From the NCBI GenBank assembly GCA_050942955.1, contig JBMNOG010000008.1, forward strand, positions 1-59,842: a stretch of DNA of 59,842 nucleotides, read 5' to 3'. A program made the position numbers and the translations under genes. Positions 1 through 59,842 of the stretch are shown here, one piece after another. Every line of letters starts with the position of its first letter. Positions within the stretch are counted from its first letter, which is position 1. A model generated the notes under the pieces. It searched no databases. It was given only the letters and a program-made list of their open reading frames with translations, and was not told the origin of the DNA. This stretch comes from Patescibacteria group bacterium (lineage in GTDB: Bacteria > Patescibacteriota > Microgenomatia > UBA1400 > UBA1449).

Positions 1-3000
1 CTAAAAAATAATGAATTTGCAGAGCATCTCCAAAAGGAGCAGAAGAACATCTTCCTGCTTATTACTGGCCCAATTTCAGGCCCTTTTAAGTACTTCTTAA
101 AACTAAAAAGACGAATTTCTTCATTTTATGAAAATCTTCCAGATAAATGGAAAAAAAGAGTGTACATAGGGTTCAAGTTTGGAAAAGATAGCGGCGAGAA
201 CCTAGTTAGAAAGGACTTGGAAAAAATTTCGATGACAGAGCTATACCAAGCTTCTGATTTGGTTTTTCTACTTAGCTCAACCGAGGGCCGGGGATTGCCG
301 ATTATTGAGAGTGCTGCAGCTGGTGTACCACTTTTGGTAACGAAATTCGAACCAAAACAAACCTTTGAGGAAGTTTCTGAGGACTTGTGGGCTTTTGTAT
401 GGGAGTACAAAAAGAAGAAACAGGTGATACAAGCAGTTGTTCCCTATATTCTTGATAGTGATGCTCGAATCCGGCTTGCAAGTAAAAACCAGGCCGTAGT
501 AAAAAAGCGCTTTAGCTACAAAGTTTTAGAGGATCAACTGTTGTATATTCTTAAAAAATCGTGGAGACATACCAATCATGAGGCAGAAGCAAAAAGGCTA
601 GCACACCAGGAAATCAGCACCTTACTTAAGCAACGAAAGAACTCCCTTAAAGATCTGGTATACGATAAAAACAGAACATATATTCCTGGCTACAACCCTT
701 TGGGGTTCATGTTTTGCATCAAATCCTTGAATGAACCCTCGTTTTTCCGCCAGGAATATCTAGATCTTAGAAGCAGATTATTTTGTTTCGGAAATACATT
801 TGTAGATCGTGTCAAAGTCAATCCTAAAAAACGGTATTTATTTTACAAAGCACTAGAAACTATGCTGACTCTTACAAGGGGAAAAGAGAAGATAATTGTG
901 GATCATAGTTTCATTTTCCGTTTTAGGACAGACAAGCACTTTCTCTACTATCAGTTAACCGAGCAGGAGCTGAAAGGGGCTATAGTTTTGTTGGCCAGGA
1001 ATGTGTTTGGTAAGGACTTTGATTCATTTAAGCTTTCAGGAAGCAAAAGGAGACAAATTGACACCTCCCTAGAAAAGCTAAAAGCACTTTCTGAACAAAA
1101 TAATGAATGGGAAGATATGGTGAGATGTTTGTTCCCTGAGGTAAAGCCAGCAAGTTTAAGGCTTCTCCGAAGAGAGCTATACAATAAGCCCAGACCTATT
1201 ATTTTCTTTTTAGGACCTCTTGATAGAGTACCTTTATATCTGAAAGTGTTTGTAGAAGTGGTTTTATCACACTGGCTTGCAAAGGATAAGAAAGCAACCT
1301 CACAACTAAGAATTTATCTTGTAGTTAATAAGAATCCCTTTTTCAACTCAACTACTGTCCAGGATGTTAATGAGATTCTGGAAAGAAAAGAGTTTAGGTT
1401 TTTTAAAAAATATGTGAAAACCGGTATTGTTTCTATTCTTTCTGAATCTACCCATACTCAGGGTTTTAACTGTTATGGAGCAAGTAGTAGGCTCAAAAAA
1501 ATCGTTAGCAAGATAAAAACAGACAAAGGTTTAGCGCTTAGCAGTGGTGAAGATATGTTTGTAACTCTTGATCTGCTTGATTTACCCAGCTTCAGGTTTG
1601 GTACAGCAGAAACAGCCATGTTTTGCAGGTACACTGGTTTACCTCAAGGCAAGTCTTTTATTCAGTATATGCCTGCAGGGATCCGTCCGGTTTTGAACTA
1701 TCCCTATCCAACTCAGCAGGTAACTGAGTTTGAGAGTTTTGTCTGTAAGCATGCTGACAAAAGTGAATCTTTTTGGGAAAAAGTTAAAATTAGACAAGAC
1801 GAAACAGGAGAAAGCTTGAATAGTTCTATTAACTTTATTTTGAATAACAACAGTTATGAAAAGAAGAGCTCTATTCTATGTGGAAAAATCGCTGGGAAAT
1901 ATGAATCAGGAATGCCCTGGACTGCAGCTTACTTCAAAGTAAACTATCCTACTTTAAGAGAACAACATGACGAGCTCCAGTTTCACCTTCTGGAAAGCGA
2001 CAAGAAAAAAAAGCAGTCAATTTTAGAATTGATTTGTCAGTTTGAAAGAGAAAACAAGAAAAAAGTAGTGTGCGGAATGAATGGTGGTTTTATTCTTAAT
2101 AACGAGCTGGTAGGCAAGCTCGGTCTGTCTTCAGATTTTCTTGGTGTTCCTCTTGGGTTAACAATTACTCAAGGGAAGGTGAAAAGTCTGCCTTTGTTTA
2201 ACCGCCCGGCACTAATCTTTACCTCTAAAGGTAAGGTTTTCACTGACAGGATTAGCCTTCCTCCTGGAAAGATGTGGGTAACTTCCAGTCCCAAGCAATC
2301 TCTTTTGGTCTGGAGCGAAAAGCAGATTAATTCTACAAATCTTAAGATTTCAGAGGAAGTGGTAGTTTACACTTTGCAACATGATGCTAAGGTGTCAACA
2401 AAAAACAGGGTGTTGGTTGTTATTTGCGGGAACAAAGTTGCGTCAATATACATACCGCGCTTTAGAAGTATGTCAAAGGAGTATAAGAGCTTGTTGCCTG
2501 TAGGAATTACGTTCTCTTTCCCTAAAAAGCTATTTGAAAAAAAATATTCCCAATACTATAAAGTAGGCCAAACAGTTGGATTTGAACTTGAGCTTGAAAA
2601 GAAATGGGGAAGTATTGAAGAAGCTATTGAAGCCGGACCACTACTTATAAAAGAAGGTCAGATTGCTATTGATATGGAAATTGAGGGTTGGAAGACAAAA
2701 CATTCTTTAAAAACCCAGGCTAACCGTTTAGATAAACTTAATCTGCAAGGACCAAAGATTGGTCTTGGTATGACGAAGACTGGTGACATAATTGGTGTTT
2801 CGGTTGAAGGAAGGATTCGCGAGAGTGTTGGGGCAACATACCCACAGCTGGCTGAAATTCTTCTCTCCATGGGTGCATGGGAAGGTCTTGCGTTTGATCC
2901 TGGAGGCTCAGCTTCCCTATACGCTAACGGGAATTTGCTTAATCTTTCTCCGTATGATCCTAACTTTGACCGTTTAGTCTACTTTGGCTCTTCCCAGCCA

Positions 3001-3045
3001 CGGGGGATAGGTAACGCATTTATCCTAAGTAGAAACAAGAAATAA
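1..3045 (+). CDS. Large fusion protein, 5'-truncated: GT4-type glycosyltransferase C-terminal region + unknown middle + phosphodiester glycosidase (NAGPA-like) domain
   Basis: Frame is open from base 1, so the start lies outside the window. GT-B E-x7-E motif EGRGLPIIESAAAGVP; C-terminal MNGGF, EAGPLLIKEG, VEGR, AFDPGGS. Confidence 0.7.
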   Translation, partial: LKNNEFAEHLQKEQKNIFLLITGPISGPFKYFLKLKRRISSFYENLPDKWKKRVYIGFKFGKDSGENLVRKDLEKISMTELYQASDLVFLLSSTEGRGLPIIESAAAGVPLLVTKFEPKQTFEEVSEDLWAFVWEYKKKKQVIQAVVPYILDSDARIRLASKNQAVVKKRFSYKVLEDQLLYILKKSWRHTNHEAEAKRLAHQEISTLLKQRKNSLKDLVYDKNRTYIPGYNPLGFMFCIKSLNEPSFFRQEYLDLRSRLFCFGNTFVDRVKVNPKKRYLFYKALETMLTLTRGKEKIIVDHSFIFRFRTDKHFLYYQLTEQELKGAIVLLARNVFGKDFDSFKLSGSKRRQIDTSLEKLKALSEQNNEWEDMVRCLFPEVKPASLRLLRRELYNKPRPIIFFLGPLDRVPLYLKVFVEVVLSHWLAKDKKATSQLRIYLVVNKNPFFNSTTVQDVNEILERKEFRFFKKYVKTGIVSILSESTHTQGFNCYGASSRLKKIVSKIKTDKGLALSSGEDMFVTLDLLDLPSFRFGTAETAMFCRYTGLPQGKSFIQYMPAGIRPVLNYPYPTQQVTEFESFVCKHADKSESFWEKVKIRQDETGESLNSSINFILNNNSYEKKSSILCGKIAGKYESGMPWTAAYFKVNYPTLREQHDELQFHLLESDKKKKQSILELICQFERENKKKVVCGMNGGFILNNELVGKLGLSSDFLGVPLGLTITQGKVKSLPLFNRPALIFTSKGKVFTDRISLPPGKMWVTSSPKQSLLVWSEKQINSTNLKISEEVVVYTLQHDAKVSTKNRVLVVICGNKVASIYIPRFRSMSKEYKSLLPVGITFSFPKKLFEKKYSQYYKVGQTVGFELELEKKWGSIEEAIEAGPLLIKEGQIAIDMEIEGWKTKHSLKTQANRLDKLNLQGPKIGLGMTKTGDIIGVSVEGRIRESVGATYPQLAEILLSMGAWEGLAFDPGGSASLYANGNLLNLSPYDPNFDRLVYFGSSQPRGIGNAFILSRNKK

Positions 3046-3149
3046 CTAGATATTTGTATTTGAAAATTTCTTTTGCATTCTTACCTGTTAGAGTATAATA
3101 ACTGCAAGCTTACAAAAGAAAATAGCCACTATTTTGACAAGGAGATTGT

Positions 3150-4604
3150 ATGGCACAACCATTATCCGAGCTTCGCAATATACGGCTCAAAAAATTACAG
3201 GAGTTGGTGAATGAAGGAGTTAATCCCTATCCGGCTAAAGCCAAGCGCACCCACAACATAAAAACTGCGTTAAGCTCTTTAAATGAGGAAGTGGTAATTG
3301 TTGGTAGAGTTCGAGCTTTAAGAGGTCATGGTAATCTCTTTTTTATGGATGTAGAGGACAGTTCTGGGAAAATGCAAATAATGGTACGGAAAAACAATAT
3401 TTCTCCTAACGAATTTGACGTGGTGAAGAAATTGGATATTGGAGATTTTCTTTCTGCGGGAGGAAAAGTTTTTGAGACAAAAACCGGAGAAATTACCGTT
3501 GATGTGACATCGATTCAACTACTTTCAAAATCCCTTAGACCCTTACCCGACTCCTGGTATGGACTAAAAGATGCAGAAGCCCGCTACAGGCGACGGTACA
3601 TTGACATGATCTTAAATCCGGAAGTTAAGGAGAAAATCATTACTAGAAGCAAGATTATTCAAAAAATCCGTGAATTTCTGCTTAAAGAGGGTTTTGTAGA
3701 GGTAGAAACTCCTACTTTGGAAACTAATGCTTCAGGAGCTTTAGCCAGTCCCTTTACAACGCATATTAAAGCCTATGACATGGATCTTTTTCTTAGAATT
3801 TGCATGGGTGAGCTTTGGCAGAAAAAGTTGATGGTGGCCGGATTTGAAAAGACGTTTGAGATTGGCAGAGCCTTCAGAAATGAAGGTGTAGACCGTGAAC
3901 ACAACCCGGAATTTACTATGCTTGAGTACTACATGGCGTATGCAGACTATGAAGCTAATATGGAGATGCAGGAAAGACTAGTTGGGTATGTAGTGAAAGA
4001 AGCTACGGGAAATTATAAAGTAACAGTAGGTGACAAGGAGATTGATTTTACTCCTCCGTATCCCCGTAAAAAATTCAGGGAAGTAATTTTGGAACAGACC
4101 AAGACTGATATTGATGCGTATGAAACTCTGGAAGATCTTCAGAAAGCTCTTAAAAACTATGGTTTTAAGATTGACCCAAATTGGGGCAGAGGGCATCTTA
4201 TTGATGAGTTTTATAAAGAGTATGTCCGTCCGTATTTGCTCGGGCCGCTCTTTTTAACACATCATCCCAAAGATCTTAAACCTCTGGCTAAAGAAGACCC
4301 GGATTATCCGGGATACACCCAGAGTTTTCAGTTGATTGCCAATGGTTTTGAGCTTTCCAACAATTATTCAGAGCTTAATGATCCTATTGACCAAGCAGAG
4401 AGATTTGCCAGCCAGAAGGCTTTGGCAAAAGCCGGAGATGATGAAACTATGACAAGCGATGAAGAGTTTATAGAGGCATTGGAGTACGGTATGCCTCCCG
4501 TATCAGGAACAGGCATCGGTATAGACCGATTGGTTGCTTTACTGACCAACTCTCATCACATCCGTGAGGTCATTGCCTTTCCGCTTATGAAGCCAAAGGA
4601 GTAG
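3150..4604 (+). CDS. lysS: Lysine--tRNA ligase (class II)
   Basis: OB-fold N-terminus; FRNEGVDREHNPEF; YGMPPVSGTGIGIDRL; SD AAGGAG. Confidence 0.97.
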   Translation: MAQPLSELRNIRLKKLQELVNEGVNPYPAKAKRTHNIKTALSSLNEEVVIVGRVRALRGHGNLFFMDVEDSSGKMQIMVRKNNISPNEFDVVKKLDIGDFLSAGGKVFETKTGEITVDVTSIQLLSKSLRPLPDSWYGLKDAEARYRRRYIDMILNPEVKEKIITRSKIIQKIREFLLKEGFVEVETPTLETNASGALASPFTTHIKAYDMDLFLRICMGELWQKKLMVAGFEKTFEIGRAFRNEGVDREHNPEFTMLEYYMAYADYEANMEMQERLVGYVVKEATGNYKVTVGDKEIDFTPPYPRKKFREVILEQTKTDIDAYETLEDLQKALKNYGFKIDPNWGRGHLIDEFYKEYVRPYLLGPLFLTHHPKDLKPLAKEDPDYPGYTQSFQLIANGFELSNNYSELNDPIDQAERFASQKALAKAGDDETMTSDEEFIEALEYGMPPVSGTGIGIDRLVALLTNSHHIREVIAFPLMKPKE

Positions 4605-4753
4605 GTAAAAGCTCTCTGGTTTTCTCTGTCAAATTACTCTCAAAAACTTCCGGATAGAGTTGTAATTCCTAGCAGCTTTTTGAACAATTCTAGCGTAAAA
4701 GATTACAGTATGCGCATATGCTATGCATTTATTTTTTCTAAAAATTAAATACA

Positions 4754-5314
4754 ATGCAATGTATGCCGTACCAAGGTCCTGTCACTACTTCCCATACGTT
4801 GCTGTGGCCAAAGATAATTAAAGCAAAACCTCAGGATGCATATGCAGTGCAAGCCCTTAAGCAGGAGGTTTGGTTAGCTACTTATCCTAATTTACAAAAA
4901 GAAGTTGGCTTTCAAGATGTATATAACAAAGCTGTGCAGTTTACGACTGTTAGAAGGGTTATGGCTATAGCAGAACAATTAACGAGTAATACGGATAAAG
5001 TAAGTTATGTTATTAGAGAAGGTTCGGAAGTAGTTGGGTTAATTCATATTTCTACTTCAGCACTAACTAATAGACTTATTAAATTGTATATCAAGCCTCG
5101 TTGGCAGGGGAAAGGCTTGGGAAAGCGGCTGATGAACTTTGCTCTTAAGAAAATGAAGAATGGCAAACCAATTACCCTTTCAGTTGCGAGGGCTAACACC
5201 CGAGCTGTGAGGTTTTACCAAAAATATGGATTTACAATTGCAGGCGAAGGCAAGCCAATTTTCTTCTCTAAAAATGCCAGCCTACCTACCTATGAAATGA
5301 TAAAAAGGGAGTAG
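4754..5314 (+). CDS. GNAT family N-acetyltransferase
   Basis: LYIKPRWQGKGLGKRL (motif A) and NTRAVRFYQKYGF. Confidence 0.85.
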   Translation: MQCMPYQGPVTTSHTLLWPKIIKAKPQDAYAVQALKQEVWLATYPNLQKEVGFQDVYNKAVQFTTVRRVMAIAEQLTSNTDKVSYVIREGSEVVGLIHISTSALTNRLIKLYIKPRWQGKGLGKRLMNFALKKMKNGKPITLSVARANTRAVRFYQKYGFTIAGEGKPIFFSKNASLPTYEMIKRE

Positions 5315-5316
5315 GT

Positions 5317-6198
5317 TTACTTCTTTTTTCCAAACCACTTATCCCACAGGACCAGTAGCGGGGCGGCAACAAAAGTTGAGGAGTATGTTCCGGAAACTGT
5401 GCCAACCAGCAGTGCCAAAACAAACCAGCGGATAGTTTCACCGCCTAAAAGATAAAGGGCTAAGAGCATAAAAACAATGGTCATGGAGTTGTTAACTGAT
5501 CTCCCCAGAGTCTCATTTATAGCTTTGTTAACTACAGCCTGATAGGGAACTTTAGGTAAAGAGCGCAACGACTCTCGGATACGGTCATAAACAACAATTG
5601 TGTCATGAACAGAAAAAGACAAAATTGTTAAGAGTGCAGTCATAAAAAGCGTATCCACTTCCACATTATAAAAATGACCAAGCAAGGAAAAACCCCCAAA
5701 GACAATTAGAGTATCGTGAAACATAGCTAGAATAGCGCAGATGCCGTACTTTTTATCACTGAATTGTTTCCAAACGAAAAGAAGGATAGTTGCTGAAGCT
5801 ACACCTAATGCTACCAAAGCTTTTCTAAGCATTTCCGAACCCAAGGTTGGTCCCAAAGTTTCAAAACGCTTTTCCGAAACTTGAGCAGAAACACTTGCAA
5901 CTTTCTGCTGAAGAATAGTGCTTGTTTCCTGGTCAAAAGGGCTGGCTTGGAGAAGATACGTGTTACTTCCGGAAAGGCGCACTGAAGCTACTTCAATCCC
6001 AATCTCCTTTGCTAACTCTTCAAGTTTGTCTTTGTTAAAACCCTGCTCATTTGGCTCTACAGCAACCTCAAGTAGTGTTCCTCCGGTAAAATCAATAGAA
6101 GGATTAACTCCCCATCTAACTAGAGAGTAAGCCCCGGGAGCAATAGCAAGAGCTGAGATAATAAAATAGACCCAGTAATATTTCATGAACTTGATCAT
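5317..6198 (-). CDS. secF: Protein translocase subunit SecF
   Basis: SIDFTGGT, SVHDTIVVYDRIRE, six TM segments; downstream of secD. Confidence 0.96.
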   Translation of the reverse strand: MIKFMKYYWVYFIISALAIAPGAYSLVRWGVNPSIDFTGGTLLEVAVEPNEQGFNKDKLEELAKEIGIEVASVRLSGSNTYLLQASPFDQETSTILQQKVASVSAQVSEKRFETLGPTLGSEMLRKALVALGVASATILLFVWKQFSDKKYGICAILAMFHDTLIVFGGFSLLGHFYNVEVDTLFMTALLTILSFSVHDTIVVYDRIRESLRSLPKVPYQAVVNKAINETLGRSVNNSMTIVFMLLALYLLGGETIRWFVLALLVGTVSGTYSSTFVAAPLLVLWDKWFGKKK

Positions 6199-6199
6199 A

Positions 6200-7561
6200 T
6201 TAATTTTCCTTACCTTTATAGAGAACTTTGAGTAATGTTCTGGTAACTACGATTCCGGTGAACAAACTGATTAGAACTCCAAGAAGAAGGGTTAGAGCAA
6301 AGCCCCGGACCATCCCCGAAGTTACCAGCCAGGAGAAGTTAAGTGGATTGAGAAGAATTAATGCTGTTAGAATTGTAGCTAAGTTCGCGTCCTTAATGCT
6401 GTCCCAGGCTTTGCCAAATCCCAGTTCCATAGCTACTCTCCAATTGCGACCGCTGCGGATTTCTTCCTTCATTCTTTCAAAGATTAAAATATTTGAGTCA
6501 ACGGCCATACCCACGGAGAGAATGAAGCCAGCGATTCCGGGTAAAGATAAAGTAATGGGGATTAACTTATAAACACTGAGAGTAATCAGGCCGTAAATTA
6601 TAAGAGCAATATCGGCAATGAGACCTAGGCGGCCGTAATAAATTGCCATGAAAGCCATGACTGTTCCCAAACCAATAGCTCCAGCAATAACGCTTTTATT
6701 TATTGATTCTTCTCCTAAGCTTGGGCCGACGGTGCGCTGTTCAATAATTTTTACCGGCACAGGTAAAGCTCCGGCATTGAGTTGAATAGCCAAAGACTTC
6801 GCTTCTTCAGTAGTGAAGGTTCCTGATATAACTGCTTCTCCTGTGGTAATAGCCTCATTTACAATGGGGGCGGTTATTGGGGTTTCATCAAGGAAAATCG
6901 CCAGAGGCCTGCCAATATTGTTTTGGGTTATTTGGGCAAACTTATCTTTTCCATCTCCTGTAAACCGTAAACCTACACTTGGTCCAGCACTTATACCTTC
7001 ACTGTTAAACTGAACACTCGCCCTTTTTAAGTCTTTGCCGGTCAAACCTGTGCTAGTGTACGCATATATGGGGACACTGCTTGGAGTTGCATCCCTCATC
7101 TCTTCAGGAATTTGCCTGAAATCAAGTTGAGCAGTAGTGCCGATAAGGGCTACTGCTTCTTCAATATTCTGCATGCCTGGAAGTTCTGCTGAAATGCGGT
7201 ACTCGTCATTAACTTTAACTGTTTGAATAACTGGTTCAGTTACTCCATACAAGTCTACTCTGCGGCTAATAATTTCTTTAACCGATTCAAGTGCCGCCTG
7301 GCGGTCTTCTTCAGAAACGTTGGACATATCTGCTTGAAGGATTAGTTGTGTCCCGCCTTGGAGATCAAGGCCTTTTTGAATATCTAAGCTGCGGTAAAAC
7401 TTAAATTTTCCCAGCTGGATATTTATTTCAGGAGATGAAATAGTAAAGTCTACATTTTTTCCCAAAGCAGAAAACTTAATAGGTAGATTTTTCGGAAGAG
7501 AAACAATGCCAGCAACTAAAGCTAAAAGTAGTATCAGAACGAATTTTGTGCGTAAATTCAT
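6200..7561 (-). CDS. secD: Protein translocase subunit SecD
   Basis: GLDLQGG, LNAGALPVP, GMAVDSNILIFERMKEE. Confidence 0.96.
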   Translation of the reverse strand: MNLRTKFVLILLLALVAGIVSLPKNLPIKFSALGKNVDFTISSPEINIQLGKFKFYRSLDIQKGLDLQGGTQLILQADMSNVSEEDRQAALESVKEIISRRVDLYGVTEPVIQTVKVNDEYRISAELPGMQNIEEAVALIGTTAQLDFRQIPEEMRDATPSSVPIYAYTSTGLTGKDLKRASVQFNSEGISAGPSVGLRFTGDGKDKFAQITQNNIGRPLAIFLDETPITAPIVNEAITTGEAVISGTFTTEEAKSLAIQLNAGALPVPVKIIEQRTVGPSLGEESINKSVIAGAIGLGTVMAFMAIYYGRLGLIADIALIIYGLITLSVYKLIPITLSLPGIAGFILSVGMAVDSNILIFERMKEEIRSGRNWRVAMELGFGKAWDSIKDANLATILTALILLNPLNFSWLVTSGMVRGFALTLLLGVLISLFTGIVVTRTLLKVLYKGKEN

Positions 7562-7617
7562 ACACTACATTGTAATAAGAATGGGTTTTTGAGCAAGTAG
7601 TAAAGCAGACAGGAAAC

Positions 7618-8199
7618 CTAAGAAACTAATTCCTCTTCATCGCCGAGAAGCATGATACGCGAACCCATGAGAATTTGGACAATAAACGGATCACGCCTCT
7701 TTTTCCGGAAATCAAACTCGTCTCTTGTCATAACAGAGTAGTTAATTTCCCTCTGAAGCTCACTTTCAAATTGAGAAACAACTGAGGTAAGTTGAGGGAT
7801 AACCACATCCCCAACTATGAGTAGGTCTACATCAGTTTCGCTGTGGGGGCGGTGACGGACAAACTTACCTGAAAGTAAAGCAAACTTAATTTTTCCAATT
7901 CGGTTTCTTTCCTTAATAATAGCTTTTCCAAGACCAGTACTTTTTGCGATTAACTGCAGTAATTCAAAGTAGTAAAGATAGTTCTTTCTGAAGCTGTAGT
8001 AAAGGCGGTTACCTCTTTTTTCTTTTTTAACCATGCCTTTATCTTCCATGTTCTGTAGTTCTCTTCTTACAGCATTAATTTCTTCATTAGTCTTTCTAAC
8101 CAGCTCCCTTACATAAAAAATTTTTGCTGGATCTTCGAGTAGAATTTTGAGGAGTTTAACTCTGACACGAGAAACCATGAAATCTTGAAGTGATGCCAT
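7618..8199 (-). CDS. Winged-HTH + minimal nucleotidyltransferase-like domain protein (putative regulator)
   Basis: HTH YVRELVRKTNEEINAVRREL; NTase-like LLSGKF...TDVDLLIVG. Confidence 0.7.
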   Translation of the reverse strand: MASLQDFMVSRVRVKLLKILLEDPAKIFYVRELVRKTNEEINAVRRELQNMEDKGMVKKEKRGNRLYYSFRKNYLYYFELLQLIAKSTGLGKAIIKERNRIGKIKFALLSGKFVRHRPHSETDVDLLIVGDVVIPQLTSVVSQFESELQREINYSVMTRDEFDFRKKRRDPFIVQILMGSRIMLLGDEEELVS

Positions 8200-8231
8200 A
8201 AGTAAATTGATTAGAATAGTAACTAATTCAG

Positions 8232-8272
8232 ATTATAGCATACTGAGTATTTTTTGTGCGCATAAAAATACT
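8232..8272 (-). promoter_or_regulatory. Extended -10 promoter (TGcTATAAT) with an upstream 27-bp near-palindrome, candidate operator
   Basis: -10 at 8232-8237; AGTATTTTTTGTGCGCATAAAAATACT at 8246-8272 covers the -35 position. Confidence 0.45.
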
Positions 8273-8275
8273 AAC

Positions 8276-8303
8276 AAAAAGCCCCTGCAAAAAGCAAGGG
8301 CTT
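8276..8303 (-). terminator. Intrinsic terminator after the DUF3048 gene
   Basis: Stem AAGCCCTTGC/GCAGGGGCTT followed by a U-tract on the minus strand. Confidence 0.7.
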
Positions 8304-8323
8304 AAAATTTTAACAAGACCACC

Positions 8324-9559
8324 TTAATAGTCCAGAGTTTTATTTCCTAAAGGAAGGTTACTGATCCAGATCTTTCCGGGAACAAACTCAATTTCTTTGC
8401 CACTTTTATCAAAATATTTGGTTCTGGAAGTTCTGGTTGCTTTAGACCAGGTAATTTCTTCAGCATTCCCATTCTGGAACAACACCCCTTCACCTTTACC
8501 AATGAGATCATAAACCAAATGGATGTTGTCAGGATATCCATCATTGGCCTTACTTTCGCGTGAGTACATAACTACTACATTTGAAACGGCAATTTGTTCA
8601 TCTACATTCAAATCTTTATGAGGCTGGCCGGCATTATTTCTTAAGTATACCTTCTTCTGAGGATCGTAGATCCAACTGACTGAGTAGTCTCCTGCAGGGG
8701 AATTACTCCAGAAGTCGTACTCTATTTGAGTAATAGCTCCCTCTTCTAAGCTGCCTTTTTCAGAAAAATTCCAAGGAACAAAATCCTCGTTCCAAGCTAC
8801 ACCTTCTTCATCAACATCATTCCAGCCGCGGGCTTTAGCAACTGCCCATAATCTCTCACTCGTAGAATACATAGTGTGTTCCGTAGCCACAGTTCTTCCC
8901 AGACGCTCGTAATCACGCCAGAAAGTCGGATAGCCAATAGAGAATTGGTTTAAGTCGTTGCCAGTGGCTCCACCCCAGCCGTACCGTTCGATTTGACCTA
9001 AAGCATCAGCTTTGCTTGTACCCCCTGGACAGCCGTGGTTACAGTTAGCTCCGCCAACATGCGCATAGAGCGGATTATTGCCATACTCGGAAGCCCATTC
9101 AAGGAAAAAAGAACGTGCACTTCGAATAGGACCTATGATAACTTCATGGGATTGGGCGTCGCAGTAAAACACTCCCATAAATCGGGTAATACCGCCTTCA
9201 GCAACAGTTTCATAAACAATGTCAGCGCTTGACAAACCTGATTGAGGCCTGGATTCTTCATGGTTTTCAACCATAACCAGAAGTGGTCGGCGTTTCTCCC
9301 AAGCTTTGCGTTCTTCGGCTGTGTACTTTGCCCCATTGAGAGGGCACACTTCAGTTTTTGGTCCACTTATATCAAGCAGAAGCTTGAATTTTGACTCTTT
9401 CTGCTCTTCGTTTGCATCTTCTATCTCTTTTCCTTCCGGACTTAAGAACTCCAATCTAGGAGGAGAAACAACATATGTAAAAACTGCAAAAGACACTCCG
9501 GTTGAAAAAAGGTAGAGTCCTAAAAAAGCCAAAATGCCAACAATAATGTTTTTTTTCAT
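8324..9559 (-). CDS. DUF3048 (YerB-like) membrane-anchored protein
   Basis: RPLLVMVEN, RPQSGLSSADIVYE..AEGGITRF, IGPIRSAR; N-terminal TM. Confidence 0.88.
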   Translation of the reverse strand: MKKNIIVGILAFLGLYLFSTGVSFAVFTYVVSPPRLEFLSPEGKEIEDANEEQKESKFKLLLDISGPKTEVCPLNGAKYTAEERKAWEKRRPLLVMVENHEESRPQSGLSSADIVYETVAEGGITRFMGVFYCDAQSHEVIIGPIRSARSFFLEWASEYGNNPLYAHVGGANCNHGCPGGTSKADALGQIERYGWGGATGNDLNQFSIGYPTFWRDYERLGRTVATEHTMYSTSERLWAVAKARGWNDVDEEGVAWNEDFVPWNFSEKGSLEEGAITQIEYDFWSNSPAGDYSVSWIYDPQKKVYLRNNAGQPHKDLNVDEQIAVSNVVVMYSRESKANDGYPDNIHLVYDLIGKGEGVLFQNGNAEEITWSKATRTSRTKYFDKSGKEIEFVPGKIWISNLPLGNKTLDY

Positions 9560-9668
9560 ATTGAAAACTGAAAACTAGTAGCCCGATTAAAGATGTCCAC
9601 CAGCTGTCAGTATGCTTAAAAAGAAGGATAGTAACTTACTAGCAAACCCTAAAAGTGTATCATGATTT

Positions 9669-10154
9669 TTAAATCTGTGCATGCTGCGCATGCGTAACCA
9701 CTGCCTCTTCTTCTTTAGAGAGAGGAAACTCTTTTCCCTTGCCTGAAACAACTTGTTTTGCGTAAAGGCGGGTAATGTCCCGACTGTGAAGACAGGAAAA
9801 AACCACTCCATTTTTATGGCTATCTAGAAGTGATAAAGCAAAACTCTGTTCTCCTCCTGTATCTCCAAATGGATTAAAACGTTTAAACCCAACGTACTGT
9901 AAATGAAGTTTGCCGGCTTTTTCTAGGGCTGCAATGCTGTTGCTCAAGACTCCGATCTGTTTTTGATTGTCTTTTTGAATTTTCACAATCTCATCAAGAG
10001 CTTCCTGTAAGCTGCTTTTATTTGTTTTTTTAGTGAGGTTATTATAATGGCGTTTTAAGTTAAACAGCAAAACCGAGAGAACTCCCAGCCAAAAAGAGCC
10101 GAGAAATGAAGTGATGAGTATAAGTGAGGTTGGAGCTGTAAAATCAAAAGACAT
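9669..10154 (-). CDS. DUF4446 family protein
   Basis: RFNPFGDTGGEQSFALSLLD...LSKEE; N-terminal TM. Confidence 0.88.
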   Translation of the reverse strand: MSFDFTAPTSLILITSFLGSFWLGVLSVLLFNLKRHYNNLTKKTNKSSLQEALDEIVKIQKDNQKQIGVLSNSIAALEKAGKLHLQYVGFKRFNPFGDTGGEQSFALSLLDSHKNGVVFSCLHSRDITRLYAKQVVSGKGKEFPLSKEEEAVVTHAQHAQI

Positions 10155-10245
10155 ACACCTTTATTGTAGAGAGATGTTTAGTTTCTTGTCAAACTGAGGT
10201 GATGTGGTAGCATGGAAATATCTTTACAATATTTTTAAATCCTTT

Positions 10246-10479
10246 ATGGCAAAGAAGCGCAAAACATTACGCGAAAAGAAAAGAGCATCCATTAGACGGC
10301 AAAAAGAGGTTAAAAGTAAGCCAATATCTAAGAAAAGCACTCTTAGTAGTAAAGTAGTTGATGAAGAGAGTTTATTAGTTGTTCCCTCAAAACTGATAAC
10401 TCAAGATTTAATTAAAACTTTAATTCTCTCTGTTGTCTTTATTGGAATAATTGTAGTTATGCACTTTTATCTTTCTTGA
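10246..10479 (+). CDS. Small basic protein with a C-terminal TM helix
   Basis: Lys/Arg-rich N-terminus (MAKKRK), DLIKTLIL + TM; ATG at 10246 preferred over GTG at 10204. Confidence 0.6.
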   Translation: MAKKRKTLREKKRASIRRQKEVKSKPISKKSTLSSKVVDEESLLVVPSKLITQDLIKTLILSVVFIGIIVVMHFYLS

Positions 10480-10486
10480 GTTTGAT

Positions 10487-11707
10487 CTAAATGGTGAACT
10501 GCCCGTTTTCGTAAATAACTTTTTGAGTATTTCCCTTTAGATATGCGGTTACTGTTCTTTGTGTGGTTGAGATGATATCAGTATGAAGAGCAGAATCATT
10601 AAATCCTAAATTTCTCCAGTCAGTGTCTTTCAGGTTATCTTGATTACCCAAAAAGGTGTCTCTATATGCTCTTCCTAACGCTATATGGCAATTGCCTTGA
10701 CGGCCGCCAACATTTTCATCAAACAATGTTTCCGCCATGAATTTAGTAATATGCGAAAAACGGCTATCAGTTAAAGAGACTTCCCCGATTTTATTCCCAT
10801 TTTTCACCTTTATCATTTCTTTGAGAACTTTTTCGTTTTTTGAAGCTTTGCCTTTTACCACGACCCCTTTTTTAAACTCAAGCTCAATATCAGTAATAAG
10901 ATTCCCAAAACGGTACAGGGGTTGGTTAAATCTCATCCAGCCGTTAGTTCCTCTCCAATCAGGAGAAGTAAATATTTCAAAACTGGGAATGTTACGTCCT
11001 CCTCCACCAAGCCATTGCCTCTTTTCTCCGATGTTTATCCAAAGGTCTGCATCTTTTCCTTCAATATGAATTTTTCTTATGTGAAGGTTATTAAGTTTTT
11101 TTCTGTATGTTGCAATTTGTCTTTCAATTTCTATCCATTTTTTGATAGGTGTTTTACAATCAAGAAAACATCCTTTAATAATTTGTTTCCAATACTCCTC
11201 GAGTGATAATCCTGCTTCCTGGGCCATTGCTTCTGTTCCATATAAAGCCACTGTCCAGGTAAATTTTCCCTCTCTTTCCTTTTTTGACAACCAATCCATC
11301 CAGGGTTTCATAGCTTTGTTAGTTATCATTATTTTATTCGGAGCAATTCCCTCCAAAGCATGTTTATTAGTTTCAGCAACAATATTTACTGAATGGTCAA
11401 TCTGATTAACTAGTCCTCTAATATATTTTTTAGGGAAAAATGCCAGTTGTTCATCACTGGCGAGTTTGTAAAAATCTCTAGAAAGATTGAAATTTTTGTC
11501 GTCTGCTGGTTGGTAATGGCCAAGAGGGTGGCCCCCAGCTTTTAAAACCATTTTACGCAGTTCTACATATAAAGGCTTTGCTGGCTCAGGTACGGAAATT
11601 CTGACAACATCACCCTTTTTAATTCCTTCACCACCACCAAGGGCAAAGTTAATTAAGACGTTAGCGTATCTTTCTAAAGTTTTCTGGGAAGGTGTGTAAT
11701 GAGACAT
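10487..11707 (-). CDS. Aminopeptidase, family M29 (AmpS/AmpT)
   Basis: NIPSFEIFTSP, LFDEN, HIALGRAY, SALHTD. Confidence 0.92.
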   Translation of the reverse strand: MSHYTPSQKTLERYANVLINFALGGGEGIKKGDVVRISVPEPAKPLYVELRKMVLKAGGHPLGHYQPADDKNFNLSRDFYKLASDEQLAFFPKKYIRGLVNQIDHSVNIVAETNKHALEGIAPNKIMITNKAMKPWMDWLSKKEREGKFTWTVALYGTEAMAQEAGLSLEEYWKQIIKGCFLDCKTPIKKWIEIERQIATYRKKLNNLHIRKIHIEGKDADLWINIGEKRQWLGGGGRNIPSFEIFTSPDWRGTNGWMRFNQPLYRFGNLITDIELEFKKGVVVKGKASKNEKVLKEMIKVKNGNKIGEVSLTDSRFSHITKFMAETLFDENVGGRQGNCHIALGRAYRDTFLGNQDNLKDTDWRNLGFNDSALHTDIISTTQRTVTAYLKGNTQKVIYENGQFTI

Positions 11708-11807
11708 AGCGTTTTCTGATGCTTGTAATGTGGTTGATTATAACACTGTATACGCAAAAGCTGTTTACCCTTATAAAGGGTTGTTGTCTCTTATAAGATG
11801 AATAGAA

Positions 11808-12308
11808 CTATTGTTTAAATGAAATTGAGGTTCCGGTCTTAATGAAGTTTTTGGCTGCCCAGCCAGCTGGGACTTCTAAAACCATATCAATTGTTTCACC
11901 TGAAGGGTAGAGCGGCAATTCTGACCTTGGCGTGTCTACCGGGGGATTAGGTACATTCTCATACATCTTTATTATTGTGTTATTTCTAATAAAGATAATA
12001 TCGATAGGAAAATTCATGTCTGGCATCCAGAAGGTGACTGGTTGGGGATCAGGATAAACAAAGAGCATCCCCCTACCTTCTTCTAAAGATTTTCTTCCCG
12101 ATAAGCCTTTGCTCATCTTTTCTGGTGTATCTACCACTTCAACTGTAACCTGGACTCCCCCGATCCAGAGACTTTTAGCGTTAGCAACATCTGTCTGGGT
12201 AGAAAGACTGGATTCTAACTGTTTTTCTAAAGAAGTATATTTTATAACATATAATCCTCCTATTAGAAGGAAGATGACCAAAAAAGCAGTTTTGATGTTT
12301 TTATTCAT
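11808..12308 (-). CDS. DUF192 domain protein, membrane-anchored
   Basis: GLSGR, GMLFVY, FWMPDMNFPIDIIF, VLEVPAG; ATG at 12308. Confidence 0.88.
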   Translation of the reverse strand: MNKNIKTAFLVIFLLIGGLYVIKYTSLEKQLESSLSTQTDVANAKSLWIGGVQVTVEVVDTPEKMSKGLSGRKSLEEGRGMLFVYPDPQPVTFWMPDMNFPIDIIFIRNNTIIKMYENVPNPPVDTPRSELPLYPSGETIDMVLEVPAGWAAKNFIKTGTSISFKQ

Positions 12309-12344
12309 TGAAACATTGTATATCTTAACACACATAAATACAGA

Positions 12345-12986
12345 TTAAGAAGTAATGGGGTTTTGGCAGATAACAAAAACATTTGTAAAGTTTCTTACCA
12401 AACGGATTTTGTTGAAGTGTTTCTCAAAGCTGTTTACTAACTTCTTAGCCTTTTCTTTGTAATGGTTGTAAAAAAGCTGGTTAACTATAACTATGCCGCT
12501 TTGATTCAAAATTTTCTTGAGATCTGTTATAAAGGTTTCTGAATAGAGCTTCTCTACAACTTGATTACCGCAGAAAACATCAATGAGAACAAGATCATAA
12601 CAGTTTAAGGATTTAGATACCCAGGGAAAAACATCAGCGTGTATCACGATTAGGTTAGGGATTGACCTTAGTTGAAAATGGTTTTCACCGATAACAATCA
12701 TTTGTTTGTCAATTTCTACTCCGGTTATTTGAGCATTAGACCAGAGGTTTCTGGTTAATCTGGCAATAGTGCCCGCACCCAGTCCAAGAATAAGAATTTG
12801 TGGGAATGTTTGGGATTTCAGAGAAGAGAGAGGTTTATACCAAAGACTATTGATTGAGCCTCCCGACTGAATAAGACCGCCAGCAACCACCTTTTTTTGC
12901 CCAGCGTTTTCGCTGACAGTTATGGTTCCGCTAATTTTTGACTCGAAAGTATCAATAATCTTACTTGAAACCATAAAAAAATCCAT
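12345..12986 (-). CDS. Class I SAM-dependent methyltransferase (spermidine synthase-like)
   Basis: ILILGLGAG, VEID, YDLVLIDVF. Confidence 0.8.
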   Translation of the reverse strand: MDFFMVSSKIIDTFESKISGTITVSENAGQKKVVAGGLIQSGGSINSLWYKPLSSLKSQTFPQILILGLGAGTIARLTRNLWSNAQITGVEIDKQMIVIGENHFQLRSIPNLIVIHADVFPWVSKSLNCYDLVLIDVFCGNQVVEKLYSETFITDLKKILNQSGIVIVNQLFYNHYKEKAKKLVNSFEKHFNKIRLVRNFTNVFVICQNPITS

Positions 12987-13050
12987 TAGTTTAGTATAAT
13001 TATAAACAGTCTTCGTGATTGGGTTGTGAAAATTAGTGAAACTAACAAAG

Positions 13051-13086
13051 GGAAAAACCTGACCTATAAAAAGTGCAGGTTCTTTT
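13051..13086 (-). terminator. Possible terminator downstream of serS
   Basis: AACCTG...CAGGTT inverted repeat flanked by A/T runs; large loop. Confidence 0.4.
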
Positions 13087-13126
13087 CTGTTAATACTCTT
13101 TCTTTAGAAGAAGTGAAATTCTGAAG

Positions 13127-14404
13127 CTATTTTTTAACTTTGATAATCTCTTTTCCTATAAAGGATTGTAATACTTCAGGCACTTTAATACTCCCATCTG
13201 CTTGTTGGTAGGTTTCCATGATAGCAATAAGGATTCTTGGGCTGGCAAGAGCGGTGTTGTTGAGCATATGAACATACTTAAGCTCACCGTCTTTAGTTCT
13301 ATAGCGAATGTTCGCCCTGCGTGCCTGAAAGTCTCCCATCACTGAGTCTGACATAGTTTCACCGTAAGCTTTTCTACCGGGCATCCAGGTTTCGATGTCA
13401 TATTTCTTAACTTGCGGTTCTCCCATATCACCGGTACACATAAGCATGACTCTGTAGGCAAGCCCAAGCTCTTGAAGCATTTCCTCTGCGTATTGTCTTA
13501 ATTTTTCATGCCAGGCAAAGGATTCTTCCCAGTCGTTTTTACACAAAATTACCTGTTCAACCTTTGTAAACTCATGGATTCTATACATGCCCTGAGTATC
13601 TTTACCATAACTGCCGATCTCTCGTCTGTAGCACTGACTGTAGCCGGCATAGAGTTTTGGCAGGTCTTTTTCGTTCAAAACTTCGTCCATATGGTACGAA
13701 ACTAGTGGAACTTCAGCAGTGCCGGCCAAGTATCGTTCATCAAGTTCCTTTTCATCATCAAATGTCTTATAGACATCCACTTTTCCCCAGGGAAAGTGGG
13801 CCGTGTTAACAAAAGGTCTTTCCTGCAAAATAACCGGAGGTATAAATGGGACAAAGTCTTTTTCAACCATTTTTTTGAGAGCATAATTCATGATAGCCAA
13901 ATGAAGCAAAGCCCCATCGCCTTTGAGGTAGTACCCCCGAAATCCGGCTACTTTTGCACCTCTTTCAAAATCAACAATATTTAGGTTTTGTGCCAGGTAG
14001 AAATGATCTTTAGGTTCAAAATCGAACTGTGGTTTTTCTCCCCAGCTAGCTATCTCTACGTTATAGTTTTCATCCGGTCCAACCGGCACAGACTCATGGG
14101 GGATATTGGGGATTTGGAGCATAAGTGAAGAAAATGTTTCTTCAGCAGTTCTCAGCTCCGGCTCTAGCTGGGCTAGTCTATCTCTTAGTTCTCGACCTTT
14201 GTTTATTACTTCCTGACTGGGTTTTCCAAAAACTCCCTCCATAAGCTTATTCCGTTCAGCTCTTACCTTTTCCACTTCCTGGATTAGATTTCTTCGGGTT
14301 TGGTCGACTTTAAGCAGTTCATTAACTACATCCGGTACACCTTTGTTATGAGCGGCTTTTTTAACTAAATCCGGATTTTCTCGTATAAACTGAATATCTA
14401 ACAT
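13127..14404 (-). CDS. serS: Serine--tRNA ligase
   Basis: MLDIQFIRENPD, LAGTAEVPL, YRREIG, RIHEFTKVEQ, QARRANIRY. Confidence 0.97.
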   Translation of the reverse strand: MLDIQFIRENPDLVKKAAHNKGVPDVVNELLKVDQTRRNLIQEVEKVRAERNKLMEGVFGKPSQEVINKGRELRDRLAQLEPELRTAEETFSSLMLQIPNIPHESVPVGPDENYNVEIASWGEKPQFDFEPKDHFYLAQNLNIVDFERGAKVAGFRGYYLKGDGALLHLAIMNYALKKMVEKDFVPFIPPVILQERPFVNTAHFPWGKVDVYKTFDDEKELDERYLAGTAEVPLVSYHMDEVLNEKDLPKLYAGYSQCYRREIGSYGKDTQGMYRIHEFTKVEQVILCKNDWEESFAWHEKLRQYAEEMLQELGLAYRVMLMCTGDMGEPQVKKYDIETWMPGRKAYGETMSDSVMGDFQARRANIRYRTKDGELKYVHMLNNTALASPRILIAIMETYQQADGSIKVPEVLQSFIGKEIIKVKK

Positions 14405-14410
14405 ATAAAA

Positions 14411-14463
14411 AAGTTAAGAAGTAAGAATAAAGAAGAAAGCTTCTTTTCAAACTTCTAATCTTC
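14411..14463. repeat. Heptamer-periodic inverted repeat in the serS leader
   Basis: TAAGAAG TAAGAAT AAAGAAG followed by the complementary CTTCTTT...ACTTCTAA. Confidence 0.5.
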
Positions 14464-14479
14464 ACCTTACTTTACCATT

Positions 14480-14636
14480 AAAAACACCGCCGAACCTAAC
14501 TAAACAGGCCATTTGGCGGTGCCACCGTTTTTTATACTTAATTCCTGCTGTTACGGGCTTACCCGGACTTGCATTTCCTCAAGTCAACGTTTCCGTTTTG
14601 CCGGAATCAGGAGTTGGATTCTCCCTCAAACGTTTT
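14480..14636 (-). promoter_or_regulatory. T-box riboswitch (Ser), transcription-attenuation type, with ultrashort Stem I
   Basis: Antiterminator AAACGG-UGGCACC-GCC AAAU GGC-CUGUUU; terminator CACCGCC/GGCGGUG + U5; specifier UCC at 14616-14618; directly upstream of serS. Confidence 0.85.
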
Positions 14637-14650
14637 TATAGTCTTTAGAT

Positions 14651-14679
14651 ACTATAACACTATTTTGCCTGATTTTCGA
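14651..14679 (-). promoter_or_regulatory. Sigma70-type promoter for the T-box/serS leader
   Basis: Extended -10 TGtTATAGT (14651-14659); -35-like TCGAAA at 17-nt spacing. Confidence 0.55.
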
Positions 14680-15139
14680 GAATTAGCAGGGCTTTTTTAA
14701 CAAACTTCAGTGTTTTTGGTAATGTTTCTAACTTACGGATTTCTTCCAGAGAAAACCAACCCATATCATTGTTTTCTTTTTCCAGAAGCTTGGGTATCTG
14801 ATCACCAAGAGATACAATGTAAGCTATTAAAACTAAGTGAGTATTGTTTTTAACTCCGTGTATTTTCTTATTCCAGGTATTTACCTCAACTATTGGATTT
14901 GGAGAAATGATTTGAGGAGTAACGCCAAGCTCTTCCTGAAATTCTCGAACAAGTGTTTGCTCAGAAGTTTCTCCAAATTCCAAACCGCCGCCGGCAAGCT
15001 GCCACTTATTATGAAAAATTGGCCCTGTAGGAGAATGACGTCTGGTTAGAAAAAATTCCCAGCCTTTGCTGTTTTTTCTAACAGGTAAACCGAGTATCCC
15101 TACGATAATTTGGTTGTAGTTTCTTAACGTATTCTTCAT
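14660..15139 (-). CDS. NUDIX hydrolase
   Basis: NUDIX box GGGLEFGETSEQTLVREFQEELG. Confidence 0.92.
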   Translation of the reverse strand: MKNTLRNYNQIIVGILGLPVRKNSKGWEFFLTRRHSPTGPIFHNKWQLAGGGLEFGETSEQTLVREFQEELGVTPQIISPNPIVEVNTWNKKIHGVKNNTHLVLIAYIVSLGDQIPKLLEKENNDMGWFSLEEIRKLETLPKTLKFVKKALLILENQAK

Positions 15140-15190
15140 GAGCTATCGCACCTAAAGACACATTTACCCTTTTGAGATAAATCAAAACAG

Positions 15191-15484
15191 TTAATTGAGA
15201 AATGGTTCCCAAATTAAAAGATAAATTAACGTTATGATTGCAATAACAACCATAGATAAATAGTAGAAGCTTATTCTTGTTGCTTCTCTGCCTGTAAATA
15301 CTCTGCCGTGTGCAGTAATATGGTTTTCTTTAAATCCTTTAACTGCCTTGTAAAACATTATTCCGAGACCAAGAATTCCCAAAATTAAGTAAATAGCAAT
15401 AAATATTGTATGTGGAGAAGCTGGGATAACCTTTGAAATACGTTCAACAAGTAAGTAGAGGGTTTCTGCTGTCCTATCTGTCAT
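15191..15484 (-). CDS. Small two-TM hypothetical membrane protein
   Basis: Two hydrophobic helices; 2-nt gap from the upstream gene. Confidence 0.6.
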   Translation of the reverse strand: MTDRTAETLYLLVERISKVIPASPHTIFIAIYLILGILGLGIMFYKAVKGFKENHITAHGRVFTGREATRISFYYLSMVVIAIITLIYLLIWEPFLN

Positions 15485-15486
15485 AT

Positions 15487-16053
15487 CTACAATTCTAACT
15501 CTCTACTTATTTTCTGCATAGCTTTTAAGCAGATATCAATAAAATTATTGAGTTTTATGCCTAGTTTTTCTTCGCACATTGCTATATTTTCTCTTTTTGT
15601 GCCTTTGGCAAAATCTTTTTTATTCCATTTTTTTAGAATGTCTTCCACTGTTACGTCTGCAATTTTTCTGCTTGGCCGCACTAAGGTTACGGCGATAATA
15701 AGACCGGTTAGGTGATCAGCACAAAAAGCAGACCACTCCATTGCATTTTTAGGTTCAGGAATTTCAGCTACCCAGCCCCAGCCATGAGCTCTGACGGCAT
15801 CAACAATATCTTTTTCTACTCCGGCTTCTGTTAACCAGGTGCAGCCCAAAAGCGGATGTTTCTTCAAATCGTTTTGAGTTGTTTCAAAATCAATATCATG
15901 TAAAACTCCCACCACTTCCCACTTTTCTTCATCTTCTTTTAAATGGTTGGCAATACCTCTCATACATGCTCCAAGGGCAAGCATATGTTTAATGAGATTT
16001 TTGTTGGTAACTTTGGTTTTAACAAGATCCAATGCTTCTTGTTTATTCATCAT
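15487..16053 (-). CDS. HDIG/HD-domain phosphohydrolase
   Basis: NLIKHML, LHDIDFE, RAH, DHLTGLIIAVTLVRPS; SD AAGGAG before ATG 16053. Confidence 0.88.
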   Translation of the reverse strand: MMNKQEALDLVKTKVTNKNLIKHMLALGACMRGIANHLKEDEEKWEVVGVLHDIDFETTQNDLKKHPLLGCTWLTEAGVEKDIVDAVRAHGWGWVAEIPEPKNAMEWSAFCADHLTGLIIAVTLVRPSRKIADVTVEDILKKWNKKDFAKGTKRENIAMCEEKLGIKLNNFIDICLKAMQKISRELEL

Positions 16054-16101
16054 TGCTCTCCTTATGAAGTTTGTAATTGGGTATATAAAAGGCGGAGTCA
16101 A

Positions 16102-16887
16102 TTATAGCTCATTCCAGACATCGATAAATTCCACCTCTAAAGAAGGAAACTTTTTTTTAATTTCTTTACCCAAAGCCTTAACTCCAAAAACCTCAGTGGC
16201 ATAATGTCCGGCGGCAAAGTAGTGGAAACCGGATTCTTTGGCGACTGCTGAACTACTTTCGGTGATAACTCCAGTTATATGAAGCTCGAGCCCATTTTCA
16301 ACAATTTCCATAACATCTGCGCTTGAGGGAATGGCACTACCTGAGCAAACCCCGAATCGGGCAACTTTCTCAGTTTCTCCAAGAACCATAAAAATGTCAT
16401 GCCTGAAGAGCTTGGAGCATTCTTTAGCAACATCCTGGATAAATTGAGGTTTGGAAAATTCAGCTACCATTCCCCAGTTATCAAAATAAAGCTCTTTTGT
16501 TTCTTTGGCTCCCAGAGCTTTGATAATTTGGATGTTATTTCCGATTTTTTCATGCGTATCCAGGGCAAAATGGTATCCGGCAACAGTAAGGTTATTTTCA
16601 AAAATGACCTTAAGCTGTTTTTGAAGAGACGGAGTAAGGCGGGAGTTGTAAATGTATTTGTCGGATAAACTTAAGCCGTGATGGAAAATGCAAACATCGG
16701 CTCCCCAGTTTGCGGCCTTTTGTAGAAATTCAGTATTGCAGGAAACTCCCAAAGCAATCTTTTTTACTTCATCATCGCCCTTAATTTGGACTCCGTTTGC
16801 ATTAGTATCAACTTGGTTGGCTTTGGCAAGTAGTTCTGGGCCTAAGATTTTGTCATGAATGGTTGTAAACAGTGCATCAGTTTTCAT
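16102..16887 (-). CDS. Nif3-like dinuclear metal protein (YbgI family)
   Basis: NGVQIKG, FHHGL, YHFALDTH..IGNN, AGHYATE; alternative GTG start at 16911. Confidence 0.9.
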   Translation of the reverse strand: MKTDALFTTIHDKILGPELLAKANQVDTNANGVQIKGDDEVKKIALGVSCNTEFLQKAANWGADVCIFHHGLSLSDKYIYNSRLTPSLQKQLKVIFENNLTVAGYHFALDTHEKIGNNIQIIKALGAKETKELYFDNWGMVAEFSKPQFIQDVAKECSKLFRHDIFMVLGETEKVARFGVCSGSAIPSSADVMEIVENGLELHITGVITESSSAVAKESGFHYFAAGHYATEVFGVKALGKEIKKKFPSLEVEFIDVWNEL

Positions 16888-16907
16888 AAAAATATGTAAA
16901 TTAGTAA

Positions 16908-17978
16908 TCACTCACCGGAATTAATCTGTATGTACTCTCCACTTATTGCGGGAACATAGGCTATGAATGATGGATTTTCATCATCGTTGGTAAACATATA
17001 AATTGGTTGCAAAAACTGCTGAGGTATCTCTGAGTCATAGTAAGCTAAATATATTCTTCTAATAGTAACTGTGTCTGAGTCAGATTCATCTTTGGCTATA
17101 AAGGCTTTTCCTGATTTGAGATCTTCCCATGCCAAAGCTACGGGTTTTAGTGGGTACGTCTCAGGAGAGAGGTAATCGGCTGGGAAGTAGTTGCTCTTTA
17201 CATATACTACCTGCTTTTCGGGATTAGTTGAGCCTGAGAAAATCATACTGATGATACCATTTTCAGGGTTTGAGGTTATGACATTGTAGTTCTCAATATC
17301 ATTTCTAAAAAAGTCAGCCTTAATAAAGTCTGCTTCCAGCAGACTTTTTACGGGTACCATTTTGTTATCTGAGGCTTTAAGATAAGTGATTTTCCCGTTA
17401 GCAAAATCGATGTCTGCGTAAGTCCGACCGATAGAGCTAAGAAAACTTTTGGCCATATCTATAGTTCTCTCTCTGCCTTGTAGGCTTTTATTGAGGAGAA
17501 GATTACTGTCAGTCTGCCACTGGTAGTTTAAAGAAAATGAGCCGTTAAGACTGTTTATTTTAAGAGTTAATGGAGAGGGAATATTTTTAGTCCACTCGTA
17601 TATTCCGGAAGACAGATCTTTTGGTTCGCTAAAAAACCTCAGTTTTATTGCCAGTTTAGTTGCCTCATCCAGAGCCAGAAGACTGGGACGTTTAAACGGC
17701 ATATAAAAAACAGCTGCTCTATCTGGGAATGAAGGAAAGTTACCGGTGGGTGTTTGCAATTGAAACTGGTAGTTGTAGCCGGGATTATCTGGAAACTTAA
17801 TTTTAGGCAAAGTGCCAAAACCCACTGTTGGTGGCGGTGGAGGTGGAGGATTAAGATATTTGTACAGTTTAATACCGTTGGTAATAAGAATCTGGAGAGT
17901 TATATATCCTGCAATACCCAGTCCGGTAAATTTTATAGCCTTTCGGGAATAGTGGGTTACTTCAGTTAATGTCGCCAT
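16908..17978 (-). CDS. Membrane-anchored hypothetical protein with a poly-Pro linker
   Basis: N-terminal TM, PPPPPP, C-terminal IYLAYY...FLQPIYMF. Confidence 0.75.
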   Translation of the reverse strand: MATLTEVTHYSRKAIKFTGLGIAGYITLQILITNGIKLYKYLNPPPPPPPTVGFGTLPKIKFPDNPGYNYQFQLQTPTGNFPSFPDRAAVFYMPFKRPSLLALDEATKLAIKLRFFSEPKDLSSGIYEWTKNIPSPLTLKINSLNGSFSLNYQWQTDSNLLLNKSLQGRERTIDMAKSFLSSIGRTYADIDFANGKITYLKASDNKMVPVKSLLEADFIKADFFRNDIENYNVITSNPENGIISMIFSGSTNPEKQVVYVKSNYFPADYLSPETYPLKPVALAWEDLKSGKAFIAKDESDSDTVTIRRIYLAYYDSEIPQQFLQPIYMFTNDDENPSFIAYVPAISGEYIQINSGE

Positions 17979-18063
17979 TTTTGATCTTAAACATTGTACC
18001 GCAGGGAAATGAACTCCAACCTGCTATAGTTTAAGTATACAAAAAAACAGAGACACTTGCTTC

Positions 18064-18396
18064 ATGAAGCTTTTTAATGTTACTCAAAACATGGCAATAA
18101 CTAAGAAACTAGTAACTGCCAAATCAGTAGGAGATAAAATTGTGGGGCTGATTGGTAAAAAAGAGAGAAAATCTCCGGCTATGTATTTTCAAACACGCTG
18201 GGGTATTCATACATTTGGCATGAAATTCCCTTTGACAATCATCGTCTGCAATAGTACGTTTGTGGTGCAAGCAATCAAATGGAATTTGCTGCCGAATAGA
18301 GTTTATTTCTGGAAACCAAGGTGGTCAAATATCTTTGAACTGCCAGCTGGCAAGTATCCGGTCTCTATCGGTGACAAACTTGAACTTATCACTTAA
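18064..18396 (+). CDS. DUF192 family protein, soluble variant
   Basis: GIHTFGMKFPL, FELPAG. Confidence 0.75.
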   Translation: MKLFNVTQNMAITKKLVTAKSVGDKIVGLIGKKERKSPAMYFQTRWGIHTFGMKFPLTIIVCNSTFVVQAIKWNLLPNRVYFWKPRWSNIFELPAGKYPVSIGDKLELIT

Positions 18397-18415
18397 TTCT
18401 TGATTCTTGTAAAGT

Positions 18416-19696
18416 ATGCCTGATCAGCTTATTTGCCCCCACTGCAACCAGCCTATTACAATTACTGAAGCACTATCTAATCAGCTCAAGCAGCAGATGG
18501 AAGAAGAGTGGCGCAAGAAAGTGGAGGAAAAGGAAAAAGAAATTAACAAGCAATTAGAAGAGGCAAAAAAAAGAGAAGAAGAATTAAAAAAGCAACAGTC
18601 TGAGTTGGACGAGCAGGTGAAGAAAAAAACAGAAGAACAGCTTCAGGCAATTAAAAAGGAGATGTGGGAGAAAGCCCAGAATGCGGCCGGAGAAAAGTTT
18701 AGCCTCCAACTAAAAGATCTCGAAGAGCAACTTAAGGAGAAAGCCCAAAAAGCAGACGAACTTGAGAAAAACGAGCTGGAACTTCGTAAAAAACAACGCG
18801 AACTTGAAGAAGAGAAAAAAGAATTTGAATTAAAACTTATGCGCCAGATGGATGAAAAACGGAAAGAATGGGAAGAAAAAGTCGAAAAACAGGCTCAGGA
18901 AAGGCATAGACTGAAAGAGTTAGAACTACTAAAACAGCTTGAGGATACAAAGAAGACACTAGCTGAAGCACAGCGCAAAGCGCAACAAGGTTCCCAACAA
19001 AACCAGGGAGAAGTATTGGAACTGGACTTGGAAAAAACACTCAGAGAAGTTTTTGCTAAAGACAGAGTTGAACCGGTGGGTAAAGGAGTTTCCGGAGCGG
19101 ATATCGTCCAGTACGTTTGCAGTCCGAACGGGACAGAGTGCGGTATTATCCTCTGGGAAATAAAGCAAACGAAAAACTGGACAGAAGGCTGGGTGAGCAA
19201 ATTTAAAGATGACCTTCGTGCTCAAAAAGCCAACGTTCCAGTGTTAGTTACCACCGCACTACCAAAAGGAATTGAAGGGTTTGGCTGGTATAACGGGATT
19301 TGGGTGACAGAACCTAAGTATGCTTCTAACTTGGCAGTTGCTCTTAGGCGAAACCTCTTAGGAGTTGCTTACGAGCGGGCGATTTCCGCTGGTAAGGGTA
19401 AAAAGTCTGAACTCCTGTTTGAGTACGTTTCCAGCCATGAGTTTAGACAGCGAGTAGAAGCATTGGTTGAAGTTTTTTCCGAGATGCAGGAGCAGATCAC
19501 TAAAGAGCGGGCTTCGTTTGAAAAACAGTGGAAACAGCGTGAAGGCCAACTTAAACGGTTACTTCTTAATACAGCTGGAATGTATGGCGAGATGCAGGGA
19601 TTGGTGGGTTCAGCTATGCCGGAGATAAAGGGATTAGAATTTGGGACTGAGCTGCAGCTTGAAGATGGGGAAGAAAAAGAGCGGACGCTGTTTTAA
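18416..19696 (+). CDS. DUF2130 domain protein
   Basis: N-terminal CPHC, long coiled coil, QGSQQNQGEVLE, GADIVQ, ILWEIKQTKNW. Confidence 0.85.
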   Translation: MPDQLICPHCNQPITITEALSNQLKQQMEEEWRKKVEEKEKEINKQLEEAKKREEELKKQQSELDEQVKKKTEEQLQAIKKEMWEKAQNAAGEKFSLQLKDLEEQLKEKAQKADELEKNELELRKKQRELEEEKKEFELKLMRQMDEKRKEWEEKVEKQAQERHRLKELELLKQLEDTKKTLAEAQRKAQQGSQQNQGEVLELDLEKTLREVFAKDRVEPVGKGVSGADIVQYVCSPNGTECGIILWEIKQTKNWTEGWVSKFKDDLRAQKANVPVLVTTALPKGIEGFGWYNGIWVTEPKYASNLAVALRRNLLGVAYERAISAGKGKKSELLFEYVSSHEFRQRVEALVEVFSEMQEQITKERASFEKQWKQREGQLKRLLLNTAGMYGEMQGLVGSAMPEIKGLEFGTELQLEDGEEKERTLF

Positions 19697-19860
19697 TTTA
19701 CTTTCCAAGGTTAAAAACTTCCGTATAGGAGGCAACCCTTTACTGGAATAATGCAAAGAGTAGTTATCCCGCACTTGATGTAAGGTCTTTTAACGACAAT
19801 CCCCACTCTTTACTTCCTCTTGTCTCTTTCTTAACTCATTTTCCTGGTAAAATACCTCAT

Positions 19861-20982
19861 ATGCCAAAAAAGAAATATTTTATCTATACGTGGGGATGCC
19901 AGATGAATGTGGCAGACTCTGAACGGATTGCAGGTGATTACGAGTCCCGAGGGTATGTGTCTGCTCAAACCCCTGAAGAAGCAGATGAAATTATTTTTAC
20001 CACCTGCTCTGTTCGGAAATCGGCTGAAGATAGGGTTAGAGGACTTATTTACAACATTGCCCGGCAATATAAAAACGCTCCTAAGCAGCCAAAACTAATT
20101 TTAACTGGCTGTATGCTTCATTATGGTGAGCAAAAGCTTAAAAAAATGCTGCCAATCATCGACGAGTTTTTGCCAATAACTGAAGTTGGATTTAATACCC
20201 CATCTATAAGAAACAGTAAAACTCATGCGTTTATTCCAATTTCTTCCGGTTGTAATAGTTTTTGCACGTACTGCATTGTGCCTTTAGCTAGAGGACGGGA
20301 AAAATCACGTCCAAAAGAGGAGATTATTGATGAAATCAAAGAGCTTGCCAATCAAGGGTACGATGAAGTAACGCTTCTTGGCCAGAATGTTAATAGTTAT
20401 GGGTTGGAGAAAATCGGGATGAATATCAGAAAGTGTTTGGATGAAAACAGGAAGATTCCCGCTCCTCAAACTCAGTACAAACCGTTTCAAGGCAAGCCTC
20501 CTTTTGTAGAACTGTTAGACGAAGTCTGTGAAATTTCCCAAATTAAGAAAATCCATTTTATGAGCTCAAATCCGTGGGATTTTTATGAAGAGCTTATTGA
20601 CTGTATTGCCTGTAATGCCAAAATCGACAGGCAAATTCATCTTCCTCTTCAATCTGGAGACGATGAGATTTTGAAACGTATGAACCGAGGGTATACACGG
20701 AAACAATATTTAGAGTTAGTGAAAAGAATTAAGGCAAAAATTCCGGAAGTAGTTTTTACAACTGATGTTATTGTTGGTTTTCCAGGAGAAACAAAAGAGC
20801 AGTTTGAGCAGACAGTCGATGTCTGTAAAAAGGTTGGGTTTAAAACTGTCTTTATTGGCCGCTATTCGCCTCGTCCCGGGACGGCTTCGGCAAAGCTGTT
20901 TAAAGATGATGTTCCGGACGTAGAAAAGAAACGACGTTGGCAGGTGTTGGAGGATTTAGTTAACCGGCCAAATCTGAAATAA
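19861..20982 (+). CDS. miaB: tRNA methylthiotransferase MiaB (no TRAM domain)
   Basis: TWGCQMNVADSE, TCSVR, CNSFCTYC, DVIVGFPGET; clustered with miaA. Confidence 0.88.
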   Translation: MPKKKYFIYTWGCQMNVADSERIAGDYESRGYVSAQTPEEADEIIFTTCSVRKSAEDRVRGLIYNIARQYKNAPKQPKLILTGCMLHYGEQKLKKMLPIIDEFLPITEVGFNTPSIRNSKTHAFIPISSGCNSFCTYCIVPLARGREKSRPKEEIIDEIKELANQGYDEVTLLGQNVNSYGLEKIGMNIRKCLDENRKIPAPQTQYKPFQGKPPFVELLDEVCEISQIKKIHFMSSNPWDFYEELIDCIACNAKIDRQIHLPLQSGDDEILKRMNRGYTRKQYLELVKRIKAKIPEVVFTTDVIVGFPGETKEQFEQTVDVCKKVGFKTVFIGRYSPRPGTASAKLFKDDVPDVEKKRRWQVLEDLVNRPNLK

Positions 20983-20989
20983 TGAAAGT

Positions 20990-21592
20990 ATGAGAGTCTT
21001 TATAGTTAGACATGGAGAAACAGATTGGAACCTTGAGGGAAGGATTCAGGGAATATCTGACGTTCCTCTCAATACTACTGGCCTTGAGCAGGCTCAGAAA
21101 ATTGCCAATCGTTTGCGCTTGCAGCACTTTGATGCAATCTTTACTTCCCCTTTAAAGCGGGCAAAACAAACTGCTGAGTTAATTGCTCAATTTCATCCTG
21201 GCACTCCTTTTTATTCTGAGCCAAACTTGCGGGAAGTTTCATTTGGAGTGGTTGAAGGACTTACCTGGAAAGAAATTGCTATGAAGTATCCATGTGAATG
21301 CAGGCCGAAAACGCCTCAGGAGGAATTTGTCGGCAAGTTTCCGAAAGGTGATTCTGTTGAGGAGAGAGTGGAAGCTTTAACTCCGGTTGTAGAAAAATGG
21401 AAACAGCAGTACCAGGGCAAAACAATTTTGCTTTCGACCCATGGATATATCAAAAGAGCTCTACTAATGGTTTTTGGAATGATCTCATTTGAGAACTCTA
21501 GCGGAATGAGATTTGGCAATACTGCTTTAACTATTCTGAAACCTTTTGATATTGACCAAATAGAATTACTTAATGACACTTCACATCTATGA
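20990..21592 (+). CDS. Histidine phosphatase family protein
   Basis: RHGETDWN, SPLKRAKQTA, LREVSFG, STHG. Confidence 0.92.
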   Translation: MRVFIVRHGETDWNLEGRIQGISDVPLNTTGLEQAQKIANRLRLQHFDAIFTSPLKRAKQTAELIAQFHPGTPFYSEPNLREVSFGVVEGLTWKEIAMKYPCECRPKTPQEEFVGKFPKGDSVEERVEALTPVVEKWKQQYQGKTILLSTHGYIKRALLMVFGMISFENSSGMRFGNTALTILKPFDIDQIELLNDTSHL

Positions 21593-22611
21593 ACAAGCTT
21601 ATTATCATTTCCGGTCCAACAGCTGTAGGGAAAACCAGGGTAGCACTTGAGCTGGCTAAGAAGTTTAACGGAGAACTTATTTCTGCTGATTCGCGTCAAG
21701 TCTATAAAGGTATGGATGTGGTCACCGGGAAAGACTTGGGCAATGCTCAGTTTTCAATTACCAATAGTCAATTACAACAAGGAGTTTCTCGGAAAGTTAA
21801 GAAACCAATTACAGTAGGAACGTACACCATTGAAAGGGTACCAGTTTGGGGATTGGATCTGATAGAACCTGACGAAGCCTTTGATGTCAGCACATTTATT
21901 CCGTTTGCCAAAGAAGTAACTAAAGATATTTGGCGAAGAAGGAAGTTACCGATTATTGTGGGTGGCACAGGATTTTACATCAAGGGACTGTTAAATCCAT
22001 ATGAGACAGTAGGGATTCCTGTTATCGCAAACTTACGGAAAGAGCTTGAAAAGCTTCCTGTTAGAGAATTACAACAGAGACTCAAAGAAATTAATTTTCA
22101 GAAATGGGAGCAAATGAATGTGTCTGACCGCAGCAATCCTAGAAGGTTAGTGCGGGCAATTGAGGTAGGGGAGTATAAGAAAGTGCAAAGCGCTAAGTGC
22201 CAGAAACAGGTAGCAGAAAAACTTTATACCTCGTACCTAGCACTTCGAACTGTTTTGTGGATTGGACTTATTATGGAGAAAGGACAGCTTAAACAGAAAA
22301 TTGCACAAAGAGTAGAGGAGAGAGTTAACCAAGGAGCAGTTGAGGAAATTAAAACATTACTTAACAAAGGATATGGATGGGACTTGCCTTCTATGTCAGC
22401 AATCGGTTACAGAGATTTAAGACCATATCTTGAGAATAAAAAAACGCTGGAAGAGGCAGTTGAGGATTGGAAACTGCACGAAATCCAGTATGCCAAGCGA
22501 CAGTTAACCTGGAATAAAAAAGAGAAGCAAATAGTGTGGTTTGATGTAGCTAGCAAAAATTGGGATAATCAGCTAAAATTAAGAGTGCAAAAGTGGTTAA
22601 AAACTAGCTAA
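21589..22611 (+). CDS. miaA: tRNA dimethylallyltransferase MiaA
   Basis: GPTAVGKT, ISADSRQVY, VGGTGFY, AIGY, YAKRQLTW. Confidence 0.95.
   Translation: MNKLIIISGPTAVGKTRVALELAKKFNGELISADSRQVYKGMDVVTGKDLGNAQFSITNSQLQQGVSRKVKKPITVGTYTIERVPVWGLDLIEPDEAFDVSTFIPFAKEVTKDIWRRRKLPIIVGGTGFYIKGLLNPYETVGIPVIANLRKELEKLPVRELQQRLKEINFQKWEQMNVSDRSNPRRLVRAIEVGEYKKVQSAKCQKQVAEKLYTSYLALRTVLWIGLIMEKGQLKQKIAQRVEERVNQGAVEEIKTLLNKGYGWDLPSMSAIGYRDLRPYLENKKTLEEAVEDWKLHEIQYAKRQLTWNKKEKQIVWFDVASKNWDNQLKLRVQKWLKTS
21741..21775 (+). repeat. In-frame heptamer tandem array inside miaA
   Basis: CAATGCT CAGTTTT CAATTAC CAATAGT CAATTAC. Confidence 0.6.
22181..22251. repeat. Inverted pair of heptamer arrays inside miaA
   Basis: AAGTGCA AAGCGCT AAGTGCC ... 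ACTTTAT ACCTCGT ACCTAGC ACTTCGA. Confidence 0.55.
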
Positions 22612-22623
22612 AATAATTAGTGT

Positions 22624-23604
22624 ATGGAAAAAATTGAAATCTCCCACCGCACGATTATTTTTACTGTTTTGTTTTTAATTGGGATTTGGCTTCTTTATCA
22701 GATTAGAGGAGTACTTCTTCTTCTATTTATTGCCTTTATTCTCATGAATGCTCTCAATCCACTTGTTTCATCGTTGGAGAAGATCAAAATTCCAAGGATA
22801 CTTAGTTCGGTACTGGTGTTTATAATTGGCTTAATAGTAATCAGTCTCATTGTGGCTGGTATTGTTCCACCTCTGGTTGAGCAGTTAAATGTACTGACAA
22901 ATTTCATTGCCGAACAATTCCCTGACTTTGCCTTCTTCCAAATTAGTGAACAGGCTTTAATTTCACAAATTGAAACCCTTTCTCGCAATGCTCTCAATCT
23001 TTTGCGTTTTGTTACCGGTGCTGCATCCAATCTCTTGGGACTTTTTTCTATTATTGTTTTAACTATCTATCTTCTTCTGGAAAGAAAGAAAATGCCTGAG
23101 TATTTGCAGTTGCTTTTTAATAATCATGATAGTGAGCAGAAGGCTAAGGAATTGATAGGAGCTTTTGAAAAACGTTTGGGAGGATGGGTTAGGGGAGAGG
23201 CTTTACTCATGCTTATTGTCGGTCTTTTGACATATGTCGGGTTGACTTTGCTGGGAATTCCTTTTGCCCTGCCTTTAGCACTACTTGCAGGACTTTTGGA
23301 GCTTGTTCCAAATCTTGGTCCAATTATTTCCTCAATCCCGGCAATAATTGCTGGTCTGACCATTTCTCCCATGTTAGCTTTAGGGGTGCTTATTCTGTAT
23401 GTGGCAGTTCAGCAGCTTGAAAATAATCTAATTGTACCTATAGTTATGAGACAATCAGCAGGTGTAAACCCTCTTATAACGTTATTGAGTTTAATGGTCG
23501 GCTTAACACTTGGAGGAATTGGGGGGGCAATTCTGGCTGTACCTTTTTATATTACTATTGAAGTAGCCCTTAAGCACTTTTTCAAATACCACTACCGAAA
23601 GTAG
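22624..23604 (+). CDS. AI-2E family transporter
   Basis: Multi-TM; LGGWVRG, VPNLGP, QQLENNLIVP, GAILAVP. Confidence 0.92.
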   Translation: MEKIEISHRTIIFTVLFLIGIWLLYQIRGVLLLLFIAFILMNALNPLVSSLEKIKIPRILSSVLVFIIGLIVISLIVAGIVPPLVEQLNVLTNFIAEQFPDFAFFQISEQALISQIETLSRNALNLLRFVTGAASNLLGLFSIIVLTIYLLLERKKMPEYLQLLFNNHDSEQKAKELIGAFEKRLGGWVRGEALLMLIVGLLTYVGLTLLGIPFALPLALLAGLLELVPNLGPIISSIPAIIAGLTISPMLALGVLILYVAVQQLENNLIVPIVMRQSAGVNPLITLLSLMVGLTLGGIGGAILAVPFYITIEVALKHFFKYHYRK

Positions 23605-23664
23605 TTTTTGCAATAAAAATTACCGGCTTTTAACAGGTGGTTTCAAGTATTTTTCCAGATAACT

Positions 23665-26067
23665 TTAGTGGACAACCGCTACATTGAGAACATCTTCAAT
23701 TCTTCTTGAAAACCTAATATTCAGTGCTTTCTTGACTTTTTCCGGAACCTCTTCCAGGTCTTTTTCGTTTGATTTAGGAATGATGACAGTCTTAAGGCCG
23801 GAACGGTGAGCGGCAATAAGTTTTTCTTTCAAGCCGCCAATTTCCAGAACTCTACCTCTTAAAGTTATTTCTCCGGTCATACCAATGTCTTTGCGGACTT
23901 TTCTTTTAGACATAGCCGAGTAAAGGGCTGTAACAATAGCTACACCTGCTGAAGGTCCGTCTTTTGGTACTGCTCCTTCTGGAACATGGATATGAAAATC
24001 GTATTTACCCCCTACATCTTCAGGAAGCCCAAGTTCTTTCCAGCGGCCACGAAGATAGGTTAAGGCCGCGCGGCATGATTCTTTCATAACATCTCCTAGT
24101 TGCCCGGTAATAGTCAGCCTTCCTTTTCCTGGCATAACTCCAACTTCAATAAAGAGAATATCACCACCGACTTGAGTCCAAGCTAATCCGGTTGACAAAC
24201 CTACCTCATCTTTACTTTCAGCCAAGGTTTTAGTGAACCGCTGTGGTCCCAGGTAGTCATGGAGGTTTTTACCGGAAATGACGGCTTTGCTGATTTCTCC
24301 GGCTGTGATTTTTTTAGCGACTTTACGCATAATTTTGTTTAACTCTCTTTCAAGACCTCTAACCCCTGCTTCTTTGGTGTAACCATGAATTATCTTTTTA
24401 ATAGCAGTTGGGGTAACAGTAATCTGCTTCTCAAGTAAACCCGAACCATACATAGTTTTCTTGATCAGATAATTCTTGGCGATATGATACTTTTCGTCAT
24501 CTGTATACCCGGAAAAGCGAATAATCTCTAATCTGTCCCTGAGTGCGGGTGGGATAGTGTCCAGAACATTTGCAGTAGTAATAAACAACACTTTGGACAA
24601 ATCAAACGGGACTTCAAGATAGTGATCAGAGAAAGCAAAGTTTTGCTCCGGATCTAAAGCTTCAAGTAAAGCTGATGAAGGGTCGCCCCTAAAATCAGAG
24701 CCGATTTTGTCAATTTCATCGAGCATAAATACCGGATCCATTGTACCGGCATCCTTAATACCCTGGACAATTCTGCCCGGCATAGCCCCGACATAGGTTC
24801 TTCTGTGTCCTCTAATCTCTGCCTCATCACGAATTCCGCCGATTGAAACTTTGATAAACTTTCTGCCCAGCGAGCGGGCAATAGATTTGCCTAAAGAAGT
24901 TTTACCCACACCTGGTGGTCCGACAAAACAGAGAATCGTGGTGCTTTTTGTTGCCTTAGCTTCTTTTGGTAAAATGTCCTGTTGTTTTCGTTTTAAAGAC
25001 ATTACAGAAAGGTATTCAAGAATTCTTTCTTTCACCTCTTCAAGTCCATAGTGGTCCTGATTGAGGACTTTTTCAGCTCTTTTACTGGAAAGTGAAGTTT
25101 CTGAGGTTTTCCCCCATGGAAGATCGGTAACTACTTCAAGATATGTGCGGATATAGCCGGCTTCCGGATTGTACGAATGCATTTTAGAAAGTCTGTTGAT
25201 CTCTTTTTCAATTTTTTGTTTTACCTCTATCGGCATACTCGCTGTCTTAATTTTTTTCTGGAACTCACTAATTTCCGGATCAGCTGATTCTTCGGTAGCT
25301 GCTTCACCCAATTCTTTTTGAATAGTTTTCATCCGTTCTCTAAGAACTGCCTCCCGCATCGATTTATCAAACTTTTTCTGAGTCTTCGAAGCAATAGACT
25401 GTTCAATCTCAAGAATCTTAAGCTCCTTATTAATAAGATCGCTAATCTTTTTCAATCTTTTAAGAACGTTGGGAGTTTCCAGTAGTTTTTGTTTTTCAAT
25501 GGTGGAAATATCAAGAATAGAAGCTACCTGATCGGCTAGTTCACCATCTGTAACCCCAGACATTAGTTTCATGAAAACAAGAAAATCAACCGGCTTACCC
25601 AGATTAACTGCCTTTTTAAGGTTGTTGTTAATAACTTTAACTAAGGCTTTTGACTCATCAGATTTTCCATCTACTTCCTCAACAGGCTTAACAATACTTT
25701 CATAGTAGTCACTCTCGAGATTAGCATTTAGGATCTTAGCTCTTCTGACTCCACGAACCAGGGCATTAATTTCTTCTCCACTTTTAAGCAGTCTCTCGAT
25801 TTGGCAAATTGTACCTACAGTATAAAGATCATCTTCTCCAGGAGCATTAACTGCAGGGTTTTTCTGTGCGACAAAAAAGATAAGCTTATTAGAGTTAAAA
25901 GCTTTCTCAACTGCTTTTACTGATTGTGGCCTGCCAAACGATAAGACAATCTCCAGATGAGGAAAAATGACAACATCACGCAGTGGCACCATCGGAATAG
26001 TCATAGTTTCAGGGTTAGTAACGTTTCTTGTACTACCCGGTTTGTTTGGTTTATCAAGTAAGCCCAT
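23665..26067 (-). CDS. lon: ATP-dependent protease La (Lon)
   Basis: LON N-domain PLRDVVIFP; GPPGVGKTS; RTYVGAMPG; PKDGPSAG; ATG at 26067. Confidence 0.97.
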   Translation of the reverse strand: MGLLDKPNKPGSTRNVTNPETMTIPMVPLRDVVIFPHLEIVLSFGRPQSVKAVEKAFNSNKLIFFVAQKNPAVNAPGEDDLYTVGTICQIERLLKSGEEINALVRGVRRAKILNANLESDYYESIVKPVEEVDGKSDESKALVKVINNNLKKAVNLGKPVDFLVFMKLMSGVTDGELADQVASILDISTIEKQKLLETPNVLKRLKKISDLINKELKILEIEQSIASKTQKKFDKSMREAVLRERMKTIQKELGEAATEESADPEISEFQKKIKTASMPIEVKQKIEKEINRLSKMHSYNPEAGYIRTYLEVVTDLPWGKTSETSLSSKRAEKVLNQDHYGLEEVKERILEYLSVMSLKRKQQDILPKEAKATKSTTILCFVGPPGVGKTSLGKSIARSLGRKFIKVSIGGIRDEAEIRGHRRTYVGAMPGRIVQGIKDAGTMDPVFMLDEIDKIGSDFRGDPSSALLEALDPEQNFAFSDHYLEVPFDLSKVLFITTANVLDTIPPALRDRLEIIRFSGYTDDEKYHIAKNYLIKKTMYGSGLLEKQITVTPTAIKKIIHGYTKEAGVRGLERELNKIMRKVAKKITAGEISKAVISGKNLHDYLGPQRFTKTLAESKDEVGLSTGLAWTQVGGDILFIEVGVMPGKGRLTITGQLGDVMKESCRAALTYLRGRWKELGLPEDVGGKYDFHIHVPEGAVPKDGPSAGVAIVTALYSAMSKRKVRKDIGMTGEITLRGRVLEIGGLKEKLIAAHRSGLKTVIIPKSNEKDLEEVPEKVKKALNIRFSRRIEDVLNVAVVH

Positions 26068-26143
26068 ATGTCTAAGATACAATTCCAAAAATATTGTATC
26101 TATCGTAAATGAATAAATAATTAAGTGAACTCTGTTTTAGCAT

Positions 26144-26170
26144 TTAGCACTCTATCAGAATGAATGCTAA
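26144..26170. promoter_or_regulatory. CIRCE operator (HrcA site) upstream of lon
   Basis: TTAGCACTC-N9-GAATGCTAA, one mismatch to TTAGCACTC-N9-GAGTGCTAA. Confidence 0.88.
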
Positions 26171-26177
26171 GTGTCAA
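26149..26177 (-). promoter_or_regulatory. lon promoter
   Basis: TTGACA (26172-26177), 17-nt spacer, TGa-TAGAGT (-10 at 26149-26154); overlaps the CIRCE. Confidence 0.75.
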
Positions 26178-26184
26178 TGGGAAA

Positions 26185-26733
26185 TTAGGCTTTCTCTACA
26201 AATATTGTGCCGGCAACTAGCTTAGTAACAGCTAGTTCTACCAGTCTTTCGTATGCCTTTTGTCGGGTGAGTAAACCATTGGTAAAAACTTCCACAGCTC
26301 CTCCATGTTTTTTAACATTTTTTCTTCCGGTTAACTTATCCATAAGTGGTCCGAGCTCAGCTCCTTGTCTGATTTCTGAAGCTATCTTTTCCGGTAAATG
26401 AAAGTGCATTCCACCGCCGTAGCTAATAAGGCCGTCTTTACTTACAATTGCGCACCAGGCAGATGACATTAAACCAACTTCAGTTTCCATGACTCCGCCT
26501 TCAAGTCCCACACCATAGTCAGCACCAGTTTTTTTCAAAGCTCTCACTGCTCGGTTATAAGCTCCTTTTCTTGTTTCAGCTTCAGACATTGGTTGGTCAG
26601 ATACCCCAGAGGGAACAGCTATACCCATAAATGTTGCCCTTGCAAAAACTTTTGACAAAGCTTTTCTAACGGCTTCAATTTTTACAGGATTGTCTGATCC
26701 TATAACGATAGTAACTTTGCTATATATTTTCAT
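26185..26733 (-). CDS. yjjX: Inosine/xanthosine triphosphatase (YjjX/DUF84)
   Basis: GSDNPVKIEAV, SGVSDQPMS..ET..GA.NR, GLEGG, ELG. Confidence 0.9.
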   Translation of the reverse strand: MKIYSKVTIVIGSDNPVKIEAVRKALSKVFARATFMGIAVPSGVSDQPMSEAETRKGAYNRAVRALKKTGADYGVGLEGGVMETEVGLMSSAWCAIVSKDGLISYGGGMHFHLPEKIASEIRQGAELGPLMDKLTGRKNVKKHGGAVEVFTNGLLTRQKAYERLVELAVTKLVAGTIFVEKA

Positions 26734-27877
26734 TTATAATGCTGTTTACCACGTCTTCCACCTCATTCTTCAAGTCATGATATTGAGGGTGAATGTACAC
26801 CTTAATTCTCCAGTAAAGTTTTTGCAAGGGCTGATGTTCTTCAGCTACACCTTTGCCAATAAAGGGTAAATGAATCTTTTTAAAACCTCTGTCTTTACCG
26901 GCATAGACAGTAATATATTCTTTGGAAATACCTAGTGAATCGGCTACAATATCTGCAATTTTCTGGCGCTCTCTCCACGATAAACAGAAAGTTTTAAATG
27001 TTTCTGAAACTGTTCCGGTTTCCTCCATTTCAAAAACAGAGACATAAAACTGCCAGTGCCGCATCCATGACATAAGTTTTTGGGTCATAGGGTTAGCGCG
27101 GTGTTCCAGAACATACAAAGCTTGGGAGTCTGTTAGGGTAAAAAATGTTTCATCCAAGTCTCCATGTTCATACGCAAACTGAAGGGCTCTAAAAAGCATA
27201 GTCTCAGGTGTCAGGTTTAGGTCAGAGTACACAACATCGTAAACCAAGCGTCTACACAGCTCCCACTTTTGGATTTGAGGATGGAACTCCAACCGTAAAG
27301 CAAGACTCTTATCCTGCATTACAAAAGCTTTAATTAACTCTTCCGGCTCGTAAAACTTAGTATGAAAAAGACCAATAGCTGATCCCCATCTCAGAGAATT
27401 GTCAAGGTTATCAAGGTCAATAGTGCCGTTTATTAGGTCTGACCAGGGTTTTTGATTTCCAGTGATAAGCTGCAGAACTATCTCTGTGTCCCCGCCAAAG
27501 TCTTTAATTGCCTGAGTCGTTTCTTCAGAAAGCAAGAAGGTATTAGCAAATTCCTCATGATTTTTCCCTGTGACTTCCTCTAAAAACTTTTCCGTAATAT
27601 GAGAAAAAGGGGGACTGCCGACATCATGGAAAAGGGAAGCTAGATAGAGATTAGTACTCATTTCTTTGAACTGATCCTGAGCTGTAAGTAAACTGCTTAG
27701 ATGCGCTACACCAACAGAATGTTCAAAACGGGAACCGATCATCCCAATCGGTGTTGCCAAGGGTGGTACTGCTGAGAGAGAAATGTCCCGTACCCTAGTT
27801 AACGCTTTAGTTTGAAAGAGTTTGTACTGTTTATCGGTAATTTCTAAATGACCGTATAAGGGATCAAGATACTGCAT
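26720..27877 (-). CDS. HD-superfamily phosphohydrolase (YdhJ/dNTP triphosphohydrolase-like)
   Basis: DPLYG, SRFEHSVGV, LFHDVG..PFSH, DLDNLD. Confidence 0.85.
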   Translation of the reverse strand: MQYLDPLYGHLEITDKQYKLFQTKALTRVRDISLSAVPPLATPIGMIGSRFEHSVGVAHLSSLLTAQDQFKEMSTNLYLASLFHDVGSPPFSHITEKFLEEVTGKNHEEFANTFLLSEETTQAIKDFGGDTEIVLQLITGNQKPWSDLINGTIDLDNLDNSLRWGSAIGLFHTKFYEPEELIKAFVMQDKSLALRLEFHPQIQKWELCRRLVYDVVYSDLNLTPETMLFRALQFAYEHGDLDETFFTLTDSQALYVLEHRANPMTQKLMSWMRHWQFYVSVFEMEETGTVSETFKTFCLSWRERQKIADIVADSLGISKEYITVYAGKDRGFKKIHLPFIGKGVAEEHQPLQKLYWRIKVYIHPQYHDLKNEVEDVVNSIINENI

Positions 27878-27919
27878 AGTTTCTTAAACTGCACTATTGT
27901 TAAATTGTTTTCTAATAAA

Positions 27920-28357
27920 CTATCTCTCCAAAATAATGGTAACGGGGCCACTGTTAACAAGAGTCACATCCATCATGGCCCCAAATCTGCCGGATTCAGT
28001 GGTTATACCAGAACGGTGGCATTTTTCAATAAAAAGATTGTATAGTTTTTTAGCTTTTTCCGGTTTTGCTGACTCAATAAAACTAGGTCTGTTACCTTTT
28101 TGTGTCTCAGCGTACAAAGTAAACTGAGAAATTATCAGAAGTTGTCCCTTTGTTTCTATTAAAGAAAGATTCATCTTTCCTTCTTTATCTGCGAAAATTC
28201 TCATATTGACAATCTTTTTAACAAGCCAGTCAACTTCAGCTTCGCTGTCGCAGTGGGTCACCCCTAAAAGAACTACAAGTCCATTATCGATTTTGCCTAC
28301 AATCTTACCACTAATAGACACTGAAGCCTGGGAAACGCGTTGAACAACTGCTCTCAT
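27920..28357 (-). CDS. dtd: D-aminoacyl-tRNA deacylase
   Basis: MRAVVQRV, SQFTL, GNRPSF, NSGPVT; ATG at 28357. Confidence 0.96.
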   Translation of the reverse strand: MRAVVQRVSQASVSISGKIVGKIDNGLVVLLGVTHCDSEAEVDWLVKKIVNMRIFADKEGKMNLSLIETKGQLLIISQFTLYAETQKGNRPSFIESAKPEKAKKLYNLFIEKCHRSGITTESGRFGAMMDVTLVNSGPVTIILER

Positions 28358-28362
28358 GAGAA

Positions 28363-29046
28363 TTATGATACCTGGAAAATATTTTCTTTTTGGGAAAACC
28401 CTTTGCAAAGGTTAGTAAGCACTGCTTTGGGGTTAGAAGCCAAGGCAACCCCCGATGCAAGTAAGACCCCTGCAGCACCAAGATGGAGGGAGGTGATAAC
28501 ATCTTGTGCATCCTTTACTCCAGCGCCAACTAAAGGTTTAGCGTGAAGTTTAAGGTTAACAAACTCTTCGACCTTCTGTTTTCCTGAAGGATTATGAACA
28601 ATGGATTCAGATCCCCCAATTAAAACTGGGTCCTCAAGGGCAATCATATCAGGCTGGTATGTATCTACCTCCTGAGCTTCCTGTGCGGTCTCGACACATA
28701 CCAAGGTTTGTAATCCTTCCTGTTTAGCTACCTCCAGGCATTTTTTGACATTTTCCATGCCGATTCGATGCTCGGAATGGTTAATCATTACTCCCTTTGC
28801 CCCGTTTTCCTTAACCGCGAGACCGGAAGTAAAACCAGTATATTTTCCAGGAGGAAAAGGATCAATGTGCTGGGCAAAAACAGGTAAGGATACCGCTTGA
28901 GACACCTTATAAATGTCTGTTGCTTGTACGCATAGAATAATTGGGATATTCTGCTCGGCTGCTACTGTCTCGGCAATACGGGCTAGATTAACTGCTTGAG
29001 AGCCAAGAGTAACTTCTGAGTAGGTTTTTAAATTGACAACAATCAT
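28363..29046 (-). CDS. tpiA: Triosephosphate isomerase, short archaeal-type
   Basis: VNLKTY, AQHID, INHSEHR, LEDPVLIG, GAGV, GVLLASG; about 227 aa. Confidence 0.88.
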   Translation of the reverse strand: MIVVNLKTYSEVTLGSQAVNLARIAETVAAEQNIPIILCVQATDIYKVSQAVSLPVFAQHIDPFPPGKYTGFTSGLAVKENGAKGVMINHSEHRIGMENVKKCLEVAKQEGLQTLVCVETAQEAQEVDTYQPDMIALEDPVLIGGSESIVHNPSGKQKVEEFVNLKLHAKPLVGAGVKDAQDVITSLHLGAAGVLLASGVALASNPKAVLTNLCKGFSQKENIFQVS

Positions 29047-29062
29047 ATATACCTTTCCGTAA

Positions 29063-30268
29063 TTATTTAGGCTCTGCCCGTCTCCATTTTTCAATTACAG
29101 ACCAGACAGTGGCATTTTCCCCTTCGTAGCCTAAAGCCCAAATAGCAACACCGCCAAGTTGAGTTTGGTTTACTAACTGTAATTTTAAAGCAATTGACTC
29201 ATCATTTTCAAAGTAAATTTGTTTGATTTCATTATCGGCTTCATATACTAACCACGGACTCATAGCTTGAAAGTCCCATTGCGGCTCTAAATTTTTTTGG
29301 GAGATTAGAGCGTGAACTCTATTATAAGAGGCCATTACTCCGGTATTTGGGTAGGTTTGAGCGGCATAGTCAGTATTAACAGTCTGCCACTCATAGCCAT
29401 AAAAAGGTACGGCAAGAATAATTTTCTCGAGAGTTATATCTTTTTGTATGGCAGCCTCCAATGCGTGAGTGATGCTTTTTCCCGAATTACTTCTTAAAGG
29501 AGCGACCGGTCCGGCATTAGCAGAAGATGCTTGATGAAAATCATACCCCATGAGTATAAGGTAGTCTGCGGCTTCCTCCAGTACTTCCACTTGGTAGGGA
29601 AAATTTTTAATAAAGGCATTGGCATAGAGGTCTACAGAGATATTGATATTGGGATTTATAATTTGCAGTTCTCTTCTTAGTTGATCAATAAACTGTGCGT
29701 AAGCCTGGCTATTACCCTCTTTAACTTGATTGGTCATGTCATATTCAAAATCAAGATTAACAGCATCAAAATTGTACTTATCTACGATTTGGACAATATT
29801 TTGAACTGTTTTCACTTTGACATCAGGATTGGTAGTAAGGCTGTCAATGATTTCATTATCAAAAGCAGTAACTACCAACATGGTTTTTACTTCATTTTTC
29901 TTTGCAGTTTCAAGGATATTTGACAGCCTCTCACTTTGGAGTTGGTACCATCCGAGATTAACGTTGTGTTTATCCATTTTCTTAATGCTTCCATCTTTAT
30001 CAAGGTCAAGGCTGAAGTAGGCGATAAAATCAAGAAGATGATAGGGGATGTTGGATTTACGTATATTCCAGTAAGGCAGAAAGCCAATAACCGGTTTTTT
30101 TGAAGACACACGAGGAAGAGGAGTTTCTGATGCAGTTCCCAAAGGAGAGAGAAAGTCAGTTTTCTTTTGTAAGAAGTTACTGTAAAAGAAAATCACTCCG
30201 AAACCCAACATAACTCCAAGTAGTAACGGCAAAAAGCCGGATAACAATCCCTTAAACAGAGTATGCAT
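29063..30268 (-). CDS. Membrane-anchored GH18 glycoside hydrolase
   Basis: FDAVNLDFEY, LMGYDFH, AGPVAPL, LAVPFYG, GVAIWALGYE. Confidence 0.9.
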   Translation of the reverse strand: MHTLFKGLLSGFLPLLLGVMLGFGVIFFYSNFLQKKTDFLSPLGTASETPLPRVSSKKPVIGFLPYWNIRKSNIPYHLLDFIAYFSLDLDKDGSIKKMDKHNVNLGWYQLQSERLSNILETAKKNEVKTMLVVTAFDNEIIDSLTTNPDVKVKTVQNIVQIVDKYNFDAVNLDFEYDMTNQVKEGNSQAYAQFIDQLRRELQIINPNINISVDLYANAFIKNFPYQVEVLEEAADYLILMGYDFHQASSANAGPVAPLRSNSGKSITHALEAAIQKDITLEKIILAVPFYGYEWQTVNTDYAAQTYPNTGVMASYNRVHALISQKNLEPQWDFQAMSPWLVYEADNEIKQIYFENDESIALKLQLVNQTQLGGVAIWALGYEGENATVWSVIEKWRRAEPK

Positions 30269-30324
30269 GAATACATTATGACACACCGGTCAAAAAGAGA
30301 GATGGTAGGGAATAGAGTAAGCGC

Positions 30325-31791
30325 TTATTCCTCTTTGGCTTCTTTTTCTGCAGCCTCTGTAGCTGTTTTATCACTTGTAGAAGGGTCGGTTTCCTCAGTT
30401 TCGCCGTCACCTAGAGTTATAAGAATGTCGAACGCACTGCTTGCTTTAAGCTCTTCACCCTTAACTGCATTATAACCAGAACCAAGATCTTCAATAATTA
30501 CGTCAACTAACTCCTCATATTCTTCTTTATAGTCAATAGTGGTTTCTTTATAGGTAAATTTGTCAGCGTTGCCAGTATCTACATCCTCAAAGCCTGCGCT
30601 TTCAAGTAGTTTTTGAGCTTTTCCTGCAGCTCCTTTAACGCCAGAGCCGTTTAGTATCTTAACAGCAATCTCAGTTTTATCAATTTCTGGCTCAGGTGTG
30701 GGAGTGGGTTCTGGAACCGGTGTCGGAGTAGGGACTGCAGGGACAGTAGGAGAAACATTTTTTGGTTCGGCAACTGCTTGCTGCGGAACTGTTTCAGGAC
30801 TGTTTCCGAAAAACTTATTAGCAGCAAAGTAGCCACCCACCACAAGAGAGCCCCCGGTAAGGAGGGCTACCAGTCCTAAAAGGACTTTGGTAACTGTACT
30901 TTTTCCAGAAGGAGGATTAGTATCAAATGCACTATCAGTTGTTGGGTTGCCTGTTGGTGGAATAACAGGTGGGTTATTTCCCGGTACAGAGGTAGTGTTG
31001 CTGGGATGTGTTGAAGGATTTTGGTGGTGGAGTATTGTATCAACTTCATTAGTACTAGTCTTATACGGATTTCTTAAGTCTGCTGCATTGGTAGAAGGTG
31101 AATAAGAGGCTTCAGCTGTCTTTGTATGTAGATTCGGGATGACAAAATCATGATGAGTATCTTCAGATTTTGGTGCAGCAGTTTCTGTTTTAGATATCTC
31201 AGTTTCTTGGGTAGGAGTATCTTCTGTTTCAGTTGTAGTTGATTCTTCAGTGTTTGATACAGGCACTTTCTCTACTGGATTGCTTTCTTCTTCAGGTAAC
31301 TCAATTTTTGGGGGAAGATTGGAGCTTTCAGCCACAGGCTTTTCGGTCTTAACAGCATCTTCAGGGGAGTTATTCTCTGTTGTTTCAGAAACCTTTACAG
31401 GTTTTCCTACTTCATCTTCTGACTTAGCTGACTCTGGAATTTTCTCTTCGTCTTTACTGGGGGTGGTATTTGAAGTCGGAAGCTCATCAAAGCGTTCTTC
31501 TTTCTTTATATCTCCCTCCTCATTAGTGCTTACTAATTCCTCTTTATCTACCTTAGGTTCTTCTTTTTTTTTCTCTGTTGCTGTTTCTACATCTTCCTCA
31601 TCATCCGTACCAAAAGCCGCTGGCATTGGGAGAACATCAGTATCATCTTCATCTTGTGTTGTAACTACTTCTGGTTCTTCTGGTTCAGGTTTCTCCTCCG
31701 GGGGTAGTTTGACAGCTGAACCGGTAACAGTAATTGGTTTCGGCAGTTGGGTTATAACGCTATTTTGCTTGCTATCATCATTACTATTCAT
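30325..31791 (-). CDS. LytR C-terminal domain membrane protein with a long acidic low-complexity N-terminus
   Basis: About 300 aa E/T/P-rich, one TM, PTPTPEP linker, VKILNGSGVKGAA...GNAD. Confidence 0.8.
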   Translation of the reverse strand: MNSNDDSKQNSVITQLPKPITVTGSAVKLPPEEKPEPEEPEVVTTQDEDDTDVLPMPAAFGTDDEEDVETATEKKKEEPKVDKEELVSTNEEGDIKKEERFDELPTSNTTPSKDEEKIPESAKSEDEVGKPVKVSETTENNSPEDAVKTEKPVAESSNLPPKIELPEEESNPVEKVPVSNTEESTTTETEDTPTQETEISKTETAAPKSEDTHHDFVIPNLHTKTAEASYSPSTNAADLRNPYKTSTNEVDTILHHQNPSTHPSNTTSVPGNNPPVIPPTGNPTTDSAFDTNPPSGKSTVTKVLLGLVALLTGGSLVVGGYFAANKFFGNSPETVPQQAVAEPKNVSPTVPAVPTPTPVPEPTPTPEPEIDKTEIAVKILNGSGVKGAAGKAQKLLESAGFEDVDTGNADKFTYKETTIDYKEEYEELVDVIIEDLGSGYNAVKGEELKASSAFDILITLGDGETEETDPSTSDKTATEAAEKEAKEE

Positions 31792-31868
31792 ATACTCTAA
31801 CTATAGCGATTTTTTCTCCTGAGGTAAAGAAGTAAAATAACCTGATGATATTATAAACGATAGTTAAA

Positions 31869-32483
31869 ATGAAAAACACAGTAGTAATTATTGGTTTTGA
31901 TGAAGTTGGCAGAGGTTCTCTGGCCGGACCTGTAGTAGTGGGATGTGTCTTGAGAGAAATTGATTCTTTCCTGCATCTTCCTAGGAATGTGATAATTAGA
32001 GACAGTAAGCGTATGACTAGACTTCAGAGAAAAAAAACTTATGATTTTATCACTCAAAACTTTCCCTCTGCCGTTGGTAAAGTTAAGGCGAGTGAGGTAG
32101 ATGAGCTGGGAATTGTCAAGGCAACTACGGTAGCTGCCCAAAAAGCTTGGAAAGCACTAACAAGTAAGATAGATTTGTCAAAGAAAATTGTAAAAATTAC
32201 AGTTGATGGAAAAGAACCCTGGATTCCAGGGTGCAAAACGGTTATTGGAGGAGATTCTCTAATCACTGAAATATCTATGGCTTCAATTGTGGCTAAAGTT
32301 ACAAGAGATAATGAGATGGCAGAGATGTCTAAAACGTATCCACAATGGGGGTTTGAATGTCATGTGGGGTATGGAACAAAGCTGCACTGCAACATGATAA
32401 GAAAACACGGACTACTTGAAGGAATTCATCGCCGAAGTTTTTGTAGTCGCCTAATAAAGCAGTTAAGAATACCCCACCATTAG
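31869..32483 (+). CDS. rnhB: Ribonuclease HII
   Basis: GFDEVGRGSLAGPV, DSK, ASIVAKVTRD, GYGT..H. Confidence 0.95.
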   Translation: MKNTVVIIGFDEVGRGSLAGPVVVGCVLREIDSFLHLPRNVIIRDSKRMTRLQRKKTYDFITQNFPSAVGKVKASEVDELGIVKATTVAAQKAWKALTSKIDLSKKIVKITVDGKEPWIPGCKTVIGGDSLITEISMASIVAKVTRDNEMAEMSKTYPQWGFECHVGYGTKLHCNMIRKHGLLEGIHRRSFCSRLIKQLRIPHH

Positions 32484-32494
32484 GTGGGGTATTC
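32467..32494. terminator. Perfect 12-bp hairpin between convergent rnhB and the RRM gene
   Basis: GAATACCCCACC-ATTA-GGTGGGGTATTC. Confidence 0.75.
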
Positions 32495-32536
32495 AAGTTG
32501 CTATTTTTTTCAAAAGTGTAACTTCTGAAACTAAGC

Positions 32537-32800
32537 TTACTCTCGAGGTTTCATGGGGCGAGCCACATTAACCACGAGACTTCTGCCTTCTACCTCTTTG
32601 CCATTCATAGCCTCTACAGCTTGATTGGCAGCTTCTTCATTAGCGAACTCAACAAACCCAAAACCTTTGGATCTGTTTGTGCGCTTATCAATAATTACAG
32701 TAGTGTTGGCAATTTCTCCATACTCAGCAAATAGATCTTTTAATTGATCGGAATTCACCGAGTAAGGTAGGTTGCCTACATAAAGTCGGTTGTTAGCCAT
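32537..32800 (-). CDS. RRM (RNP-1) RNA-binding protein
   Basis: LYVGNL (RNP2), KGFGFVEF (RNP1); strong SD AGGAGGTG. Confidence 0.95.
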   Translation of the reverse strand: MANNRLYVGNLPYSVNSDQLKDLFAEYGEIANTTVIIDKRTNRSKGFGFVEFANEEAANQAVEAMNGKEVEGRSLVVNVARPMKPRE

Positions 32801-32967
32801 CAACTATTCACCTCCTAATTTTTGAGAGCAAACGGACAAAAGCCCTCGTTTGACGTTGTGAACAGAAAACTCTTTTGGGAAAGCTAACAACAAAGAAGCT
32901 CATCTTACAAGAAGTTGCTATTCAACGAACAGGTATATTATAGCACTCCCAGCTGTCAAAAGCATTG

Positions 32968-34011
32968 TTAGGAACTGATGAATGAGTTTATAGAACTACT
33001 AATAGTTGCTTCTGCCTCATTCGGATTTCGAGATGCGATCAGCGCTATCCGTAACTCCTTGGCTCCCGGGAAACCCTTGCAATACCATCCAAAGTGTTTT
33101 TTTAGTTGGTGAAAGCTTTGTGGTCCTTTGGCTTTGATATGTAATCTAATATGTTCCGAAAGAGTAGATAAACGTTCTTCTAGACTTGGGTTCGCACTAC
33201 TAAACAGCCACGGATTACCTAAAGCTGCTCTACCGACAAGAACCCCATCTACACCGTACTGCTTTGCTTTTGCTTTTCCTTCTTGAATAGAAGCAACATC
33301 ACCGTTGCCAAGGTATATAGTTCCATTTTTCTTAACCAAAGCTGCTACAGACCCGATTGCATCCCAGTCTGCCTTTCCTGTGTAGAGTTGTTTAAACGTT
33401 CTGCCATGGACTGTAATTGCTGCAGGGTGTGTTTCAAGGAGAGTAGGAATCCAGGAGTTTACTTCATTCTCTTTGTAACCAATCCTGGTTTTAACTGACA
33501 CAGGAATTAATGCTCTTTTACCTTTATGTGAAGTATTTAGATTTTCAATATAATTAATTTTTCCTCTATTTAACCCCAGTTCTTCTAAAGTTTGACCGCT
33601 AGCCCAGTCTTTTACTCCTTGTTGAGTTTTTCTGATAATTTCCTGAGCTAGCTTGGGAGTGGTTATAAGGGAAGCACCCCCACCTCTTTTAACTACAAGA
33701 TTAGCAGGGCAGCCCATATTAATATCTATTCCATCAAACCCTAACTCACACACGATATGTGCGGCTTTATAAAAATATTCCAGTTCAGAGCCAAAAACCT
33801 GAGCAACTATCGGGTGTTCTCTGTTTGTAAATAGTAGATTTTTGTAGACTTCAAGCCTGCCACGCCACAACGCCTGGACGTGGACGAACTCTGTAAATAG
33901 AACGTCAGGATTACCACACCTTTTGACAATTGAACGGAAAGGAGCGTCTGTAACTCCATCCATAGGCGAAAGCCCAATAATTGGTTTAGGTAGTTTTCGC
34001 CAAAAATCCAT
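32968..34011 (-). CDS. tRNA-dihydrouridine synthase (Dus family)
   Basis: LSPMDGVTD, DINMGCP, SVKTRIG, VHGRT, GNGD, GRAALGNPW. Confidence 0.93.
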   Translation of the reverse strand: MDFWRKLPKPIIGLSPMDGVTDAPFRSIVKRCGNPDVLFTEFVHVQALWRGRLEVYKNLLFTNREHPIVAQVFGSELEYFYKAAHIVCELGFDGIDINMGCPANLVVKRGGGASLITTPKLAQEIIRKTQQGVKDWASGQTLEELGLNRGKINYIENLNTSHKGKRALIPVSVKTRIGYKENEVNSWIPTLLETHPAAITVHGRTFKQLYTGKADWDAIGSVAALVKKNGTIYLGNGDVASIQEGKAKAKQYGVDGVLVGRAALGNPWLFSSANPSLEERLSTLSEHIRLHIKAKGPQSFHQLKKHFGWYCKGFPGAKELRIALIASRNPNEAEATISSSINSFISS

Positions 34012-34018
34012 GAAGGTA

Positions 34019-34822
34019 TTATAGCGAAGAAGTGCTGGAAATTGTCTTCAGAAGATCGCTTTTAGTGATAATATCAAGAGGTTTATTGTTACCATCAACA
34101 ATAACAAGACTACCGACTTTATTTCTCTCCATTAATTCAACAGCCTGAGTAAAAGAAGGAATACGGTTAACTGTTACTACTAATTTCTTCATGTAGTTTT
34201 TTACAGGTTCATCCAAATCAGACTGTCTTTCACCCTTTCTATTATTCTTGCCGTTAGCTATAGACTCTTTAACCAGATCTTTTAAATCATAGCGGGAAAC
34301 AAAGCCAATGAGATGATCATGATCATCTACTATGGGGAGTTTAGCTACCTTCTTATTAGCCATAAGGTTCAGGGCTTTAGAAACCGGAACATCACCAGTG
34401 AGAGTAACCAATTCACTATTAGTGAAAATGATCCTACCGTTATGGTTAAATAGCTGATTACGAATAATGTAATTAAATAGTCTTCCGATGGTGGCTATGC
34501 CCAAAAATTCTCCCTCTTCATTCAGAACCGGCAAATAATGGATTTTGCTCTCAAGCATAGCCTGGGCTACTTCAGAAAGTGTAGTATCGGGAGATAATTT
34601 GGGAGGCATGATGACCGCCCCTTTAAGTTTACTTTTCCTTGTAAGAGACCTGTCTTTAATAAGGTAATAAGGGGTGACTACACCGACAAATCTTTCATCG
34701 TCAAAGACAAAAATGGCATCATGGCTGCTGGTAAAGTGAGGCAAAACTTTGGAAAGAGGTTGTGAGGCATCGAACTTAAGAATTTCTTCGGTTTTAAGAA
34801 TGTTTTTAAGGGTATGTTCCAT
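34019..34822 (-). CDS. Protein with four CBS domains
   Basis: Repeated LPVL..G/LPIVD...IG CBS motifs. Confidence 0.88.
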   Translation of the reverse strand: MEHTLKNILKTEEILKFDASQPLSKVLPHFTSSHDAIFVFDDERFVGVVTPYYLIKDRSLTRKSKLKGAVIMPPKLSPDTTLSEVAQAMLESKIHYLPVLNEEGEFLGIATIGRLFNYIIRNQLFNHNGRIIFTNSELVTLTGDVPVSKALNLMANKKVAKLPIVDDHDHLIGFVSRYDLKDLVKESIANGKNNRKGERQSDLDEPVKNYMKKLVVTVNRIPSFTQAVELMERNKVGSLVIVDGNNKPLDIITKSDLLKTISSTSSL

Positions 34823-34883
34823 GTCTGGTCTTTTGTAGCTTCAATTAAACTTTAGCAAAGAATTTATGAAATTTTTCTGAATA

Positions 34884-35822
34884 TTAGAAAATCTGCAGCC
34901 GGCCTAATGCTTGAGCGATTTCATTGGCTACATACGTATGTCCCGCCTCTGATGGGTGGATCCCGTCATGGCTGCTGACATACTTGGCAATCCCTTCACC
35001 AGTACTTAAAAGAGTGGGATGGTAGCAGTCAATCGTCGGTAAGTTCATCTCTCTGGCAACTTTCAAACCTTCTTCTAAATAGCTCTGAATTTTAGTTGCA
35101 TGGTTCCAGGCGGTGCTTGTGTCCCAGTTAACTCCTCCAGGACCTTTACCAAAATTCTGTTTTACAGGGGAAATTGTAGCCAGAAACACTACTTTAGCTC
35201 TGGATTCGTGTAGCTTCTGAATAACGCTTTGTAAATGATGGCGGTAGTTTGCTTTCCCGCCTTGATTTTCTTCTAATGGGTTATACGCAAAACTTTCGAC
35301 GATAACCACCTGAGGGTTCGCTTCAGTAATTTTTGGGTAACTCCTATCTTTATAGGTATATGCCGAATTAATCCTTTCTGCAGCCTTTATGACTGTTTCT
35401 GCGCCGATGCCATAGTTGAGAAGGTTAAACTGCATGTTTGGGTAGTATTCTTTTAAGGCTTTATTAAGGTATGGCAGATCGGTTCCCATCGTGTCTACCA
35501 TTGAGTCGCCAACTAACGCAATAGTTACTGAACCTTTTTTTTGAGAAACCGGAGGTTTGGCTGTCTTATCTCCCAGAATCTGGGGTGAACTTTTACGCTC
35601 CTGTTCCTGGTCAAAAAGAGTGAAGTATTGCTTCATGGACAGGGATGTATGTTTTGGTTTCTGAAGAGGAGTATTTTTCTGGGCTAAAGTTTTAGCGTGA
35701 GTTAAAGAAAGAGGTGAGGTAATCACTTTTTGCGGCTTGGTATCAGTCCAGGGACTGATACCTAAACCAAGAATAATGCCGACAAAAAAAGCAGTAAGGG
35801 CGAATTTAAGAGAAATTTTCAC
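34884..35822 (-). CDS. SGNH/GDSL hydrolase, membrane-anchored
   Basis: GDSM, GIGAE, FAYN, DGIHP. Confidence 0.85.
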   Translation of the reverse strand: MKISLKFALTAFFVGIILGLGISPWTDTKPQKVITSPLSLTHAKTLAQKNTPLQKPKHTSLSMKQYFTLFDQEQERKSSPQILGDKTAKPPVSQKKGSVTIALVGDSMVDTMGTDLPYLNKALKEYYPNMQFNLLNYGIGAETVIKAAERINSAYTYKDRSYPKITEANPQVVIVESFAYNPLEENQGGKANYRHHLQSVIQKLHESRAKVVFLATISPVKQNFGKGPGGVNWDTSTAWNHATKIQSYLEEGLKVAREMNLPTIDCYHPTLLSTGEGIAKYVSSHDGIHPSEAGHTYVANEIAQALGRLQIF

Positions 35823-35837
35823 ACGTTAAAACAATAT

Positions 35838-36431
35838 TTACCAGCTCCATTGTTCCAAAAAAGGGTACATCTTTGCAAGAGCCTGAGCTCGGTGGCTGAT
35901 TTTTGCTTTGACTTTACTGGGCAGCTCTCCGAAAGTTTTGGAGTAGCCTTCGGGTATAAAAAGAGGGTCGTATCCAAAACCATGATTGCCGGAAAGTTCA
36001 AAACTAATTTTGCCTTCACACTTACCTATGACTAGATGCTCAAGATTTTTGTCAGGGTCTACAAAGGCAAGAGCGCAGATGTAGCGGGCTGTTCTTTTTT
36101 CTAGGGGGACATGTTTAAGCAGGGACAGAAGATAGAGGTTGCGGTCATGATCTGAACCTTCATAAAAACGCTTGGAGTGAACTCCGGGTTTGCCTCCCAG
36201 AGCATCAACAACCAAGCCGGAATCATCAACTAACGCAGGCAGATTCGTTTTCTCCGCCCAGCCTCTGGCTTTTATTAAAGCATTTTCCTCAAAACTTTTG
36301 CCGGTTTCTTCAATCTCGTCATCAATATGTAATAACAATGGATGGGTAACCGTAACACCTAAAGGTTTTAAAGCTTGAGAAAACTCAGCAATTTTGCCTT
36401 TGTTAGTACTGCCGATAACGATTGTTTTCAT
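35838..36431 (-). CDS. rdgB: Non-canonical purine NTP pyrophosphatase RdgB/HAM1
   Basis: STNKGK, ENALIKA, DDSGL, GFGYDPLF, KISHR. Confidence 0.96.
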   Translation of the reverse strand: MKTIVIGSTNKGKIAEFSQALKPLGVTVTHPLLLHIDDEIEETGKSFEENALIKARGWAEKTNLPALVDDSGLVVDALGGKPGVHSKRFYEGSDHDRNLYLLSLLKHVPLEKRTARYICALAFVDPDKNLEHLVIGKCEGKISFELSGNHGFGYDPLFIPEGYSKTFGELPSKVKAKISHRAQALAKMYPFLEQWSW

Positions 36432-37273
36432 ACAGTTTCCCCAGCAAGTTTTCTAAGAAGGGCGATATTTGGTTTGTCCGGTCCGTTGTTATGTATCCCT
36501 GGTACTTCAGTTATAAAAGGTTTATTGTGGAGTTTGGGGTGGGTCAGAAGAGCTCTTATTCCGTTAATACCGATTTTACCCTTGCCGATATTTTCGTGCC
36601 AGTCTCTGCCGGAACCAAGCGGAGATTTTGAATCGTTGATATGAAACAAGGTGACACGGTTAAGTCCAATAGTCTTTTCAATACTATCAATAAAGTGCAT
36701 AACCCCCTCTTCGCTATGCAGATCATAGCCTGCAGCAAAAGCGTGGGCAGTATCCAGACAAGTAGAAACTTGGGGGTTATTAATCTCTTCTAAAAGTTCA
36801 GCAATTTCTTCAAGCGTGCTGCCGATTTTTTTAGGGCTAGCCGAATTTTCTAGAAGAAGTAAAACATCTTGCGGGATCTGTTGGAGTATCTTTTTAACCT
36901 GCGAAGCTACCTGTCCAAGGCCTTCTTGTTTATCTCCTCCTTTTGTTGTACCAATATGAAACATTCCGCCGGCAAGCCCTAGCTTTGAACAAATCCTCAT
37001 CTCTGCCTTGACTGTCTCTACTGATTTTCTGGCAATTTCTTCGTTTGGGCTGGCAATGTTGATAAGGTACTTTAAGTGAATGAAGCTGGGAATTATTCTA
37101 TGGGATTTGAGTTTTTGTTTGAATTGCTTTGCTTTAATTTCATTAATATCTGGCACTGCCCACATTCGTGGCGACGAAGCAAATATCTGGAAGCAGTTGG
37201 CGCCGATACTTTCTGCACGTTCAAATGCATTTAAAACTCCGCCGCTAACTGAAATATGACCACCGATTTTCAT
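36428..37273 (-). CDS. nfo: Endonuclease IV
   Basis: MKIGGHISVSGG, QIF, LLENSA, CLDTAHAF, HINDSK...DWHENIG; ATG at 37273. Confidence 0.95.
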   Translation of the reverse strand: MKIGGHISVSGGVLNAFERAESIGANCFQIFASSPRMWAVPDINEIKAKQFKQKLKSHRIIPSFIHLKYLINIASPNEEIARKSVETVKAEMRICSKLGLAGGMFHIGTTKGGDKQEGLGQVASQVKKILQQIPQDVLLLLENSASPKKIGSTLEEIAELLEEINNPQVSTCLDTAHAFAAGYDLHSEEGVMHFIDSIEKTIGLNRVTLFHINDSKSPLGSGRDWHENIGKGKIGINGIRALLTHPKLHNKPFITEVPGIHNNGPDKPNIALLRKLAGETV

Positions 37274-38130
37274 GCCTTGTCTATGTCGAACTTTAGTAAA
37301 TAAAACAGTCTCAACAGGAAACCTATCATTAAAAGAGAAAGTCCTACCCACAACCATACACTAACGGTTTTTTCCAAAAGTAGCAAGCCAAGTGTTAGAA
37401 AAAAACTTTCGGAGAGCTGTATGGTTTTGCTCAACAAAAACTGAAGACCAAAAGGGGACAAAATAACAAAATGAAAAATGAATGGAGTTAAGGTAAGAAG
37501 AGTACCACCAGTAATGAAGCTAGTTGCAATGAGAGACAGAATTTCTTCTTTGGATAAGAGTAAAGAAATAGCGGTAAAAGTAAGTATAAGAGTAAGTCCT
37601 AAAGCAATAGCAATAAATATTGCACTTTGAACTATAGACTGAAGTTGTCGAAAAATTGACTGCAACTCTTTCGAATTTATTTCAAGTAAAATTGTAAGGG
37701 GGATAGTGTCGGGGAGAGTCGTTTGAAACCGAGGGACAAGATCGCTGATGTTCGTTCGTTCTAAAACTCCAAGGTAGTTATTTTTAAGTAAAGTAATATC
37801 AATAGCCACATCCGAGGGAATGCGGTTACTAAGAATTGCAGAGTAGCCTTCATCAATTAATGTTTCTCCTAAGTACTTGATCCATTCCGGAGTAATGATT
37901 TCCTCAACATGCTTTTCCAAAACCTGAGAGTAAAATGAGTTATCCTCAGATAAGTGCTGGATACTTCTGGTTTGGATAACCGGAGTTATAAACTCATATA
38001 CCTTAACTGATTGTAGGAGTTGCTTAGTGGGTTCTTTGGATAAGGAAATTGGTAGGGAAACTAAGATAAAGAATGGGACTATAAGTAAAGTTAGAGCTAG
38101 ACTTAAAACGATATGAATAATTGGCCTCAT
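37270..38130 (-). CDS. Hypothetical membrane protein
   Basis: One N-terminal and about three C-terminal TM segments; ATGA overlap with nfo. Confidence 0.65.
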   Translation of the reverse strand: MRPIIHIVLSLALTLLIVPFFILVSLPISLSKEPTKQLLQSVKVYEFITPVIQTRSIQHLSEDNSFYSQVLEKHVEEIITPEWIKYLGETLIDEGYSAILSNRIPSDVAIDITLLKNNYLGVLERTNISDLVPRFQTTLPDTIPLTILLEINSKELQSIFRQLQSIVQSAIFIAIALGLTLILTFTAISLLLSKEEILSLIATSFITGGTLLTLTPFIFHFVILSPFGLQFLLSKTIQLSESFFLTLGLLLLEKTVSVWLWVGLSLLMIGFLLRLFYLLKFDIDKA

Positions 38131-38181
38131 AGAGATAGAAGCCCATTCTACGACACTTTGTGTTAGTGGAGCAATTGCCAG

Positions 38182-39717
38182 TTACTTTGCTTCTCCTACA
38201 TTTGGTCTGTATTGGAGAGCCTCGGCAATGTGGAGAGGTTGAATTATTTCAGTATCTGACAAATCAGCAATGGTGCGGGCTACTTTAATAATCCGGTAAT
38301 ATGACCGAGCAGAAAGGCCCAGATTTTTTACTGCCTGAGCAAGGAGTGACTTACATTCCGAGTCCAGAATGCAAAACTCCTTTATCTGTTTGGTGGATAG
38401 GTCTGCATTACAAACAATCGGAAGTTCCAAATGTTTATAGCGTTCAATCTGTTTTCTTCTGGCTTTATTAACTCTTTTTCTAATGCTCTGACTTGGTTCC
38501 GAACTATATGTGTCACTTAATTTTTCCACTTCAACTTCAGGAACGGTAACGTGCAGGTCAATTCTGTCCATAATGGGACCTGAAATCCGCTGGCGGTAAC
38601 GCTCCACCATTGCCGACAAGCAAGTGCAGTGTTTGGTACGGCTGCCAAGATTGCCGCAAGGGCAGGGGTTGGCCGCTGCTATAAGCAAGAACTTGGCCGG
38701 AAACTGAAGTGTGCCTGAAGCTCTGGAAATGGTAACAATTCCATCTTCCATTGGTTGACGCAAACTCTCCAAAGCCATTCTGGGGAACTCTAAAAACTCA
38801 TCCAGGAAAAGTACTCCTCTATGAGCCAGGGAAATTTCTCCGGGATTGGGCTTAGTGCCGCCGCCAATAAGGCCCACCATGGATGTGGTATGGTGAGGAC
38901 TGCGGAAGGGTCTGGTAGTTATGGCAGAAACCTCTGCTGAAAGTTTACCTGAAACTGAGTAGATCTTAGTAACCTCCAGCATTTCTGATTCTGTCATTTC
39001 GGGCAAAATTGAAGGTAAGGTACGTGATAGCATCGTCTTACCTGAACCGGGTGGTCCCATCATAAAGACATTATGCCCGCCGGCAGCGGCAATTTCTAAA
39101 ACCCGCTTAGCTTGTTCTTGACCTTTAACATCAGCCATGTCAAAAGATGAAAGAATAGTTTCCTGGTTTGATCTTATGACTTGATGAGGAGTAGGGGCTA
39201 TAGGATCTTCGTCTTTGAGGTGTTTTATAAGAGTCCGGAGGTTAGGAACCGGAAGAACGGTTAAGTTGCTAATCATAGCTGCCTCTTTAGCATTCGCTTC
39301 CGGTAGGATAACTGTTTCAAGTTCAAGCTCCTTTGTAAGTAGTGCCAGAGGTAAGGCGCCGTTTGTGTGTCTCAGTGATCCGTCCAGTGAAAGTTCACCA
39401 AAAACCAGACACTGTTCCAGATTATTCGGTAACTGCTTGTCAGCCATAAGAATTCCCAGGGCAATCGGCAAATCGTATGCTGGTCCTTCTTTAGGGAGAT
39501 TGGCTGGGGTGAGGTTTACTGTAATGCGCTTGTTGGGAAAGGTACAACCGGAGTTTTTGATGGCTGTACGTACCCGTTCACATGCTTCTTTGACTGCTTT
39601 ACCTGGAAGGCCAACAATAAAAAATCCTGGGAAACCCTGGTCTGGAATATCTACCTCCACCTCTACTAAAACAGATTCCAATCCAATAGTAGCTCCGGAA
39701 TAAACTCGTGCAAGCAT
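38182..39717 (-). CDS. comM: YifB/ComM Mg-chelatase-like AAA+ ATPase
   Basis: ERVRTAIKNSG, GPPGSGKTML, RPFRSPHHT, LAHRGVLFLDE, NPCPCG; ATG at 39717. Confidence 0.93.
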   Translation of the reverse strand: MLARVYSGATIGLESVLVEVEVDIPDQGFPGFFIVGLPGKAVKEACERVRTAIKNSGCTFPNKRITVNLTPANLPKEGPAYDLPIALGILMADKQLPNNLEQCLVFGELSLDGSLRHTNGALPLALLTKELELETVILPEANAKEAAMISNLTVLPVPNLRTLIKHLKDEDPIAPTPHQVIRSNQETILSSFDMADVKGQEQAKRVLEIAAAGGHNVFMMGPPGSGKTMLSRTLPSILPEMTESEMLEVTKIYSVSGKLSAEVSAITTRPFRSPHHTTSMVGLIGGGTKPNPGEISLAHRGVLFLDEFLEFPRMALESLRQPMEDGIVTISRASGTLQFPAKFLLIAAANPCPCGNLGSRTKHCTCLSAMVERYRQRISGPIMDRIDLHVTVPEVEVEKLSDTYSSEPSQSIRKRVNKARRKQIERYKHLELPIVCNADLSTKQIKEFCILDSECKSLLAQAVKNLGLSARSYYRIIKVARTIADLSDTEIIQPLHIAEALQYRPNVGEAK

Positions 39718-39749
39718 ACATAAAGTATAGGCTGATATTTTAGAAAATA

Positions 39750-41921
39750 TCAATGAGAGGCTTCCAGTTCCTGGAGTTTTTGCCTTGCTTTTAAGTGATG
39801 TGCATCAAGCGACAAAATGTTTTCATATTCTTTTCTTGCCAAGTTAGAAAAGCGATTTTCTTCATAAAAAGCGGCGAGCTCCAGACGGGAGTAGACATTG
39901 GTCGGTTCAGCAAGAGTAGCTCTAAAAAGATTGGTATAGCGACACTGTTTATCAAATACATCGCAGTACTTAAGTTTTTCTAAAAAATCCTGTGCAGTCT
40001 TGCAGGTAGAGGGGGTTAGGTAGCGCTTGTCTCCCTCATAAAAAGCCAGATTTTTAACCTGCGTCTCTACATTAGAGTTTTCAGGGAGAAGTTTTTGAGC
40101 GAGAGTAAGTTCTTTTAGGGCTGCAGTTTTTGCTCTCATCCTGGCAAAAATAATCCCATTACCCAGGTGTTGTCGGCCAATCATGTATCTAAAAGCCAAC
40201 TGGAGATGCTGTCTTTCACTGGACGTGTTAGTAGCTAAAATAATACTGAGAGTGTAGTCCGGTTCACTAATTTCCGTAGGGGGAGTGCAGACAACTTTGT
40301 ATGTGTACCCATTAGGTTGTAAGTAGAAAACTTCCCCATCCAAACCTAACTGCTCAATTATATAACCACTAACCTCTACGAGGTATACTGGTTTTCCCTG
40401 TTTAACACTCCAAGAAATAATATCTCCGATTCTTTGCGGATTTTGCTTGTAAGAAAATCTAGAGAGGTTTTGATAATTTTTCTGGAGCTGGACTGTTATT
40501 GGAATGATCGCTACATCTGTCCGGTTCTTGTTTACACTTTGTTCGTAAAAAAGAGAAAAACAGGAAATATCTGAAAAGCAAACCAATACTGAGTCGGGTT
40601 CGAGGTTGGCTAACACAGACTGTGCGTAACCGGAGGTAGAAGAATAGTTTTTTAAATTAACCTCATAGTAATTACTGACTAGCAACTGTAAAGGGATGAT
40701 GAAGAAAAGAAACGCAAACTTCCGAATATGACTATATGTATTAAAAACTGCGGCGATTCCAACAGAAATAAGAACTCCCAGTATAACGTAGCCCATCAAG
40801 TACATTCTTTCTGTAAGACCGGTAATCTGAAACCGTTCAACAGTTGCCGAACTATCAGTAGGAAATGTTAGGTAAAAAGCCGGAAACAGACACGAAAGTC
40901 CCAAAAGGAGCAGTATGCCCCAGCGTAAGTTCTTAACTCTTTGTTTAATAAGACTAATGCAGCCTACAGCCATTAAAGTCAGGGATAGTATGCCGAAATG
41001 ATTAGGGAGGAAGTGGGTTAGATACAACTTTAGAGACTGAAAGTTTTCAGGCAAATAAAAGCCGGTTAAGTATGCTCGAGTTTCTGTCCCGTCTACAGTG
41101 GTAATTCCAGCGTAATCCTTTCTTGTAATCATCTCCCATAATCCGGTTAAGGTAGGCTTAAAGTACCAGGAAACTGGTGAGTCGGATACTTGAAAGATAA
41201 AAAGCAGAGTATAAGACATTAAAAAACTGACTAAAGCAGTGGTAATGCCCAGAAGAAATGTTTTGAGATTATGAAAATGCAGCTTAGGTTTGAACGAGAC
41301 AAATAAAGGAAGCCAGAAAAGAAATAGCCCTGGCAGGAGGAGAACAATAGTCTGATGATGCGCCATGGCTAATCCTAAAACTATGGAAAAAAATAGCCAT
41401 ATTTTGAATAAATATTTCGGATCACTTTTTCTTCCTATTACTTTAGTTGTTAAAAACAACAAAATTGTCGTAAAAAAAATATGCAGTGAGAACACTTCAA
41501 GAAGATTAGCATAGTTCCAATAGAGAAATGAGAAACCTAAAGTTAGTGTGCCTATGACTGCTGCCAGCTGTTGGATAGTTTGTGAAATCCGTTTAAATAC
41601 CAGCTTTATTAGGATTAAAGCAGTAAGGTAGACAAATCCAAGACTAAGCGCTTGAAGCAGTGCTGAGAGAAGATTTGCTCTCAGAGCTACACTTCCGGGT
41701 ATGGGCAGATGGGTGGAGAAAAAGGTCAAGAGGGTAAAAAGAGGATAGCCAGGAGGGTGGGACACCCCGCCAAAATAGCCTGTAGTAATAAGTTCATCTG
41801 AATCTGCGTATCCTGTGGGGTATGCAGAAACGGTAGTTAGATAAATCAAAAAGACAAGTAATGCGATGAGTATAGTAGTGTACTTTTCCTGATATTTTCT
41901 AAGAAGTTGAAGGTTGAGCAT
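39750..41921 (-). CDS. DUF2723 (TMEM260-like) GT-C membrane glycosyltransferase with C-terminal TPR-like repeats
   Basis: DSDELIT, GVSHPPGYPLF, EVFSL, MAHHQT; multi-TM. Confidence 0.82.
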   Translation of the reverse strand: MLNLQLLRKYQEKYTTILIALLVFLIYLTTVSAYPTGYADSDELITTGYFGGVSHPPGYPLFTLLTFFSTHLPIPGSVALRANLLSALLQALSLGFVYLTALILIKLVFKRISQTIQQLAAVIGTLTLGFSFLYWNYANLLEVFSLHIFFTTILLFLTTKVIGRKSDPKYLFKIWLFFSIVLGLAMAHHQTIVLLLPGLFLFWLPLFVSFKPKLHFHNLKTFLLGITTALVSFLMSYTLLFIFQVSDSPVSWYFKPTLTGLWEMITRKDYAGITTVDGTETRAYLTGFYLPENFQSLKLYLTHFLPNHFGILSLTLMAVGCISLIKQRVKNLRWGILLLLGLSCLFPAFYLTFPTDSSATVERFQITGLTERMYLMGYVILGVLISVGIAAVFNTYSHIRKFAFLFFIIPLQLLVSNYYEVNLKNYSSTSGYAQSVLANLEPDSVLVCFSDISCFSLFYEQSVNKNRTDVAIIPITVQLQKNYQNLSRFSYKQNPQRIGDIISWSVKQGKPVYLVEVSGYIIEQLGLDGEVFYLQPNGYTYKVVCTPPTEISEPDYTLSIILATNTSSERQHLQLAFRYMIGRQHLGNGIIFARMRAKTAALKELTLAQKLLPENSNVETQVKNLAFYEGDKRYLTPSTCKTAQDFLEKLKYCDVFDKQCRYTNLFRATLAEPTNVYSRLELAAFYEENRFSNLARKEYENILSLDAHHLKARQKLQELEASH

Positions 41922-42716
41922 TTAATCAAAGAAAACTAGGGTCGCTATTCCTAAAAACAGGCAGTAGTAACCAAACAAAGAGAGTTTGTTTTTTAAAATA
42001 ATTTTGCGAAATACTCCCAGAGCTGCATATCCGCTTAAAAAGGCAGTAGTAAAGCCTAAGAGATAGTTTACAGCTTCAGCTCCTGAGATGTTCACAATAT
42101 TACCTATATCCAATATTAAGGCTCCAGCTATCGCCGGAATTGCTAGGAGAAATGAAAAATTAAACGCTTCCTCGCGACTAAGGTTTCTCATAATGCCTAT
42201 TCCTACCGTCGACCCTGACCTTGAGATGCCGGGCACAATAGCAAAAGCCTGCCCAAGCCCTACAAGCAAACCATCTTTCCAACTCATACTATTTTTAGGT
42301 TTGTGAAAAGCAAGATACTTGTCGGTTACTAAAAGGATAGTAGCGGTAACTAAAAATCCTAGTCCAATAAAGGTTAGAGAAACAAAAACAGTGTCAACAT
42401 AATCTTTTAAAAATAAGCCTACAACTACAGCCGGCACAGTTCCGATAGCAATATAGGTAACTAATGAGGGGATTTCTGCCGGCTTTCTTTTATATAATGC
42501 TGCAGCAGTAGTATATAAAAGTTCTAACAGTTTTTTTCTAAAAAAAATGAGGACTGCCAAAAGTGTTCCCAGGTGCAAGACAATATCAAACGTAACAACG
42601 TTTTCAGTAACGTTTAAAAGATTCTGTACCAGCCCCAAGTGGCCTGAGGATGAGATGGGTAGGAACTCAGTCAAACCTTGCAGTACCCCCAAAAGTAATA
42701 CTTGAGTAAGTGTCAC
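41922..42716 (-). CDS. uppP: Undecaprenyl-diphosphate phosphatase
   Basis: QGLTEFLPISSSGH, PGISRSG, FSFLLAIP. Confidence 0.96.
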   Translation of the reverse strand: MTLTQVLLLGVLQGLTEFLPISSSGHLGLVQNLLNVTENVVTFDIVLHLGTLLAVLIFFRKKLLELLYTTAAALYKRKPAEIPSLVTYIAIGTVPAVVVGLFLKDYVDTVFVSLTFIGLGFLVTATILLVTDKYLAFHKPKNSMSWKDGLLVGLGQAFAIVPGISRSGSTVGIGIMRNLSREEAFNFSFLLAIPAIAGALILDIGNIVNISGAEAVNYLLGFTTAFLSGYAALGVFRKIILKNKLSLFGYYCLFLGIATLVFFD

Positions 42717-42775
42717 CGATAAAAACTATAGGAACACAATTCATGTGCCCCTATAGTAAGATATACAAATAGTTG

Positions 42776-43474
42776 TTACTTTCCTTTTACTTCGTCCCGG
42801 AACCGTTTATACCACTGCATTAGAATTTCTGAAACAACATCCTTTGCCCCTAAGCCAATAGCCAAACCTAAGCCTAAAGCGAGCATAGCTACAAACCCAA
42901 TAAACAGAATATTGATAAATTCTTTAGCAATACCGAGTTCGTTAAAGGCTGCCATACTAGCAAGCACAATCATGGTGTAGCTGGCAATTTTACCAAGCAA
43001 ACGCCCCATTCTGGCATCAATCTGCGCTACAGCTCCCTTAACTAGCCGTTCTATAAACCCAGCCAAAAGTACCCCTATAGCTAAGACAAAAATAGCGGAA
43101 ACAACATTAGGGATGTAGGCTAAAATGTTGTTTAGAACCGTGGAGATAGTCGGTAGTCCGAGAATATTAATTGCAGCAACAGTGAAAATAAGGATAAGAA
43201 CCCATTTTAAGATGTTGCCAACAATCTCCTCAATCTGACTCTTTACTTCAGCTTTTTTTAGAAACTTCTCAAAATCAGTGTTTTTTGACAGTTTCGAAAG
43301 GTTAATTGAGTTTAAAACTCTAATAGTTAAAGCTTTAACCCAGCTAGCCAGAATCAGACCTACTAAAAATACTAAGATTGCTCCCAGGAGGTTTGGGAGG
43401 AAATTGTAGATAACTGAGAAAATGTTTGAGGTAGCGCCAACAAGGGCGTCCTGTAAAGACATAGAACCATTCAT
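42776..43474 (-). CDS. TM-helix-repeat (CmpX/MscS-associated) membrane protein
   Basis: FLPNLLGA and YIPNVVSA repeats; AIGLGAKD. Confidence 0.8.
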   Translation of the reverse strand: MNGSMSLQDALVGATSNIFSVIYNFLPNLLGAILVFLVGLILASWVKALTIRVLNSINLSKLSKNTDFEKFLKKAEVKSQIEEIVGNILKWVLILIFTVAAINILGLPTISTVLNNILAYIPNVVSAIFVLAIGVLLAGFIERLVKGAVAQIDARMGRLLGKIASYTMIVLASMAAFNELGIAKEFINILFIGFVAMLALGLGLAIGLGAKDVVSEILMQWYKRFRDEVKGK

Positions 43475-43638
43475 AAAAATCACCCCCTTTCCGAGTTAGC
43501 ATTATTTTTCAAGATATAGGGCATAAAGTCAAGGGTTATACTTAATTTTATATGTTTAACAAGCCTAGCGTAAAAAATAAAAGGTTGATAAATTAACAAA
43601 TAAGATGTATTTGTTTTTATAATCTGATATAATAATGG

Positions 43639-43994
43639 TGCTTTAAAGATAGGACAATGGCTCTTGGTTTTGCGTAGCAAAACCAAGGGAGGAAAGTCCA
43701 GGCAGCAGGAAACAGAGTGGTCTGTGCAAGCAGGCACCGTCTTAACAAGGCGGCTAGTTAGAGCAACAGTGACGAACTCTCGTTCTGCAAAGAACTGAAG
43801 AGGTGAAACGCTGACTAAGGGTCAGACCTTTTATTCTTAATTGAATGAAAGAGTGGCAATCCTCCTTGCTGCAATCTTCGACCGATTCGCATAAGGATGT
43901 TTCCCCGATCTTGCGCAAGCAAGGCGAATCAAAGTTAGAGAGCTTAGAGAAATCATTGTCTTAAACAGAACCTGGCTTACGTATCTTTAAAGCA
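43639..43994 (+). ncRNA. rnpB: RNase P RNA
   Basis: P1 TGCTTTAAAGATA/TATCTTTAAAGCA; GAGGAAAGTCCAGG and AACAGAACCTGGCTTA (P4); P2, P3 and P6 pairings; TGaTATAAT promoter at 43625-43633. Confidence 0.95.
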
Positions 43995-44006
43995 TGTAAA
44001 GAGGAA

Positions 44007-44600
44007 CTAATGTTCCTCTTTTTTGTGGTTTTCAAAGGAATGATTATTCTTTCGCCTTACTTCAGAAAGCAGAAAGCCTTCGCAAAACAGTCCTTTGTCC
44101 TGAAAATTGCTTTGAAGTTCTTCTTTTATCTTCTGTTCAATTTGAGAGCGGTAGGTGGTAAGTTGCTCGTAGGTGACCTCAGAAATTATGGAAAGTATCT
44201 TACTGCTTGAAATTGGCCTGACTACTTTAGAAATAAAGTTTTCACCAATGTTTTCCCAAATTTCCGGTGCCTTATTTTTATTGATCTTGAAAAGAATTGA
44301 TCCTTCAATTTCTATTTCAGCACCATCTTTTGTGATTGCATTAATAGCTTTACTTCCCAAAGCCTCTTTATGAGTGGCCTCAAAGCTACTACTGATGTTG
44401 TATTCCAGAATTTGGGCGTTAAACAGTTTAGCGATTTGCCAGAAGGGAATTTTTAGGTGAAGTCCCGGTCCCCAGGTGCGGTTTAGGACTCCACGGCCCC
44501 GGTCGTAAAGACAAGCAATATGTCCTGGAGGAACAGAGATAAAAAACCCTCCTACCACCTCGTCCACAAAGAATGAAACTACCATTTTGTCAAATTCCAT
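44007..44600 (-). CDS. SPFH/prohibitin-domain protein, short
   Basis: VPPGH...GV....GPGLHLKIPFWQ, TKDG; ATG at 44600. Confidence 0.8.
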   Translation of the reverse strand: MEFDKMVVSFFVDEVVGGFFISVPPGHIACLYDRGRGVLNRTWGPGLHLKIPFWQIAKLFNAQILEYNISSSFEATHKEALGSKAINAITKDGAEIEIEGSILFKINKNKAPEIWENIGENFISKVVRPISSSKILSIISEVTYEQLTTYRSQIEQKIKEELQSNFQDKGLFCEGFLLSEVRRKNNHSFENHKKEEH

Positions 44601-44729
44601 AGTTAAGTCATTATATTGATAACCGACTGAAAAATACAACTGCGTATTATAACAGATTATCCCTATAAGTTATACTCTATGATATTATTTGGCCTTCTCT
44701 TTAGCTTCTGAAGCTTTGGGAGGACTGTC

Positions 44730-45473
44730 TTATTTTTTACCGGGTTTTTCTTCAGGTCTTTCGTTAAGGGCTTTGCTCCAGAAATAGAGCTGTTTTACCA
44801 GGGAAAAAACGATAGAAAATGAAACTGCAGTAAGAACGAACAGTGTTACTCCTGAAGGAATGAAGGCAGAAACTAAAAGGGAAATTAAAGGTAGAAAAAT
44901 CTGAATTTTAATGTCCTGCTTGTTGCGGTCGGGCGCCATTACCGAGGTAATTATTTCATATAGTAGCAAAACTAAAGCAAGGGTGAAATTTAAGGGCCAG
45001 CTAACAGTGGTGAGATTATGTTTGCCTCCAAACTGGGTACTTACTGAAGTTAACTTAAACGTTGAAGTGTAAAGGATTTCCGGACCTTGAAGAAAAACAG
45101 CTTCTCTGAAAAAACGGTTTAGAGCTAAGATAATCAAAAAATGCACAAAAAAACTCACAAAGGAAAAGATCGCTGCAGGCTTACTTAATTTTGAAACCTT
45201 TTTTATAGTTTCTTTCCGAACTGGTCCCTCGGGGTATGCCTTTTTAATTTCTTTAATTTTTTTCTCCAATTCTTTGTTTTCTTTATAGGTCTTGCCTGAA
45301 GCTAGGGATACCGGAATCCAGAGAATCCTAAATAGTAGCGTAAGGCTGATGATGATTACACCAAAATCTGCAAAACCAGGATTAACCCTTTCGGCTAGAG
45401 CATAAAGGGTTAGAAGAATATTGGCGATAGGTTGATAGACGCAAATAAAAAACCACTTAGCAATAAAAACCAT
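44730..45473 (-). CDS. YidC/Oxa1 family insertase-like protein, divergent
   Basis: YQPIAN.L, DFGVIII.LTLLFRILWIP, basic loop, PSGVTLF. Confidence 0.72.
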   Translation of the reverse strand: MVFIAKWFFICVYQPIANILLTLYALAERVNPGFADFGVIIISLTLLFRILWIPVSLASGKTYKENKELEKKIKEIKKAYPEGPVRKETIKKVSKLSKPAAIFSFVSFFVHFLIILALNRFFREAVFLQGPEILYTSTFKLTSVSTQFGGKHNLTTVSWPLNFTLALVLLLYEIITSVMAPDRNKQDIKIQIFLPLISLLVSAFIPSGVTLFVLTAVSFSIVFSLVKQLYFWSKALNERPEEKPGKK

Positions 45474-45548
45474 ACTTTAAACTTTACTATTTTCCCCTAA
45501 AGGCTATTATTGCACGTTTATTGGCTGAGAAACAAATATAAGAGGAAA

Positions 45549-46940
45549 TTACGTAAGTTTTGAGTATATTTTTTGACGGGCTTTATTCCAGAGTTTTTCC
45601 CGGCGGCAAAGGTAAGCAACATCCTTTTTGCTTACCAGGAGTTGTTCAACAATTCCTTCTAAAAATAGGGTGTTTTGGGAACCTTTTACCAAGATAGTCT
45701 CTCCGTGTCTGAGGAAGTCTTCTGAGGTTAAAAGGTCGGCTGCCCACTGAGGATCGAGGGTTTTAAAAAGAGTACGGTTTTCCTTGTAACCATTTTGCAT
45801 CAGGATTGGCCAAACAAAAGCCTCCATTTGAGGTCCAATAAGAATAACTCTCCTAATGTTGTTTTCAATAATTGCATTAGCTACAGCTTCATGCTCTTTC
45901 TGGGTTACCTTTCCCAGTTCCCGCATATCACCTAAGACTGCAATAGTTTTGCTGCCGCCAAGTTGGCGTAAAGCAGTTAAAGCATCACTAGCTGCCACAC
46001 GGCTACTGTTGTAGGAACTATCAATAATGGTTGTAGCTTTTTTACCTGCAAAAAGACTCATTCTTCCCGGTGGAAGCCGCCAGGTTTTTAGAGTGTTTTG
46101 AATGGTTTCATAGGGAATATTAAAAAGGTACCCAAGCACCAGAGCCATTCCCAGCCCGTACATATTAGCCTTAGTAAGGATAGCTAGGGGGAATGAAAGG
46201 GTGATCTTTTCAGGGTAGTTTTGTGTTAACCCAGGTGTAGTAGTTGGAAGTTTCTTTTTAAGTTTAGCTAACTGATTGTAGTTAAGAGAAAAAACAGTTT
46301 CTGTCCCGGAAAGATTGATATTATGCTTAACAAGATTAACCGCAGCTTCAGGGTTTGCATTTAAACTTACAAAACTAATTGGGGCTTTGACCCGTTTTAA
46401 TTCGCTTTCTATCTCTTTTGCCTCTCCATTCACCAATGAAAAACATCTTGTTCTCTCAACTGCAAAACCGACATCAAAAAGCATTTGTTTAATAACTGTA
46501 CTTATATCTTCCCCAGGAAAGTTTTCAGTATGGCAGGGGTGGGCGCTGACCCAGCAGGTGATATCTGGTTCAATAAGGCGGGTATGGGCTTGCATCTCTC
46601 CCCAGCGGTCAGAATCCATTTCGCAAAGGTATACAGTTTCCCTGGGAACCTGCCATATCTTAAAAGGTGCTAGGAAAATGAGTTTAAGCCATTCGATTAG
46701 GCTAAAAGATTGCTGCTTTAAGCCTAAAATATCAAGTGGGATAGAAGTAACGGCGTTAGCTTTGTGAGCAACTTTAACAGAAGCTTTAGTTTGCAGAATA
46801 GCTTTTAATAGTGAAAGGGTAGTAGTTTTTCCGGCACTGCCAATAATGGTGATAACTAAAGGTTTCCACCTCTTTAAAACTATTTTTGCCCAGAATTGGA
46901 AATAGCCTGCTAATAGAAAATACAACCTTACCTTATTCAT
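45549..46940 (-). CDS. murF: Mur ligase, MurF-like
   Basis: GSAGKTTT, PPGRM, IIDSSYNSS, LGDMRELG...H, LVKGSQ. Confidence 0.82.
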   Translation of the reverse strand: MNKVRLYFLLAGYFQFWAKIVLKRWKPLVITIIGSAGKTTTLSLLKAILQTKASVKVAHKANAVTSIPLDILGLKQQSFSLIEWLKLIFLAPFKIWQVPRETVYLCEMDSDRWGEMQAHTRLIEPDITCWVSAHPCHTENFPGEDISTVIKQMLFDVGFAVERTRCFSLVNGEAKEIESELKRVKAPISFVSLNANPEAAVNLVKHNINLSGTETVFSLNYNQLAKLKKKLPTTTPGLTQNYPEKITLSFPLAILTKANMYGLGMALVLGYLFNIPYETIQNTLKTWRLPPGRMSLFAGKKATTIIDSSYNSSRVAASDALTALRQLGGSKTIAVLGDMRELGKVTQKEHEAVANAIIENNIRRVILIGPQMEAFVWPILMQNGYKENRTLFKTLDPQWAADLLTSEDFLRHGETILVKGSQNTLFLEGIVEQLLVSKKDVAYLCRREKLWNKARQKIYSKLT

Positions 46941-46949
46941 ATATATAGC

Positions 46950-47954
46950 CTAGTACTGCTGGTAAAGGTTCTTTGGTTGCAGGATGACTCTAAGCAGAGA
47001 AGAAAATGAAAGAGAGCCGTTAGTTTCGCCAAAGAGATCAGTGAAAAGCGAGCTGAACTTATACTCAACCACTTGAAAACGTTCCAGGTTTGCCAGTAGT
47101 TTTGCCTGATAAAGGGCTTCATCTTGATTACCAAGGCTATCAACCAGTTGAAGATCTTTTGCTTGTCTCCCTGAATAAATTTGTCCGTTGGCAATGTTTC
47201 TAATGTTTTCTTCCGGAAGGTTTCTGCCGGAAGCTACACGGGAAATAAACAGGTTGTAAGTATTTTCGTTAAGAGTTTCAATAATCTCATTTTCTTCTTC
47301 AGTGATAGGCCGGGATTCATTTAAGATATCTTTATACTCCCCCTTTTTAAATGTAGTCTTGCTAACTCCCAGTTTTTCATAGAGCTTCTCAAGATTGTAG
47401 GTTTCCATGATAACTCCAATAGAACCGGTAAGAGTGGCGGGGTTAGCAACAATGTGGTTAGCGGCTGAGGCAATATAGTAACCGCCCGAAGTTGTCATAT
47501 CTCCCATAAGGAAAACAACAGGAATACCTGTCTCTCTCTTAAAATTAGTGATCATCTCGAAGATACGATCAGAAGCTACCGGGGAGCCTCCGGGTGAGTT
47601 GATATCAATTATTAGAGCTTTAACTAAAGGATCTCTTTTTATCTGGGCGAAAATCCGCTGGAACTTATCGGGTGAGATAATTGTGTTAGTAGTTCCAAGA
47701 ACAGTCTGATTGCTGTCTGAAAGAATGAGGCCTGAGAGTTGAGCTATAACGATTTTATCCTGGCCGCCTTCGTTTCTTATAACCCTTTCTTTAATGTAGT
47801 TCTCGTTGCCATCTCCGTTAAAGACAAAGCCGCTTACAAGAGAAAGAATGGTGAGTAGTATTGTGATTACGATCGTGTAAAGAAGCAGAGTTCTAATAAT
47901 GGAAATTACCTTGCGGAAAACCTCTCTGAAAAATGTAAGAACTGCCTTAACCAT
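46950..47954 (-). CDS. sppA: Signal peptide peptidase SppA (S49)
   Basis: INSPGGS, SGGYYIAS, TGSIGV, GEYKD. Confidence 0.93.
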   Translation of the reverse strand: MVKAVLTFFREVFRKVISIIRTLLLYTIVITILLTILSLVSGFVFNGDGNENYIKERVIRNEGGQDKIVIAQLSGLILSDSNQTVLGTTNTIISPDKFQRIFAQIKRDPLVKALIIDINSPGGSPVASDRIFEMITNFKRETGIPVVFLMGDMTTSGGYYIASAANHIVANPATLTGSIGVIMETYNLEKLYEKLGVSKTTFKKGEYKDILNESRPITEEENEIIETLNENTYNLFISRVASGRNLPEENIRNIANGQIYSGRQAKDLQLVDSLGNQDEALYQAKLLANLERFQVVEYKFSSLFTDLFGETNGSLSFSSLLRVILQPKNLYQQY

Positions 47955-48007
47955 AGTAAGAGAATGATATCATAAAACTTACTTGGTCTAACCTGGAAGT
48001 TTGAATT

Positions 48008-49750
48008 ATGAGAATAACTAAGCTGGTATTAGCAGCAGTAAGCGTCATATTTATTAGTAGTATTTGCTACTTTGGTCTATTGGGAGCTAACTTCGTGAAT
48101 TTAGTTCAGGGATTAAAAGACAGAGATTTGAGAAAAACTATTCAAGCCTCTAAAAATATTACCTTTTTAACCCAGTGGCAGGACATGTTGTACTCTGATT
48201 CATCAGGTTTTTGTAGGGTGTTACTTCCAGTAAGAGCTTTAAGACAGGGCTCACTCCTTGTACTAGAGGCTTCAAATTTGTCTCAAAAAGGGTTGGCCAC
48301 ATTTCAGGGTTTACTGAAAAATGATTCAGAACGGTTTTCAACTAATTGGAGTGAAGTTAGCAGTAAATTGCCTGTTTTACTTACGCATGCTCAAGAGTTA
48401 CAAACCACTCTTTCTTCAGACTCAATTGGAAAACTGGCAAAGCTTGCCGGTAAAGAACAAGATTTGACTAAGATTAACAATGTCCTAAACAAGTTAACTC
48501 AAAATCATGATCTGCTTACTGCTCTAGCAACTATCTTTCCTCAAGTAGTTGGAGTTAACGGTAGTACACACTACACTATTCTTCTTCAGAACAATATGGA
48601 GATACGGCCGACCGGTGGTTTTATGGGTTCTTATGCTCAGATTTTTTTTGAGAAAGGTGGGCTAAAAAACTATCTGGTGGAGGACATTTATGTTCCTGAT
48701 GGTGCCATTATAGGGCATGTTAATCCGCCGCCGCCTATCCAACAGGCATTCAAACAAGGGTGGTGGAGATTGAGAGACAGTAACTGGGATCCGGATTTTC
48801 CTAAGGCGGTAGAGACAATAAGCTGGTTTTTTGAAAAAGGAGGAGTGGATGTGGGTGATGGAGTTATTGCCATTAATCTAGCTGTGGTTGAAGATATGCT
48901 AGCTATACTGGGAGAAATTAATCTTCCTGATTATGGTCAGGAAGTTTCAAAAGAAAACCTATATGCTATAGCTCAGTATGAAGCAGAGCGCGACTTTTTC
49001 CCTGGATCTACCCAAAAAAGAAACTTTCTTAACTCTCTAGCTAACTATCTACTGCTGCATGTTGAAGAACTTAGCTTGGATCAATTGACACAATTGCTGG
49101 GGGTACTGGGTAAACATCTGGAAAATAAGGGAATTCAGTTTTATTTTGAAGACCAAACTGTTCAGGAGATTATTACCAACCATGGTTGGTCAGGGAGAAT
49201 TGTACCTGCTATTGCTGAGGCTATAACCAAAGATTACCTGTATCTAGTAGAGTCAAACCTTAGCTCCAACAAAGCTAATTGCTGTGTTGCTAGAGAGGTA
49301 TATCAGAAGGTTGTGACCGGACCCGAGGCTTTTAGAGTTGAAACAGAGATCATGTTTACTAACCAAAGTCCTGTAGAGAGGGCAAGGCCGCCAAAATTCT
49401 GGGGCGGTGACTACCGTAACTATCTTAGGATTTTGCTTCCTAAGACGGCTCAGCTTAAAAGTTTGACTATCAATGATAGAGAGCTTGGGAACAAAGAAGT
49501 TGAGGTAAAACTAAGGGAATCTTCCCAGCTCAAAGAGTATGGTTTTTTTGTTGAAGTTCCTCATTTACAGGAAGTAAACGTAAAATTTGCTTACGTACTT
49601 CCCGGAACAACTGATGAAGGGTATCAAATATATATACAGAAACAGTCCGGACTCGCTCCATACTGGTATACCTTGGACTACAATACTAATGGGAATATTC
49701 AGCAAACTAAAAGATTAATAGATAGGGATCAGATATTTGAATTTAAGTAG
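48008..49750 (+). CDS. DUF4012 domain membrane-anchored protein
   Basis: LLQNNMEIRPTGGFMGS, LRDSNWDPDFP, DGVIAI. Confidence 0.88.
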   Translation: MRITKLVLAAVSVIFISSICYFGLLGANFVNLVQGLKDRDLRKTIQASKNITFLTQWQDMLYSDSSGFCRVLLPVRALRQGSLLVLEASNLSQKGLATFQGLLKNDSERFSTNWSEVSSKLPVLLTHAQELQTTLSSDSIGKLAKLAGKEQDLTKINNVLNKLTQNHDLLTALATIFPQVVGVNGSTHYTILLQNNMEIRPTGGFMGSYAQIFFEKGGLKNYLVEDIYVPDGAIIGHVNPPPPIQQAFKQGWWRLRDSNWDPDFPKAVETISWFFEKGGVDVGDGVIAINLAVVEDMLAILGEINLPDYGQEVSKENLYAIAQYEAERDFFPGSTQKRNFLNSLANYLLLHVEELSLDQLTQLLGVLGKHLENKGIQFYFEDQTVQEIITNHGWSGRIVPAIAEAITKDYLYLVESNLSSNKANCCVAREVYQKVVTGPEAFRVETEIMFTNQSPVERARPPKFWGGDYRNYLRILLPKTAQLKSLTINDRELGNKEVEVKLRESSQLKEYGFFVEVPHLQEVNVKFAYVLPGTTDEGYQIYIQKQSGLAPYWYTLDYNTNGNIQQTKRLIDRDQIFEFK

Positions 49751-49759
49751 TTACTCTCT

Positions 49760-50866
49760 ATGGTAAAAGTTCTCATAATAGTCTTATTTGCCTCAATCTT
49801 TTTAAGTAAACCGGTTACTGCCCAACACATGTCTGTTAGTGTTGATGAAAATCCGGTAAATACGCACGAGGGAATTATGGTAGATATGGGAAAGGATATT
49901 AATCTTATTGGGAAAAAAGTGACCGACGATACACTTCTAGTTGCCTCGAAAGTGAGAACGCAAAATGAAGTAAAAGGCGACCTTATTATAATTGGGGACA
50001 GAGTTGTTGTTGATAGTCTGGTGCATCAGGATTTAAGGGTAGTAGGAAGAGTAATTGAAATTAACGGAGAGATTCTAGGCAACGTAAGTCTTGTTGGTGG
50101 TGAAGTTAAACTGGGTAAAAGGTCCTTACTTCATAAAAACGTCACGCTTGCAGCTAGCACTCTTTATGTCGAAGGTAAGGTAGAGGGTTTAGTTACGGGT
50201 GTAACTGGAACTGCCTTACTTAACGCTACAGTTGCTTCTCCTTGGAAGATTTGGAGTAATGAACTTGCGTTAGGTGAGGGCTTTAGCAGTGAGAGCACTC
50301 TAACATATCACTCACCTCATTCTGCAAAAATTGAGAAGGCACTTGCCTCTGTTGGTGTTGTACATGTTCAGGAGGGTATTGAAAGCCTTCCCTTTGTAGT
50401 TTCTTTAAAAAGGGTGCTGGCAAAAGCCTATTTTTGTTACTGTCTTGTTAGTTTTGGAATCGGCCTTTTTATTTTACATTTATCTCCAAAACTATTTGAG
50501 GAGCTGGTTGAGTTTAAAAAAGGCGTTCAGATTGTACTAAGAGGGCTGCTGATAACATTAGGTATTCTTGGGATGATGGTTTTATCTTTTACTACCATTG
50601 TCGGTATACCTTTAGGGTTTATACTGCTTTCAGTTCTGTTTTTTGCTCTATTTCTAGGGCAAATTGTTGGCACTTATTTTTTAGGTAGAAAAATTGGCGG
50701 CAGTAGACACTCGGCAATAATCTTACTGTGGGGGTATCTGCCGTGCCTCTTGTATATCTGGTCGCTGACTGCAGTTGCAGTGTATCATATAGGTTTAACA
50801 GTGCTTACTGTGGGTTTAGTATGGACAAGTATCCAAGAAAAGAGGTTTACCTTTTTGAAAGAGTGA
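49760..50866 (+). CDS. Membrane protein with a beta-helix (bactofilin-like) N-terminal region and about four C-terminal TMs
   Basis: Repeats VKGDL, VHQDL, ILGNV, VEG; TIVGIPLG. Confidence 0.65.
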   Translation: MVKVLIIVLFASIFLSKPVTAQHMSVSVDENPVNTHEGIMVDMGKDINLIGKKVTDDTLLVASKVRTQNEVKGDLIIIGDRVVVDSLVHQDLRVVGRVIEINGEILGNVSLVGGEVKLGKRSLLHKNVTLAASTLYVEGKVEGLVTGVTGTALLNATVASPWKIWSNELALGEGFSSESTLTYHSPHSAKIEKALASVGVVHVQEGIESLPFVVSLKRVLAKAYFCYCLVSFGIGLFILHLSPKLFEELVEFKKGVQIVLRGLLITLGILGMMVLSFTTIVGIPLGFILLSVLFFALFLGQIVGTYFLGRKIGGSRHSAIILLWGYLPCLLYIWSLTAVAVYHIGLTVLTVGLVWTSIQEKRFTFLKE

Positions 50867-50906
50867 GTTACTTTATAGTAGTAGCTGCTTGCGACTAACA
50901 AGAACT

Positions 50907-52121
50907 ATGAAACACAAATACATTACAAAGCAAAATCTTGGAGTTTTGATCGCTCTTTCTCTGTTTGCTGTAACAGTAGCCATTTTTAACTGGAAAGGGT
51001 ATACGGACACTGCTTCCAAACAAATAAAACTGAATACTGAAAAAGAACCTGCTAAAAGAGAAGATACTGAAGTTTCAGTAAGTGATGTTAATATTTCAGG
51101 TCAGATCATGTTTGTGAAAGATAAGAAATTGTTTGTATTGGATCCTGAGTCCAACGAAGTCACGGAGCTGGTTAGCAAACCGATAGTAGAGCATCCCGGG
51201 GTGCTCGAGGATGGGAGAGTCTATTTCTGGCAGGAAGAAGCAGGGGTCTACTCAAGGCTTTATCTTCAAAAAGGAAAGATATTTGAGAGATTTCATATTC
51301 CTATTGAACCCAAAGACGGCAGTTTAGGGGTAGGCACGCCGCCAATTGTGGCTTCAAGCGGAAAATTTGTAATCTTTGCTTCAGATCGGGAAGCGGTTGA
51401 TAACTACTACCGCCGGGCTCTCTATAAATATGATTTAGAAAAATTAGAACTTTCTAAATTAACCGACAACACTGTTATGACTGTGTATGAAATATTTATC
51501 AGTCCCAGCACTGATTACATAGGCTTTACTTTTCAGAATATTGAGTCAAGCAAGGGTGCCAGTCCGAAAGCTTTGGGAATTGTGGTAACTGAGACAAAAA
51601 CTGTTAACCTTTATCCGAAGATTCAAGTTAACAATGTTTCTATTGCCTTTTCTTCTGACAACAAACTTATCTATCTCACAGCCCAGCAAGGTCCGGCTGT
51701 ATTTGACCTTAGTAAAGGTAAGATAACAGATAGTCTTGATGGTGGGGTTTTGCGTGGCGCAAGCCCGGATGGTGTTTTAGCTATTGAGGAAGAAATTGAC
51801 TCCAGCAACCTTACTTTTATTGAAAGTTGTGGTTTAGAGGACTCTAGGGAATTTATACAAAACAACACTCTTGTTTTTGTCGCATATGAAGATGGAGAAC
51901 TAGGTGAAGTGAGTAGAGTCAAGTCAGATGAATATGCTGCTGTCTTTCCTCTAAACCGCTCTCAGTACTTATTCTCACCAGACAGTTCTGAGGTTTTAAT
52001 AATATATCGAGACAAAGACCACTGCGAACCAGTTACCGGTATTTTGAATCTCACAACCAAATCAATTACTCCTCTTGATGTAATCGGGAATGCACCGGCT
52101 TTTTGGTTGGGTGGAGAGTAA
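50907..52121 (+). CDS. Membrane-anchored TolB-like beta-propeller protein
   Basis: N-terminal TM; SSGKF, ISPSTD, FSSDNK, FSPDSS blade motifs. Confidence 0.65.
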   Translation: MKHKYITKQNLGVLIALSLFAVTVAIFNWKGYTDTASKQIKLNTEKEPAKREDTEVSVSDVNISGQIMFVKDKKLFVLDPESNEVTELVSKPIVEHPGVLEDGRVYFWQEEAGVYSRLYLQKGKIFERFHIPIEPKDGSLGVGTPPIVASSGKFVIFASDREAVDNYYRRALYKYDLEKLELSKLTDNTVMTVYEIFISPSTDYIGFTFQNIESSKGASPKALGIVVTETKTVNLYPKIQVNNVSIAFSSDNKLIYLTAQQGPAVFDLSKGKITDSLDGGVLRGASPDGVLAIEEEIDSSNLTFIESCGLEDSREFIQNNTLVFVAYEDGELGEVSRVKSDEYAAVFPLNRSQYLFSPDSSEVLIIYRDKDHCEPVTGILNLTTKSITPLDVIGNAPAFWLGGE

Positions 52122-52180
52122 GTATTCAGGTGTAAGACTACAACAATGACAGGATAGCCTTTAGGTGCTAAGCTTAGATA

Positions 52181-52639
52181 ATGATAAAAATACTGTTGTT
52201 TCTTCTTAAAAAGGGCTTAATCATTTTTATAATTTTTCTGGTTTTAGGCAGATTTTTCTTTCCTAAGATTGTGGAAAATGGTGTTATCTCTCCAGCCAAA
52301 GAATTGCCTCTAGTGGGTCAAGTTTTAGGAACTACGTGGGAGAGGGCCGGAACAATCCCTCCGGTTATTACCCAAAAGACTGTGGAGTTCTCAGATAAAG
52401 TAGAACATGTCAATTTACCTCTTAACGAGACGATTGAAAATATTACCAAAAGCGAGAAACCGGGTGAGACCATCTCTGATATCATTGAAAAAAGTATTGA
52501 TGAAAAGGTTAATTCTGTTAAAGATTTACCTGAGCATGCCGTAGAAAAATTAAAAAGCGAGCTTAGAAAAGAAATGTACAGCCAGGTATGTCAGAATTGG
52601 GAAGAGTTAGAGAGTACTAGTAGTGCTGAAACAAACTAG
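52181..52639 (+). CDS. Hypothetical membrane-anchored protein
   Basis: N-terminal TM, VLG motif, helical C-terminus. Confidence 0.65.
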
Positions 52640-52724
52640 TTATTCTTTCCTAAAATATTGTTTTTACAACCTAAATTATTTAGGTCCCAGGCCTGATTTT
52701 TGGATTTTTTGTTACAATAGGTGT

Positions 52725-53810
52725 ATGCAAGAAATAAAAGAAAAATTTGACCAGTTGAATAACAAGGTTGTCGCTCTTTCAGAAAAGCTTAACATCAATG
52801 AGAAAAAAGCGGAAATTGCCGGGCTTGAAAATGAAGCTGCCCAACCCGAATTTTGGAATAATCCTCAAGCAGCTCAGGATAAAATGCAGAGACTGAGCCA
52901 GCTTAAAGAAGATATTGAGGCAGTGGAAAGACTTAAAAAGATTAGTGAGGAAAGTCGCCAGACCTTGGAGCTTTTTAACGGCAATTTATCCAATGAAGAA
53001 GTAGCCGTACTTGAAAAGGATTATGAAACTGCCAGTAGCCTTCTGGCTAAACTCGAACTACAAACATACCTTTCCTCTCCGTACGATAACAAGAACGCCA
53101 TTTTCTCAATTCACGCGGGACAGGGGGGAACAGAAGCCTGCGACTGGGCTTCTATGCTACAGCGTATGTACCTTAAATACTTTGAGAATAAAGGTTGGAA
53201 AACCACTTTAGTTGACGAAAGACCCGGAGATGAGGCTGGCATTAAAAGTGTAACCTATTTGGTGCAAGGCCGGTTTGCTTTTGGTTACCTTAAAGGCGAG
53301 AAGGGAACTCACAGACTTGTCCGTCTGTCACCGTTTAACGCTGACAATCTGCGTCAGACTTCTTTTGCAGGAGTCGAGGTTTTACCTTTACTGGATGAGT
53401 CAACAGAATTGAATATTAAGGATGAGGATATCGAATTTGAGGCTTTCCGTTCAGGTGGTCATGGCGGCCAGAATGTTAACAAAGTTTCAACAGCTGTACG
53501 CCTAAAACACATTCCAACAGGAATTACTGTGGAATGCCAGGCTGAGAGAACGCAAGTACAAAACCGCAAGATAGCTATGCAGTTGCTTCAAGCTAAACTT
53601 TGGGAAATTGAAGAGGCTAAACGAAAAGAAAAGCTGGCAGATATTAAAGGAGATCATAAAGTTCATGGCTGGGGTAATCAGATTAGGTCGTATGTGCTCC
53701 ATCCTTATCAAATGGTTAAAGACCTTCGTACGGATGTGGAAACCTCAGACACTGAAGGTGTTTTAAACGGCGATTTGGAGAAGTTTGTACAGGCGGAAAT
53801 CAGACTTTAA
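52725..53810 (+). CDS. prfB: Peptide chain release factor 2 (no frameshift)
   Basis: [11 protein letters not shown] motif, [15 protein letters not shown]; ATG at 52725. Confidence 0.96.
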
Positions 53811-53895
53811 TCTCTGTAAGTGGTGTCTTTCTACGCTTGTGTTTGCTACTGTGTCAATGATATAGTGAACGCATTCGCATTATATAGTTGCTTTC

Positions 53896-54483
53896 ATGTA
53901 TATGGTACAAGCACAACCTGCTCCTAGTAATTCCGTTGATACTAATACAACCCCCAGTCCGTCTCCGGTAAATTCCGATCAGGTTGTAATCGAACCTAAA
54001 GTTCAGAAATCTTCAATTCTAAAACCGGTTACAGATGACCCAGTTACAGAAACTAATGAAAGAGGTAAACCTATGAATAAACTAGTAATTGTAGGACTTT
54101 TTTTAGTAGTACTTCTCGGAATTGGCAGTGGTTATTTTCTATCAGTAACGATGGCAGGTACTTCCGGTGGTCTTGGATATGAACCAGGGCTTAAGAGAGA
54201 GGTTTCAAAAGAAGAGATTACTGTTGGGACCAAAGTTGGCGTTAGAGATGAAAGTACATTTAAAGACAGCGGCGAAGGTATGCTGCAAAAGGGTGGCATA
54301 GATGGAGAGGGATCTCACCACCTGGTGAGGCCAGGCGGAGATTCTCAGACAATTTACATTACCTCGTCTGTTATTGATTTAGACCAGTTTATTGGTAGAA
54401 AAGTAAAAGTTTGGGGTGAGACTATTGGTGCTCAGAAAGCTGGCTGGCTTATGGATGTGGGCAAACTGGAAGTCCTGGAGTAA
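53896..54483 (+). CDS. Hypothetical membrane protein
   Basis: P/S/T-rich N-terminus, one TM, beta-rich C-domain (GEGSHHL...KVKVWG). Confidence 0.7.
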   Translation: MYMVQAQPAPSNSVDTNTTPSPSPVNSDQVVIEPKVQKSSILKPVTDDPVTETNERGKPMNKLVIVGLFLVVLLGIGSGYFLSVTMAGTSGGLGYEPGLKREVSKEEITVGTKVGVRDESTFKDSGEGMLQKGGIDGEGSHHLVRPGGDSQTIYITSSVIDLDQFIGRKVKVWGETIGAQKAGWLMDVGKLEVLE

Positions 54484-54584
54484 ATTGCCTTCGAAGTTCA
54501 GAGCCAGATCTGAACATATTTACATTACTTGGTGCATAGTGGAAAATAAAATAATAACTGAATATACTAAAAGTAGCCTTCTGT

Positions 54585-55286
54585 ATGTCTCAGATAGTAT
54601 TTGACAACGTTACCTACACTTTTCCTAACGGAACCAAAGCAGTTGATAGAGTTTCTTTCGTAGTTGACGAAGGAGAATTTATTTTTTTGGTTGGTCCTTC
54701 TGGGTCTGGGAAAACTACACTGCTCCGTTTGTTGCTTAGGGAAATTTTACCCACTCAGGGAAAAATATTGCTCGATGGGGAAGAGGTAAGTAAGAAAAAG
54801 GGAGTATCAACAGAAAAAGCCAGGCGCAAAATCGGAGCTTCTTTTCAGGACTCAAAATTACTGCTAGACAGAACAATTGAAGAAAACATTGCGTTATCCA
54901 TGGAAATTGTAGGAAAGAAAAGCAGCGAGATAAAAGAATCCGTCCAGGCTGTACTGGATTTGGTTGGTTTGTCTGATAAAGCTGAGATGTTTCCGGCTCA
55001 GCTATCCGGTGGCGAGATTCAAAGGGCAGGGATTGCAAGGGCAGTTGTAGGTGATCCCATTATCATTTTTGCTGATGAACCAACAGCTAACCTTGATGAA
55101 GAGGCTATGTGGAAAATTATTTCACTAGTTAAAGAAATCAACCGCAGTGGTAAAACTACTATTGTTGCTACTCATAACGCTGAAGTAGTAGCCTCCATGG
55201 GAGAAAGAGTTTTACGTTTAGAAAAAGGGAAGCTGGTGGAGGATACTAAAACAAAGAAAGAAAAAAAAGAAACAAAAAAGAAATAG
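54585..55286 (+). CDS. ftsE: Cell division ATP-binding protein FtsE
   Basis: GPSGSGKTT, FQDSKLL, LSGGE, ADEPTANLD; upstream of ftsX. Confidence 0.9.
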   Translation: MSQIVFDNVTYTFPNGTKAVDRVSFVVDEGEFIFLVGPSGSGKTTLLRLLLREILPTQGKILLDGEEVSKKKGVSTEKARRKIGASFQDSKLLLDRTIEENIALSMEIVGKKSSEIKESVQAVLDLVGLSDKAEMFPAQLSGGEIQRAGIARAVVGDPIIIFADEPTANLDEEAMWKIISLVKEINRSGKTTIVATHNAEVVASMGERVLRLEKGKLVEDTKTKKEKKETKKK

Positions 55287-55289
55287 CCT

Positions 55290-56168
55290 ATGTCAAAAAC
55301 AATTAGAACTACACTTCATCAAATCAGGCGTACTCCATACCAGGCTTTAGTGGCTACTATTATTCTCAGTTTATCTTTTTTTGCGGTAGCTGTTTTTTCT
55401 CTTATCTCGGCCGGGTCACATCAGGTTCTGAAATATTTTGAGGCTGCTCCTCAAGTAATCGCCTTCTTTGAAAAAGGAAAAGACCTTTCAGATGAGGATA
55501 TATCACGTATCCGCAATCGCCTTGAAGCTACAGGCAAGCTGTCTTCTTTTGAGTATGTTTCTACCAGGCAAGCTGAGCAGATATATAAAGAGAAAAATAA
55601 AAACGACCCTCTCCTTAATGAACTCGTTGACTATAAAATCCTACCGCCTTCAATTGAAATTTCAGCTGTTGAGATTTCGGCTCTAGGAGAATTAAAAGAT
55701 ATTTTGGCTGCGGAACCTTTGGTTACAGATATTGCTTTTTATGAAGATATTGTCGGCCAACTTTCTGTTTGGATCCAGAATATCCGCTATTTAGGGTTAG
55801 GGATGGTAGGCTTTTTACTACTCCTTTCAGTATTGCTGTTAGTGGTTATTATCAGTATGAAAGTGAAAAACAAGCGCCGTGAAATTGAAATTATGCGTCT
55901 GCTCGGAGCCTCAAAATGGTATATTCATGGGCCATTTCTCCTGGAGGGGATGATTTATGGCTCATTTGGTGCCTTTTTCGGTTGGCTGGGGGCTTTTACT
56001 GTTCTTCAGTACAGCACCCCAATGATAGTTGATTGGCTCCAGGAAATTATCACCTTCCCAATTGATATGGTATTTTTATTGGTTCTTCTCGTTGGTATGG
56101 TTTTAGGCGGAATGGTGATTGGTGCTTTCAGTAGTTTAGTAGCTGTCAGAAGGTTTTCTCGCGTCTAA
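55290..56168 (+). CDS. ftsX: Cell division permease FtsX
   Basis: RREIEIMRLLGASKWYI.GPFLLEG; four TMs with an extracellular loop. Confidence 0.92.
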   Translation: MSKTIRTTLHQIRRTPYQALVATIILSLSFFAVAVFSLISAGSHQVLKYFEAAPQVIAFFEKGKDLSDEDISRIRNRLEATGKLSSFEYVSTRQAEQIYKEKNKNDPLLNELVDYKILPPSIEISAVEISALGELKDILAAEPLVTDIAFYEDIVGQLSVWIQNIRYLGLGMVGFLLLLSVLLLVVIISMKVKNKRREIEIMRLLGASKWYIHGPFLLEGMIYGSFGAFFGWLGAFTVLQYSTPMIVDWLQEIITFPIDMVFLLVLLVGMVLGGMVIGAFSSLVAVRRFSRV

Positions 56169-56170
56169 CC

Positions 56171-57400
56171 ATGTCAAAACTAGCCCAACTTACTTTTGGA
56201 AGCAGTCTTCTGAGGAATATCCTTCTAGCTGTCTTGTTGTTTTTCTTGGCTAATAATTTTATTTTTACTCCCTTAAACCTACATGCTGAAGAGAGTGATA
56301 ACAATCAATCACCCCAGTACTGGTTAGATAAGATTGCAGAATATGAGAATAAGATTAAAGAAGCCCAAGGTCAGCAGAAAACCCTAGCTTCTACGATTGA
56401 AGTTCTGAATAACCAGATCTATCTGACCGGGGTTAGAATTTCAAAGACTAAAAGTGAGATTGTTAACCTTCAAGCTCAGATTGAGGATTTGTCCACCAAA
56501 ATTACCCAGCTGGATAAATACCTTGATGTTACTTCGAATGTATTAAACGAAAGAATAGAAGAAACATACAAGCGCTCGTTTTTCCCTTCAATACAATTGC
56601 TGTTTGTTTCCCACAATTTCTCAGACTTTTTTACCCGGGTTAAATACTTGCAGACTGCTCAAAAACATGACAAGGAACTGATGTTTTCTATGGAAGAGGC
56701 TAAGCAAAACTTTGATAAACAAAAAATCTTAAAAGAAGAAAAACAGACAGAGTTAGAAGAATTGGAAGCATTTTTAGAAAGTCAAAATGCAGTTTTAGCC
56801 CAACAAAAGGCTGGCAAAGAAGAGTTACTTAGAATTACTAAGAATGATGAGAAGAGATTTCAGGCACTTCTGGCTCAGGCAAAAGCTGAGTATCAAGCTA
56901 TTCAATCTATTCTTGCTGGGAACGGAGATGAAACAGAGATCGGTGGGGTTTCTGAAGGGGAAAAAATTGCCTCAATTATTAGTGGAAAATCTGCTTGTTC
57001 GACGGGGACACATCTTCACTTTGAAGTTGTCCAGAACGGAGCCCATACAAATCCTGCCTCCTGGCTTTTGTCGCAGGATGTTGATTGGGACTTATGTGGT
57101 TGGTACGGTTGTGATGACACATTTGGCTTTACAGGTTCATGGCGATGGCCTGTAAACGGTAGGCCAAGAATTACTCAAGGGTATGGATCGACAGCCTATT
57201 CCCGATCAGGGGCATATGGAGGTGGTCCTCATACAGGAATTGATCTTGTGGCAGATGACTTGTCTATTCTTGCAGTAAGAGAAGGGATTCTTTATAGGGG
57301 TAGTATTCCTTGCGGTGGCGGAACCCTGCGCTATGTTAAGGTTGAACACAAAGATACTGATATAGCTACCTATTACCTTCACGTAAACTATATAAAGTAA
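56171..57400 (+). CDS. Secreted coiled-coil protein with a circularly permuted M23 metallopeptidase domain
   Basis: Signal peptide, PcsB/EnvC-like coiled coil, STGTHLHFEV located before WP..ITQGYG...HTGID...YYLH. Confidence 0.85.
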   Translation: MSKLAQLTFGSSLLRNILLAVLLFFLANNFIFTPLNLHAEESDNNQSPQYWLDKIAEYENKIKEAQGQQKTLASTIEVLNNQIYLTGVRISKTKSEIVNLQAQIEDLSTKITQLDKYLDVTSNVLNERIEETYKRSFFPSIQLLFVSHNFSDFFTRVKYLQTAQKHDKELMFSMEEAKQNFDKQKILKEEKQTELEELEAFLESQNAVLAQQKAGKEELLRITKNDEKRFQALLAQAKAEYQAIQSILAGNGDETEIGGVSEGEKIASIISGKSACSTGTHLHFEVVQNGAHTNPASWLLSQDVDWDLCGWYGCDDTFGFTGSWRWPVNGRPRITQGYGSTAYSRSGAYGGGPHTGIDLVADDLSILAVREGILYRGSIPCGGGTLRYVKVEHKDTDIATYYLHVNYIK

Positions 57401-57448
57401 CAAAATATCTTCTTGATCAGCTCATCTTTTACTTCTACCATGAGAGTA

Positions 57449-58699
57449 ATGAAAAGGATAATTGTTACATTGCTAGTATTTATCTTTCTTAGTTTATCTT
57501 TAGGTATACAGATTGTAGTTGCAGAAGATCAAAAAGCGGTTACGGTTAAAGATTTTCCTACAGAAATCAAAATTGGAGATGAAGAAAGTCTTTCATTTAG
57601 TGCGGTTCTTGAACCTAATAGTACTTATTACTATAAAGTAAGAGCCGGAGATTCTAAGAGTACAGCAGAAACGTTTAATTCCAGTAGTAATAAGTGGCTT
57701 GGTGATAAATCTGCATGGACCGAATTCCCTCAGCTTGAAACAGGTGAAGATGGACGGATAAAAACAGATAACCAAGCAGTAATGTTCAGGATTAAACAGG
57801 GAACAACTGTTGGCAACACAGAACTGCAAGTAAGAGTTAAAAGTACTGATACTGAGTATAGTTTAGACTCTTCACCTGTTGTAATTACTATACTTACACC
57901 AGATCCTACTCCTACTCCCACTCCCACGCCTACCCCCATGCCAACAACCACTCCGGCTCCTACCCATAACTATGACAACATTACGATCACAGAAATCTAC
58001 CCTTCCCCTAAAGGCGATGGAGAAGATGAAGAGGAGTGGGTGGAAATTTATAATAATAATGACGGGGAGGCTAACCTTAACAGCTGGTATATAAAAGATG
58101 GTGCCGGCAACAAAAAAAGGATAGATAACTTCACTATTCCCGGAAAATCATATGCAACATTTAACTTTAGTTCGGGTTTGCTGAACAACAATGGCGATAG
58201 TGTGATTCTGCTAAACGCTGATGAGCAGGAGAAAGATGCTGTCCACAACTATCCAGAAATTGAGAAAGGTTATTCGTGGGCTAAAATTTCAGGTTCGTGG
58301 TGTCTGTCAAAACCAACGAAAAACGGTCATAATGGTGCTTGTATAACCCTTGCTAACCCTTCGCCTTCCTCCTCACCTTCATCTAGTCCTGAATCTGTTC
58401 TAGGGGCAGCATCTAAAACAAAAAAGTCTGCATTTGAAAATGAGAGTGCTAATTCTGAAGACATGTTAGGAGATGAAAACGGAAGGGATTTACCCCAGCT
58501 TGCCACCCCGTCAGGTAAAGCTCTAGGAATGCTAACAAGTGCAAGTGAAATTACCACACCTTCAGCTTCCAAAAGGCCGACTCCGCTCCTGCCGATTGGT
58601 ATTGCCGGAACAGGAATTATAATGCTGGGAGGGGCAGGTTTTCCCTTTATAAAACCAAAAGTAATTGAATATATAGCTAAAATAAAGTCTCGCCAGTAG
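57449..58699 (+). CDS. Surface protein with a lamin-tail (LTD) domain, PT/PS linkers and a C-terminal TM
   Basis: ITEIYPSP...EWVEIYN, LNNNGDSV, (PT)n. Confidence 0.8.
   Translation: MKRIIVTLLVFIFLSLSLGIQIVVAEDQKAVTVKDFPTEIKIGDEESLSFSAVLEPNSTYYYKVRAGDSKSTAETFNSSSNKWLGDKSAWTEFPQLETGEDGRIKTDNQAVMFRIKQGTTVGNTELQVRVKSTDTEYSLDSSPVVITILTPDPTPTPTPTPTPMPTTTPAPTHNYDNITITEIYPSPKGDGEDEEEWVEIYNNNDGEANLNSWYIKDGAGNKKRIDNFTIPGKSYATFNFSSGLLNNNGDSVILLNADEQEKDAVHNYPEIEKGYSWAKISGSWCLSKPTKNGHNGACITLANPSPSSSPSSSPESVLGAASKTKKSAFENESANSEDMLGDENGRDLPQLATPSGKALGMLTSASEITTPSASKRPTPLLPIGIAGTGIIMLGGAGFPFIKPKVIEYIAKIKSRQ
57905..57937 (+). repeat. CCYACN hexamer tandem encoding (Pro-Thr)n
   Basis: CCTACT CCTACT CCCACT CCCACG CCTACC. 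Confidence 0.7.
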
Positions 58700-58737
58700 T
58701 TCTGTTATCAATCCTCGTTTGCACGTATAATTTCATT

Positions 58738-59154
58738 ATGAAAAAAACATTATTAGCCTGGCTTCCGGTTTGCTTGTGGGCTTTAGTTATCTTTCTCTTT
58801 TCGTCACTTCCAACTATCCCTACCCCTTTTATTATCTGGTGGGATGTGTTCATTAAAAAAACGGCCCACTTTGTAGAGTTTGCCATCTTAGCTATCCTCC
58901 TTTTTAGAGCTTTACATTGGACGTATAAAAAAATAAAAGATCAATCTACATTACTTATTACAACCGGATTGTTTTCCGTTATCTACGCCATATCTGACGA
59001 ATTTCATCAGCGCCTTACCCCGGGTAGGATTCCAACAGTTAGGGATGTTGTCATCGATACTCTTGGAGTGGTAGTAGCTTTATTGGTAATAAAAAGATTT
59101 ACATATTTAAAAAACAAGTATCCAAAGCTTGCCGGTTTTATCTTTTTCAAATGA
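58738..59154 (+). CDS. VanZ family protein
   Basis: KTAHFVEFAIL, YAISDEFHQ...PGR....DV..D. Confidence 0.92.
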   Translation: MKKTLLAWLPVCLWALVIFLFSSLPTIPTPFIIWWDVFIKKTAHFVEFAILAILLFRALHWTYKKIKDQSTLLITTGLFSVIYAISDEFHQRLTPGRIPTVRDVVIDTLGVVVALLVIKRFTYLKNKYPKLAGFIFFK

Positions 59155-59186
59155 TAGAATGGTGTAAGTAATAAAAGGTTAACGAT

Positions 59187-59842
59187 ATGAAAATCTTAGT
59201 TACCGGAGGTGCTGGTTATATTGGTGCTGTTACTGCTCATGAACTTGTCAAAGCAGGTTATGAGGTAGTCGTTTTTGATAATCTCCAGCATGGAGACCGC
59301 CACCGCATTGACGGCATGGACCTAGTTGTTGGCGATACAACTAACTTTGATCTTATTTCCCAGACTCTCCGTTCTTATCACATTGAGGCTGTAATTCACT
59401 TTGCCGCATGGATTGAGATGGGGGAGTCGATGCAGGATCCGGGCAAGTATTTTTACAACAATGTCTATGGTACTCTTCAACTTCTGAATGCGATGGTTTC
59501 TGAAAGAGTTGATAAACTTGTGTTTTCTTCAACAGCTGGAGTGTACGGTAACCCTATAAAAATCCCAATTGCAGAAGATGATCCCCAAAACCCTCTAAAC
59601 CCTTACGGTGAGTCAAAACTGATAGTTGAAAAAATGCTTCGCTGGTTTAGTGAAATTCACAACCTGCGTTCAATTGCGATCCGTTACTTTAATGCTGCTG
59701 GAGCATTGCCTGAAGGAAAACTGGGGGAGTCTCATGATCCCGAAAGCCACCTTATTCCCAACATCATGAAAGCAGTATTAGAAGATCGGGAGTTTACTCT
59801 TTTTGGCGATGACTACAATACTCCGGATGGTACTTGTGTCCG
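59187..59842 (+). CDS. galE: UDP-glucose 4-epimerase, 3'-truncated
   Basis: MKILVTGGAGYIG, HFAA, FSSTAGVYG, PYGESK, RYFNAAGA, HLIP; runs off the window end. Confidence 0.93.
   Translation, partial: MKILVTGGAGYIGAVTAHELVKAGYEVVVFDNLQHGDRHRIDGMDLVVGDTTNFDLISQTLRSYHIEAVIHFAAWIEMGESMQDPGKYFYNNVYGTLQLLNAMVSERVDKLVFSSTAGVYGNPIKIPIAEDDPQNPLNPYGESKLIVEKMLRWFSEIHNLRSIAIRYFNAAGALPEGKLGESHDPESHLIPNIMKAVLEDREFTLFGDDYNTPDGTCV

Follow-up and report, generated by a model that had tools for sequence, protein, structure and literature searches.

The leader upstream of serS in a Patescibacteria genome raises the question of whether a T-box riboswitch without a long Stem I can decide the fate of a transcript while it is being made. 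According to the review PMC7583486, transcriptional T-boxes generally need a long Stem I platform, by which the tRNA is captured before RNA polymerase reaches the terminator, and only translational T-boxes can dispense with it. A preliminary description had read this leader as a serine T-box that combines an ultrashort Stem I with a transcriptional terminator. Here, the leader was analysed in its window (the whole stretch of DNA under study, 59,842 nucleotides), together with its host genome and its relatives in the phylum. Judged from its sequence, it is very probably a tRNA-Ser(GGA)-sensing T-box leader that would control serS via transcription attenuation with a stripped-down scaffold.

Anatomy of the serS leader

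The leader occupies 14480-14638 on the minus strand and is flanked by a NUDIX gene and serS (Table 1). The host genome (1.13 Mb, 97.9% complete) is CPR-like, and a sequence search placed the closest SerRS relatives among Microgenomates MAGs, in agreement with the suspected candidate phyla radiation (CPR) origin. When the whole window was searched against Rfam at gathering thresholds, RNase P was the only match and no T-box was reported. In a 371-nt search, RF00230 aligned with the leader from end to end at 22.3 bits (threshold 93; E 0.0045), and the standard model thus misses the element, as had been anticipated. Sub-threshold matches of the region to IMES-4 (23.2 bits vs 48), FopS and others were taken as chance.

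All elements that the preliminary description had listed between 14480 and 14636 were present on the minus strand in the places assigned to them. One helix was drawn wrongly: 'CGGGU/GCCCG' cannot form a 5-bp stem, since only a 2-nt loop would remain, and the pairing is instead CGG(G)/(C)CCG. The leader fold had a z-score of -3.04, with an equally good fold in 1 of 200 shuffles. This result, the RF00230 alignment, the serS gene downstream and the covariation of homologous leaders (below) together set the element apart from chance. The minimum-free-energy fold of the whole leader, in which CUGAUUCC is paired with GGAAUUAAG and P1 and hairpin B are disrupted, was set aside because this pairing is not conserved among relatives. 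A terminator-like site on the plus strand (14515-14529) turned out to be the near-palindromic bulge/A2 sequence read backwards.

Table 1. Features of the serS leader and its surroundings (window positions)
Feature	Position	Strand	Sequence, details or basis
Promoter-like site	14651-14679	minus	TCGAAA, 17-nt spacer, TG-TATAGT; 1 site found vs 1.0 expected from shuffles
Stem I domain	14586-14634	minus	P1, UUU bulge, tandem GA/GA, specifier hairpin and side hairpin; sequence and covariation
P1	14634-14631 / 14589-14586	minus	AACG / CGUU; sequence
UUU bulge	14630-14628	minus	sequence
Tandem GA/GA, K-turn-like	14627-14626 opposite 14608-14607	minus	GA opposite GA; sequence
Specifier hairpin	14609-14625	minus	GGGAG 14625-14621, loop AAUCCAA 14620-14614, CUCCU 14613-14609
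Specifier UCC	14618-14616	minus	in the 7-nt loop; A14615 next
Inserted side hairpin (hairpin B)	14591-14606	minus	UUCCG-GCAAAA-CGGAA; on the K-turn strand without the bulge
Stem II, reduced to a hairpin	14566-14585	minus	GACUUG-AGGAAAUG-CAAGUC; sequence
Stem IIA	14565-14554	minus	CGGG-UAAG-CCCG; nearly invariant among leaders
IIA and minimal IIB pseudoknot	14547-14565	minus	IIB pairs G14558-C14547 and C14557-G14548
Single-stranded linker, 16 nt	14531-14546	minus	conserved UAAGU box 14540-14536
Antiterminator	14502-14530	minus	A1 AAACGG 14530-14525 / CUGUUU 14507-14502
Antiterminator bulge, 7 nt	14524-14518	minus	UGGCACC; sequence
Antiterminator A2	14517-14508	minus	GCC-AAAU-GGC; sequence
Intrinsic terminator	14480-14521	minus	CACCGCC 14521-14515 / GGCGGUG 14491-14485, U5 14484-14480
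serS, putative regulated gene	13127-14404	minus	TIGR00414 profile match, 459.7 bits (cut-off 301.65)

Upstream of the leader, the promoter-like site, a weak indication on its own, would place the transcript start a few bases upstream of P1. When the sequences of the relatives L048 and L055 were read, TTGACA-17-TATAAT was seen at the equivalent place.

A long Stem I with an AG bulge and a distal loop, the elbow-binding platform, was not found in the serS leader, whose Stem I consists of 5 bp closed by a 7-nt loop. The AGUA/GAA S-turn was not recognisable in the Stem II loop AGGAAAUG either, and RF00230 placed 0 nt of the leader on its 17 Stem III positions. The absence of Stem III had gone unmentioned in the preliminary description.

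At the 3' end, positions 14521-14502 are common to the antiterminator and the terminator, which are therefore mutually exclusive. The computed energy of the terminator was -17.8 kcal/mol vs -6.0 kcal/mol for the antiterminator, and termination is predicted at U5. The serS ATG lies 76 nt from the U-run, and no Shine-Dalgarno sequence was evident upstream of it when the window sequence was read.

Among the tRNAs of the genome is a tRNA-Ser(GGA) whose discriminator is G. It matches the UCC specifier as well as the UGGC of the bulge, which is complementary to the GCCA of tRNA-Ser. With serS downstream, the assignment as a serine T-box held. Three more leaders of the same logic are present in this genome, with GAC ahead of aspS, ACC ahead of thrS and GGC ahead of glyS. 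The thrS and glyS leaders carry UGGA vs discriminator U of the Thr and Gly tRNAs, while UGGU of the aspS leader vs discriminator G of tRNA-Asp allows wobble only. The Rfam alignment of the Stem I of the glyS leader had low posterior probability and was not trusted.

Distribution, covariation and specifier tracking in relatives

Relatives were collected with R1, a covariance model built in this analysis, which ends at UGGNACC because in the MAFFT alignments A1-A3 either the hairpin B/Stem II part or the antiterminator part was out of register. A1-A3 were left out of the counts, and scripts were used for the antiterminator and terminator. Of 151 genomes of the class, which comprises Microgenomates relatives, 43 had R1 matches, as did 16 of the 151 genomes of a phylum sample, the window genome being included in both counts; genomes from other classes of the phylum in which the architecture occurred numbered 12. 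Among 80 loci, 17 had an R1 match (E <= 5e-4). This count replaced a plain TGGNACC scan with 16 hits at the 80 loci, at least three of which (L039, L078 and L082) were coding sequence.

Covariation was evaluated in 78 distinct leaders. In the A5 alignment, 94.0% of the cells were paired vs 63.7% after shuffling, and double changes occurred at 17 of 18 pairs; A5 was fitted to R1, by which these pair counts and those by helix below are inflated. The covariation score was 0.699 vs 0.148 in shuffled and at most 0.142 in slid alignments, and the relatedness of the leaders inflates this shuffle test and the permutation test below. By helix, the pairs of P1 showed 17, 14 and 2 double changes. The specifier hairpin covaried at all five pairs, with 98.3% of its cells paired, which bears out the proposed ultrashort Stem I with the specifier in its apical loop. 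Its loop had 7-8 nt in 46 of 69 leaders, with U at position 2 in 19 of 27 and A at position 6 in 24 of 27. Of 69 leaders, 47 had GA directly before the specifier hairpin and 62 had GA or AA after it.

Stem II showed double changes at all six pairs (88.1% of cells paired in the 78 leaders), and its loop was short (<=10 nt) in 42 of 78. Of the two IIB pairs, one was standard in 75 of 78 leaders and had 5 double changes, the other in 74 of 76 with 3. A longer IIB was not supported: three further pairs were standard in only 16 of 78, 28 of 77 and 40 of 77 leaders, and the four-pair stretch 245-250/264-267 was paired in 51.3% overall. The remark that Stem II has no obvious S-turn held for the serS leader but not in general, since a GAA...UA(G/A) motif was kept in 23 of the 36 relatives having a long Stem II. 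The distance from IIA to the end of the bulge was <=42 nt in 60 of 68 leaders, which leaves no room for Stem III.

The preliminary description had asked whether the loop triplet and the bulge N follow the downstream gene in relatives; the triplet followed the gene, and N the amino-acid class. The triplet fitted the gene in 49 of 70 leaders by rule A and in 56 of 70 by rule B, the latter picked after the loops had been seen; in 5000 permutations, a mean of about 17.5 and a maximum of 28 of the 70 fitted. The 21 leaders missed by rule A were mostly low-scoring matches with an unaligned Stem I, or had other loop lengths. Matched classes were Ser UCC/AGC, Ile AUC, Val GUC, Asp GAC, Asn AAC, Pro CCC, Ala GCC and Arg CGC, and fits by eye were Trp UGG, Pro CCG and Lys AAA, the specifiers spanning about 12 amino acids. 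In the 78 leaders, the N of UGGN was C in 24 and U in 6 Ser leaders, U in 15 Ile and in 6 Pro leaders, C in 7 leaders of non-discriminating AspRS and A in the Cys-loop leader. As to gene labels, serS for the six leaders with G handles and phosphatase for 8 of 9 leaders stem from BLAST clustering with one scanned representative.

A further reduction was seen by eye at 8 of 29 glyS loci in relatives and in glyS of this genome, where Stem I leads directly into the linker without Stem II or IIA/B. In these leaders, which carry GGC and UGGA, mostly Stem III follows (absent in L184) and then the antiterminator. TGGTACC at L174, met in the same survey, was not a T-box.

Relation to described T-boxes

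With canonical RF00230 T-boxes (e.g. Bacillus subtilis tyrS and glyQS), these leaders share the GA/K-turn base, the specifier followed by a purine, the usual order of Stem II and IIA/B, and the UGGNACC antiterminator competing with a terminator and U-run. The NNC bias of the specifiers and the targets, namely aminoacyl-tRNA synthetase and amino-acid metabolic genes, are likewise shared. Unlike the canonical form, the serS leader has a Stem I that ends after 5 bp (40 nt in place of 90 RF00230 model positions) without the S-turn of the specifier internal loop, the AG bulge or the distal loop, a Stem II that is a plain hairpin, and no Stem III. Since AG bulge and distal loop are missing, there is no interdigitated T-loop platform for the tRNA elbow.

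In 8 of the 151 class genomes, canonical long-Stem-I T-boxes, carrying AGAGA and GGUUGGUGA, scored above the Rfam threshold, and none of the 62 class-wide R1 matches coincided with an over-threshold RF00230 match. Both forms thus occur in the class, and the short one is a variant in its own right rather than the sole form of the lineage. This also qualifies the preliminary remark that described T-boxes are not known from the lineage: none was found in the literature search, but canonical ones are there in the genomes.

In actinobacterial ileS T-boxes, the specifier is located in a terminal loop. These translational T-boxes (Mycobacterium ileS; TBDB 'class II') have the discriminator core in common with the serS leader and also the platform-less Stem I directly followed by Stem II and IIA/B, which are thought to compensate there for the missing elbow platform. 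They differ in their expression platform, which is a Shine-Dalgarno sequestrator and not the intrinsic terminator found here, and they regulate essentially ileS alone, whereas the leaders in Patescibacteria cover about 12 amino-acid classes and metabolic genes. In the latter, Stem III is usually missing and Stem II often no more than a hairpin. The glyS leaders of this genome and its relatives resemble glyQS-type T-boxes in having neither Stem II nor IIA/B; described glycyl T-boxes depend on the long Stem I platform, whereas these glyS leaders appear by eye to have neither platform nor Stem II.

In a literature search with partial coverage, no description of the short form was found, nor was any T-box riboswitch paper on the candidate phyla radiation, Patescibacteria or Microgenomates. 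Among the listed matches for riboswitch papers mentioning the candidate phyla radiation, 'T-box' was absent from titles and abstract starts, and in one of them, PMC11665869, it occurs 0 times. The short form is a widespread stripped-down T-box that is apparently undescribed. In a 2015 abstract, Sherwood and colleagues reportedly called 'many', not all, reduced-Stem-I ileS leaders translational; an ultrashort form with a terminator may therefore have been published before.

Proposed mechanism, alternatives and implications

The regulation of serS may be pictured as described below. In the nascent RNA, the K-turn-based Stem I would end after 5 bp in its 7-nt loop and show UCC, then A, to the anticodon GGA. 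The short Stem II hairpin and the small IIA/B pseudoknot might buttress the codon-anticodon helix, by analogy with the actinobacterial ileS T-boxes. When the bound tRNA is uncharged, its GCCA-3' would pair with UGGC in the 7-nt bulge and stabilise the weak antiterminator, and the polymerase would read into serS. With a charged tRNA, or with none, the far more stable terminator would form, and transcription would stop at U5. Both the binding of tRNA by the leader and a decision taken during transcription are inferred here.

An alternative is that the tRNA is sensed while the 3' hairpin acts on translation or mRNA stability, as in the actinobacterial translational T-boxes. The ultrashort Stem I T-boxes described in the literature examined are all translational, and by the kinetic argument in PMC7583486 a T-box without the platform should be too slow to decide during transcription. 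In the window, the lack of an evident Shine-Dalgarno sequence ahead of the serS ATG gives no basis for judging translation control. The hairpin that would replace the antiterminator is, however, G+C-rich and directly followed by U5. A run of at least five U within 75 nt of the bulge was present in 70 of the 78 distinct leaders (absent in 8) vs about 1 in 10 expected by chance (a rough estimate), and in 63 of these 70 a stem of at least 5 bp abuts it. Moreover, the serS ATG lies well downstream, and AGGAGG, read in the sequences of the relatives L041 and L056, comes after the U-run and lies in no hairpin, so that it is not sequestered. These observations support the terminator as the expression platform, as first proposed, and make control at the level of translation or stability unlikely.

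It is still less likely that the leader is not truly minimal and that the side hairpin at 14591-14606 replaces the distal platform by touching the tRNA elbow or variable arm. From its position at the K-turn, a third helix could point along the tRNA, and the aspS leader of this genome and some relatives have similar insertions. An insertion of at least 12 nt was, however, present at this site in only 12 of 69 leaders, with lengths of 15 to 43 nt, no conserved sequence, unrelated loops and no T-loop-like motif, and the close serS relative L006 has no such hairpin at all. Finally, a score far under the Rfam threshold, the loss of several canonical modules and the reduced nature of CPR genomes might indicate a decaying, non-functional remnant of a canonical T-box. 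This is scarcely credible, as the reduced architecture is kept within the class and outside it, each helix shows compensatory changes, the specifier and UGGN are retuned to about a dozen amino acids, and the terminator/antiterminator pair is intact.

Transcription attenuation by a tRNA-Ser-sensing leader thus remains the favoured reading of this locus. A broader proposal, put forward tentatively and with some doubt, is that Patescibacteria possess a T-box lineage which presents its 'codon' on a mimic of an anticodon stem-loop (5-bp stem, 7-nt loop). The tRNA would be recognised by a loop-loop kiss between anticodon and anticodon-like loop, with no elbow contact; Stem III would mostly be lacking, as would Stem II in the glyS leaders, and the decision would still be co-transcriptional. 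If true, this anticodon-mimic reading would describe the smallest natural tRNA-sensing riboswitch and refute the view that fast tRNA capture by transcriptional T-boxes depends on the Stem I platform. Slow or pausing polymerases, high tRNA levels or a faster decoding module may explain the necessary speed, and platform-less, Stem III-less T-boxes with intrinsic terminators across a bacterial radiation make the kinetic argument directly testable.

With a length of about 100-160 nt, the leaders are also compact natural scaffolds from which tRNA-responsive switches could be engineered. For the organisms themselves, annotation at the Rfam threshold misses most T-boxes of these genomes. The Ser, Asp, Arg and Cys leaders ahead of non-synthetase genes give hints to the function of unnamed CPR genes. 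To go by the literature searched, amino-acid homeostasis in CPR bacteria would thereby gain its first regulatory RNA logic.

Anatomy of the serS leader

The leader lies in a 255-nt spacer on the minus strand between a NUDIX-domain ORF and serS, the latter recognised from the Pfam domains Seryl_tRNA_N and tRNA-synt_2b and from NCBIfam TIGR00414 (459.7 bits; cut-off 301.65). The sequence reading given in the preliminary description was recovered exactly, its sole slip being CGGGU/GCCCG as a 5-bp helix, which is impossible. Stem I, the specifier-bearing domain, has no internal specifier loop, AG bulge or distal loop, and Stem III is absent. The fold of the whole leader gave z = -3.04 relative to shuffles, and the computed energies of the antiterminator (-6.0 kcal/mol) and terminator (-17.8 kcal/mol) are those usual in a T-box that is 'off' by default. 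The A+U-rich spacer of 75 nt that separates the U-run from the serS ATG showed no evident Shine-Dalgarno sequence and holds a weak AAGAAG-CUUU-CUUCUU hairpin. Elsewhere in the window, a bacterial class A RNase P RNA was detected at full length (118.3 bits; threshold 100).

Positions and elements of the serS leader, its surroundings and other short leaders
Feature	Position	Strand	Sequence or description
NUDIX-domain ORF	14660-15139
serS leader	14638-14480	-
P1		-	AACG/CGUU
K-turn-like base		-	UUU bulge, tandem GA/GA
Specifier hairpin		-	5 bp GGGAG/CUCCU, 7-nt loop AAUCCAA (UCC)
Side hairpin		-	UUCCG-GCAAAA-CGGAA, inserted ahead of P1 3' strand
Stem II		-	GACUUG-AGGAAAUG-CAAGUC
IIA		-	CGGG-UAAG-CCCG, then UAAC-AGC
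Linker	14546-14531	-	16 nt, unpaired, contains UAAGU
Antiterminator		-	AAACGG-[UGGCACC]-GCC-AAAU-GGC-CUGUUU; UGGC faces discriminator G of tRNA-Ser(GGA)
Terminator		-	CACCGCC...GGCGGUG, then U5; overlaps antiterminator
Spacer, U-run to ATG	14405-14479	-
serS	13127-14404
RNase P RNA	43642-43995	+
glyS leader (L001, contig C35)	~895-1040		loop UCUGGCAAG (GGC); UGGA faces discriminator U of tRNA-Gly(GCC)
aspS leader (L002, contig C33)	432-589		loop CUGACAA (GAC); UGGU faces discriminator G of tRNA-Asp(GUC), wobble only
thrS leader (L004, contig C15)	~1590-1732		loop ...UCACCAAC (ACC), read as ACCUCACCAAC (ACC-A); UGGA bulge faces discriminator U of tRNA-Thr(GGU)
Leader at locus L102	1042-1205

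The standard model and sister leaders in the genome

The expectation that standard models miss the element held: at curated thresholds, Rfam reported nothing over the serS leader. At permissive thresholds, the Rfam T-box model RF00230 aligned to it at full length with 22.3 bits (threshold 93; E 0.0045), with 90 Stem I positions deleted against 40 nt present and 17 of 17 Stem III positions deleted. The leader is thus recognisable as a T-box, yet lies far beyond what annotation accepts. The genome (1.13 Mb in 45 contigs, 97.9% complete) holds four such sub-threshold matches (34.5, 27.5, 22.3 and 17.6 bits), all preceding synthetase genes (glyS, aspS, serS and thrS). Their small hairpin loops read NN-codon-AA, and Aragorn found 43 tRNAs in the genome. 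Since the loop codons suit the genes and the discriminators fit the bulges, both T-box specificity determinants are satisfied four times within this genome.

The aspS leader shares the architecture of the serS leader, side hairpin included, and ends in a terminator with U6. The thrS leader, the weakest of the four matches (17.6 bits), has a terminator with U8 and no Stem II; its GGC-AAACCA-GCC hairpin resembles IIA and has a CC/GG pseudoknot partner. By eye, the glyS leader has an ultrashort Stem I and lacks Stem II and IIA/B. Leaders of this type were recognised, also by eye, at 8 of 29 glyS loci in relatives (L166, L168, L178, L179, L184, L186, L187 and L189), with GGC-A in a 5-9-nt loop, a linker, a Stem III in most (L184 has none) and an antiterminator with UGGA; the Rfam alignment of Stem I is unreliable in glyS leaders. 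They appear even more minimal than the serS leader.

Short leaders in related genomes

The closest SerRS sequences (<=71% identity) come from Microgenomates-group (CPR/Patescibacteria) MAGs named Dojkabacteria, Beckwithbacteria, Collierbacteria, Gottesmanbacteria, Woesebacteria and Roizmanbacteria, the names on some records being automatic and obviously wrong. A covariance model, R1, was trained on 12 leaders (ten serS relatives and the Ser and Asp leaders of the present genome); it comprises P1 (3 bp), Stem I (5 bp), Stem II (6 bp) and IIA (4 bp) and stops at UGGNACC. In the present genome it found the Ser and Asp leaders only (97.9 and 88 bits), the Gly and Thr leaders, which have no Stem II, being missed. 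At E <= 1e-3 it gave 62 matches in 43 of 151 genomes sampled from the Microgenomatia, the present genome included, and at E <= 5e-4 it matched 17 of 80 serS loci. In the sample of the phylum Patescibacteriota, 16 of 151 genomes had matches, twelve of them from other classes; all eight aligned other-class leaders have a short Stem I and seven a longer Stem II, with GAA...UA(G/A)A motifs in five of these seven.

When 81 sources were searched again, 79 matches were obtained; they form the alignment A5 and include 78 distinct leaders. Standard pairing occupies 94.0% of its cells (63.7% when shuffled), both sides change in 17 of 18 pairs, and covariation reaches a score of 0.699, compared with 0.148 after shuffling and no more than 0.142 when partners are slid, although these figures overstate independence, A5 being fitted to R1 and its sequences related. 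All five specifier-hairpin pairs and all six Stem II pairs covary; IIA is almost invariant. For its pseudoknot partner IIB, two pairs were supported (last loop G with the C of AGC; first C of the IIA 3' strand with the G of AGC), with 3 and 5 double changes, and a longer pairing was unsupported in the A5 leaders. In 46 of 69 leaders the Stem I loop measures 7 or 8 nt. Stem II is reduced to a hairpin whose loop has at most 10 nt in 42 of 78 leaders; in the other 36 it is long, and 23 of these retain a GAA...UA(G/A) motif. In 60 of 68 end-aligned relatives too little space is left for Stem III. Only 12 of 69 leaders have a side hairpin where the serS leader has one, and it is not conserved; as a helix on the non-bulged strand of the K-turn, it would resemble a 'k-junction'.

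The downstream gene was defined as the first ORF of at least 120 aa after each match; ORFs were clustered by BLAST and named with NCBIfam, per member or via the cluster representative. The leaders precede serS (21), ileS (15), non-discriminating-type AspRS (7), proS (6), bacterial aspS (4), valS and alaS (2 each), and trpS, argS and class I lysS (1 each), besides a PspA-like phosphatase (9; representative below its cut-off), archaeal-type PEP carboxylase (2), a serA-like fusion, aspartate aminotransferase and a BshB1-like deacetylase (1 each), and unnamed ORFs (4); one has no ORF. Both specificity determinants, which the preliminary description proposed comparing with the downstream gene, follow it. 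With one duplicate row and eight leaders lacking a clear amino-acid label excluded, the specifier fits the gene in 49 of 70 leaders under a rule set from the four leaders of the present genome (triplet, then two loop bases) and in 56 of 70 under a purine-anchored rule devised once the data were known, as compared with a mean of ~17.5 and a maximum of 28 over 5000 rounds of label shuffling. The misses include low-scoring leaders whose Stem I the model left unaligned (L111, L119, L126, L131, L134 and L143), others of different loop length in which the right codon and purine are visible (UGG-G at trpS, CCG-A at proS, UCC-A in L095), and a few that are unexplained (L135, L141). Ahead of synthetase genes the specifiers are UCC/AGC (Ser), AUC (Ile), GUC (Val), GAC (Asp), CCC/CCG (Pro), GCC (Ala), UGG (Trp) and CGC (Arg), with ACC and GGC in the present genome; the number of separate retunings is more telling than the fit counts. 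The fourth bulge base is C in 24 and U in 6 Ser leaders, U in those for Ile (15), Pro (6), Ala (2) and Val (2), C in those for non-discriminating AspRS (7), U in four and C in one for Asp, and A in the single UGC-loop leader. These bases fit the usual discriminators, which we presume for these tRNA classes save the four read in the present genome.

A U-run of at least five lies within 75 nt past the bulge in 70 of 78 distinct leaders (median 39 nt), abutted in 63 of those 70 by an uninterrupted stem of at least 5 bp. In L041 and L056, AGGAGG sits between the U-run and the ATG, so that the ribosome site is left free of the hairpin. Terminators in most leaders and this free AGGAGG point to transcription attenuation as the predicted mode of action of the short form.

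Relation to known T-boxes and the genes served

In a T-box review (PMC7583486), transcriptional T-boxes are said to need the long Stem I platform in general, an intermediate or 'ultrashort' Stem I is assigned to translational T-boxes, mostly of Actinobacteria, and the difference is attributed to the time constraint imposed by the transcribing polymerase; PMC11297988 agrees on these points and adds partial compensation by Stems II and IIA/B. According to the account of the TBDB (PMC7778990), its class II model was searched only in Actinobacteria and in class I matches with truncated Stem I. The serS leader has the decoding module of the actinobacterial ultrashort form but not its sequestrator; with the canonical T-box it shares the expression platform, but not the Stem I platform, Stem III or RF00230 score; loss of Stem III sets it apart from both. 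Because it works like a T-box and has the mechanism-defining features, but departs in these respects from RF00230 and from the translational class, we regard it as a new variant and a plain member of neither. It is almost certainly a tRNA-Ser T-box, and very probably acts by the predicted attenuation. These results confirm the original observation and support its interpretation overall.

As to novelty, the preliminary description gave the lineage as one from which T-boxes were not known to be described. Our literature search, of partial coverage, found no paper linking T-boxes with CPR, Patescibacteria or Microgenomates, and an earlier description may exist. Canonical T-boxes do occur in the lineage. 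RF00230 matched 74 of 151 genomes of the class sample at E <= 1e-3 and exceeded its threshold in 8 of 151, so T-boxes in CPR genomes are detectable by standard tools. Three inspected over-threshold matches (L156, L159 and L160; 96-113 bits), from the same class and even the same order, combine Stem III with a canonical long Stem I that shows AGAGA and GGUUGGUGA-type motifs; downstream of them lie an acetolactate synthase-like gene, argG and an unnamed ORF. No over-threshold RF00230 match coincides with any of the 62 R1 matches; the form that is missed is therefore the short one, serving synthetases. The canonical leaders at biosynthetic genes might have a separate origin from it. We lean slightly towards the view that an ultrashort Stem I combined with a terminator is undescribed.

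Short leaders also stand ahead of other genes. UCC occurs in all nine leaders of the PspA-like gene (L087, L088, L090, L103, L107, L110, L117, L016 and L040), which encodes a histidine-phosphatase resembling phosphoserine phosphatase PspA (175.6 bits, below the cut-off of 350) and in L016 and L040 lies directly upstream of serS, and also in L108, ahead of a phosphoglycerate dehydrogenase (serA-like) fusion. GAC leaders precede aspartate aminotransferase (L097) and one of the two archaeal-type PEP carboxylase genes (L136), the loop of the other (L115, CUCAA) having no fit to Asp. In L102, AAC (Asn) rather than GAC precedes a non-discriminating-type AspRS, which would make sense if tRNA-Asn is the enzyme's limiting substrate. 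A UGC (Cys) leader with a UGGA bulge lies ahead of the BshB1/LmbE-like deacetylase gene (L105), and CGC (Arg) loops precede three ORFs without an NCBIfam match (L122, L123 and L139); these four specifiers could guide annotation of their genes. The GAC leaders would tie the supply of oxaloacetate and aspartate to the charging of tRNA-Asp, and the UCC leaders at phosphatase and serA-like genes suggest that serine supply may be under tRNA-Ser control in these reduced genomes.

Follow-up and report, generated by a model that had tools for sequence, protein, structure and literature searches.

M23/LytM peptidases have a heavily studied fold. In a Patescibacteria contig, the gene behind ftsE-ftsX was described from its letters as encoding such a peptidase with the C-terminal half of the catalytic domain placed ahead of the N-terminal half, which raises the questions of whether this circular permutation is real, whether the rearranged domain is an enzyme, and how FtsEX would control it. 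The window, i.e. the whole stretch of DNA that was analyzed, spans 59,842 nucleotides, and all coordinates refer to it.

The operon of P0001

The protein, designated P0001, is encoded in the following run of genes.

53896-54483, + strand: 195-aa protein with a single membrane span just 5' of ftsE, without a Pfam or NCBIfam match
54585..55286, + strand: ftsE (ABC ATPase); best NCBIfam match TIGR02673 FtsE, E 6e-73, 245 bits versus a cut-off of 265
55290..56168, + strand: ftsX; PF02687 and PF18075 FtsX_ECD; TIGR00439 E 3e-44, below cut-off
56171..57400, + strand: P0001, coiled-coil and circularly permuted M23 protein, 409 aa, beginning 2 bp past the ftsX stop
57413..58699, + strand: lamin-tail-domain (LTD) membrane protein of the same operon; PF00932, E 1e-13
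58738..59154, + strand: VanZ-family protein of the same operon; PF04892, E 2e-16

Curated models for ftsE, ftsX, EnvC, and PcsB all score below their own cut-offs at this locus. The placement of the M23 gene directly behind ftsE-ftsX was borne out, both here and in a synteny survey of 80 loci retained from 274 genome matches (L075 among them, from the unpublished genome G445). All 80 loci carry the permuted order, ftsX lies immediately upstream of the permuted gene at 77 of the 77 loci with at least 1 kb of upstream DNA, and ftsE is found upstream at 72/72 loci with at least 1.8 kb. Among the 67 loci having enough downstream DNA, the LTD gene is present at 25 and VanZ at 30. A Patescibacterial VanZ-2 operon has been described in which VanZ-2 occurs with an ABC component, a coiled-coil protein bearing a "glycine-glycine peptidase" or papain-like head, and an LTD protein (PMC12419801). 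The ABC, coiled-coil peptidase, LTD, and VanZ genes are all found, in this order, between positions 54585 and 59154, and the operon of P0001 is the one described; the text of that paper names neither FtsX nor a permuted peptidase. The 195-aa protein is present at 72 of the 80 related loci and matches only unnamed Atlas clusters, with scores <0.9. It is a possible candidate for a lineage-specific FtsEX cofactor.

Motif order of the M23 domain

The translation of P0001 was divided into the parts listed below.

56171..56284, + strand: hydrophobic N-terminus, residues 1-38, likely a signal peptide or membrane anchor as read from the sequence
56312..56839, + strand: antiparallel coiled coil, residues 48-223, presumed FtsX-binding stalk (helices in the full-length model; EnvC alignment)
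56849..56914, + strand: restraining-arm-like helix, residues 227-248, with E240, I244, and L248; aligns with EnvC 222-240
56915..56926, + strand: short Gly hinge, residues 249-252, from the arm to the new domain start (G250 in 100/123, G252 in 104/123)
56927..57070, + strand: canonical C-terminal third of M23, now first, residues 253-300, with V..G..I, C276, HxH, and NP
57011-57019, + strand: HxH, H281 and H283 (HLH)
57071..57136, + strand: linker between the canonical C- and N-termini, residues 301-322, with the optional C309/C314 pair
57137..57397, + strand: canonical N-terminal two-thirds of M23, now last, residues 323-409, with WP, ITQGYG, HxxxD, C381, and Y-x-H
57230-57244, + strand: HxxxD, H354 and D358 (HTGID)
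57380-57382, + strand: Y-x-H histidine, H404

The motifs fall within the last 157 residues, in the order given by the preliminary description, with VSEGEKIA (residues 260-267), STGTHLHFEV, and NP followed by WDLCGWYGCDD, WRWPV, RITQGYG, HTGID, and TYYLH. Its statement that the protein ends at TYYLH is nearly correct, but five further residues (VNYIK) precede the stop. The permutation cut lies between the Y-x-H histidine H404 and the V..G..V..G strand, with this strand now at the start of the domain, near residue 253. Residues 301-322 form the linker from the former C-terminus (NP..WL) to the former N-terminus (W-P); it shrinks to a few residues in remote members, P0247 and P0250 among them. 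M23 peptidases are defined by HxxxD, HxH, and a third histidine equivalent to His260 of LytM (PMC9662197). All three motifs (the first as H(x)nD) are present in P0001, but not in the canonical order of HxxxD, histidine, HxH: the third histidine stands ~30 residues before HxH in canonical M23 domains, whereas in P0001 it is C-terminal, ~120 residues after HxH. The Zn ligands (H354, D358, and H283) and the catalytic histidine had been described as apparently intact, unlike in EnvC, and this proved correct; together with H281 and H404, the ligands are invariant in 120/120 homologues.

Profile and pairwise searches detect the two halves as separate stretches. PF01551 matches in two stretches, as anticipated, the best being residues 260-295 against profile positions 63-96. 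The two stretches together score 35 bits versus a cut-off of 28.7, whereas the single best stretch reaches only 24.2, and a genome-level Pfam scan scores one half only, below the cut-off. With phmmer against the PDB, the two halves match 9gy1, 5j1l, and 6muk in reversed order; the C-terminal third of the PDB chains aligns on residues 260-300 and the N-terminal part on residues 346-408. The M23-family chains in the printed PDB alignments are all of canonical order.

Conservation of the permuted order

A homologue search with P0001 returned 804 proteins at E ≤ 0.001 among 1280 candidates. HxH precedes HxGxD by pattern in 119 of the top 120 homologues, query included, and by eye in the 120th, which has an HTH variant. 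Residues H281, H283, H354, D358, H404, and C276 are invariant in the best 120 of the 804 homologues; among 78 diverse homologues, H281, H354, D358, and H404 are present in every one and H283 in 77. Searched with half-profiles, 218 of 268 fetched proteins have the C-then-N order and 29 the N-then-C order, the others being fragments, tandems, and one false match. The named homologues belong to Patescibacteria (Beckwith-, Pace-, Woese-, Shapiro-, Levy-, and Woykebacteria), and several carry the NCBI name "hypothetical". Two runs yielded contigs that could each be the source of this DNA, and these cover positions 55287-57600 with 0-1 differences and no joints. Since all 80 loci share the order and the contigs cross the gene without joints, misassembly, which would have undone the original claim, is ruled out, and the permutation in P0001 is practically certain to be real.

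Predicted fold and cysteine pairs

The AlphaFold model does not consist of two unassembled halves but of one confident domain (pLDDT 93.5, pTM 0.90, 115-sequence alignment); mature P0001 was modeled with a pLDDT of 91.3 and a pTM of 0.77. Foldseek found no PDB match at E ≤ 0.001 for either the domain model or the full-length model, the top match of the latter being a weak one to EnvC (8tzl, E 2.2e-3). In VIA-align, the top 17 rows for the domain model are all M23/LytM-fold structures (Z 3.8-4.9, rmsd 2.3-3.5), aligned over 75-90 residues, mostly model residues 79-168 and hence only the larger half, with only the first and last aligned residues given. Sequential aligners are expected to catch one half of a permutant, which would account for both results. 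For the full-length model, VIA-align returned mostly generic coiled coils. Mean-field covariation (318 sequences, Neff 244, no shuffled control) places 15 links between the halves among the top 30 pairs; this analysis shares data with AlphaFold, so that the two are not independent, and carries phylogenetic signal. The two halves are predicted to come together as a single domain of the LytM type, in which Zn would be bound by H354, D358, and H283.

The four cysteines had been suggested to join the two halves. This may apply to one pair only, C276 in loop 3 of the first half and C381 in loop 2 of the second half, which ranks 10 in the covariation analysis; the idea that all four cysteines do so was rejected, as C309 and C314 are both linker residues. 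These two occur in 67/120 and 69/120 homologues, respectively, as an optional pair within the linker. Among 57 permuted domains, both loop cysteines are present in 31, neither in 19, the loop 2 cysteine only in 6 (in 3 of which the first Cys is shifted one residue towards the N-terminus), and the loop 3 cysteine only in 1. The corresponding numbers for 50 canonical domains are 46 with neither, 3 with the loop 2 cysteine only, and 1 with both. Judged from these sequence patterns, a cross-half C276-C381 disulfide is likely, and it would be optional since 19 of the 57 permuted domains have neither cysteine. P0248 is a canonical-order M23 protein with both loop cysteines, and its position in the tree varies between methods.

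Stalk, putative restraining arm, and comparison with EnvC

The preliminary description placed an EnvC/PcsB-type coiled coil ahead of the M23 domain, in agreement with the alignment of the family profile to E. coli EnvC 19-247. EnvC is the best PDB match of this profile (8hd0_E, E 8.8e-26), and the alignment is gap-free through residue 247 in the arm region. The stalk of P0001 also superposes on 4cgk and 8idc (rmsd ~4 over ~150 columns, with weak E-values). Comparison with EnvC of E. coli (6TPI/8HD0) and V. cholerae (8TZL) reveals a homologous coiled coil through the arm, two alignable M23 halves, and a shared FtsEX context. In contrast to EnvC, which has a degenerate LytM site lacking the catalytic residues (PMC11627006), P0001 has intact ligands, swapped halves, and a linker of ~5 rather than ~40 residues. 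EnvC has a cognate Amidase_3 partner, whereas genomes with the permuted head are usually without Amidase_3. Against the EnvC model NF008644, P0001 scores only 34 bits versus a cut-off of 270. By this comparison P0001 is not an EnvC, although its arm may work in a similar way.

The restraining arm of EnvC comprises residues 222-278 (PMC7668044) and is locked in the LytM groove by L236 and I240, charged mutants of which release it (PMC12505981). I244 and L248 of P0001 align on these two residues, with the registers of VIA-align and the sequence alignment differing by about one turn on EnvC. Among 123 homologues, E240, which precedes I244 by one turn, is Glu in 121, and I244 and L248 are hydrophobic in 118 and 115, respectively. 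VIA-align ranges that begin at model residues 1-3 pair with EnvC 231 (8tzl, 8hd0), NMB0315 129, and ShyB 40; the loop that blocks NMB0315 comprises its residues 130-132, and in ShyB an N-terminal helix plays the blocking part (PMC3202590). Covariation between arm and groove includes I247-L403 (rank 12) and I244-L403 (rank 51), such pairs being few and mostly low-ranked. Residue 403 is large and hydrophobic in 122/123 homologues, and the two couplings fit an arm lying in the groove if L403 lines the groove floor, as its putative position would have it. A Glu at the position equivalent to E240 is likewise present in 16 of 21 canonical heads, indicating that the arm is no peculiarity of permuted proteins. 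Elsewhere in Patescibacteria, coiled-coil M23 proteins of canonical type encoded after ftsX have the same stalk, arm Glu, and slot, and differ in their normal order and longer arm-to-domain linker. More broadly, P0001 shares with LytM, lysostaphin, ShyA/ShyB, NMB0315, and Csd3 (PF01551) the motifs, a fold match on the larger half, and probably a groove-blocking latency.

From the helix end to the domain start there are ~5 residues with two conserved glycines in P0001 versus ~40 in EnvC, where the domain starts at 292. Given that the helix aligns with the EnvC arm, this difference suggests that the permutation probably does away with the long linker of the return path and would tie the domain straight to its blocking helix. 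The distance from the stalk kink to the first motif is 54-62 residues in 20 of 22 permuted proteins versus 77-95 in 11 canonical ones, different motifs being measured in the two groups.

A mechanism can be proposed from these comparisons. By analogy with EnvC, the stalk would be gripped by two FtsX extracellular domains and helix 227-248 would sit in the substrate groove through I244 and L248. E240 could fill the fourth Zn site in the manner of the helix residue Glu74, a fourth Zn ligand in Csd3 (PMC4356371); such a glutamate switch is hypothetical. H281 and H404 are predicted to activate the water, and the predicted C276-C381 disulfide would bridge loops 2 and 3. ATP-driven motion of FtsEX would then pull the helix out, and the domain would cut septal peptide cross-links without a separate amidase.

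PcsB (CHAP), CwlO, and RipC (NlpC/P60) combine a stalk with a self-inhibited head that FtsEX activates directly, without a separate amidase (PMC7668044, PMC11627006). Their heads are papain-fold cysteine hydrolases, whereas P0001 has an M23 Zn metallopeptidase head and no CHAP or NlpC/P60 domain. Amidase_3 was not found in the P0001 genome (97.9% complete), which has Mur ligases and five transpeptidase matches. Among 34 searched genomes with a permuted head, 4 have Amidase_3 and none was found in the other 30. Because Amidase_3 was mostly not found and the slot is filled elsewhere by catalytic CHAP or C39-like heads, the best reading is that P0001 hydrolyzes directly, in the manner of PcsB, CwlO, and RipC. 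P0001 is likely an active enzyme. Control by FtsEX through the arm is probable by analogy, and with similar confidence we take P0001 to be an endopeptidase of peptidoglycan that would be under direct activation by FtsEX and would be held off by its own last helix.

Distribution and origin

The FtsX loop was found in 169 of 171 genomes searched within the phylum. From 150 listed ftsX places, 3 were skipped near a contig end, 7 were left out, and 140 were fetched. The permuted M23 is the commonest head encoded after ftsX, at 34 of the 140 loci in 20 of 72 families (taking in one frameshifted and one 528-aa case), followed by canonical stalk-M23 at 23 loci (9 families), CHAP at 15, and C39-like at 8. 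The remaining loci have a papain-like head without a Pfam match (1), a stalk-less M23 (1), and other genes or a contig end (58); all of these classes were assigned partly by eye. Families f22, f57, and f87 mix head types behind ftsX. The preliminary description suggested a distinct FtsEX effector architecture; the topology is new, but an M23 head with intact ligands is not unique, canonical heads being present at 23/140 loci. Among 32 intact permuted heads, HxxxD is present in 23 by pattern and in 1 by eye, the two residues of the H(x)nD motif stand further apart in 2, and the histidine is missing from 6. All six permuted heads of family f30 (L192, L201, L225, L247, L250, and L259) are without the HxxxD histidine, indicating that loss of the standard site need not entail loss of the permuted fold; from their sequences, these heads are possibly pseudo-enzymes or have shifted ligands.

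To place the permutation in a phylogeny, the realigned halves were used to build a tree (106 rows, 130 columns; one row was dropped for a failed N-half and one row is without the motif). The unconstrained tree needs 4 changes, and a tree with the 57 permuted rows held together is 22.9 lnL higher than the free tree (p-AU 0.83), so that a single origin is allowed but not shown. Tandem canonical M23-M23 proteins occur (P0243 and P0266), and no stalk-bearing duplication intermediate was seen among the fetched proteins.

Alternative explanations

That P0001 works as described while the permutation itself is functionally neutral, the head being interchangeable and fixed by descent, has close to an even chance. 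The canonical M23, CHAP, and C39-like heads in the same slot, the three families with more than one head type, and the arm Glu shared with canonical heads are all consistent with neutrality, and since the p-AU of 0.83 leaves a single origin open, the 34 loci may reflect one event. Neutrality fits less well with the permuted head being the commonest (34/140 loci, 20/72 families), with the short and narrow kink-to-motif distance (54-62 in 20/22), and with a residue 403 that is hydrophobic in 122/123 homologues and coupled to the arm. More tentatively, and at clearly less than even confidence, P0001 can be viewed as an M23/LytM permutant of single early Patescibacteria origin that became the commonest FtsEX head; hung from a blocking helix with a Glu on Zn, it would form a minimal amidase-free switch for septum splitting, and the domain would later have been reused in giant surface proteins.

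Two further readings give the protein another role. As an active hydrolase it might instead act on a host bacterium's cell wall, or on a lineage-specific wall decoration whose making involves VanZ. Patescibacteria have been reported to live as epibionts (PMC12102498), the lipocone paper links the operon to lineage-specific peptidoglycan modification (PMC12419801), and proteins of 0.9-2.2 kaa that lack the stalk carry the permuted domain as well; this is nevertheless unlikely, because the link to ftsEX (77/77) is far tighter than that to VanZ (30/67) or LTD (25/67) and FtsX in 169/171 genomes fits a housekeeping role. It is rather improbable that P0001 is a non-catalytic activator or scaffold whose groove recruits another hydrolase: EnvC, its closest structural relative, and the f30 members that lost the first Zn histidine could be taken to suggest this, but the five catalytic positions are invariant in the clade of P0001 and missing from EnvC (PMC11627006), and Amidase_3 was not found in its own genome or in 30/34 others. 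It is scarcely credible that the order is an artefact of assembly or gene calling, or that the two half-domains are unrelated. The missing Foldseek match to the PDB for the domain and the single, sub-cut-off half seen by the genome Pfam scan would be in keeping with an artefact, whereas the order in 218/268 proteins and 80/80 loci, the joint-free contigs, and the dominance of inter-half couplings contradict it.

P0001 is thus a genuine circular permutant of M23, carried by a stalk of the EnvC type, widespread, and apparently not yet published. Its novelty lies in its topology and not in the enzyme class; its chemistry and FtsEX logic are of already known kinds. No permuted M23 was found among the listings and abstract openings returned by full-text searches of the open-access literature, and the accessible text of an M23 review gives no permuted member (PMC9662197). 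In this sample of a very large phylum it is the commonest catalytic head behind ftsX, and standard tools under-call it, with sub-cut-off scores in the Pfam genome scan, silence from Foldseek, and "hypothetical" names. In it, nature provides a compact case for testing the restraining-arm model of FtsEX signaling on an M23 head that would itself be catalytic, with E240, I244, L248, and C276/C381 as the residues concerned, and hints at how ultra-small bacteria, mostly without Amidase_3, split their septa.

Other M23 genes and permuted domains

Phage and plasmid records yielded no match covering 80% of the domain, and all 63 M23 ORFs in the 62 viral loci examined are of canonical order. A search of 717-2045-residue proteins returned 0 of 253 candidates at E ≤ 0.001, a weak result as long carriers exist. 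P0200, P0207, P0212, and P0241, which are 894-2174 aa long and lack the FtsEX stalk, have a permuted M23 near the C-terminus. In the tree, P0207 falls among copies borne on stalks, which suggests domain reuse. At L027 a second permuted-M23 gene follows the first, and at L024:715-2633 the permuted gene of genome G081 is broken by an apparent frameshift ahead of HxxxD.

Spread beyond Patescibacteria, which the titles of 39 of 80 records (Gammaproteobacteria or Pseudomonadales) might indicate, was not accepted; these records belong to 0.5-1.6 Mb genomes with the same gene order. At least one of the Gammaproteobacteria-titled records (L037-L112) shares its contig place with G148, a genome from the same order as the window, and the titles look wrong. 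The three other M23 proteins of the P0001 genome are all of canonical order. A 950-residue open frame in the same genome (L003, on G000:C40) carries a canonical M23 near its C-terminus.
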